Shown piece after piece: positions 1 to 64,000 of a stretch of 64,000 nucleotides of DNA (position 1 is the stretch's first letter; every line of letters begins with the position of its first letter). The stretch covers positions 63,612,001-63,676,000 of the forward strand of contig OZ024744.1 in NCBI GenBank assembly GCA_964016885.1, in the 5' to 3' direction. The notes under the pieces were generated by a model that searched no databases, was not told where the DNA came from, and saw only the letters and a program-made list of their open reading frames with translations. Both the position numbers and the translations under genes were made by a program. This DNA is from Eledone cirrhosa. Its lineage: Eukaryota.

Positions 1-10
1 TATATATATG

Positions 11-109
<99 letters not shown>

Positions 110-132
110 GTATATATGTATATATATATATG

Positions 133-163
<31 letters not shown>

Positions 164-164
164 G

Positions 165-231
<67 letters not shown>

Positions 232-242
232 GTATATATATG

Positions 243-310
<68 letters not shown>

Positions 311-320
311 TATGTATGTA
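1..320. repeat. (TA)n microsatellite with TG interruptions
   Basis: Directly visible; source of spurious YIYI ORFs. Confidence 0.99.
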
Positions 321-505
321 GATAAATCTACCAAGAGTTTACGGTAGTGTCCAATCCGTATGAAGAACTCAATGTATTCCGGATATCATGGAAAGAAGAG
401 ATGTAATGAAAATCCACTTTCGGTGAAAGATAAACGGTATACAGAGTCAAGATAAAATATTAAACAAATAATGAATAAACAATTCCTTATATTAAACAAA
501 AAAAG

Positions 506-660
506 TTCATTATTTAACGATCGTTTCTAGGGTATATATGTGTTATAATTGGTATGCATATTCAACAGATCTATGTACAAAATTATACAAAATTATACAA
601 ATTATCAAGATTAAATATACATACCTAACACATATATACGCCGTCTTCAGAAATAATGAA
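506..660 (-). ncRNA. Type I hammerhead ribozyme, long stem II (family A)
   Basis: Reverse complement of 4229-4383. Confidence 0.75.
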
Positions 661-1479
661 GTATATTTATTGATAATAACAACAATTCAAAATATCAGTT
701 CAAAATTGACCAATGAAAACACAAAGGGTTAAAAGCAGTTCGGTGTGTGTATATACATGTAAAATCCTTACACATATTTTACAATAATGTGTGTATAATT
801 TGTATGCGCATACTAAAAAGATGGATGCAAACACAAAATTTCAAGGTTAATATCTCTGTAAGCTTAATGCGCTGATAAGATGCGCATTGATACTTATGGA
901 GTCAAGCATATAAATATATTTTTTCATACTCACACATATCAGTATAATCACACATACATGCGCGTATATGCATAAATATACACATAACCACGAACATACA
1001 AACACACACACTCCCCCACTCACATTTATATATGTGGATATAAAATCATAAGCACATAGAAATTAAGTCACTCACATAAAACACTGGCACACACATTTCA
1101 AGATCAAGATACAGAAATTAGGTGGGAGGGGGGGGAGGGGTCAGTATTCAATTGTCTGAGCAGACTGCCTAATATAAATGTATCTATAAATTAAGAAAAA
1201 TAAAAAAATAAAAACAATAAAATATAATAAATATATTATAATGTACATACACATACAGATATATATACACATACATACATGTACGCGCACATAGAGATAT
1301 TTACGCATACACACATACACACATACATATACAGTCATACACACACATACACTTACACGAACATACACATACACATATAAAAAGATATATATATACACAC
1401 ACACACGCGCAACACATACACACATACACATATATATAAAAAATAGATAATAAAGATATATATCCATATATATATATAT

Positions 1480-1532
<53 letters not shown>

Positions 1533-1617
1533 TATACATATACATACACATACATCTAAATATACATACACATACACACATACATGTACATACATGTACA
1601 TACATATACGCACATCG

Positions 1618-1667
<50 letters not shown>

Positions 1668-2058
1668 TCACATAGACATAAAGATACATACACACACAAC
1701 TTACATACACACGTATATATATATATATATATATATAGATGTACCTTCATACATAGAATTAGATATATAATCATACATACATATGCACCTACTTATACTC
1801 ATATAAATAAATACATACGCTTCCATATATGTGTATATACATAAAAAACAATACAACCTCACCAAACTCAGACATACAAATGAAAATAATAATAAAAAGG
1901 CATATGTATATATATACACACACGCATTAATAGAGATATATATATATACACACATACATACACATATATATATACATACACACACCCATATATACACATA
2001 CTTATACATATATACATATATATACATATATATATATATACACACACATATAGACTCA

Positions 2059-2090
<32 letters not shown>

Positions 2091-2525
2091 AACATATATA
2101 TCCACACACTCATACCACCATAAATACACATACAAACACCCACATGTATATATATATATATATCTATATACACACACGTATACACATATATATATATATA
2201 CATACATATATATATATACACACACATAAAAAACAGACATGCACATATATATATATATATATATTTCATTACTCTTATATATACACATATTATATATACA
2301 TACACAACCTCACTTATACACATATACACATAAGTTATATTACAATAATAATAAAGAATAATATACATATATATATATACATATACATATATATATATAT
2401 ATATATATACATACATACATACACATACATACATACACATAAATATATACATACATAAATACACACATACGAATAAAGACATATATTCACACATAGACAC
2501 CTATATATATATATATATATATATC

Positions 2526-2572
<47 letters not shown>

Positions 2573-3721
2573 ACACACACATACACACACAGACACACAT
2601 ACACACTCACATATATATATATATATATGTGTATGTGAGTGTGCGCACATACACATATATACACACACACATACAAACACACACAAACACATACATATGC
2701 ATACGTGCACACACACACACATATATCACATAGATACGAAGATAAACATATAAATAGAGAGACATACATATATATACACAACACACATACACATACATAC
2801 ATACACGCATATACATATACATACATATATACACACATATATATTCCTATATATACAAGCATACACATACATACACATATATACACATACATACACATAT
2901 ACATACAACACATTCACATACACATACATATATAATACATATATATACACACATATATATACATACATATGTATGTACAATCATATATACACACACAATC
3001 TTACATTCATATTTGCATGCTCATATATGTATTTTTATATATTTAGATATAAATACCCAAACCTATATAGACACCTACCTACATATATATTCATACATAG
3101 ACGCTTACAAATACAGATGATAATAGTATGGGGGAAAGGGGGGGTTTGGAGAAGGGGATCAAAGTAAATATATGTTTCAAGAAACATATAATATTTTCCG
3201 TATCTTAATTCAATGTATGTTCTTACATATTTTCAGTGCTAGGAAATACGAAATCTATGCATCTCAAAATAAATAAGTATACCATTAATCATATGTTAAC
3301 TAAACCAAAGATAGTCAACATATTGATTTCTAAGGTGTAAATTAGTTAGGTTTATAATATTTGAAGCAGAATTTTGAAGTCAAACAGTAGTAGATTATTA
3401 ATTACATTATAACTAAATTAAAGTTAATAACGTTATGGTATCAATATTAGGAGATGAATTTAGTAATAGGGAAAAGAAACCCAAATAAAAATAAAATAAA
3501 GTATTACATCGGTAGTAGCATATAAATTATATGTTAACTAAATTAAAAATTATATATTTATTTCAATAGTATACGTTAATTAGTATATGTTAATTAGGTA
3601 TACAATACATAAAGCAGATATTGTATTTCATCAATAGCATAATATAATTATATGCAAATAGAAATCAAAATTAATACGCATACATATACATATACATACA
3701 CATACACATATACATACATAT

Positions 3722-3760
<39 letters not shown>

Positions 3761-4228
3761 TACATATATACACACATATACATACATACAGATACACATA
3801 CACAACACACACATATACATATACATATACATATACATATCTTATTCAAAAAATTGCACAGAATATATTAACTAGGTATATATCCAAAACACATCCCATT
3901 CTATGATTACATGACATTCTGCAATTCGTCTGTATAAGGATACTAATTTTAAGCAAATTAAAATTAAAGTTTTAGGTTGATTAAAACTAAAACCAAATAA
4001 TAAATATATTTCCAAAATGTATATTAATTAGGTCTATAATACTAAAAATTCTTTCTCCGTCATTGGATACATGATATTATTTTGTTATATTTTATCTGTA
4101 AAAGAATTATAATAAAAGGTTTAAATAAATTAAAATTAACACACACCGAACTGCTTTTAACCCTTTGTGTTTTCATTGGTCAATTTTGAACTGATATTTT
4201 GAATTGTTGTTATTATCAATAAATATAC

Positions 4229-4383
4229 TTCATTATTTCTGAAGACGGCGTATATATGTGTTAGGTATGTATATTTAATCTTGATAATTTGTATAATTTT
4301 GTATAATTTTGTACATAGATCTGTTGAATATGCATACCAATTATAACACATATATACCCTAGAAACGATCGTTAAATAATGAA
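4229..4383 (+). ncRNA. Type I hammerhead ribozyme, long stem II (family A)
   Basis: TTCATTATTT-CTGAAGA-[~116 nt hairpin with GTATATATGTGTTA/TAACACATATATAC]-GAAAC-GATC-GTT-AAATAATGAA; 10-bp stem I, palindromic stem III. Confidence 0.75.
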
Positions 4384-4434
4384 CTTTTTTTGTTTAATAT
4401 AAGGAATTGTTTATTCATTATTTGTTTAATATTT

Positions 4435-6854
<2,420 letters not shown>

Positions 6855-7156
6855 CAGGGTTGTCAAGGAAGAAGGCCCTCCATCTAATACGTCTGATGAG
6901 GGTTTTAGGTATAGTTTCCTTGGAGGGATAGGGATGTTCTTCAAGGAGACATCAAGATCGAGTTTGGTCAGCATGGTTTCTTGATGATGGTTATAAGGGG
7001 CACAGAGAGTGCTATAATGTACGTTATTCCGGGTTGAATCGGAGGTAACCACAGTAAGTAAGGTACTCAATACATAGCAGAGTATAAAAGTTTTAATATA
7101 GATGAGATTCTACAGGACTAGAACTGTTTCATTCTTTAGAAATCATCAGGAATCAT
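6855..7156 (-). mobile_element. 5' fragment of a Penelope-like element (pLTR plus ORF start)
   Basis: Encodes [22 protein letters not shown], like MERHQLDMSLKNIPIQ at the start of the PLE ORF at 19789; preceded by an HHR. Confidence 0.75.
7106..7154 (-). ncRNA. Type I hammerhead ribozyme (family B)
   Basis: Minus strand GATTC-CTGATGA-tTTCtaaaGAAt-GAAACAG-ttctagtc-CTGTA-GAATC. Confidence 0.8.
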
Positions 7157-7233
7157 ATACATATGTATATATATATATGTATGTATATATATGTATATAT
7201 GTATATATATATATATGTATGTATATATATATG

Positions 7234-7304
<71 letters not shown>

Positions 7305-7389
7305 GTATATATATGTATATATATATATGTATGTATGTATATATATATGTATGTATAAATATATATGTGTATGTATATATATATGTATG

Positions 7390-7422
<33 letters not shown>

Positions 7423-7449
7423 GTATGTATATATATATATGTATATATG

Positions 7450-7480
<31 letters not shown>

Positions 7481-7747
7481 ATATGTATGTATATATGTAT
7501 GTATATATATATGTATATATATATGTATGTATATATATATATATGTATGTATATATATATGTATGTATATATATATGTATATATATATGTATGTATATAT
7601 ATATATATGTATGTATATATATATGTATGTATATATATATGTATATATATATGTATGTATATATATATGTATGTATATATATATATATGTATGTATATAT
7701 ATATGTATGTATGTATATATGTATGTATGTATATATATATATGTATG

Positions 7748-7823
<76 letters not shown>

Positions 7824-8310
7824 TATGTATGTATATATATATATATATGTATGTATATATATATATGTATGTATGTATATATATATATATATGTATGTAT
7901 ATATGTATGTATATATATATATGTATGTATGTATGTATATATATATATATATGTATGTATATATGTATGTATATATATATATATATATGTATGTATATAT
8001 ATATATATATGTATGTATATATATATATATATGTATGTATATATATATATATATGTATGTATGTATATATATATGTATGTATATATATATGTATGTATGT
8101 ATATATATATGTATGTATATATATATGTATGTATATATATATGTATGTATATATATATATGTATGTATATATATATGTATGTATATATATATGTATGTAT
8201 GTATATATATATGTATGTTTATATATATATATGTATGTATATATATATATATATGTATGTATATATATAGATATATGTATGTATATATATATATATATGT
8301 ATGTATATAT
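7157..8310. repeat. (TA)n/(TATG)n microsatellite
   Basis: Directly visible. Confidence 0.99.
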
Positions 8311-11300
8311 GTGAAGGAATTTACCTTCTAATACCAGAACAAGAACTCTCCCTCCCACAGTCCACAAAGGTCGTCAAATCCTACCCAAACCATCATCTAC
8401 ACCTCTCACAGCACCCACACCCACATACCCACCCACTCGAAACCCCATCATTTGCCGCTACTCTCTACGCTATAGAATATGTACGGATAGTGGCTGCAAA
8501 TTCACCCATTTACCTAGGACAAAACGATCTATCCCCACAAACGGCCACCACCATAATACATACTCTAATTTAACACCAACACAACCACCAATAACTCAAA
8601 CAAGGAATCCACAAATCTGTTGTTTTTCCCTGCGAGACAGATTGTGTTTAGACCGGGATTGTCCCTTTACCCATCTCCCGGGGACCCGTCGGACAAATGA
8701 AAATAAAATTAAAAATAAAAACAAAAACAAAAACCATAACCTACATAAAAATAACCACTACCACAGTCACCAACAGTCTTCTAAACAGGAAACTTCTTCC
8801 TCTTTTTTAGCCATAATGAATCTGGCAAAAGAACTGGAAAAAAACATTCGAGCTATCACCCAGCACCACCCTCCACTATCACCCCACTGCACAAACTCCC
8901 ATTGCTGCCATTAACAAACAAACAAATTAACAACACACCAAAACAATTAAAACCATCCACTCTCGCCTCTACATTTTTGCTTAACGCCCAAGGCATCAGC
9001 CCTTCCACCAATACTCAAAAATGGAAGATCAAATTCCTGGAGGACTGGATTGATGTCCATCCAAACCACATCCCTTTCTTCGTCCTCACTGAAACCCATC
9101 TCAGTAACCTCCACTTGGAAGCCGAGGTGAAAGTGAAAAATTTCAAAGCCATCCGTGCTGATCGCGCTGGCAGAAGAAAGGGCGGAACTGCCATTTATGT
9201 CCATAATTCTTTCTCAACAGAGGCTATGAACATATTCACTAATGAATACTGTGAGGCAGTCACTGTATTCAGTCAAACCAACAACCTATTAGTAGTTGGG
9301 CTCTATAGGCCACCCCAAACGCCTGTACCATGCTTCAAGGAATGCCTCAACAGCATAAAGTGTTTCATCCAAGAGTGTCACCCTGACAACATCTTAATGA
9401 TGGGGGACTTCAACCTCCCCGGAGTTGACTGGTCCACAAACAGCCTGCCACCAGGTTCTTCTGCCTCAACCTCTGACAGGGAAGCTGTGGAATCGCTTCT
9501 TGACTTCATGGATGATTTCTTCCTATCCCAACTGGTGCTCGAACCAACGAGGTGCCACAAAAACGTCCTAGACTTAATTTTCAGCAATCACACTGACAAT
9601 ATCCACAATATTGCAGTGGAGAAAACTCTACTCTCTGATCATGACATGGTTCTCTGTGATCTGAGATTCCACCGTCCAATATACAAACCCAATGTCATCT
9701 CTCCTGTCCATCCGTTTGACGCTATGGATTTCCACAATGCAAACTGGGAAGCGATCAGTCATGATCTTGCACATGTCGACTGGTCCTTCACGCACACTCA
9801 TACACCCACTAACATCAAAAAGTCCTGGCAGACATTTGTGGACACTGTTACAAACATATGTGCTAAACACACCCCATTAAGAAATATAAACAAATCTAAG
9901 AGCAGAATCCCTAGAAATAGAAAAACGCTCATCAGAAAAATTAAGAGAACGAACAAAAAAATCAACAAGCTGAAATACTGTGAGCAGCAACACATCAACT
10001 TGACTGCCATTTCATCACTAGAGATTAAAAAACATAACCTCCAAAACAACATAATGTCCCTCATCAGGCCTGGGCCATTGAGAAGATCAAACTCAATCCC
10101 AAAGTGTTCTTTTCATTTGCAAAAAAACACAAAATCACTGGCTCTACTGTTGGCCCTCTAATTGATGAAAATGGCACTCTTCAAGACAATGCTAAAACCA
10201 TGGGTGAGATACTGCAGAAACAATACTGCTCTGTTTTCAGCAATCCTGATATGGCCGATCTGGGCTGTATCGGCGATGTTGCTCCCCATTACACCTTATC
10301 GGACATAACGTTTGGCGCCCCTGATGTCTTGGCGGCAATAAAGGAAATCAAGCATAATTCAGCAGTAGGTCCCGATAGGTTCCCTGCTTGTGTCTTGAAG
10401 GCGTGTCAACACCAACTTGCATCTCCTCTTGCCAATCTGTGGCGGAACTCACTGGATGCTGGATATGTGCCAGAAAACCTTCTATCCCAGCCTGTTGTCC
10501 CAGTTTTCAAAAAGGGAAACAAATCCCTTGCCGTGAATTACCGTCCAATCTCACTCACCTCTCATATCATTAAGGTATTTGAGTGAGTGGTGAGATCGCG
10601 AATGACCCACTTCCTTGAGAGTAACAATATGCTGAACTCCAACCAGCATGGATTCCGTAATGGAAGGGATTGCCTGACGCAGCTACTGCATCACTTTGAT
10701 GACATTTTGAGAGCCTTGGGAGAGGGTTCCAACACTGATGTTATCTACCTTGATTTCAGCAAGGCCTTTGACAGGGTTGATCATAACATTCTACTGAGAA
10801 AGCTGTCCAATATTGGTGTCACTGGAAAGCTGCTGCAGTGGATCAAGAGCTTCCTGTCAAACAGAACCCAACATGTTGTAGTTGAGGGAGTCAAATCAAG
10901 CCCAGCCAAAGTCAGTAGTGGGGTCCCACAAGGCACTGTGTTGGGCCCACTTCTCTTCATCATCTATATTAATGACATCACTGACATCATCAAACACAGC
11001 AACATTAAAATTTTCGCTGATGATTCCAAGCTCCAAAAGGTCATCAATGGCGTGGATGACCGGATAAGCCTTCAGTCAGACCTACTGGCTGTTACCCAAT
11101 GGGCAGAAAAGAACAACATGTTACTGAACGAAGACAAATTCGAACTGATCCACTTTGGAAAAGAGGATGCTCTGAAACTCCCGTACTCCCTTCCCTCCGG
11201 GGAAACTCTCGTAGCATCTAACAACATCAGAGACTTGGGAGTAACCGTGGACAGTAACATAAGCTGGACCACGCATATAAGCAGCAAAGTTGACATGGCC

Positions 11301-11985
11301 CGCAGAATGTGTTCCTGGATCCTCAGAACCTTCCAGTCGAGAGATTCCCGCACCATTATCCTTCTCTTCTCTACTTTCGCCCGACCACACCTTGAATACT
11401 GTTGTCCACTGTGGTCTCCCCACACGAAACAAAGTATCATGAAACTTGAAGCTCCTCAAAGGGCAATCACGAAAAAGATAGATGGCATGTCAGACCTTGA
11501 CTACTGGGGTCGATTAGAAAACCTGAAACTTTACTCACTCCAACGTCGCCGTGAGCGTTATATTATCTGCATGATGTGGAAAATGTTCCATCATCACTGC
11601 CCAAATGATGTTGGCATCGCCTTCAAGATACACCCAAGGCTTGGGCCCCGTGCTATCCGTCCCATTCAAAAATCTAAATCGCAACTTATAACAACAATAC
11701 GGCACAATTATTTCACCTCAATCGGCCCTGCTCTCTTCAACATCACACCAGGACACGTCAAAACAGAAACTGACCACACAAAATTCAAGAAGTCTTTGGA
11801 CAAATTCCTCCAAGTAATCCTGGACAAACCACCCACACCCGGATATGTCTCCGCAAACAGTAATTCTCTTCTCGAATGGGCCATGGTGCCCAAATCCTGA
11901 ATTGAAAGACTTCGCCAGGTGGTGCTATTAAGTTAGACATGGCCTGGGCCAATACTGGCCAAAACATTTCAAAGTTCAAAGTTAT
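8311..11985 (+). mobile_element. CR1/L2-group LINE, 5'-truncated and disrupted
   Basis: ORF1 remnant with two CCCH fingers; ORF2 APE endonuclease (LTETHL, GDFNLP, SDH) and RT (YLDFSKAFD, GVPQG, FADD); 3' stem-loop and short-repeat tail. Confidence 0.92.
8902..11900 (+). pseudogene. LINE ORF2 (endonuclease + reverse transcriptase), frameshift near 10070-10100 and in-frame TGA at 10584-10586
   Basis: ORFs 8902-10161, 10104-10586 and 10587-11900 are collinear parts of one EN-RT protein. Confidence 0.92.
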
Positions 11986-11988
11986 ATG

Positions 11989-12035
<47 letters not shown>

Positions 12036-12081
12036 GTATATATATATGTATGTATGTGTATATATATATGTATGTATGTGT

Positions 12082-12117
<36 letters not shown>

Positions 12118-12133
12118 GTATGTATGTATGTGT

Positions 12134-12169
<36 letters not shown>

Positions 12170-12256
12170 GTATGTATGTGTATATATATATATGTATGTG
12201 TATATATGTATGTATGTATGTATATGTATGTATGTATGTATATATATATATGTATG

Positions 12257-12291
<35 letters not shown>

Positions 12292-12370
12292 GTATATATA
12301 TATATGTATGTATGTATGTGTATATATATATATGTATGTATGTATGTGTATGTATATATATGTATGTATG

Positions 12371-12464
<94 letters not shown>

Positions 12465-12669
12465 TATGTATGTATATATATGTATATATGTATGTATATA
12501 TATGTATATATGTATGTATATATATATGTATATATATATGTATATATGTATGTATATATATGTATATATGTATGTATATATATGTATATATATATGTATA
12601 TATGTATGTATATATATGTATATATGTATGTATGTATGTATATATATGTATATATGTATGTATATATGT

Positions 12670-12710
<41 letters not shown>

Positions 12711-12715
12711 TATGT

Positions 12716-12756
<41 letters not shown>

Positions 12757-13045
12757 TATGTATGTATATATATATATGTATGTATATATATATAAGTATG
12801 TATATATATATGTATGTATATATATATATATGTATGTATATATATATAAGTATGTATATATATATGTATGAATATATATATGTATGTATATATATATGTA
12901 TGTATATATGTATGTATATATGTATGTATGTATGTATATATGTATGTATGTATATATGTATGTATGTATATATATATGTATGTATGTATATATGTATGTA
13001 TGTATGTATGTATATATATATATATATGTATGTATATATATATGT
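11986..13045. repeat. (TATG)n/(TA)n microsatellite
   Basis: Directly visible. Confidence 0.99.
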
Positions 13046-13392
13046 ACGTGGGAAAGTGAAAAATCGGAGAATAGACCGTTAAAACATGTTTATTTAAAAT
13101 ATCACCTACGTACGTTTCGCCCAGTTGGGCTTCTCAACTTGAGAAGCCCAACTGGGCGAAACGTACATAGGTGATATTTTCAATAAACATGTTTTAACGG
13201 TCTATTCTCCGATTTTTCAATTTCCCACGTGTTTCGCTCTGCTAACTCTCTAGCCCACTAAATATTAACACTTCGAATATTTAATACTGCCGGCACTAGT
13301 ATCGAGCACCTTTGGCATACGCTACTTGGCAAATAACTATATGTATCACCTATCCCTCCTTTTTTTCTCTCTTTCTCGATACGTAAATACTA
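13046..13392 (+). mobile_element. PLE pLTR fragment with 5' inversion (92-bp-arm palindrome centred at 13138), HHR family C
   Basis: 13139-13392 nearly identical to 39295-39550 (pLTR after a GIY-YIG ORF); 13046-13137 is its inverted copy. Confidence 0.85.
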
Positions 13393-13978
13393 TATATATA
13401 TGTATATATATATATGTATATATATATATGTATTTATATATGTATGTATATATATATGTATGTATATATATATGTGTATATATATATGTATGTATATATA
13501 TATGTATATATATATATAAGTATATATATATATATGTATTTATGTATATATATATATATATGTATATGTATTTATGTATATATATATATATATGTATATG
13601 TATATATATGTATATATGTATATGTATATATGTATATGTATATATATATGTATATGGATATATGTGTATATATATATGTATATGTATATATGTATATGTA
13701 TATATGTATATGTATATATATATGTATATGTATATATGTGTATATGTGTATATGTATATATATATATGTATATATGTATATATATACATATACATATATT
13801 ATTGGCAACATGACCCTCCCAAAGTATAACAATATATATATATATATATGTATTTATATATATGTATGTATATATATATATGTATATGTGTATATGTATA
13901 TGTATATATATATATATGTATATATGTATATATATATATATGTATGTATATATATGTATATATATATATATATATGTA

Positions 13979-15250
13979 TATCATCATCATCATCATCATC
14001 AACGTTTAACGTCCGTGTTCCACGCTTGCATGGGTTTGGACTGGGGTAGTCCCACTTGAGGCAAGGGTGATTGTCTTGCTCGCATAGGACTGTCTGGCAG
14101 GTTTTCTACAGTTGGATGCCCTTCCTAACACCAACCACATATACAGTGTGGGTCTGGGAGGTTTTTACCGTGTTGCCTACACGGCCACATTACAGCGTGG
14201 ACTGTGTGTTTTTTTGTCGTGACACCTACACGATCTCATTTGTTTTGGCCTGGATGGTGTGGTACCAACATAACTTTACATAGAACGGGGTGGTGTGGAT
14301 GGGGTGGGTGTTGTGGTGGTGGTGGTGGGGGGGGGGGTATTTTGTTAGAGATGCCTACTGGCTGTAGTATGTTTTACTATGTATTTAGGTAAGGCGAGTC
14401 TTTGTTACTGAGTACCGCCAAAGGTCTCGGTCCAATGACATTGTCTTGGAGAGGTGTAAGTGTGTGAGGTCGGAGTTTATCAGCTCGTCCCAGGTTTTTC
14501 TAGGTCTGCCTATTCCGTGGCTACCGTCTATCTTTATTGCCCTGCACTTTGTTATACAGCTATCGACTTTCATGTGCATCACGTGTCCATACCAACGTAG
14601 CCTTCTCTCGAGTAAACAACATCTGATCCCTCTTATTTATAATTTTTTCCTTAGTTCGTTTATGCTTTGCCGTTCACGTATATAACTTTTACACATCCAG
14701 CGGAGCATGCAAGCTCCGTTCCTCTCTAGTCTGCGTATATCCTCTGCACACAATGCCCAGGTCTCACTGCCATGCAACATTGCTGTTCGTATGCAGGCAT
14801 CGTACAACCTGCTTTTCATTTTTAGGGAGAACCCTTTAGCAGCTAATAGTGGTATAAGCTCTCTGAACTTTTTCCAACCAGTTCTGACTCTAGCTACTGT
14901 ACTTTCAGAGCACCCTCCCCCACTGCTGATTTTATCACCCAGGTAACGGAAACTGTCCACTATTTCTATAGAACCCTCTGCGCAATTGAAAGAGCTAGTA
15001 TTCTGTGGGCACTTGCTGCTACTTATTGCACCAGAGCACCGGCCACATGTAAAATCTATGTTCTTAGTTAGCTTACCTGTGATCCCACTACATCTTTTAT
15101 GCACCCAAACTTTGCATTTAGGACATAAAATGGAGTTTCTACCTACGCCTTTTCTACACACCGAGCACGACCATTTCCCAGAAGGGACCGCCGCCTTATT
15201 TTCTTTCCTACAAACTAGAACTTTAGTCTTAGCCAGGTTAATTTTAAGAT
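13979..15250 (-). mobile_element. RTE-clade LINE 3' fragment (subfamily B) with (GAT)n tail
   Basis: INLAKTKVL...[15 protein letters not shown]...HGSETW...RLRWYGHV; nonsense codon near 14637; near-identical to 31729-32770. Confidence 0.92.
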
Positions 15251-15387
15251 ATGTATATATATATATGTATATATATATGTATATATGTATATATATATAT
15301 GTATATATATGTATATATATATGTATATATATATGTATATATATATGTATATGTATATATATGTATATATATGTATATATATATGTA

Positions 15388-15419
<32 letters not shown>

Positions 15420-15545
15420 CATATATATATATACATATATATATATACATATATATATACATACATATATATATATACATATATATATATACATACATAT
15501 ATATATACATATATATATATACATACATATATATATATATGTATG

Positions 15546-15596
<51 letters not shown>

Positions 15597-15891
15597 GTAT
15601 ATATATGTATATATATGTATATATATATGTATATATATGTATATATATATATATATGTATATATATATGTATATATATGTATATATATGTATATATATAT
15701 GTATATATATGTATATATATATGTATATATATGTATATATATATGTATATATATGTATATATATATGTATATATATGTATATATATATGTATATATATGT
15801 ATATATATATATGTATATATGTATATGTATATATGTATATATATATATGTATATATGTATATATATATGTATATATATGTATATATATATG

Positions 15892-15922
<31 letters not shown>

Positions 15923-15989
15923 GTATATATATATATGTATATATGTATATGTATATATGTATGTATGTATATATATGTATGTATGTATG

Positions 15990-16022
<33 letters not shown>

Positions 16023-16043
16023 GTATATATATATATGTATGTA

Positions 16044-16077
<34 letters not shown>

Positions 16078-16083
16078 TATATG
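15251..16083. repeat. (TA)n compound microsatellite
   Basis: Directly visible. Confidence 0.99.
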
Positions 16084-16084
16084 T

Positions 16085-16514
16085 TTTTTCTCTTTCTCTT
16101 AATTTAGAGTATATTTTTTGACCGGCCACCTTCCTGGTGGCAAGGTTGTAAAAGAAAAGAAATTGTCATCCCTTGAATCGCAAGAATGTTTTGCAAATTT
16201 TGAAGGTGCCAGCTATCGCAGCCATTTGTAGACTATGAATTAGGGAGCTGCGCTTTTTGTCCGCAAATCCAAGTTCAGTCATACTTTGGTCCAAGCGGGT
16301 TGGTATATAACCCGTAGCTCCAATAATGATGGGTATGAAGCTAAAGGTGTATCTTGGATACTGGATTTGTAAACTCCTCATCAATGGTCCGTAGATGTCC
16401 TCCTTCTCCTGTATTTTTCTGACAACGTTTACAACAAGTGGGCAGCTGATCTCCACAACAGAACACGTTTTCAATGTGTGGTCCCAAATTACAATATCAG
16501 GCCGGTTGTGCTTA
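16085..16514 (-). mobile_element. 3' fragment of a restriction-like-endonuclease (R2/R4/NeSL-type) non-LTR retrotransposon
   Basis: Minus strand [24 protein letters not shown]...KEDIYGPL...IPIIIGATG: RLE PD-(D/E) motif and conserved tail. Confidence 0.85.
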
Positions 16515-16648
16515 TGTATGTATGTATGTATGTATGTATATATATATGTATGTATGTATACATGTATATATGTATGTATATATATTTATGTATATATATA
16601 TGTATGTATGTGTATGTATGTATGTATGTATGTATGTATGTATGTATG

Positions 16649-16695
<47 letters not shown>

Positions 16696-16719
16696 ATATG
16701 TATATATATATATATATAA

Positions 16720-19700
16720 AATTTCAGGTTATCAATAATGTAGTGATAATATATCGTTACGTTAGAGATGAACAGCGTACGTGCAGGTTTGCTCAACGAG
16801 TATAAATTATATTGCGGAGAAAATGTAGAAAGGATGAATATAAAACGAAAGTGCTTTTTTTAAAAAAGGAATTTATTAGGTATTGACATATGTTTCTGTA
16901 ACGGACGGAATACCTATGTATCGCTGCTTGCGTAATCATATAATGTTAGCAAGTATTCGATAGCAAATGTATAATCAGTTGTCACTTCTTCAGAGATTTT
17001 GGATAAATTAGATAAAATCAGAAAAATTGAAGTATTTATATTAGTAAAAGAGGAAGAAACAGAGGGGATAGTATATGACAGATGGTAAATTAATTTACTG
17101 CTAAACAAGTATATAATGGGTTTCTAATGAGAATACCATGAGTAAATCTAAATAAGAATTTTGGGAGTGCCAATTTTAATCTCTACTCGACCAACTGGAC
17201 AGTGGACAGGGCTGTTCATTTGGTGCAGTAGTATTAATTATAAAGTGTCAATTGGGGAAGGTGGAGATTTCGATTGCTACTAAATAACATCAATGCTAGT
17301 AGCCAGCTGGTATATGCATTAGGGAATTGAATCAAGAAATCAGAAATCTCATTTTATCTATAGCAGTTTGTATTAAAAGGTAAATAATAGAAGAGTTGAT
17401 AGAATTAAGAGTAATAAAGAATGTTAATATCTATTTTGACAATCAAACGGGGATAGAGACAGGCGTTCAATCCTGGTAGTATTTATAATATGAAAATGTA
17501 GATTTTAAGCGATGGTTACAGTATAATGATCGCTCTATTCTGTTATTTAATAAAATGTTTTTGGATTTCATAATACAAAATAATTCTACATTACATAATT
17601 TACAAAATTCCTGTCCATGGGAATATGGGGGGGCAGCCGCTATTATATCCCATTTTAGGTGAAATTGTTGGTTATTTTCACGCAGCTGCCAAGCCTTGTC
17701 TGCGAGTGTTGTTACATAACGCTGGTTTTCATGTTTTATTGAGTAACGATGTCTATAAAGGCGTGATTTGAAGGAGGTGGCTGTAGATCCCACATAGTAC
17801 CACTTCTGTCTATCCGATTCGATAGTACATTTGTATACGATGTTGCGTTCAAGACACTGATTGTTCAACGGACACATTCCTGGTTGGACACAGTTGCAAT
17901 TATAATTTTGCGTTGTTTTATTGCCATGGATGGGTTGATGAGGTTGCTTATGTAGGACAGGATGTTGTTTGTTGTTTTGTGATGTTATAGCTAATGTTGT
18001 ACGTGTATTGTTATGTGTTGGAAGGCGTTTATACAACCGTTTTGCGTTAAGCTTTTTTATATGTTGTTCAATATTAGGGGCGGTTGAATATGAAAGTCGA
18101 ATAGTGTTAGGGTTTAAGATTTTATTATATTTATGTGATGTTGGAAAGTGTTTTTTAACTAATCGAAAGAATTGTGAGGGTAGATTGGTTTTAATAGAGT
18201 TGTTATAGACCGGGTTGTACCAAATATACTCCTTACATCGCCTTCTGTTTGGTGGTGTGCGACTATTATTGTGTCTATTGCGGTAGTGTATGTATGGTGG
18301 TGATTCTGTGCTATTTCTACTCCTATGTGATTTATTTTGGGTGTTTTGGTGATCTTTGACTATATACTCTATATTATCTAGGTGACCAGCTTTCCTAAGT
18401 GCATCATCATAATATTCGGCATGTTCTTTGAAGGTTTGTTGGTTGGACGACAGGCGGGAGATTCTAAGAGAAACATTTCTAGGGATGGATTTAATTATAG
18501 AGAGTGGATGGTTAGAACTCGTATTTACATATTTAAGGTTCTCATTTAGTTTATGGAACGGTTTAATCGTATCTGTATTCAGATTGAAAGTAACATCAAG
18601 GAAATTGACCTCTTTGAGGTTATATTCAAATGTAATATTTAATCCTAGTTCCTTAAAAAGCTTTCTGATATTTTTACGCATCCTTTCTAAATTCTGGTTA
18701 TTCATAAGCTTAATTAATAGGAGCGCATCGTCACGGTAGATTCCACCGTGGAGATCCTTGAATTTTCCTTGTAATCTGTGGGTGATATAAATTCCCACAA
18801 GATCTGTTACTTCCGCCGAATCATTAGAACCCATAGTGATATCAAAATTAGAAGGTCTATCTTTGCGAACCCAGTAGCTATCATCAAATTTAACTATAGT
18901 TTTCCTCGCTTCCATAATAATTTTAATTTCAGCATCCGTAAGGTCGGAATTATCCTTAGCGAACGAAAGAGCTTCATGTAGAGTATCAGGTGAAATTGAG
19001 GAATAATATTCATCAATATCAAACTGAATAAATTTTGATTTTTTTTTTCTTATCAGTAATGTTATTAAACCATCTTATTGCTTCATGAGTGTTACCCCAT
19101 AGTTTAATTTCTACTTTAACCTTAACTTGGGGGATAATTCTGTCTAGTATATATTTGCTAATTTTGCCTATATCAGATTTAGAGGGGCATATAAGTCTAA
19201 TATTAGGGTTAGTATCGAAGTTTACCTTGTGGTCCTTCAGGTTGAAGGATGGTATAGCTGGTGTTAAGGGTTGCGTTCTATCGTCAATACAAAGTTTTTT
19301 AACAATATCACATGCCGAGTTGTTGATGTTTTTAAGTGTAGCTTCATTAGTTTTCCTGTATTTTTTATGCAATCCCTTTCGGATGAAGTTATTGTAAGTG
19401 TCCACATCCATGGTATATACGTTTGATGTTTTGTCTGCTCTAACAATAATTCCATTGGCGTTTTTTAGATTATTGAGCAGTGCCGTGATGTCATTTTGTA
19501 GTTTATTGTTCTTCCGTTTTGTAAATTTGATCTCCATGATCATATCCATTAGGTCTTGTTCAAATGCATCCAAAAGTGGGTTTGAGGGTGGGTTCTTGTA
19601 AGATTTAAATCCAAATTTATCCTTGTTAAGATCCGATGTTTGGTTTATACGGCTTTTGTCAAAATGGAATGTTTTCCATCTGATTCGTCGAATAAAATCA

Positions 19701-19800
19701 TTGGTCCTTCGTATCATACCTAGAATATATTCCCTTTTTGCCTGAATAGGTATGTTTTTTAACGACATATCCAATTGGTGCCTTTCCATTTTAGAGGCGT
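16720..19800 (-). mobile_element. Near full-length Penelope-like element (RT + C-terminal GIY-YIG) with 3' UTR/pLTR
   Basis: ORFs 19019-19789 and 17467-18915: ADKT, FDI, ITMGS, YRDD, FLDV, CNC..CPL..CL, VYKC...YVGS. Confidence 0.93.
17467..19789 (-). pseudogene. PLE RT/GIY-YIG ORF split by one frameshift in an A10 run (19039-19048)
   Basis: The frame continues KSKFIQFDIDEYY if one base is removed from the homopolymer. Confidence 0.85.
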
Positions 19801-19837
19801 ATATATATATGTATGTATATATACGTATATATATATG

Positions 19838-20247
19838 GGAGAGATGACCCCTTAGCCTTTGTCAAGGCAAAATTCTAGGAGAAGGAAAACTCTGATATAA
19901 CACCTGCAACCCTGATGGTATCCAATGATGTTGACTTGTTCTTCTTTTTGGTAAATATCATCTTGGTTAAGAGAGTGGGACTGGCTTTGTGCAGTGCCTT
20001 TGCTCACTATAAAAGCTTCATGGCACAGGCATTGCTTTATATCTGGAGATCTCTCTGCACTTGTCGTCACATGGTACCATGGGCCCAGCACTATGTGTCA
20101 ATAATTGTCACAAGTGTAGTGTTTGTACCAGAGTTTTCAAGTCGCTGGCTGGACTAAAAAGTCACACTCGTTCAGCGCATCGGTAGGGGTTCTCCTACAT
20201 GGATATAAAGTAGTGGCCGTACTCGAAAACGAGTTGGCAGCCACCAT
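19838..20247 (+). mobile_element. Non-autonomous RTE-derived short element, copy 1
   Basis: Near-identical to 33088-33495 (-) and 49560-49997 (+); 3' part encodes a C2H2-like remnant ([11 protein letters not shown]) resembling RTE ORF ends. Confidence 0.75.
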
Positions 20248-20460
20248 GTATATATATATGTATGTATATATATATATATATATGTATGTATATATATATA
20301 TATATATGTATGTGTATGTATGTATATATATATATATATATGTATGTATATCTATGTATATATATATGTATGTATATCTATGTATATATATATGTATGTA
20401 TATCTATGTATATATATATGTATGTATATGTATATGTATGTATATATATATATATGTATG

Positions 20461-20497
<37 letters not shown>

Positions 20498-20582
20498 GTA
20501 TATATATATATGTATGTATGTATATATATGTATGTATGTATGTATATATATATATGTATGTATGTATGTATATATATATATG

Positions 20583-20614
<32 letters not shown>

Positions 20615-20691
20615 TGTATGTATATATATATGTATGTATATATGTATGTATATATATATGTATGTATATATGTATGTATATATATATATGT

Positions 20692-20722
<31 letters not shown>

Positions 20723-21002
20723 TGTATATATGTATATGTATGTATATATGTATATGTATGTATATATATGTATGTATGTATATATGTATATGTATGTATA
20801 TATATGTATGTATGTATATATGTATGTATGTATGTATATATGTATATGTATGTATATATGTATATGTATGTATATGTATATGTATGTATATATATATATG
20901 TATATATGTATGTATATGTATATGTATGTATATATATATATGTATATATGTATGTATATATATATATGTATATATATATGTATATATATGTATATATATA
21001 TG

Positions 21003-21033
<31 letters not shown>

Positions 21034-21330
21034 GTTTATATATATATATGTATATATATATATATGTTTATATATATTTGTATGTATGTATATATATATA
21101 TGTATATATATATGTATATATATATATGTTTATATATATATTTGTATGTATATATATTTGTATGTATATATATTTGTATGTATGTATATTTGTATGTATA
21201 TATATATATATATATGTATGTATATATATATATGTATGTATATATATATGTATGTATATATATATATATGTATGTATGTATATATATATATGTATGTATA
21301 TATATATATGTATGTATGTATATATGTATG

Positions 21331-21398
<68 letters not shown>

Positions 21399-21432
21399 TA
21401 TGTATATATGTATGTATATATATATATGTATG

Positions 21433-21475
<43 letters not shown>

Positions 21476-21690
21476 GTATGTATATATGTATATATGTATA
21501 TATGTATATATGTATATATATATATATGTATATGTATATATATATGTATATGTATATATATATGTATATGTATATATATATATGTATATATTTGTATATA
21601 TATATATGTACATATATATATTTACTTGTGTATATATATGTACATATATATTTGTATGTATAAATATATGTATATATATGTATATATTTG

Positions 21691-21753
<63 letters not shown>

Positions 21754-21817
21754 TTGTATGTATATATATATATATACTTGTGTATATATATGTACATATA
21801 TATTTGTATATATATAT
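20248..21817. repeat. (TATG)n/(TA)n microsatellite
   Basis: Directly visible. Confidence 0.99.
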
Positions 21818-21839
21818 CCTAAATAAATAAGGTTGTGTA

Positions 21840-22086
21840 TGTGTAACCAAAAAAAACCCCACACGCACACACACTGTCCACGCTGTAATGTGGCCGTGTA
21901 GGTAACACGGTAAAAACCTCCCAGTCCACACTGTAAACGTGGTTGGTGTTAGGAAGGGCACCCAGTCGTAGAAAACCTGCCAGACAGTCCTATACAAGCG
22001 AGACAAACAATCTTGCCTGAAGTGGGACAATTCCCGTCTAAACCCATGCTAGCGTGGAAGATAGACGTTAAACGATGATGATGATA
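21840..22086 (+). mobile_element. RTE 3' UTR/tail fragment
   Basis: Homologous to the reverse complement of 13979-14230; ends GACGTTAAAC(GAT)n. Confidence 0.8.
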
Positions 22087-22166
22087 TGTATATATATATA
22101 TATATTCGTGTATATATATATATTTGTGTGTATATATATTTGTGTTTCTATATATATATATATATA

Positions 22167-22506
22167 TCATCATCATCATCATTTCATTTTACGTCCACTT
22201 TTCCCTGCTTGCAAGGGTGGGACGGGAACTGATTCTGGCTTGATTTCTACAGCTGGATGCCCTTCCTAACACCAACCTCATTTACAGTGAGTGCTGGGTG
22301 CTTTTTTGCTGTGGCACCTCCACGTCCACTTTGCAGTGGAATGATAGGGACCCCAGTCCTATCATCTCATTTCTACAGCTGAGTAAACTGGAGCAATGTG
22401 AAATAAAGTGTCTTGCTCAAGGAAACAACACATCACCCGGTCTGAGAATTGAACTCACAACCTTTCGATTGCAAGGCCAATGCTCTAACCACTAAGCCAT
22501 GTGCCA
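22167..22506 (-). mobile_element. tRNA-derived SINE with RTE-type 3' tail
   Basis: Head TGGCTTAGTGG (A box) and GAGTTCAATTC (B box); central CCTTGAGCAAGACACTT domain; tail shared with the RTE 3' UTR and (GAT)n. Confidence 0.88.
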
Positions 22507-22584
22507 TGTATATGTATATATATATATGTATATATATATATGTATATATGTATATGTATATATATATATGTATATATATATATG

Positions 22585-22680
<96 letters not shown>

Positions 22681-22710
22681 CATATATGTATATACATATA
22701 TGTATATACA

Positions 22711-22765
<55 letters not shown>

Positions 22766-22784
22766 TTGTGTATGTATATATATA

Positions 22785-23400
22785 AACTAGACAATTATCA
22801 AGGTTGTGTTTTAATAGCTGACAATCGTTTCTTCCAAATTTTCGTTTGGAGTCATTGGAACATTATCAATGTTTGTACATATAATTAACCTCCTATTCTA
22901 CTGAACAATCATATAGATACATATATATTGATGTTGTGAGCAACAGTTTTGTATTTATAGGGTGTACTGGATGGGACATATATCAAATTAGAAGCACAGA
23001 GTGGAATACATGCAACAGATAATACAAGAGAATAGTCTAAAAGTTAAAGAGTCATTGAGAAAGAAGCATTGAAAGAGGAATAGTACATTAGCAGTATATA
23101 TGCAAGCATGTAGAAAGTGCACATGCGTTAGTCATATATATGAGAAGGAAATAAGCAAAGGTATTATGCATATATAGATAAGTAAATACTGTATGGTAAG
23201 CAAATATGTTAATGTATTAACTAAAAACATTCAATATAAACATTAACTAAAATATAATTCAACATATGTAATGGAAAGGACTGCAGTAAATTTGTTTTTC
23301 TCAACACACACAAATTCGTACGCTATTAACTTATTACATCCGGCATAGATTTGAATACATTAACATATTTGCTTACCATACAGTATTTACTTATCTATAT
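22785..23400 (-). mobile_element. PLE pLTR-like relic with degenerate HHR (22812-22868) and internal inversion
   Basis: Minus strand CCAATGA-cTCCAAA..TTTGGAa-GAAACgattGTC; 23175-23219 inverted at 23355-23400. Confidence 0.5.
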
Positions 23401-23539
23401 ATATATAGATATATATATAGATAGATAGATAAATATGTATGTGTGTGTATAGTAGTAATAATAAATGTGAAGACTAAAATCCAAAGAAGGCTCGATAAGG
23501 TTAAATATATATCAAATATAGAAGAACCCTAGAGCAAAT

Positions 23540-25380
23540 ATTTATTAAAATAACAAATTAAAGTTTAAGCAAAGAATCACTGCTTTCACCCAAAACGGGA
23601 TCTTTTGAAACTAAGAAAAAAAACAAAATGTGAACGCAAAAGTAAATATTTTGAAAAACGTTGCAATTGAACCTGGTAAGAAACGTTTCTTTGAGGCTTT
23701 CCCATCTATCTACAAATGAGCATATTTTCACCGAACATTCCACATATTACAATGAAGCTCTTGCTTGGAGTAGATTTGTCGATAAGGGAGCATAAACCTA
23801 GGAATGATAGATCCCAACGCATTATATGGTATAACCCACCATATAATATGGAGGTGGCCATACCATTAGCTAAGATCTTTCTCTCCCCTATTAAGAAGCA
23901 TTCTCCTCAGCACCTAAATATAATAACATTTTTAATAGAAATACCATTAAATTATTTTACTCTATGATTCCTAACTTTGCACATAACATCACTGCTTCAA
24001 ATTTAGCTAAATTACCTAGCCGTAGGAACACGTGCAACCCTGTAGTTAGTACTAACTGTAATTTTAGGAACCGGGTTGACTGCCCTCTATCCGGGAAAAG
24101 CCTCTCCAGTAATATTGTCTACAAATGTAAGGTTGAAACACCCATGTCTAGTAGGGCCTACATAGGGTTAACCGCCAATAGATTCAAGCAGCGTCTTTAC
24201 ATGCACACCCATTCTTTTCTTAACCCTTTAAGAAGGAATATGACGTCACTTTCAGCTTATATCTGGAGTTTAAAAGACAACCACACTCAATATAGGTTAC
24301 ACTGGGAGATCCTAGCTAAAGCTAGATCGTATAACGGAAATAAAAGGCCATGCGGTTTTTGCGCCGTTGAAGCCATGGAAATACTCTACGCCAATGACCA
24401 AATCCGAGGCAATTTCGGCTTGTAAACATAAATTGCATAAAACTTTCCTGTATTACAGCCCCACATTATACCCTAACGGATAGTACGATCTATACGCAGA
24501 TATTTTACATCTTGATGTGGTAGCTAAGTATATATTATGTTTATACCATTACTTATTTGTATAGGTAAGTATACCTTACCCATATGTTTTGTGGAGGTAC
24601 GTATACTTTCTCGTACGTATGCTCGTATTTGTTATAGGTGTATATATTATATATTCTGGTATATGTGTTTATGGTTATGTGTATTTTGTGTTTGTGTGTG
24701 TGTGTATGCGTACATTGTTTTGGTATACGTACGTTTGGTGAACATATGTATTTACTGTAGGTGTGTGTGTGCGGTATATACGTATTTATGTGTGTTTATA
24801 TACGTTTATATAATTATATGTATACACACACACATATATTTTTTATGTGTATTTGGTGTATACGTTTGAATGTGTGCGGATACATGTCGCGCATGTTGAT
24901 GTGCATGTTATGCATGCATGGCGAGTGTTTTCGCGTATGCACATGTATGTATGTATATAGATGTGTGTATGTATATATTTAATTATTATTACTTTTATGA
25001 TTTCAATAACCTCTGTCATTTTCTTTCTACTAATTTATTTACATTATTCTTAACTCCAAAGCTGAGAATCATTCAGTTTCCTAAATAGAATATTAGTCTA
25101 CGACTCCATTTATACCATAAAGTGGTTTGTCTTTGCGTGTAATTGTTCTCATCTCTCCACATGACTACGTATTATCTTCGCTTTTTTCCATTCATTGCCA
25201 GGGAATGTCTTCACGAACCAAAGTATCGCCTTCCTGTTTTCCTTCGGTTGCAGCGTTTTTCGAAATATTTACTTCTGCGTTCAGATTGTTTTTTTTGATT
25301 TTTTTTCAGTTTCAGAAGATCCCGTTAAAGATGAAAGCAGCGATTGTTTGCTTAGACTTTAATCTGTTATTTTAATAAAT
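23540..25380 (+). mobile_element. 5'-truncated PLE: GIY-YIG remnant (23790-24425), GT-rich 3' UTR, pLTR, and inverted pLTR piece at the 5' end
   Basis: IIWYNPPYN...CNFRNRVDCPL...VYKC...YIGLT; 23545-23612 is an inverted copy of 25308-25378. Confidence 0.88.
25308..25358 (+). ncRNA. Hammerhead-like motif with CAGAAGA core (family E)
   Basis: AGTTT-CAGAAGA-stem II-GAAAGCA...TGCTT-AGACT; other copies at 23562-23612 (-) and 47412-47459 (+). Confidence 0.55.
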
Positions 25381-26040
25381 ACTAGCAGTGTATCCCGGCG
25401 TTGCACGGGTAAGAACATTGGTAATGGCACCTCCAATGAGAAACGTTTATTTGTGAGTGCCTGTTAAAAACTCACGAAAATATACCGACAGGAAACTTGT
25501 TTTATTTGGAGAAAATTAAGAAGTTGAAAGTACAGTTTAGCTGTCTATGTGCATTGTTCATAGAAATATTGTTGAGCCCCTTCTTTTCATACTCCTTCTG
25601 TGACAGTTGTCCCCTGGCGTTTCCACTCTGTTTTGGCCTATTGGAGTAAATGTGAAAGAGAAAGTCACAGGTTAAGTTGGCAGAAGGTTCCAGTGTCCTA
25701 GCAATAAGGCATAGGCTACTTACCTCAAAAGTTCATTCGCACTCTATCCACTAAGTTATTCTTTCTCTCTATCCCTCTCGGTGCAGTCCCTTGCGAATTT
25801 CTCGCATAGGCCTGGTGTAGATTTGCACCTGATCCATCTGCCCGATGCACATGTCCGCTTTGTACGGCTTTTGATGGAAGGAGTGACCAGCAGTATGTTG
25901 TTCGGTATTATTACGAAAAGGTGTAGCAGAGAATCCCGCGTGAACTAACAGCTCGGGAAGAAACTACTTACCTCGAAGATTCATTTGCCATCGTTCTTGT
26001 CAAGAACGAGGAATTAGTATTTGTGAGGATATAATATAAT
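25381..26040 (+). mobile_element. Possible Helitron-like non-autonomous element
   Basis: Starts ACTAGC...CCCGGCGTTGCACGGG (CTAG end with subterminal hairpin); the other boundary is uncertain. Confidence 0.4.
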
Positions 26041-26046
26041 ACTTAA

Positions 26047-26620
26047 ACAAACCGAGCATTATAATAAATGTTCAGTAAACCCATACGTACATATATATAT
26101 ATATGTGTGTATATATATACAGACTACTGTACGTCTGTATACATATATGTGTGTACGTATACATACTTATATTAAGTATCAGCCGTACTAAGAGTGAGAA
26201 ATGAAATTTCATTTTTTCCATTTATCGTTTTCGGTACGCCTGGCCGACTAACTCACTTAATATGCAAATTAGGCTGCTCAGCCGTTAATATGCATAAGGA
26301 AAGTATATACTTTCAAACGTTCAATCAACTGACAGGAAGGTATACGGTGCTGATGACAGCTAATAAGCTAGAAACTAGTTCATCGTTCCTTTGTCAGTGT
26401 TGAACAAAATGGCAACGATGGTTGCCGAACACTGTATGGCTAATAATTTTGGCTGTTTGTTTACAAACAAACCGAGCATTATAATAAATGTTCGGTAAAC
26501 CCATACGTACATATATATGTGCATGAATGTATGTATGTATATATATACTACTGTACGTCTGTATACATACTTATATTTAAGTATCAGCCGTACTAAGAGT
26601 TAGAAATGAAATTTCATTTT
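26047..26620 (+). mobile_element. ~420-bp HHR-bearing unit with terminal redundancy (retrozyme-like), copy 1
   Basis: 26047-26224 repeated at 26467-26620; HHR at 26344-26386; no credible ORF. Confidence 0.75.
26344..26386 (+). ncRNA. Minimal type I hammerhead ribozyme (family F)
   Basis: ACGGTG-CTGATGA-cAGCTaataAGCTa-GAAAC-ta-GTT-CATCGT; palindromic stem III AACTAGTT. Confidence 0.85.
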
Positions 26621-26624
26621 TTCC

Positions 26625-26688
<64 letters not shown>

Positions 26689-26689
26689 A

Positions 26690-27105
26690 GGGCGGGTAAA
26701 ATTCCCAAGATCCATGGACGAGTTCTCTCCAGCGGTCTCTGTCCCTCATTATCGCTGCATTTCTTGCATCTCCAACAGACCAGTGTCTCTCCTTAGGGTA
26801 TCAACTTATGTTAACCTTGGTATTCCTTTTCCAGTGTGTCCACAGGGGCTCCCACAGGAGCACTGAGTGCAGTGTCAACTCTGTATGTCGGTGAGCATGT
26901 CCAGGTAACCTCAGTCTCCTCTGTGTCACTTTTGGGAGGCTCCCATACAGCTCTGAGTTTTTCATCCTCAGTGTATACTGATTAATGTTCAGAGCCATCC
27001 TCAGTATTCTCGTGTAGCACCCATCCACCATCTGAGTGAGTTTCTTGATCAGTGTCCAAGTCTCAGACCCGTACAGCAGCACAGACTCCACTACAGCAAT
27101 GTATA
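26690..27105 (-). mobile_element. Divergent RTE-like LINE 3' fragment
   Basis: ESVLLYGSETWTL...DGCYTRILRMALNI...RRLRLPGH. Confidence 0.8.
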
Positions 27106-27817
27106 CATGTATATATATTTTGATGGGGATATATATATTTTAATACATATTTAATAGTTATTTAATTAGGCATTAAAGATATATTGTTTTAATGTTCTGG
27201 TGTATTAATAGAATATCTTGCCTTACAATAAAACATTATCATAATCTAGAATGAGCTAAATTAAATTAAATTAATTTAAGCATATAAATTTGTAATTAAC
27301 TTAAACATTTGATTGCTATAGAAAATAATCTATGCCTAATAATCTGGATATAATATAAACTTATAATTAACTAAAGTGTATTCACTGATAAATCTTATGG
27401 AAAATTTTAAATTTTAAATTTTGTCTAGCATTTGAATACAATGGTTTTTTATTCTCCCCTTTATTTTATCCTTTCCTTTTCCTTTTCTTCGTTTTCTTTA
27501 TTTCCCTTATTTTCTTTCCGTTTTCTTTATTTCCCTTCTTTTCTCTCTGCATCTTTCCTTTTTCTTCTGTTCTTTATTTCACTTCTTTTCTCTCTGCATC
27601 TTCCCTTTTTTTCTTTTATTTATTTGCCTTCTTTTTTTTTCACATTTTCCCTTTCAACTCCCCTTCTATATTTCTACCTTGCTCTACGTCCTCTTCTTCT
27701 GTAAGTTTATCATATTATTTGGGGTATAAAAATGTTGAGGGTTGGTGAAATAAATCACTACCACTACAGGAATTGAATAATCAAAATCTTAGCGGTATGT
27801 CGAATATCCAATCTCTC

Positions 27818-27886
27818 ATATATTTTATCTGATGAAAACGTACTTAAACAACACTGTACCTTTGAAATATGTATAATAAAATATAT
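27818..27886 (+). ncRNA. Type I hammerhead ribozyme (family G)
   Basis: ATATATTTTAT-CTGATGA-stem II (GTAC/GTAC)-GAAAT-atgt-ATA-ATAAAATATAT; 11-bp stem I. Confidence 0.7.
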
Positions 27887-27960
27887 ATTTTGGTCATGAG
27901 AATATTTTTCATTTATTAATATTTTGAATAAAATTATATGTATATATATGTATATATATG

Positions 27961-28009
<49 letters not shown>

Positions 28010-28071
28010 GTGTGTGTGTGTATATATGTGTGTGTGTGATATGTATATGTGTGTGTATATATATATGTGTG

Positions 28072-31000
28072 TCATCATCATCATCATCACCGTTTTACGT
28101 CCGTTCTTCCACGCTAGCATGGGTTAGACGGGTTGTCCTGTTGTGGGCAGTGTCTGGTCGGCTGACCATGCCTTGCTCATACAGGAACTGATCTGGCTTG
28201 ATTTCTACAGCTGGATGCCCTTCCTAACACCAACCTCATTTACAGTGAGTGCTGGGTGCTTTTTCGTGGCGCCTACACGTCCACTTTACAGTGTGGGCTG
28301 GGTGCTTTTTTGCCGTGGCACCTCCACGACCACCTTGCGGTGGGGGGGGGGGCATATTGTTTATATGCTTCAGCATGTACCCATGGGAGGTCGGGTACCC
28401 TGTATTACTGCGTGACGCCAGAAGTCACGGTCGTGTGTCATTGACTTTGAGAGGTGTAGTTGGGTAAGGTCGGCTCTTATCACCTCATCCCAAGTCATCT
28501 TGGGTCTCCCCACTCCGCGGTTTCCATCAACTTCTAGTGCTCTGCACCTTTTTATGGAGCTGTCATCCTTCATACGCATCACATGTCCATACCAGCGTAA
28601 CCGCCTCTCCTGCACGCAGCATTTGATTCCTCTTATGCTCAGTCTCTCTCTCAATTCATTTATGCTTTGTCGTTCACGTATATTACTGTTACACATCCAT
28701 CGGAGCATGCAGGCTTCGTTTCTCTCTAATCTACGTAAGTCTTCCACCTTCAGCGCCCAGGTCTCACTACCATGCAACATCGCTGTTCGGATACACGCAT
28801 CATACAGTCTGCCTTTCATTCTGAGGGAGAAGCCTTTTGCAGCTAGCAGTGGTAGTAGTTCCCTAAACTTCTTCCATCCCGTTCTTACCCTAGTTATTGT
28901 ACTTTCTGAGCACCCACCTCCGTTGCTAATTCGGTCACCTAGGTAGCAGAAGCTGTCTACTGTTTCTACAGGGCCCTCCCAGAGATTGGTGGTACTTGTT
29001 TCCTGTGGCTGTTTGCTTGCTGTTTCAGCACAGCTGCTGCATGTGAATCCTACATTCTTAATTAAGCTTCCTGAGATCCCGCTACATCTCTTGTGTACCC
29101 ATTGTTTGCATTTGGGGCAAAGAATGGAGTTCCTACCTACACCTTTCCTACATACTGAGCAAGGCCATTTCCCTGAGGGGATCTGGGTTCTGTTTTCTCG
29201 TCTACTTATAAGGACCTTAGTCTTTGTCATGTTGACTTTGAGGCCCTTTCTCTCTAGTCCCTGCTTCCAGGTTTGGAATTTATTCTCTAGTTCTACCATA
29301 GATTCAGCTATGAGTGCGAGGTCATCAGCATACAGGAGTTCCCATGGGCATCCGGTCTTAAACTCCTCCGTTATTGCCTGCAGGACTATGATGAACAGGA
29401 GAGGGCTAAGAACAGAGCCCTGGTGGACCCCAACCTGTACGCTAAATTCCTCGCTATACTCATTGCCAATCCTAACTTTGCTGACTGCTCCCCTATACAT
29501 GGCTTGTACCGCTTTCACAAGCCATTCATCTACTCCTAGTTTTCTAAGAGCCCACCAGATTACTGCACGTGGAACTCTGTCAAAGGCTTTCTCAAGGTCG
29601 ACAAATGCCAAGTAGAGTGGCTTACTTTTAGCTAGGTACTTTTCCTGTAATTGCCTCACAAGGAAGAGCGCATCAGTGGTGCCTTTCCCTGGAACAAACC
29701 CAAATTGCATCTCGTCTATATTCACCCGGTCCCTAATCAGCTGTGCTATAACTCTTTCTGTTACTTTCATGACCTGGTCCATCAACTTTATACCTCTATA
29801 GTTTCCTCTATCTAGTGCATCGCCTTTACCTTTGTAGCAGTTGACAATGATGCTACTGCACCAATCTTTTGGTATGGCCCCCTCTAGTATTACCTGGTTA
29901 ACGATACGTGTGGTTATAGTGTGACCTACAGACCCAGATGCCTTCAGCATCTCGGCAGCTATACCCGATGGACCGGTTGCCTTCCCTATCTTCATATCTC
30001 TGATTGCCTTACTTACTACGCTGCCGCTGACTTGTACTGCTGGTCCCTCTATAGGGTCTACGTGGGGTAGGGTCTCTTCTTCCCATGCATTCTCCTCATT
30101 TAGTAATCTATCATAATGACTCTTCCATGCATCTTTCTTCTCAGCACTTGTGAGGGCAAGCTCACCTTTATCATTCCGGATACACTTCTCTCCAATGACA
30201 TCACAACTATCTCTGACACACTGCCTCGCAATCTTGAATACCTCCTGTTTCTGGTCCTCACGTTGTAAAACATGCTTGAATTTTCTATCCTCTGCTTCCC
30301 TCCTAGCTAAGTATACTTGTCGCCTAGCTTCCCTCTTGGTCTCTATGTAATGTACCCTGCTCCCCCCGTTCTTCCATTCTTTCCATGCCTGTCTCTTGGC
30401 CTTGACTGCTTCATCTACCTTATTGTTCCACCACCAAGTCACTCTCCTCCTGCTTGAGGTCTTACTCCAGCCACAAACCTCATCCGTCGCCTCTAGTAAG
30501 TTATTTTTTAGGAACTCCCAGTTCTCTTCTACGTTAAATGTCTCTATCTGTTCTTCTTTACTGTCGTAGGCGTTGAGTAAAATATCTTTAAATCTGTTAC
30601 TGGTTGAGGGGACTTTCAGCTTCCAGATCTTTCTTCTCCAGGTTGGCCTCTGTTTCAGGGCTCGTCTAGTTCTGACCGTGAGGTCGCTGACAACTAAGCT
30701 ATGTTGGGATGTACATTCCTCACTAGGGAAGGCTTTTGTGTTTACGACCGTCCATCTGTCACGTCCTCTGATGAGAATAAAATCTAACTGACTAGAGTGC
30801 TCCCCTGATCTATAGGTGATCAGGTGGTTGTCGGGTTTTTTAAAGTTTGTGTTACATATCGACATGTCATTGGCGTCGCAGAATTCTAGAAGTCTGAATC
30901 CTTCCTCATTCCTTGTGCCAACTCCATGGCCTCCATGTACTCTATTGAAGCCGTCGCAGTGTTTACCTACGTGTCCGTTAAAATCTCCTGCAATGATTAG

Positions 31001-31489
31001 GAAGTCCTTGTCGTCTGTTAGAGCAGTAGTGTGTATTAGGGACTCGTAAAACCTATCCTTAAGTTCGTCTGGCAGCCCCGATTGGGGTGCGTAAGCTGAT
31101 ATTATTGTGGTAATTGTCTTATTCAGGACTAGTCTGAGTTTAATGATTCTTGCATTTACCCTGTACACTGAGATTACTTTATCTACCCACTTGTCAGCTA
31201 ATAGTATACCTACACCACCCATCCCATCGTCATTTCCCACCCAGAAAAATTTGTAGCACTGGCTTTTTCCTACAAGGACTCTAGCAGACCCTCCTCTCCA
31301 TCTAGTCTCTTGCACACAGCATACATCAACTTCCTTTCGCTCTAGCATTTCTACGATTTCTCCTGCTCTTCCTTTCATTGAGCCTACATTGATGGTACCA
31401 ACTCGGAGTTTTGGGCATTTGTCGACACTCGTAGGGGAGGGTCTCTGGGTTGGCGCTTCACGTGGGTGCTTGGTAGCTCGCAGATTCAT
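28072..31489 (-). mobile_element. RTE-clade LINE (subfamily A) with intact ORF, 3' UTR and (GAT)n tail
   Basis: Uninterrupted EN-RT ORF; tail at 28072-28090. Confidence 0.97.
28370..31489 (-). CDS. RTE ORF: APE endonuclease + reverse transcriptase + PHD-like Cys finger, 1039 aa from ATG 31489
   Basis: [45 protein letters not shown]; the track's extra N-terminus is microsatellite. Confidence 0.95.
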   Translation of the reverse strand: MNLRATKHPREAPTQRPSPTSVDKCPKLRVGTINVGSMKGRAGEIVEMLERKEVDVCCVQETRWRGGSARVLVGKSQCYKFFWVGNDDGMGGVGILLADKWVDKVISVYRVNARIIKLRLVLNKTITTIISAYAPQSGLPDELKDRFYESLIHTTALTDDKDFLIIAGDFNGHVGKHCDGFNRVHGGHGVGTRNEEGFRLLEFCDANDMSICNTNFKKPDNHLITYRSGEHSSQLDFILIRGRDRWTVVNTKAFPSEECTSQHSLVVSDLTVRTRRALKQRPTWRRKIWKLKVPSTSNRFKDILLNAYDSKEEQIETFNVEENWEFLKNNLLEATDEVCGWSKTSSRRRVTWWWNNKVDEAVKAKRQAWKEWKNGGSRVHYIETKREARRQVYLARREAEDRKFKHVLQREDQKQEVFKIARQCVRDSCDVIGEKCIRNDKGELALTSAEKKDAWKSHYDRLLNEENAWEEETLPHVDPIEGPAVQVSGSVVSKAIRDMKIGKATGPSGIAAEMLKASGSVGHTITTRIVNQVILEGAIPKDWCSSIIVNCYKGKGDALDRGNYRGIKLMDQVMKVTERVIAQLIRDRVNIDEMQFGFVPGKGTTDALFLVRQLQEKYLAKSKPLYLAFVDLEKAFDRVPRAVIWWALRKLGVDEWLVKAVQAMYRGAVSKVRIGNEYSEEFSVQVGVHQGSVLSPLLFIIVLQAITEEFKTGCPWELLYADDLALIAESMVELENKFQTWKQGLERKGLKVNMTKTKVLISRRENRTQIPSGKWPCSVCRKGVGRNSILCPKCKQWVHKRCSGISGSLIKNVGFTCSSCAETASKQPQETSTTNLWEGPVETVDSFCYLGDRISNGGGCSESTITRVRTGWKKFRELLPLLAAKGFSLRMKGRLYDACIRTAMLHGSETWALKVEDLRRLERNEACMLRWMCNSNIRERQSINELRERLSIRGIKCCVQERRLRWYGHVMRMKDDSSIKRCRALEVDGNRGVGRPKMTWDEVIRADLTQLHLSKSMTHDRDFWRHAVIQGTRPPMGTC

Positions 31490-31728
31490 ATTTGTGTGTG
31501 TATATATATATATGTGTGTGTGTGTATATATATGTGTGTGTGTGTATGTATATATATATATATATAACAAAGGAAATGTGGTAAGGAACCAGGTGGACCA
31601 TAACGCACCAAAGTACTCAATACTTAGGGTACTAGAGTTGGTAATAGGAACGAGTAGTGGGGTCCTACTCGTTCCTATATATATATATCTGTGTGTGTAT
31701 ATTATATAGGTGTATATTTATATATTTA

Positions 31729-32770
31729 TATCATCATCATCATCATCATCATCATCAGCGTTTAACGTCCGTGTTCCACGCTTGCATGGGTTTGGACGGG
31801 GGTAGTCCCACTTGAGGCAAGAGTGATTGTCTTGCTCGCATAGGACTGTCTGGCAGGTTTTCTACAGTTGGATGCCCTTCCTAACACCAACCACATTTAC
31901 AGTGTGGGTCTGGGAGGTTTTTACCGTGTTGCCTACACGGCCACATTACAGCGTGGACTGTGTGTTTTTTTGTCGTGACACCTACACGATCTCATTTGTT
32001 TCGGCCTCGATGGCGCGGCACCAACATAACTTTACATAGAACGGGGTGGTGTGGATCGGGTGGGGGTGGTGGGACGGGGTGTATTTGTTAGAGATGCCTA
32101 CTGGCTGGAGTAGGTTTTACTATATATTTAGGTAAGGCGGGTCTTCTCTGTTACTGAGTACCGCCAAAGGTCTCGGTCCAGTGACATTGTCTTGGAGAGG
32201 TGTAAGTGTGTGATGTCGGAGTTTATCAGCTCGTCCCAGGTTTTTCTAGGTCTGCCTATTCCGTGACTACCGTCTATCTTTATTGCCCTGCACTTTGTTA
32301 TACAGCTATCGACTTTCATGCGCATCACGTGTCCATACCAACGTAGCCTTCTCTCGAGTAAACAACATCTGATCCCTCTTATCTCTAATTTTTTCCTTAG
32401 TTCGTTTATGCTTTGCCGTTCACGTATATTACTGTTACACATCCAGCGGAGCATGCAAGCTTCGTTCCTCTCTAGTCTGCGTATATCCTCTGCACACAAT
32501 GCCCAGGTCTCACTGCCATGCAGCATTGCTGTTCGTATGCAGGCATCGTACAACCTGCCTTTCATTTTTAGTGAGAACCCTTTAGCAGCTAATAGTGGTA
32601 TAAGCTCTCTGAACTTTTTCCAACCAGTTCTGACTCTAGCTACAGTACTTTCAGAGCACCCTCCCCCACTGCTGATTTTATCGCCCAGGTAACGGAAGCT
32701 GTCCACTATTTCTATAGAACCCTCTGCGCAATTGAAAGAGCTAGTAGTTTGTGGGCACTTGCTGCTACTT
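31729..32770 (-). mobile_element. RTE 3' fragment (subfamily B)
   Basis: ORF 32128-32706; near-identical to 13979-15025. Confidence 0.92.
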
Positions 32771-32854
32771 ATATATATATATATATATATATATTTCTAA
32801 AAATATATATATATATATGTGTATGTATGTATGTGTATATAAAATATATCACCT

Positions 32855-33073
32855 TGACCGACCAGTCTGTTTTTCGTGCTGTTTTAGCCATAAGATAACA
32901 CCATCCCACTGGCTGGGCGGGCAGGCCGGTACTCATTTCTACAGCTGAGTAAACTGGAGCAACGTGAAATAAAGTGTCTTGCTTAAGGAAACAACACATC
33001 ACTCGGTCTGAGAATTGAACTCACAACCTTTCGATTGCAAGGCCAATGCTCTAACCACTAAGTCATGTGCCAC
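32855..33073 (-). mobile_element. tRNA-derived SINE, same head as 22167-22506 but a different tail
   Basis: 32932-33073 matches 22366-22506. Confidence 0.85.
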
Positions 33074-33087
33074 CATATATATATATG

Positions 33088-33656
33088 GTGGTGGCTGCCA
33101 ACTCGTTTTCGAGTACGGCCACTACTTTATATCCATGTAGGAGAACCCCTACCGATGCGCTGAACGAGTGTGACTTTTTAGTTCAGCCAGTGACTTGAAA
33201 ACTAGTACAAACACTACACGTGTGACAATTATTGACACAGAGTGCTGGGCCCCTGGTACCATGCGACGACAAGTGCAGAGAGATCTCCAGATATAAAGCA
33301 ATGCCTGTGCCGTGAAGCTTTTATAGTGAGCAAAGGCATTGCACAAAGCCAGTCCCACTCTCTTAACCAAGATGATATTTACCAAAAAGAAGAACAAGTC
33401 AACATCATTGGATACCATCAGGGTTGCAGGTGTTATATCAGAGTTTTCCTTCTTCTAGAATTCTGCCTTGACAAAGGCTAAGGGGTCATCTCTCCCGGTG
33501 ATTTTGGATGGCCATTGACTCTTAAGAGCTCCTTTGCCCTTTGACCGGTTTTGTTTTTAGTCCTGCATGATGTCCAAAGTCACCCTCCTCACCAAGAAAC
33601 CTAGGTGAGGTTGCCAGTTTAGTCGCCAACGACCCGACCATGGGACAGGTTGTACT
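33088..33656 (-). mobile_element. Non-autonomous RTE-derived short element, longest copy
   Basis: Matches 19838-20247 and 49514-49997; extends further 5'. Confidence 0.78.
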
Positions 33657-33691
33657 ATATATATATATACATACATATATATATTTATATA

Positions 33692-33740
<49 letters not shown>

Positions 33741-33795
33741 GTGTATATATATATATATGTGTATATATATATATATGTGTATATATATATATGTG

Positions 33796-33838
<43 letters not shown>

Positions 33839-34021
33839 GTGTATATATATATATATGTGTATATATATATATGTATATATATATATGTATATATATATAT
33901 GTATATATATATATGTATATATATATATATGTATATATATATATGTATATATATATATGTGTATATATATATATATATGTGTATATATATATGTGTATAT
34001 ATATATATATGTGTATATATA

Positions 34022-34062
<41 letters not shown>

Positions 34063-34169
34063 TTCGTTTCTGAATTTGTTTAGCAAGATTCTTTATCTGA
34101 AAACGTGTGTTGAAACCGATATTGTTATACTTTAGGAGGGTCATGTTGCCAATAAGAAACACACGCACC

Positions 34170-35097
34170 AGTTGCTTTCACTTCAATTTATTGTAATAAA
34201 TTTATAAATTTAGGAATTTATAAATTTCTGGTTGGTTGGTTGGTTGGCTCCACAACCAGATAGTTGTTTATATATATTGTCAAAGTTCTTTCGTCACACA
34301 TTCTGTGACCTCTTCAGTGACTGGGGATTCTTTTCTTTGTTTTTGTGCCTCTCCTTTGTTCTGTCCTACGCCATCTTGTTTTTGTGTGCGTGTTCTGTGC
34401 TTAGTTTGCGCATGTGTTACATCCGGGTGTCTGTGTGTGTTTATATTCATTTATTTATTTATTTACATGTTACTGGTTGGTTGTTTGTTCTATGTGTGTG
34501 TGTGTTTTCATTTTGTCCTTAATTGTAAGTTGTGTGGTTGCTGTTCCACTAATGTTTTCTATTTAATTTTGGTTGTAATTCATTTATGTTTATTGCCTCT
34601 GTGATTTGTCTAAACATTGTGTCTTTTCTGTGTGTAGATTTTAATTTTATTTCTATGTTCTCTAATTTACCCTTATGTTCTATTTTAGCATGTTGGTAGA
34701 GTACAGATGATTCTTTACTATCTTGAAGGTCTCGCCAGTGTTCATTTATCCATTCCCCTACACTACGAGCTGTCTCACCTATGTACTCTATATTTTTATC
34801 TCTACATTGTCCTTCAGTACATCTTATGCTATATACTACATTTCTAGTTTTACAGTTAATATGGGGGCTTAATTTACAGATTATACATTTCTTATCTATA
34901 CAGGAGGTCTTTGAAAAGGGTATATCTTGCTAATAAGTGTTTTTAGGTACCTGGTCTTTCTACTATCTTAATATTGAGTTTATGTTTATCTAGGGCCCTT
35001 CTAAATTTGTAAGCTAATTCACCTCTAGGGGTTGTATCGATGAACATTACACTCTGGTATTTATTGCTATCATACCATGAGTTTATTCTATTAGCCG
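34170..35097 (-). mobile_element. PLE 3' fragment (GIY-YIG remnant plus pLTR)
   Basis: VMFIDTTPRGELA...IVERPGT...VVYSIRC...YIGETARS...NEH; HHR downstream. Confidence 0.85.
34279..34321 (-). ncRNA. Minimal hammerhead ribozyme (family H)
   Basis: Minus strand GTCA-CTGAAGA-gGTCACAgaatgTGTGAC-GAAAG-aa-CTT-TGAC. Confidence 0.75.
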
Positions 35098-35670
35098 TAT
35101 ATATATGTGTATGTATGTATGTGTATATGGATGTGTATGTATGTGTATGTGTGTACACATGGACTAGAGTAAGTATGTATATATGTGTGTGTCTATACGT
35201 GTGTATATATAAAGATAAGTTGAGTATGAAAATGTATACACATGAGCGCGTATGTATGTACATGAATACATGTGTGTATATATATGTGTATGCATGTGTA
35301 TATATATGTAAGTATGAATATGTGAATTGTGAGTATATGTATTTTGTAGAGGTGTGCAAATATATTTGTGTGTGAATGCGTGGGTGAAAGAATACGTACA
35401 CTTGAAAGAAAAATTTAAGTCTGAATGTTAAGTGCAAACACAAAACCAACCACGCATATCTTTACTATCTCTAATCCTTCTATAGATTTAGAAAAATAAC
35501 CAATAATATATTCCATAAAAAATGTCAAAACAACAGATGGGAATCTAATTACTCACTGCCACCAAGAATTCCCACTGCTATCGAAAAACCACTCCTTCAA
35601 CTATTCTTCTAACAACTTCACCCCTCCCTCCTAATATTCTCTATAAAAACTAAATAGGTCCTCAGTAATA

Positions 35671-35787
35671 TTATTCTGATGAAATGACAGTAAATAATAA
35701 CATTGAAATATTGAATGTCTGCATAACTAAAAGTTTGTAGATAGCTGTTTTAGGTTATGTAACTGTTATAGAAACACGTGTCAATAA
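35671..35787 (+). ncRNA. Hammerhead ribozyme with long stem II (family I)
   Basis: TTATT-CTGATGA-aATGACAGT...ACTGTTATa-GAAAC-acgt-GTC-AATAA. Confidence 0.75.
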
Positions 35788-35821
35788 ATTCCTTTCAACT
35801 AAACTGTATCCATTCAAATCT

Positions 35822-38494
<2,673 letters not shown>

Positions 38495-38496
<2 letters not shown>

Positions 38497-39550
38497 CCCG
38501 CGTGCTGTGGGTTGTAATTGTGCTAACGACAGCTGCGGTAGCGCAGCTAGCAATGTAGGCAGCAACAATGATAGCCTTATCGTGGGAAATAGACGGAACA
38601 GCGACAGAAATTGCAACTGCCGCGACAGAAGACGGTGCCCCCTTAGAGGATACTGCTTGACCGATAGGGTTATATATAGATGCACTATTACTAGCCACAA
38701 TAGCGTTAAACATTATATAGGGGCCACCTCCGGCCCGTTCAAAATTAGGTTTCGAACACATCTCCACTCTTTCACAAATAGAAAACTAAGGCACTCCACC
38801 TCGCTCGCGGACTACATCACATCACTAAAGGACTTAAACATTAGCTTCTCCACCCATTGGGAGATTGTCGGCAGGGCTGCACCGTACAACTTCAAGAGGA
38901 AATGCGATCTTTGCCTCATGGAGCTCTACCACATCATAACTGCACCCCACGAGCTCATCAACAGCAGAGCTGAACAGCGATAAGTTATACACATCGCTTA
39001 AAAATATCCTTCTTTAGATGGGTTAAGAATGGAGAGTGAAATAACACACTGGATCTACCTGCAACAAGTCTTAACACCCCGGCGGGCAGGCGCAGCAAAG
39101 TAACACCCAGAAAACAATCCCTGCATACCAAAAATTATCCGGGAAAGACTGCCCTAACACCGGCCAAAGTTACCTCCCTTGACCTGCAGCAAAATCAAAA
39201 CAAGATATTTTTGCGAACAATGAATCTTGATGTGGATTTAGCCCCCAAAACTCTTTCCGAACTATATAAGGAACACTTGTGATTGTTTATGCCCTTGAGA
39301 AGCCCAACTGGGCGAAACGTACATAGGTGATATTTTAAATAAACATGTTTTAACGGTCTATTCTCCGATTTTTCACTTTCCCACGTGTTTCGCTCTGCTA
39401 ACTCTCTAGCCCACTAAATATTAACACTTCGAATATTTAATACTGCCGGCACTAGTATCGAGCACCTTTGGCATACGCTACTTGGCAAATAACTATATGT
39501 ATCACCTATCCCTCCTTTTTTTCTCTCTTTCTCGATACGTAAATACTATA
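38495..39550 (+). mobile_element. PLE 3' fragment: GIY-YIG domain, 3' UTR, pLTR with HHR family C
   Basis: [21 protein letters not shown]...YIGAT...CDLCLME; TTGAGAA-GCCCaactGGGC-GAAACgtac at 39295-39325. Confidence 0.9.
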
Positions 39551-41207
<1,657 letters not shown>

Positions 41208-42762
41208 TCATCATCATCATCATCACCGTTTTACGTCCGTTCTTCCACGCTAGCATGGGTTAGACGGGTTGTCCTGTTGTGGGCAGTGTCTGGTCGGCTG
41301 ACCATGCCTTGCTCATACAGGAACTGATCTGGCTTGATTTCTACAGCTGGATGACCTTCCTAACTCCAACCTCATTTACATGAGTGCTGGGTGCTTTTTC
41401 GTGGCGCCTACACGTCCACTTTACAGTGTGGGCTGGGTGCTTTTTTGCCGTGGCACCCCCACGACCACCTTGCGGTGGGGGGGGGGGGCATATTGTTTAT
41501 ATGCTTCAGCATGTACCCATGGGAGGTCGGGTACCCTGTATTACTGCGTGACGCCAGAAGTCACGGTCGTGTGTCATTGACTTTGAGAGGTGTAGTTGGG
41601 TAAGGTCGGCTTTTATCACCTCATCCCAAGTCATCTTGGGTCTCCCCACTCCGCGGTTTCCATCAACTTCTAGTGCTCTGCACCTTTTTATGCAGCTGTC
41701 ATCCTTCATACGCATCACATGTCCATACCAGCGTAACCGCCTCTCCTGCACGCAGCATTTGATTCCTCTTATGCTCAGTCTCTCTCTCAATTCCTTTATG
41801 CTTTGTCGTTCACGTATATTACTGTTACACATCCATCGGAGCATGCAGGCTTCGTTTCTCTCTAATCTACGTAAGTCTTCCACCTTCAGCGCCCAGGTCT
41901 CACTACCATGCAACATCGCTGTTCGGATACACGCATCATACAGTCTGCCTTTCATTCTGAGGGAGAAGCCTTTTGCAGCTAGCAGTGGTAGTAGTTCCCT
42001 AAACTTCTTCCATCCCGTTCTTACCCTAGTTATTATACTTTCTGAGCACCCACCTCCGTTGCTAATTCGGTCACCTAGGTAGCAGAAGCTGTCTACTGTT
42101 TCTACAGGGCCCTCCCAGAGATTGGTGGTACTTGTTTCCTGTGGCTGTTTGCTTGCTGTTTCAGCACAGCTGCTGCATGTGAATCCTACATTCTTAATTA
42201 AGCTTCCTGAGATCCCGCTACATCTCTTGTGTACCCATTGTTTGCATTTGGGGCAGAGAATGGAGTTCCTACCTACACCTTTCCTACATACTGAGCAAGG
42301 CCATTTCCCTGAGGGGATCTGGGTTCTGTTTTCTCGTCTACTTATAAGGACCTTAGTCTTTGTCATGTTGACTTTGAGGCCCTTTCTCTCTAGTCCCTGC
42401 TTCCAGGTTTGGAATTTATTCTCTAGTTCTACCATAGATTCAGCTATGAGTGCGAGGTCATCAGCATACAGGAGTTCCCATGGGCATCCGGTCTTAAACT
42501 CCTCCGTTATTGCCTGCAGGACTATGATGAACAGGAGAGGGCTAAGAACAGAGCCCTGGTGGACCCCAACCTGTACGCTAAATTCCTCGCTATACTCATT
42601 GCCAATCCTAACTTTGCTGACTGCTCCCCTATACATGGCTTATACCGCTTTCACAAGCCATTCATCTACTCCTAGTTTTCTAAGAGCCCACCAGATTACT
42701 GCACGTGGAACTCTGTCAAAGGCTTTCTCAAGGTCGACAAATGCCAAGTAGAGTGGCTTACT
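41208..42762 (-). mobile_element. 5'-truncated RTE subfamily A copy with a CAA-to-TAA nonsense change near 42640
   Basis: Near-identical to 28072-29625. Confidence 0.95.
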
Positions 42763-46594
<3,832 letters not shown>

Positions 46595-46595
46595 C

Positions 46596-46868
46596 TAAGA
46601 CCGGGTGATTTGTTGTTTCCTTGAGCGAAACACTTTATTTCACATTGCTCCAGTTTACTCAGCTGTAGTGATGAGACGATAGGGACTGGGGTCCTTATCA
46701 TTCCACTGCAAAGTGTTCGTGGAGGTGCCATGACAAAAAAGCACCCAGCACTCACTGTAAATGATGTTGGAGTTAGGAAGGGCAACCAACTGTAGAAATC
46801 AAGCCAAAATCAGTTCCCGTCCCACCCTTGCAAGCAGGGAAAAAGCGGACGCAAAATGAAATGATGAT
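46596..46868 (+). mobile_element. 5'-truncated copy of the tRNA-derived SINE
   Basis: Matches the reverse complement of 22175-22445. Confidence 0.85.
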
Positions 46869-46869
46869 A

Positions 46870-47408
46870 TATAAGTATGTATATGTACATACATATATGT
46901 ATACAGACGTACAGTAGTATGTATATATATATACATGCACACATATATATATGTACGTATGGATTCACCGAACATTTATGATAATGCTCGGTGTGTTTGT
47001 AAACAAATATCCCGAATTAAGCCGTACAGTGTCTAGCAACCATCGTTGCTCATTGTTCAACACTGACAAAGGAACGCTGTACTAGCTATCGACAAAGGAA
47101 CGCTTATTAGCTATCGTCAGCAGCGTATACCTTCCTGCCAGATGATTGAACGTCTGAAAGTATATACCTTCCTGATGCATATTAACGGCTGAGCAACCTA
47201 ATTTGCATATCGAGTGAGTTAATCGGCCGGGGTACGAAAACGATAAATGGAAAAAAATGAAACGAAATTTCTCACTCTTAGTACGGCTGTTACTTAAATA
47301 TAAGTATGTATACGTACATACATATATGTATACAGACGTACATACATATATGTATACGGCCGTACTAAGAGTGAGAAATGAAATTTCGTTTCATTTTTCC
47401 CCGTTTAT
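46870..47408 (-). mobile_element. Retrozyme-like unit, copy 2 (different permutation, damaged HHR, 5' inversion at 47357-47408)
   Basis: Reverse-complement homology to 26130-26580; 46871-46912 repeated at 47300-47342. Confidence 0.72.
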
Positions 47409-47709
47409 ATATTCAGAAGATCCCGTTAAGGGTGAAAGCAGCGATTCTTTGCTTAAACTTTAATCTGTTATTTTAGTACATATATATATATGCAGAGGTT
47501 ATATTTAATTTGTTGTGATTCAACAAGCTTAAATATTTTTATAACTGATATAAAGCACTCAACTGGTTTGTGGAGTAAATACACAATATATTAATAAATG
47601 GAAACTATATTTATAAAACCATATTTATTTTATTATACATATTTCAAGGTCAACCAAAACAAATTATGGTGCGCTTTCACCAGATATGTGTGTGTATATA
47701 TATATATGT

Positions 47710-48253
47710 GTAGATAAATCTACCAAAATGTACGGTAGTGTCCAATCCGTATGAAGAACTCAATGTAATCCGAATATCATGAAAAGAAATGTATTCCAAA
47801 AAAATTTTTCGGGTGAAAAATACAGGAAAACAGTCAAGATAAATTAATAAAAATAATGAATAAAAACAAAGAAACAGTTCCTTATATTAAAAAATTCATC
47901 ATTTTACGATCGTTTCTAGGATATATATGTTTGTGTTGGTATGTATATCATATAGATCTATGTAAAATTTTTACAAACTATCAGATGGAATATACATACC
48001 TACACACATATATGCTGTCTTCAGAAATAATGATATTTGTTGGTTTTTTTCAATAAACAAATATCATTATTTCTGAAGACAGCATATATATGTGTAGGTA
48101 TGTATATTCCATCTGATAGTTTGTAAAAATTTTACATAGATCTATATGATATACATACCAACACAAACATATATCCTAGAAACGATCGTAAAATGATGAA
48201 TTTTTTAATATAAGGAACTGTTTCTTTGTTTTTATTCATTATTTTTATTAATT

Positions 48254-48255
<2 letters not shown>
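47710..48255 (-). mobile_element. Family A pLTR element folded back as an inverted repeat with ~200-bp arms, containing two HHRs
   Basis: 47842-48041 inverted at 48056-48255; HHRs at 47896-48033 (-) and 48064-48199 (+); homologous to 321-680. Confidence 0.8.
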
Positions 48256-48284
<29 letters not shown>

Positions 48285-48294
48285 ATTATATATC

Positions 48295-48457
48295 AAATTC
48301 AATATAGAAATGGCTTCTACAGGACTAGAACTTTCATTCGAAGGAAATCATCAAGAAAGCCCATATAATTTCCTTCGAATGAAACACTAGGAACCATTTC
48401 TGTATTAAATTTGATGTTTCTTACTTATTGTGGTTACCCCCGCTTGAACCCTGGACT

Positions 48458-48460
<3 letters not shown>
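48295..48460. mobile_element. Family B pLTR relic with degenerate HHR and short inversion
   Basis: TTCTACAGGACTAGAACT...AATCATCA matches 7108-7150; TGTGGTTACC...AACCC matches the reverse complement of 7030-7060. Confidence 0.6.
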
Positions 48461-48526
<66 letters not shown>

Positions 48527-49098
48527 CCTGAGTTCAGTCTTTTTCGTGGCTATGGTCACTGCGGCCCTTCTATCGGTCGCTGTCTTCATTTTGCAAAGCT
48601 GTCTAAACGTAATGTTATAACTCTAGGGTTATACACCCTATCGAGTGCTTAGCTGTACACCGAGAAAGCATTCGTCAGCCTGGTTGCAACTATGGCTTCG
48701 TTGATGCTGTACTAAATTTTATATATATATATTGTGCGTTTTTAACACTCTCTCTCTCTAATAATAATGATAGTCGGCGGAATTAGGGCCTGGAAGATCA
48801 CAAATCTGAGTACCCGATACATGGTATGATACAGAGTGGGTATGTTAGTGAAAGTAGAAGATAGACCGCGAGCTCAGCGGTTTCGGCTAGTTACCAGATT
48901 GTTTCTAAGGAAGACGGTAAGATGGATCTAGGATATCAAGACTAGAGATAGGTGTTTCTTCAACCACTGTCTATTAGACAATATATCGATTTATCATAAG
49001 CAATCAAGCCTCTGAAACGAGCGTAAAATAATGAACTAATTAAGAACCTTTCTTGGCTTTTTGTTTTATTTTCGTTGTTCAAAACACATGCATATATA

Positions 49099-49104
<6 letters not shown>

Positions 49105-49134
<30 letters not shown>

Positions 49135-49480
49135 TGTATGTATGTATGTATGTATGTATGTATGTATGTATGTATGTATGTATGTATGTATGTATGTATG
49201 TATGTATGTATGTATGTATGTATGTATGTATGTATGTATGTATGTATGTATGTATGTATGTATGTATGTATGTATGTATGTATGTATGTATGTATGTATG
49301 TATGTATGTATGTATGTATGTATGTATGTATGTATGTATGTATGTATGTATGTATGTATGTATGTATGTATGTATGTATGTATGTATGTATGTATGTATG
49401 TATGTATGTATGTATGTATGTATGTATGTATGTATGTATGTATGTATGTATGTATGTATGTATGTATGTATGTATGTATG

Positions 49481-49510
<30 letters not shown>
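49105..49510. repeat. Perfect (TATG)n, about 100 units
   Basis: Directly visible. Confidence 0.99.
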
Positions 49511-49511
<1 letters not shown>

Positions 49512-49513
49512 GT

Positions 49514-49997
49514 AAGGGCAAAGGAGCTCTTAAGAGTCAATGGCCATCCAAAATCACCGGGAGAGATGACCCCTTTAGCCTTAGTCAAGGCAGAATTCTA
49601 GGAGAAGGAAAACTCTGATATAACACCTGCAACCCTGATGGTATCCAATGATGTTGACTTGTTCTTCTTTTTGGTAAATAGCATCTTGGTTAAGAGAGTG
49701 GGACTGGCTTTGTGCAGTGCCTTTGCTCACTATAAAAGCTTCACGGCACAGGCATTGCTTTATATCTGGAGATCTCTCTGCACTTGTCCTCACATGGGCC
49801 CAGCACTATGTGTCAATAATTGTCCTACCATGGGCCTAGCACTATGTGTCAATGATTGTCACAGGTGTAGTGTTTGTACCAGAGGTTTCAAGTCGCTGGC
49901 TGGACTAAAAAGTCACACTCGTTCAGCGCTTCGGTAGGGGTTATCCTACATGGATGTAAAGTAGTGGCCGTACTCGAAAACGAGTTGGCAGCCACCA
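49514..49997 (+). mobile_element. Non-autonomous RTE-derived short element, copy 3, with an internal ~36-bp duplication
   Basis: Matches the other two copies; CATGGGCC.AGCACTATGTGTCAAT occurs twice. Confidence 0.78.
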
Positions 49998-50017
49998 TGT
50001 ATGTATGTATGTATGTA

Positions 50018-50092
<75 letters not shown>

Positions 50093-50230
50093 GAAACAGC
50101 GAGTTGGTTTGAAATTCTTAGAAATGTAAGCTATCGCCGTATTTTGATTAAAGAAATTATTTAGCCTGATAGTGGGGTTAAGAACCCTCGGAGAAATGGA
50201 AAAATATGAGTATTGACGTACACCAACACA

Positions 50231-50302
50231 TATGTGTTGGTGTAAATGGTAATACAGTGGTCTGGATAACCAAAGATGTGGGTTCGACTCCCATGTACGT
50301 CA
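50231..50302 (+). tRNA. tRNA-like cloverleaf (pseudo-tRNA or SINE head; anticodon loop CTGGATA) inside an inverted repeat
   Basis: D arm GTGT/ATAC, anticodon arm TGGT/ACCA, T arm GTGGG-TTCGACT-CCCAT; weak acceptor stem. Confidence 0.55.
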
Positions 50303-51749
50303 ATACTCATCTTTTTCCTTTTCTCCGAGGGTTCTTAACCCCACTATCAGGCTAAATAATTTCTTTAATTTCTTTAGTCAAAATACGGCGATATATATCT
50401 CTATATATCTATCCACACGTGTGTGTGTGTGTGGATGTATACACACATGGTTCGAGCACATGTGTTCTCTCTTTAAGCGCATTTAACTCTTTCTTCGCTC
50501 AATTCGATTTGACATTTATAAAGCTACAACAGATTTTCTTCGTCAACTTGAAAACTCTTACGTAGTTTCTCGATCTATCAAAAACAGTAGCCAAATCTTC
50601 CTGAAGTTCCACTATTTTCTTTTAAAAATAAAAAAAGGTTGTTGGGCACATTAGAAAACGTACTCTTAAATACCAGCAGAATACTCCTTGGTCACGGTTG
50701 GAGTGTTTTGGATAATGAGTTTTCTCGATCAAAGCTAAATAACTATTTCTTGGAATTATGAAATTGTTTTTTAAAGAATAAGATTCTATAATCTTTTTAT
50801 GAATTTAATCATGAACAAACGTTAGTTCCCCGATCTTCAGTGACAAATTTCACTCATTCTTAAAAACACAAAACAAAACAAAGTGAAACTAAGGTATTAT
50901 GAGTCCGTGCCCCAGTTTCCATTCTTTATAGCAGCTCTTTCTTTTCGTGTTACTAATTTTCTTGTGGAAAAACATTTCACGGTCTTATTTCCTCTTAGAG
51001 TAGCACATGATGGGGTGTGTGGAGGAGGTTTACTTTCCCAACTAGCTAGCCATATTTCTTTGCAGTCGTGTGTGTGGGGGGAGCAAAAAACTAACAACGT
51101 CCTAGTTCCATTTTTTCTTTTTTCTTATTATTACTGTCAGGTGTGTAGAGTGGAGAGAAATGAGCTTCCACTCTGTTTAATCTGAAATACCGCTGTTGGA
51201 GAACTAAAAACAACAAACTTGCTATATAGATATTGATCAATAAGATAAACAAGAATGAATATACCGTCATTAGTCAGTCCACTATACTCCCATTTCTTTT
51301 ACGATAATTGAATGTCTTGTAATACAAGGAAATTGAGTTAACGTACTATTTATTATCGTTCTTTAATTATTGAAAAATCGGGCGCTCACTAAATTATAAA
51401 TTGCATATTTATTTTAAAAACCTTTCCTTAAGTCTTTCTCTAAGCTTGAATTTTTTTACAATAAATATACCTCCTTTTTAATTGCTGCATGAAAAATCCC
51501 CCCCCCCCCCCAAAAAAAAAACTCCATATAAACTGATTAGTGACTTTAGAAAGATAAAATGTAAACCTTTTTTTATTTTACTTTGCCTTTCATCCTTACG
51601 GGGTCGATAAAATAAAAGTACCAGTAATGCACTAGATAATTGCTGGCCTTGTGCCAAAAGTAGAAACAATTAATTATTCAGTAATAAAATATTAGGTTGC
51701 TTGTGCTTAACTTACACTTTCTACACGCCACGATAGTATACATTCAGTG

Positions 51750-51762
51750 ACCCGGAAGTGAA
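51750..51762 (+). promoter_or_regulatory. ETS/GABP-type motif CCGGAAGTG in the probable KDM2 promoter region
   Basis: Motif ~300 bp upstream of a candidate first splice donor. Confidence 0.35.
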
Positions 51763-52050
51763 TACATTGAGTGAAATACAATCTATTGGAAGTCAATGGA
51801 ATAAAGAGACATGTTAGATTTTTAATGTCACAATTAAAACATTTCTTTCTTTTATTTCAATATTATTTTCATCCTAATCATTTAATTCATTCATTATTAT
51901 TTTTTTAAACTGGCGTCTTTCGAGAGGTTTATAATGTAGAATGCGAATATATATTAAATACATGATTTGCTGCTGCCGCCAGCAGTTGTTACACATTTCT
52001 ATAGCACAAGTGCTTTTTCTTTTCTGCTTCATATTCAAAACGATGTCAGT

Positions 52051-52059
52051 ATGTGCACT
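52051..52059 (+). CDS. KDM2: Candidate first coding micro-exon of KDM2 (MCT), donor GTAAGT at 52060
   Basis: Perfect donor; phase 0 fits the next exon; the start codon is uncertain. Confidence 0.35.
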
Positions 52060-52558
52060 GTAAGTATTTGTTTATTGAACAATAATTATCCGTTATCATA
52101 GCTGATCATTCCAAATACCATTTCGCTTACCTATTTAGATAAACTACTAATGATTTATTATGTGGTTTTAAAGTTATTTAGCGATAAACGTTAAGCTGGT
52201 AGTTAAGGGCTCTTAGTACACACACGCAAATATTAAACTATGGCAATGTCTCACTGCCTCCTTTTTTTTTATTTGGCTTTATTATTTATTTCCATATTTC
52301 TCTCATATTTTATGTATAAAAAAATGTACTTTTCCGTGATAATTTAGTTAAAAAATAATTCGTTAAAAATACCTCCTTTGTAGTTTTGTGCATTTATTTT
52401 ATTTTGCCATCATAAAAATGTATTATTCCGTAATGTAAATTGCTATGGATAAGTCTGCGTGTGTGTACACCCGCTCTCTTTACTGGATTTAATGTAATTT
52501 TTACACAGTACAAGCACATTTCTCTCTTTCTCTCTCTTTCTCTCTCTCTCTCTCTATT

Positions 52559-52594
<36 letters not shown>

Positions 52595-52632
52595 TCTCTT
52601 TCTCTCTTTCTCTCTCTGTATATATATATATG

Positions 52633-52671
<39 letters not shown>

Positions 52672-52717
52672 GAAGGAGCGAAACCTTATAAAATAAAGGT
52701 CTTTTGTGTGATTTCAG

Positions 52718-52856
52718 AGAGCGAAAGAAAGGAAACATTACACCGATGAAGACATCGATGATGATGAAATTGAAGGAAAAAGGAATTACAGTCTGGATGA
52801 GAAGCTGCACAGTAATCAGTTTCAGGGAAATTTTGTGGTGCTCATGAAAGGAGATG
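52718..52856 (+). CDS. KDM2: KDM2/JHDM1 exon (RAKERKHYTDEDIDDDEIEGKRNYSLDEKL...)
   Basis: AG/GT bounded; KDM2 N-terminal motif EIEGKR..LDEKL. Confidence 0.9.
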
Positions 52857-53399
52857 GTAATGTTGAGTTTTTGATGTTTCTTCCTTACCGTGCATTGCAT
52901 TCCCCCACAGGTTTCGTAGTCTTTCAAAATAATGTAGCTTATTTTTGTATACTTTTTTTTAATACTGAAATGATTAGCTAAATGAGGAATTCGGTGTATG
53001 GGTAGGATTTCATGGTTCGATCTTCAGTCCACTTCTGCAGGCCATAACAAAGGGGTTTAAAATTGTATGTAGATAGGAAATATGTTTATGATCTAGTTCT
53101 TATATCTGAATCTGAAAGAACTAAGGGGTCTAAGTAAACCTGAAAAAAACCCAAAAGTTTTAGTTAGTAGGAAAGAAAAGAAGACCTTTATCTTGTCGGA
53201 GAAGTGACCTTGCTCAGTGTGTAGAAAAGGAGTAGGTTGAAACACTAAACGATGTACACAATGTAAATCTTGAGTATAATAGAAGTGTAGTTGGATAACA
53301 ACCAGACTATTAAGAAAGGTTGACTTTGTATGTAGTAGATGTACAGAGATGGTTGATTGTAAGAGTATTAGTTAAATAAACTTTTTCCAATCCCAGAAA

Positions 53400-53724
53400 G
53401 GATCCATAGATGTGGTCGATAGCTTCTGCTACCTAGGGTTAGCTGTGGAGGAAGGTGCTCAGAGAGTTTAGTAGCTAGAATAAGAACGGGATGTAAAAAG
53501 TTCCAGGGACTACTACCTCTATAGACAATAGAAGTTTTCTCTGTAAATGAAAGGCTGCCTATGCAACATCACACAAATGAAGATGCTGGCAGCATTGCTT
53601 CAGCCAAATCAGTTCCTGTATGAGCAAGGCATGGTCAGCCGACCAGACACTGCCCACAACAGGACAACCCGTCTAACCCATGCTAGCGTGGAAGAACGGA
53701 CGTAAAACGGTGATGATGATGATG
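53400..53724 (+). mobile_element. Decayed RTE fragment plus a young subfamily A 3' tail in an intron
   Basis: DSFCYLG...ARIRTG remnant; 53607-53724 is the reverse complement of 28072-28195. Confidence 0.8.
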
Positions 53725-53849
53725 AATGGCTAGTGAGATTCTTTCATGCAGTCATTGTGATAAGGGGTGCAAAATCTAGTAGTAGCAAGTTTTCCATCAT
53801 AGAGTTTACAGTGTGAGATGAAATAAAATTATATAGTGTTTCTTCATTA

Positions 53850-54092
53850 TTAACCCTTTCATTACCATATTTCTAATGAAAGTCATTGCCTATGACTTTC
53901 AAATAATTTTGAAAATAATACAGAATTTGGGGGTATTTAGTAATAATATAACTATATTTTTTATAAACCTATTCATTACCATATTTCAAATAATTTTGAA
54001 AATAATACAGAATTTGGAGGTATTTAGTTATATAACTTTCTCATTAAGTTGGTATTTGAAACAAAGGTCCTTATATAGGAAAGGTTTTTAAA
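53850..54092. mobile_element. piggyBac-type MITE relic
   Basis: TTAA-CCCTTTC start, degenerate GAAAGGTT end, internal duplication. Confidence 0.45.
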
Positions 54093-55070
54093 TGAATATG
54101 TTTGGTTGATGGAACTCTGTTGGACATGACTTTAAGTGTTCCAGTTGTCTGATTAACAGAACAGTTTGCTTGTGAAATTAATTTGCAAGTGACTGAGCAT
54201 TCCACAGGGACATGTAAGGTTGGCCCTTTGAATTTACAGTTGTGTGAACTTGAACAACATAAAATAAAGTGTCATGCCGTCCAGTCCAGGAATCAAAATC
54301 AAGCCTAACACCCTAACCACGAAACTACATACCCTCATATTCAATTTTTAATGCCTAAGAAAATTTCTTTTTCAAGTTGATGTATTTGAAATAATTTAAT
54401 TCAAATTAAATTTTAGACTAAAATATATTTCAAATTTGCTTCACTTGCACAACTGGAAACCAGTTTAGGTTGCACAAAATCACATCATCATCATTACCTA
54501 TTTTCCATTCTTGCATTGGTTTAGACAAGCTGTCATGGTATGAGGCTAGACATGCCAGGTGATCGCAAAATGCTTATAAGTTTAGATTTTAGCTTGGTTT
54601 TCTACAATTTGCCAACTACGTTACAGTGTTGGCAGAGTTTTATTTATTTATTTTTTTTTTTTTGAGGCACCTGTAAGATCACCTTGCAGAGTGGACTGGG
54701 TTGCTTTTTCAGTGTGACACAAGTACAGCCATCTTACAGGGTGGATTGGGTGTTTTATATAAAAGAAAAAGGCAAAAAAAGAGTGCACCAATAAAGTTTC
54801 AAGAGTAAAGAGAAAGAAGTAGACAAAATATATAATATATATATTTTCAACTATGACATTTACATTAGTATGTTAGTAAGTTTGTGATCTTTAGAACAGC
54901 TTTTCACTCAGATTTATTCTGTCATGGCAGTTTTTTTAATGAAATTTATAAAGACTACCTTGATTTTTGTGAATCTGAACTTTTATTTTATTAGGCTGTA
55001 TATTTACAATTTTATGATGATATTTTATATTTCTACATATTTATTAGATTGTTATTTTTTCCACTTTCAG

Positions 55071-55149
55071 AATTCAATTTGAAATTCTTCCAAGAACATG
55101 GGCTGTCAAAACCAATTGTTTTCTTCGAAAAATCTGGTCTTGGAATGCG
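55071..55149 (+). CDS. KDM2: KDM2 exon (FNLKFFQEHGLSKPIVFFEKSGLGMR)
   Basis: Splice sites and phase consistent. Confidence 0.92.
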
Positions 55150-55410
55150 GTATGTATCTCAGAATTATGCAGACTTATATATTTTTTTCTTTGATATTTA
55201 AAAATATCCCTCCCCCCCAGAAATAGTAAATAAGTATCAAAAAGCTATTTACATAATAGGGTTTGGGGTGGTCAGTGTTTAACTAAAGGGAAATAAGTCA
55301 CCAGGAGGTTACACTTTGAGCTGTTACTGCATTCAAATTGGTGGAAATTCTTTTGCTGATATATTTTGTGGATCATATTTTTTAAAACACTTTTATTTGT
55401 AAATTTTCAG

Positions 55411-55457
55411 AGTTCCTAGCTCCAATTTCCAAGTAAGTGATGTAAAACAGTGTGTTG
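55411..55457 (+). CDS. KDM2: KDM2 exon (VPSSNFQVSDVKQCVG)
   Basis: Splice sites and phase consistent. Confidence 0.92.
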
Positions 55458-55670
55458 GTAAGTATATTTTAGTAATAATTTCTGCTTAGTTTACTATCAC
55501 GTATTAGAATAAATGTTTTGGTTTGAAAAACACATCTGCATAATATTATACATAACTTCATCAATAAGAAAAAATAAAAGAATCTTATAGATGACTAGGT
55601 TACAAAAATTAAATGCAAGGTAAATATTAAAGAAATGTCTTGAAATTAATATATTTAAAAATGTATTTAG

Positions 55671-55843
55671 GTAGCAGACGTCCTTTAGATGTGATGGATG
55701 CAAATACCCAACGAGGACTGGAAATGACAATGAAAGACTGGGTAAAATACTACGAAAATACTGATAGAGAAAAGTTGCTTAATGTCATCAGTCTTGAGTT
55801 CAGTCACACCAAACTTGAAAACTATGTTGAATCCCCAACAGTA
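55671..55843 (+). CDS. KDM2: KDM2 exon (SRRPLDVMD...[23 protein letters not shown])
   Basis: NVISLEFS signature. Confidence 0.96.
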
Positions 55844-56312
55844 GTGAGTAAATGGATTCTTTTTTTAAACTTCTTTTTCCCAACCCTTTTGGTACCAACC
55901 CACCTGAAACAGCTATTCTGTATTTATTTGGACACGTTTATATTTCTCATAACCTTCCATTATAATTTCATGTAAGAACCTTTCTTAACTGTTAATGTAT
56001 GTACTGCATGAAACTGCATTAGCAAGGCATTGATAATTAAATTCTTTATTTTAATATTGCAGATTTTTACAATGATCTGTTTAATAGTAAAGAAACTATA
56101 AAAATTTGAATTAAAAGACTTGTCTTTAGATATTTTCTACTAAATCTTTTTATTTTCCCCTCTTTGTTTGGGGGTGTGTGTGTAAACATAGATGAATTAA
56201 TGTTATTGCTAGGAAGGTTACTTAAATGAATTCAGCTCAACAATGTTAAAATACTTCACATTTATATAACTATGGTGGTGGTAACAATTAATATTGTTTT
56301 TCTTTTATATAG

Positions 56313-56419
56313 GTTCGACAAACTGATTGGGTTGATACTGTATGGCCACCTATTTATAAGAAATGCCAAACAGAAGCAACAAATATAATTGAAAAGATGA
56401 AATACCCTAAAGTTCAGAA
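56313..56419 (+). CDS. KDM2: KDM2 exon ([12 protein letters not shown]...MKYPKVQK)
   Basis: DWVD..WP and YPKVQK signatures. Confidence 0.96.
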
Positions 56420-56558
56420 GTATGTAACTATTTCAAACTCATAATCTAAAAACTTCCGTTTTATAATTTGATGTTAGCATTTATATTGTAAATAACGCTC
56501 TCTTCTCGTTCTGTGTGTGTGTATATATATATCATCATCACCATTGTTTAATGTCATA

Positions 56559-57735
56559 TAATGAGAAAATTTCATATTATTTATTTTCATAAACTTACAG
56601 AACTTTGTCTCTTTCAAAACAATGACTTCTCACATTTACTCACTTGTGCAGGTGTCTCCCCTACTCTTGGAAGACCTCCCAGCCCTTTTGCAGTCTCATC
56701 AGCAAATTTGCCAATGCCTCCTTCTGCTCCTGTGTTGACTTGAATCTGATTCCCCTGAAGCTGTCTTTCATGCATGGGATCAGAAAGAAGTCACAAGGAG
56801 CTAGGTCTGGATTCTGGGGTGGGTGTTATACCACTTTCATTTCCTTGTTTGCAATCCAGTGGTTACCAACATTGACATGGGGCATTGTCCTGGTGGAACC
56901 ACCACTCTCCATTCTCCCTCATCTTCTCCCTCATCTTCTCCCTGAACCATCCTAGAACTTTAAGGTAATACTCCTTATTTAAGATTTGGCCCTCAGGAAC
57001 TCATTCAATGGGAATTAGCCCCTGGAAGTCAAAAAAAGAATGGCCATGGCCTTCTCTTGGAACTTGCTCATTTTTGCTTTCTTGGGACTGGAGAAGGACA
57101 TGTGCTTCCACTGGTCACTGATGTTTGCTCTCATGGTCATAGATGAATACCCAACTCTCATCACAAGTCACTACTTTATTCAGGAAACCAGAATCAACAT
57201 CTGTCATTGAGAATGTCAGTGCATCATTCCATAAGAAACTGCTTCTGGTCATCGGAGGTCAGAATTGTCTCCACTTCACCAGATATCTTCCCGGTAGGTC
57301 GAGGGTCTTATATCACTAACGTTCACCCTGCCTTGATGTTTTCCTCCTTTCTTGTGCTGTTCGGTGCACCAGATCTGTGTTCATCTTCAACCTGTTCATT
57401 TCCTTCAGAGAATTGATTAAACAATCCATAGAAATTTGCTTTCTCAACAATTCATCCCCATAGGCCTCCTATAACATTCTACAGGCTTCTTGTTTGGCTC
57501 TCAAGTTTAACACAAATTTTGATGGCATTTGTAACATTGCTCAGTTTCCCTGCATCTTGCTATGTGTTGACAGATTGGAAAATCAGATCACATTGAGTAC
57601 ATTGTTGCACTCCAGCCTAGGCATATAGGAATTTATGAGTTAGTTACTTTATACATTATATGCAAGTCTGCTTCCCCATGAAGTAGCATTCTATTTGAAT
57701 TATATTTAATGCCTCTCCAGAAATTTTCTCATTAC
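56559..57735 (-). mobile_element. Decayed mariner transposon in an intron
   Basis: Minus-strand VVTCDESWVFIYD and PDLAPCDFFL motifs; TIR remnants TAATGAGAAAATTTC / GAAATTTTCTCATTA. Confidence 0.85.
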
Positions 57736-58211
57736 TTATTGAACATACTTTGTATATTCCTCTCCCTTCTATTTTCTTGACCAGAATGTCAGCTACCTAC
57801 ATGTCCTTCTATCTTATTTTGCTTCTAACCACCTTACTATTCACCTCGTGATGCTGTTTCGTCTGAAGACTAATGTGAATGTTTTTCTGTTTCCTCATGG
57901 TTAATTTGTTTCACACACTACTTCATTTCATTGCTTTTTGTTTTCAATTTGAAACACTTAAGGTTTATGTACACTTTTTTTACTTTTATTTGTGTATTTA
58001 TCGAAAAGATTCACTCTATCCTATGCTACTGTATTTCGTCATCTCATTCTGTCCTGTTACAATCAGATGTGTACTAGAGGGAATAATGTTAACTTTAAAG
58101 CACAGAAATGATAATGATCTTCAGTTCTTTTCTGTTGTCTATTTTTGTTGCATGTGTTCATAGTTTAAATTATATTTATAGACATATAGATAGCTTCCAG
58201 TGTATATATAA

Positions 58212-58340
<129 letters not shown>

Positions 58341-58670
58341 TGAAGTTTGAATTTTTCAGTTGTCTGTTTTGCGAGTACAAAAATATTATTTGTCGACGTC
58401 CTTGTTTAACGTCCACTTTCTCTGCTAGTAATAGTAAAGGTGGCATTAAAAGCTGTCTTAAATCCTGCATTTATTGCATGATGACATATGAATTTTGCTT
58501 TTAATAGTTAAAGCAATATTTTTAAAAATATCAACTTGTTTATTTATATTAAATTGCTGTAATTAAAGTACAAGAAACCTGAACACAAAGATTTTATTTT
58601 GTAAAATCTATAAAAAGAAAAAAAGGAAATCTGCAATGTGTGTTTCTAATGAATTTATGTGTCTTTTTAG

Positions 58671-58824
58671 GTTTTCTGGCTAATCCCTCCCACTGAAGTT
58701 AATATTGAACTCTATGTTAATTGGATACTTTCTGGTAAACAAGGAGATATATTTTTGGGTGACCAAGTTGAAAGCTGTCAAAGAATAGTTTTAGCAGAAG
58801 GATACACTTTTGTAATTCCATCAG
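58671..58824 (+). CDS. KDM2: KDM2 JmjC exon (VFWLIPPT...GYTFVIPS)
   Basis: JmjC signature and splice sites. Confidence 0.97.
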
Positions 58825-59123
58825 GTAAGTTATTTCATTCAAGGCATATTTTATAAATTATCATGAAAAAAACAGAACTTTTTATTGAAATGTTGCTTGA
58901 TTAAATCTTGATAACATGTACGGTATGAAACTACATTTGTAAGACAATCTTGAAAAGTACAAAACAGCACTGACAGCATTATATTAGAATTAAAATCTTT
59001 ACAGTAATACTGCAATTTTTGTTTCTGATATGTCCACTAGTAAAGCTATTATAAACGTTTGAGTTAAACTTGTTTTTATATATTTTCTGCTAAATCATTG
59101 TAGGATATTAAGAGTTAAATTAA

Positions 59124-59297
<174 letters not shown>

Positions 59298-59638
59298 TAA
59301 TGAATATTTCAAAATTTGTTATTGCTTATTTCAAATAGTTTTGTTTGGATTTGATTTAAAATGGATCTCCTTGCATATTTTTCCCATAGCCTTTTTAGAT
59401 GCTTATTAAGAAAGTAAATTCTATACAATACATTTTGTGAATAATTACATTGTTGTTTACAGGGTTCCAATGAGTCAGTCCCTGTATTTCTGAGAGTGTT
59501 GAGGAAGTGTCTGTAATACAAGTGGAATATGTATTTTTGGTTTATCAACAGTTTCTTTCGCTGATTTATGTCTGTGATATATTATATGCAAGCCGGGGAA
59601 AGCGGACGTAAAATGATGATGATGATGATATATATATA

Positions 59639-59734
59639 CAGGGTGTCCAAAAAAATGCATACACACTTCAACTTTCTACTAAATATTGTCTGTACAGGTA
59701 ATCAGAGTGTGTATACATTTTTGGGGACGCCCTG
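59639..59734. mobile_element. ~96-bp Tc1/mariner-type MITE
   Basis: TIRs CAGGGTGTCCAAAAAAATG.ATACACAC / GTGTGTATACATTTTTGGGGACGCCCTG. Confidence 0.8.
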
Positions 59735-60144
59735 TGTGTATATATATATATGTATACTGACACACACACACACACACACATACCAGATTTCACATGTGAA
59801 ACATTGTTTAATCAAAGTCTAAATAATGAAATTATTAAAAATCTTAGTAAATCCATCAAATTCTTCATTAGCTATGTCCTGAGATCACAGTATGTTTATT
59901 TCTAAAATAAATTGTTACAATCTCTTCTACATTCTACACTCTTGAGTATCTGCAAGTGATTAGATCAGAGGAGTGATGGGAATAAATGTGAAAGAAACAC
60001 CTGGCTACAGATTATAGAAGTAGAAATGAAAGCTAGTGAGTTAGTGACGGGAAATGTAGAGAAAATTGGCTTAAAATGTTTGTTGTAATTTGCATTAAAC
60101 TATTAATTTGTTATTTTAACATTTTTCATTTTTTTATGAAACAG

Positions 60145-60783
60145 GTCCCACAAAAGTTCCGATATCCATTTTTCACAGAGATTTCTTGGTATGTATTGGA
60201 CCGATATTTGGCTTGCTTGACTGGTAAATCTTTCTTGCAAAAGTCAGTTTATGAAATTGAGAAGGATGAAGATTCTGAGTTGGATGACTCCCGACCTCCT
60301 TCCAGAGATCCAGAGGACTACAATGAGAGAAACCAAAACAGACAAGATGAAAAAGATCCAAAATCTTCTCAACATAAACTTTCTAAAAGTATAACGATTG
60401 AATTAACTCGTATTGACGAGAAAAATTTCCCTCGGGCAAGCAGTGATGAAGAAAGCACACCAGCCAAAAGCAGTAGTCGGTCAAGGAGAGGCGAAGGTCC
60501 TGATGGTAAAGGAAGGGAATCCAAAAGATCTCGTTCACCTGCTAGCATTGATGATAAAAGTGAAACAGATGAAATTCTTGGTGAAAAAGATTCAAAAGAA
60601 GATCTCTTTAAAGATGGGACATTGGACAGTGCTAAGTTTGTTCCCAAGAAAAATGTACATATTACCAAAATTGAATTAGCTGGCCTTGAGAAATTGGTTC
60701 AATGGTTAGAAGCATTGCCACCTGCAAAGAAGAATGTACCAAAAGATATCTCTGAGCCAGATACCTTAATTAAAGAGTTTAAG
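60145..60783 (+). CDS. KDM2: KDM2 exon (VPQKFRYPFFTEISWYVL...VPKDISEPDTLIKEFK)
   Basis: Within ORF 60076-60873; KFRYPF motif; AG/GT bounded. Confidence 0.95.
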
Positions 60784-61186
60784 GTTGGTTATAAGTTCAG
60801 TATATTCATAAACCACTTGGTCTTTTTCCTTAATACTTTATATTTATTTGATATACTTTATATATATATTTAATGTTTTTATATCTATTAATCATTTTGC
60901 TTATACCTTCAGTTCTGTGGTTTTCAGGTATTCTTTGGTCTTGGAATTTTTTAAGAAGTAAAGCTTGCGGTAAAATTAAGGCAACAAAGCTGTTCTACTA
61001 TATATATTTATATATACGTAATTTATGTAATATAAATTTCTTAAACTTAAATTCATTCCTAGGGATAAAAGTTTATAAAATGCTGCAATTTTAACTATAT
61101 TAGCTGAGACCATATACTTTTATACAATAAACCCAGCTTCAAACTTTATTATTTTATGAATTGGAAATTTTTTTATTATTATTTAG

Positions 61187-61267
61187 CAAATGTTGCTTGA
61201 CCACAAGAATGATGATCCACAGCTATCCGTCACCGGGGAACCTATATTACAGTGGCCTCCATCTAAA
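61187..61267 (+). CDS. KDM2: KDM2 exon (QMLLDHKNDDPQLSVTGEPILQWPPSK)
   Basis: H..DDP....TG.P...W motif. Confidence 0.93.
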
Positions 61268-62058
61268 GTGAGATTTAAATTACATTTCTATTATATGTTT
61301 GGTGCCTTTCAATGCTCCCCATTTCCTCTGTTCCCTCTACTCCTTATCAGATGATACTATTATCTAATTTGCCACTCCTGCTCACTTTACCTGTTAGCAC
61401 CACCTAGTTCACTTATCAACTTCCCACTCTAACATCCTAACTTTCATTCAACAGCATTCATTTATTAGTCTGCCAACTCGGTAACATTTTAATCCTTTTC
61501 ATATTTCATTCTTATCCTTTTTCTTTTACTCTACATATATAAAGGGTTTAACCTGAAACATCAGATCCTTTCAATTCATTGTACACATATTGTTTGTGTT
61601 ATTTGTCCACCATCTTGTTCAGTTGTCTCTATCCACTGTATGTATATTTGTCATTTTAAACTAATATACAGTGAACCAATCGATGGTAATCCAATACCAT
61701 TAGCCATTAAAATGCACATCTCTGCTGGCTTCATTTCATAGTTTAACATTGTATTTTACTCTGTGGTTTGAATTCTCAGTGACATATACCAGTAGATTTG
61801 TAGCACAAAAATGGATGATACTGCTTCAATTGAATATTGACAAGATAATTTTAAGAGGACTATAAATTTTATCTTAACTAAGCAGAATACTGGTGTGTGT
61901 GTGTGTGTGTGTATGTATGTATATGTACGTATATCAGGATTCATTTTTATATATTATCCGTTTTGCATTTAAGATAAGGTCCTGTAAATATATTTGAGCT
62001 GAGTTCAGTTGACTTTATATATAATGAAAAGAAAGCAATATTTTACCTAGCCCTTTAA

Positions 62059-63483
62059 CCCTTTAGCATTCACATTGAATTGTCAAATGTCATGTTCATC
62101 TATTCGCATTATTTTCACTTAATTATACTCAAGAGGGTTATCAATTTTATTTGTTTGTAATTACTTTAATTTTCTATGTGCAGACTCGAAATTTTGTCAG
62201 TAGATGTTTAAATAACTATAATTTACAATTATATATTTTTACCTGATTTTTTTTTGTTAAATTTGACTTTTATGGGCAGGTGAAATTAATTAACAGGTGT
62301 AAAAGTAATAACTTTATGGATAAACACAAAAATTTAAACTTTATCTGCCTTATCTGTTAGATTTGTTGCAAAAAAATCCAATAGTGACCTAGATGCTGAT
62401 TTCCATCAATTCTAGCAGTTTTCCGAGCAGGTGAATTAATTAAAAATGCAGGTGTAATCAGTACAAGGTTTTAGTCTTTCTCTACATTCAAGGCAAATAT
62501 TTTCATTGAAAAAAATGTATAAAACCTTTTCACCGGTCAAAATAATATTGGCAATGTACTCTGTAAATGTACGGTGTAAACTTACGTAACAGAATGTTCC
62601 CAATATATAAGTTTATACACATTTTAAAAATTTTCTGGCAATATTTCAATTAATGGTCGTACTTTGTACAGTGGGTCGTAATTTGATTCATTTCTACCAG
62701 GGGCATTTGAATACTGGTTTAATTTGATGAATCTCGTTTTTGCCATAATACTAGATATATAAGGGTTACCAAACCTTATATCAGTACTCCAATAATTCCA
62801 GTCGTGGAAATTGTTTAATACCAAACATAATATTTATGGTAAAAAACGCTTTCATTTCGGCAGAATCTGTTGGACGCCATAACATTGGGTTTTCCGATAT
62901 TATAAATTTGTTGTTGTGCATAGCGATTTGCCACAACTTCGAAGAAAGTTTGTGGTAAAAATTAAAAATAATAATCCAGTGCTTTAAGCATCGGGTGGTA
63001 ATGTGTGTTGTGGTCCAATATTTTCAGTAAAATCCGAAACATGTATCGATGTTGTTTCTTTCAAACATGTTGGTGTTTTTTCAATGGTGTCAGTCAAATC
63101 TTCTCTTTCACTTTCAAAGTGACAATCAGATATATCAGAAATAAATATATCTGATTCGTTTGAAGATAAATCACTGATATTATCTTCTGTTTCTTTTTGA
63201 TCTCGAATGTCGGCGGACGTAAAACCTTCAAATTCGTTGTCGCTACTTTCGGAAGCCATGTTACACTTTCAACGTTAAAAACAGGTGTTATCGCAAGTTC
63301 TTTAACTAAACTAAGAGTTAATTTTCGCGCGTAAGGGCTTTATCTCGCAGTAATCTCGAATTGACGAGATTTCGATGATGTCAATGTTTATTTTTAGGAG
63401 ATCTCCGTGTCATTAAATGTCGGTTTGAATAAATGAAAGGGGACATAATCTTGTCGGTTTCTGTTGGTTTGAATGCTAAAGGG
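62059..63483 (-). mobile_element. Internally deleted piggyBac transposon in an intron
   Basis: TTAA TSDs at 62055 and 63484; TIRs CCCTTTAGCATTCA; transposase remnants (acidic N-terminus, YWST, DPLYKVRPL). Confidence 0.92.
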
Positions 63484-63604
63484 TTAAACAGAATATTCTT
63501 TTCACTATACATATTTACTAAATTTTTAAGAATTTTTTTAGATTATCAATAATTAAAAATTACATGGGTTCTTTATAATGTAATGAATTTGTTTTAAATG
63601 CTAG

Positions 63605-63832
63605 AAGCTGAAACCCAAGTTAAAGATGGGTCACATGGGCAAAGGAAAACTGACTGGCAAGAATGCAGCTGCTCAGGCAGCATCAAATATCCGCAGACGG
63701 AGGACAAGATGTAAGAAATGCGAACCCTGTACACGCCAAGAATGTGCTGAATGCCATTTCTGTAAAGACATGAAAAAATTTGGTGGTCCTGGACGAATGA
63801 AGCAATCGTGTATCAGTCGCCAATGTATGGCT
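63605..63832 (+). CDS. KDM2: KDM2 CXXC zinc-finger exon; the gene continues beyond the window
   Basis: [40 protein letters not shown]. Confidence 0.97.
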
Positions 63833-63896
63833 GTAAGTAATTTTTTAATTTAAATATTTTTGTATTTTTAAGAAAAAGTTTGTTTTTTTTCTATTT

Positions 63897-63932
<36 letters not shown>

Positions 63933-64000
63933 TCCCCCTGTCCCCGTAAATATCAGCTCTTTTGCAAGATTGATAAAATATGACCATTTTTTTTCATTAT

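Follow-up and report, generated by a model that had tools for sequence, protein, structure and literature searches.

Metazoan non-LTR retrozymes, as described in PMC7229834 and 10.64898/2026.07.22.740005, consist of ORF-less units of 150-450 bp with a GC content below 50%, a type I hammerhead and no LTR/PBS/PPT layout; they form tandem copies, have a self-paired fold and are co-resident with PLEs. A PLE origin of animal retrozymes has already been argued (10.64898/2026.07.22.740005), and the published case for their mobilisation by PLEs is built on co-occurrence and pLTR similarity (PMC7229834; 10.64898/2026.07.22.740005). PLE insertions carry a pLTR, an inverted copy and a one-sided tail (PMC8557442), and in vitro this tail corresponds to the interval that separates two internal starts of reverse transcription (PMC11167929). 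The endonuclease-bearing PLEs portrayed in PMC8557442, PMC11167929 and PMC4209133 are further marked by 5' truncation, an inverted 5' arm, (TA)n targets and a hammerhead with a palindromic helix III within the repeat. Minimal PLE hammerheads are reported to combine a large helix II with a short helix I and to lack helix III (PMC4209133). Non-autonomous Chlamys elements, e.g. MRC1 (PMC8557442), are described as non-coding PLE passengers with pLTRs and head-to-tail copies; their 3' ends resemble those of their autonomous families, and most of them have no hammerhead.

Here we describe a repeat in a 64,000-nucleotide stretch of Eledone cirrhosa DNA (the whole of it is called the window below) that shares all of these retrozyme features and that a PLE reverse transcriptase-endonuclease, acting in trans, probably copied from RNA into the chromosome. 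Judged by sequence, its family is an apparently new member of the metazoan non-LTR retrozymes or non-autonomous PLEs. Among the papers listed for octopus or cephalopod hammerheads, ribozymes and retrozymes, and for non-autonomous PLEs with tail, inversion and hammerhead, none describes it, and the supplements of PMC7229834 and PMC4209133 could list it; the helix II motif of the family is absent from the supplement of PMC8557442. At the family level, we found units of retrozyme size with a GC content below 50%, a type I hammerhead in each unit and tandems with two ribozymes, together with the insertion anatomy of PLEs, i.e. fixed 3' ends with an optional tail, 5' truncation, partial tandems and an inverted 5' arm. 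As in the published axolotl motifs, helix III is palindromic and weak, and helix II has a mismatch at its base. In contrast to the long arrays described for metazoan retrozymes, the copies are mostly dispersed insertions of 1-1.5 units, often with two arms. The ends of a PLE tail are directly visible here, unlike in those retrozymes, whereas ribozyme activity and circles are predictions for this family. Compared with the endonuclease-bearing PLEs (PMC8557442; PMC11167929; PMC4209133), whose 5' truncation, pLTR, inverted arm, one-end tail, (TA)n targets and hammerhead it shares, the family has no RT/GIY-YIG ORF and a tail of 54-59 nt rather than 30-40. Its helix I is long and its helix II short, unlike in the minimal PLE ribozymes of PMC4209133. 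The likeness to the Chlamys elements covers the non-coding passenger state, the pLTRs and the head-to-tail copies, but no autonomous partner with a similar 3' end was found here.

The repeat in the window has a period of 420, with matching that begins at 26045/26465, and its parts are as follows (window positions):

26045-26629 (+), whole insertion of subfamily A, 1.4 units, one-armed, with a variable 5' end and a fixed 3' end at site E2
26045-26464 (+), first full-length unit period, its phase set by the 5' break and not by a biological start
26465-26629 (+), partial second unit of 165 nt with a 20-nt deletion (pLTR-like redundancy)
26082-26165 (+), internal TA/TG microsatellite, predicted to fold as a single long hairpin
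26172-26224 (+), internal copy of the tail, from E1 (26171) to E2 (26224)
26319-26405 (+), predicted type I hammerhead with an extended helix I, its pairs kept between subfamilies
26350-26380 (+), catalytic core CUGAUGA...GAAA with a C10.1·A11.1 mismatch (26357/26370)
26576-26629 (+), terminal 54-nt tail, with E1 at 26575 and E2 at 26629
26628-26686 (no strand), (TA)n target repeat adjoining the second copy

The 420-bp ORF-less unit repeats in tandem as a closed period with no internal region, and the GC content over 26001-27000 is 36%. The earlier note had read the locus as a ~420-bp unit followed by ~150 nt of a second one ending at 26620: the period held, but the second piece is 165 nt long and runs to 26629. 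The terminal redundancy that it had pointed out is also present, but as the ordinary partial tandem of a PLE with fixed PLE-type ends. That no credible ORF exists was confirmed, the window unit having ATG frames of at most 37 aa (+) and 49 aa (-); across the subfamilies the longest span 37-64 aa and none is conserved between them. Both the hammerhead descriptor and the sequence indicated a sole ribozyme core within 26045-26629. Because it has one ribozyme only, the window copy is predicted to be unable to release a unit-length RNA. Under the definition of Li et al., by which an 'active' copy has two ribozymes, this lowers the claim for the copy and not for the family. The window copy is thus an ordinary truncated member of a minor subfamily and by itself unremarkable. 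Its left arm may never have been made, or may have been lost; neither a left arm nor a target duplication could be defined at the locus. A dispersed repeat at 25540-26003 (1,018 candidates) breaks at 26003 in a 9-bp fold-back; if the retrozyme copy once had a left arm, it may have been lost there. The retrozyme unit was present in none of nine other copies of that repeat, which is therefore unrelated. The repeat search of the whole window was dominated by TA repeats.

The hammerhead begins with a helix I of 6 bp (ACGGUG at 26344-49 with CAUCGU at 26381-86) that extends into the long stem 26319-26405, whose fold has a z-score of -4.35 that none of 200 shuffled sequences reached. CUGAUGA at 26350-56 is followed by a helix II of 4 bp (AGCU/AGCU) and GAAA at 26371-74, helix III has 2 bp within the palindrome AACUAGUU at 26373-80, and the cut site, read from the sequence, is predicted after U26380 (GUU). 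GUU is counted among the cleavable NUH triplets in PMC3138052. The hammerhead descriptor matched twice in the window compared to no match in 100 shuffled windows, while a search of 26180-26500 against Rfam yielded no hammerhead and the best 150 rows for the whole window were microsatellite noise. The motif had earlier been called a clean minimal hammerhead. It does lie at 26344-26386 with a palindromic helix III, but it is not minimal in the sense of PMC4209133, and it is not clean because C10.1·A11.1 replaces a conserved G-C and the active monomer fold is predicted ~8 kcal/mol above the minimum-energy fold. Self-pairing of the palindrome is predicted at -6.6 kcal/mol, and this, together with the costly monomer fold, would be consistent with ribozymes of the dimer type as presented in PMC4209133. 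Our literature search on the kinetics of a 10.1/11.1 mismatch returned nothing relevant. The circular fold of the unit has a z-score of -7 to -9.6 and is highly self-paired. When the subfamily majorities were compared, 16 of 17 substituted pairs still paired, three of them with both sides changed, although the four majority sequences scored here had also served to predict the structure; two pairs were lost by deletion in subfamily A and one in B1. When pairs were counted formally in 10 real copies, a change on both sides was seen in a single ribozyme pair.

The window repeat is a member of a dispersed high-copy family with a unit of 420-425 nt. In the genome (3.0 Gb) we counted 669 exact 36-nt cores of the GUU/C·A type and 9,986 exact GUA/U·U cores of a sister subfamily, with 0 in the control in either case. 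Corrected by the share of exact matches among the sampled cores (15/50 and 49/78), these numbers correspond to an estimated ~2,200 GUU and ~16,000 GUA copies. A tree of 79 full units, in which groups were chosen by eye and 64 of the units were assigned, resolved subfamily A, which is star-like and has C·A and GUU, a mixed and older group C with U·U, and the subfamilies B1/B2 with U·U and GUA. The units differ from their respective majorities by a median of 3.3% in A, 5.1% in C and 2.6% in B1/B2. The window copy belongs to subfamily A, as it differs from the A majority at 11 of 420 sites and from B at 41 of 408, and it is this subfamily that has the less canonical ribozyme. As the subfamilies differ naturally at the cut site (GUA versus GUU) and at 10.1/11.1, they could be used directly to ask if spread depends on ribozyme activity. 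Arrays of as many as five units occur (C1:19315051-19316768), and the frequency of tandems was taken from the sampled loci only. Contigs from two sequencing runs of unrecorded type reveal the presence and variants of the unit, among them the GUA form on a contig of a second organism. In the window itself, a second and more diverged copy of the family occupies 46869-47342 (-); it has a 9-nt insertion in the region of the ribozyme core, and a short piece in the opposite orientation lies at ~47318-47391.

The ends of the insertions were determined with anchors placed downstream of the core, which avoids selection for intact ribozymes. We took the first 100 of 1,178 matches listed for the A-type anchor, which also recovers group C (50/87 cores were C·A/GUU), and approximately the first 90 of 5,154 listed for the B-type anchor, all on contig C1. 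Arms were merged by genome coordinates and 4 arms at locus edges were dropped, leaving 92 + 74 = 166 arms. Their 5' ends were variable, while their 3' ends were fixed: 133/166 arms stopped at E1 or E2, which are 54-59 nt apart (~5% expected if uniform), and TATA or ATAT followed within 3 nt after 111 of these 133 ends. An inverted arm adjoined the 5' end in 85 insertions, and 67 arms had no adjacent inverted arm. The opposed arms used one site each, with E1 and E2 combined in 47 of 48 assignable two-armed insertions (p 2e-13). The tail-less E1 arm reached past its partner (by >30 nt at the 5' side) in 28 of the 47, the tailed arm did so in 15, and in 4 the two ended within 30 nt of each other. 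Because the E1 arm so often outreaches the tailed arm, it is not a fold-back copy, and each arm needed its own priming. At the 62 junctions between arms, which were scored strictly (21 had inserts, 3 were unscorable and 15 negative), an overlap of ≥3 nt was seen in 11/23 cleanly scored junctions (11/62 of all) compared to 5.9% expected. Over half of the arms (86/166) were longer than one unit, 22/166 contained two cores, 14/166 exceeded two units and some exceeded three. The family thus displays the PLE tail and the two-armed footprint directly.

The cleavage site was traversed by 155 of the 159 arms that reach it, which rules out a cut linear monomer as the usual template but is compatible with a ligated circle as well as with an uncleaved precursor. 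The 5' ends did not pile up at the cut site (4 versus 4.6 expected), and in this respect the genome gives no indication of cleavage.

Two sampled insertions were rich in A>G changes on the ribozyme strand in both arms, and none was rich in T>C. In L160 (G000:C1:53728444-53728880), the opposed arms overlap over 169 nt with 56 adenosines, 12 of which were changed A>G in both arms, and the 5' neighbour was A or U in 11 of the 12 and G in none (p 0.02). ADAR prefers a 5' A or U, and not G. In L149 (G000:C1:21377653-21378153) seven A>G changes were common to both arms. The shared edits of both insertions flank the cut site on both sides. Those of L160 strike A15.1 of the core and the arms of L149 both carry G16.2>C, indicating that templates with damaged cores were copied. 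Rare changes in general were 20-40 times more commonly shared within than between insertions; 14 were A>G and 2 T>C, with 7 of the 14 coming from L160 and L149. Single A>G changes common to tandem units were found at L159, L214, L255 and L267, but they were few. Pieces within one insertion were hardly closer to each other than pieces from different insertions (0.091/0.087 versus 0.089 with the A-type anchor and 0.036/0.043 versus 0.052 with the B-type anchor). The ribozyme-strand edits common to both arms point to an RNA template and tie both arms to one RNA lineage. Two helix I sites were edited in both L160 and L149.

Which element could have supplied the protein? In the upstream flanks of the 166 arms we found no joined PLE ORF in the sense orientation, and in none of them were an RT and a GIY-YIG ORF placed between pLTRs as in an autonomous PLE. 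Two sense PLE matches lay 200-750 nt from arms, one a mid-ORF fragment and one the 3' end of another family. The search for a helper used protein searches with the PLE fragments of the window and seven long loci, and many PLE families lie outside this sample. It yielded two candidate helpers. The first is a PLE family that inserts at TA targets, has two ends ~90 nt apart and retains intact frames of 713 aa (L121-L123); we take it to be Hydra-like from its motifs and short ORF rather than from a tree. The other, a second PLE family, has its own hammerhead and ends ~63 nt apart. The unit shared no sequence with either of these families or with the 3' regions of ten other PLE fragments; by eye, a 16-nt likeness to the end of the second family can be seen. 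Pfam names neither PLE protein. One of the intact frames (L123, G000:C2:406112500-406121000) is enclosed by a palindrome that spans 2.9 kb or more at 98% identity and takes in flanking DNA.

These data suggest the following course for the trans-mobilised repeat. A PLE protein would cut both strands of a TA repeat, each end would prime reverse transcription at the internal sites E1 and E2, as reported for PAc in vitro (PMC11167929), and the two cDNAs would be joined at short microhomologies. The template would span the ribozyme site. The likelier candidate for it would be a unit-length RNA closed by ligation into a circle; two ribozymes folding as a dimer would release it, and only a minority of copies have two. 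For this family we put the chance of such a circle at about even, and that of an uncleaved precursor below even. The 86 arms longer than one unit and the 22 with two cores favour a circle, and the long helix I would be expected to keep the cut ends together. A simple run round a circle predicts a constant stop rate of the arms, which was rejected (p 0.001), although the excess of arm lengths lies at the hairpin of the microsatellite, the region aligned with the least confidence. In the work on PAc, ribozyme mutants still inserted normally in vitro (PMC11167929), and 1/9 Xenopus dimers was cleaved in vitro according to 10.64898/2026.07.22.740005. The most specific version of this course is rather unlikely as a whole: one TA break, with its two ends priming a borrowed PLE reverse transcriptase on a single ADAR-edited circle past the ligated junction, as has been proposed for retrozymes and PLEs, and a GUU/C·A lineage that spreads with a down-tuned, circle-protecting ribozyme. 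If it were true, the genome would record the circle-templated, two-ended integration proposed for both.

The strongest competitor, which we consider possible but doubtful, is a non-autonomous PLE passenger copied from uncleaved linear read-through RNA of tandem or two-armed parents, with a weak or dispensable ribozyme and no circle. The core and helices, however, are kept across the four subfamily majorities with compensatory changes, and half of the arms exceed one unit, some of them three, though most potential parents are short. Read-through from a common parent also left no shared 5' flank: a common junction or breakpoint was absent among 58 non-unit flanks, a comparison of low power. Moreover, mussel and axolotl repeats of similar size have been demonstrated to form circles (PMC7229834). 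Much less probable is an origin from a rare autonomous PLE outside the sample, which would have left the copies behind as 5'-truncated stubs of its pLTR or as tandem pLTRs. Coding PLEs here have the same end anatomy, including two ends and TA targets, and 166 arms of many thousands were sampled, all from contig C1. Yet in every arm that is long enough the unit closes on itself, the sequence 3' of E2 returning to the ribozyme without an ORF, and the lack of a joined PLE ORF in all 166 flanks upholds the earlier view that this is no pLTR of a coding element.

An autonomous viroid-like replicon that passes from RNA to RNA, or a DNA satellite amplified by unequal crossing-over, we regard as very improbable. 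Such elements could account for the highly self-paired unit and for the short arrays of up to five units, but the copies are dispersed and mostly smaller than two units, reverse transcription would explain their ends, which are fixed and strand-specific, and the A>G edits on the sense strand, and the descriptor detected no minus-strand hammerhead in the window unit. Viroid-like RNA replicons often have ribozymes of both polarities. The 'circular-RNA replicon' of the earlier note is not borne out, since the copy has a single ribozyme and fixed PLE-type ends and nothing supports an RNA replicon. Its assignment to a retrozyme family stands, as the repeat is ORF-less, hammerhead-bearing, tandem-forming and of retrozyme size, and mobilisation by PLEs, which it took from the literature, is now backed by the two fixed 3' ends, the one-sided tail and the opposed arms.

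The window contains further elements. A 3' fragment of the Hydra-like PLE lies at 23695-25368 (+), and near its end (25310-25360) there is a hammerhead-like string, not favoured by the predicted fold, that reads CAGAAGA in place of CUGANGA and whose helix II has U·U at its base. The second PLE family is represented by a 3' fragment at 34050-35461 (-), which contains a frame resembling GIY-YIG and, in the 3' region, a minimal-type hammerhead. A sister family is represented by a two-armed insertion in (TA)n at 36165-36525, with a remnant GAAACTAGTTCA core end, a tail homologous to that of the unit (73% over 87 nt) and a similar small hairpin at the tail-less end. The hammerhead of another, very variable family, with an 11-bp helix I, is located at 27818-27886 (+) and recurs in many flanks of the sampled loci. 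Finally, an open frame of 1115 aa at 28370-31717 (-) combines an AP endonuclease, a reverse transcriptase and a PHD-like finger and appears to be an intact LINE.
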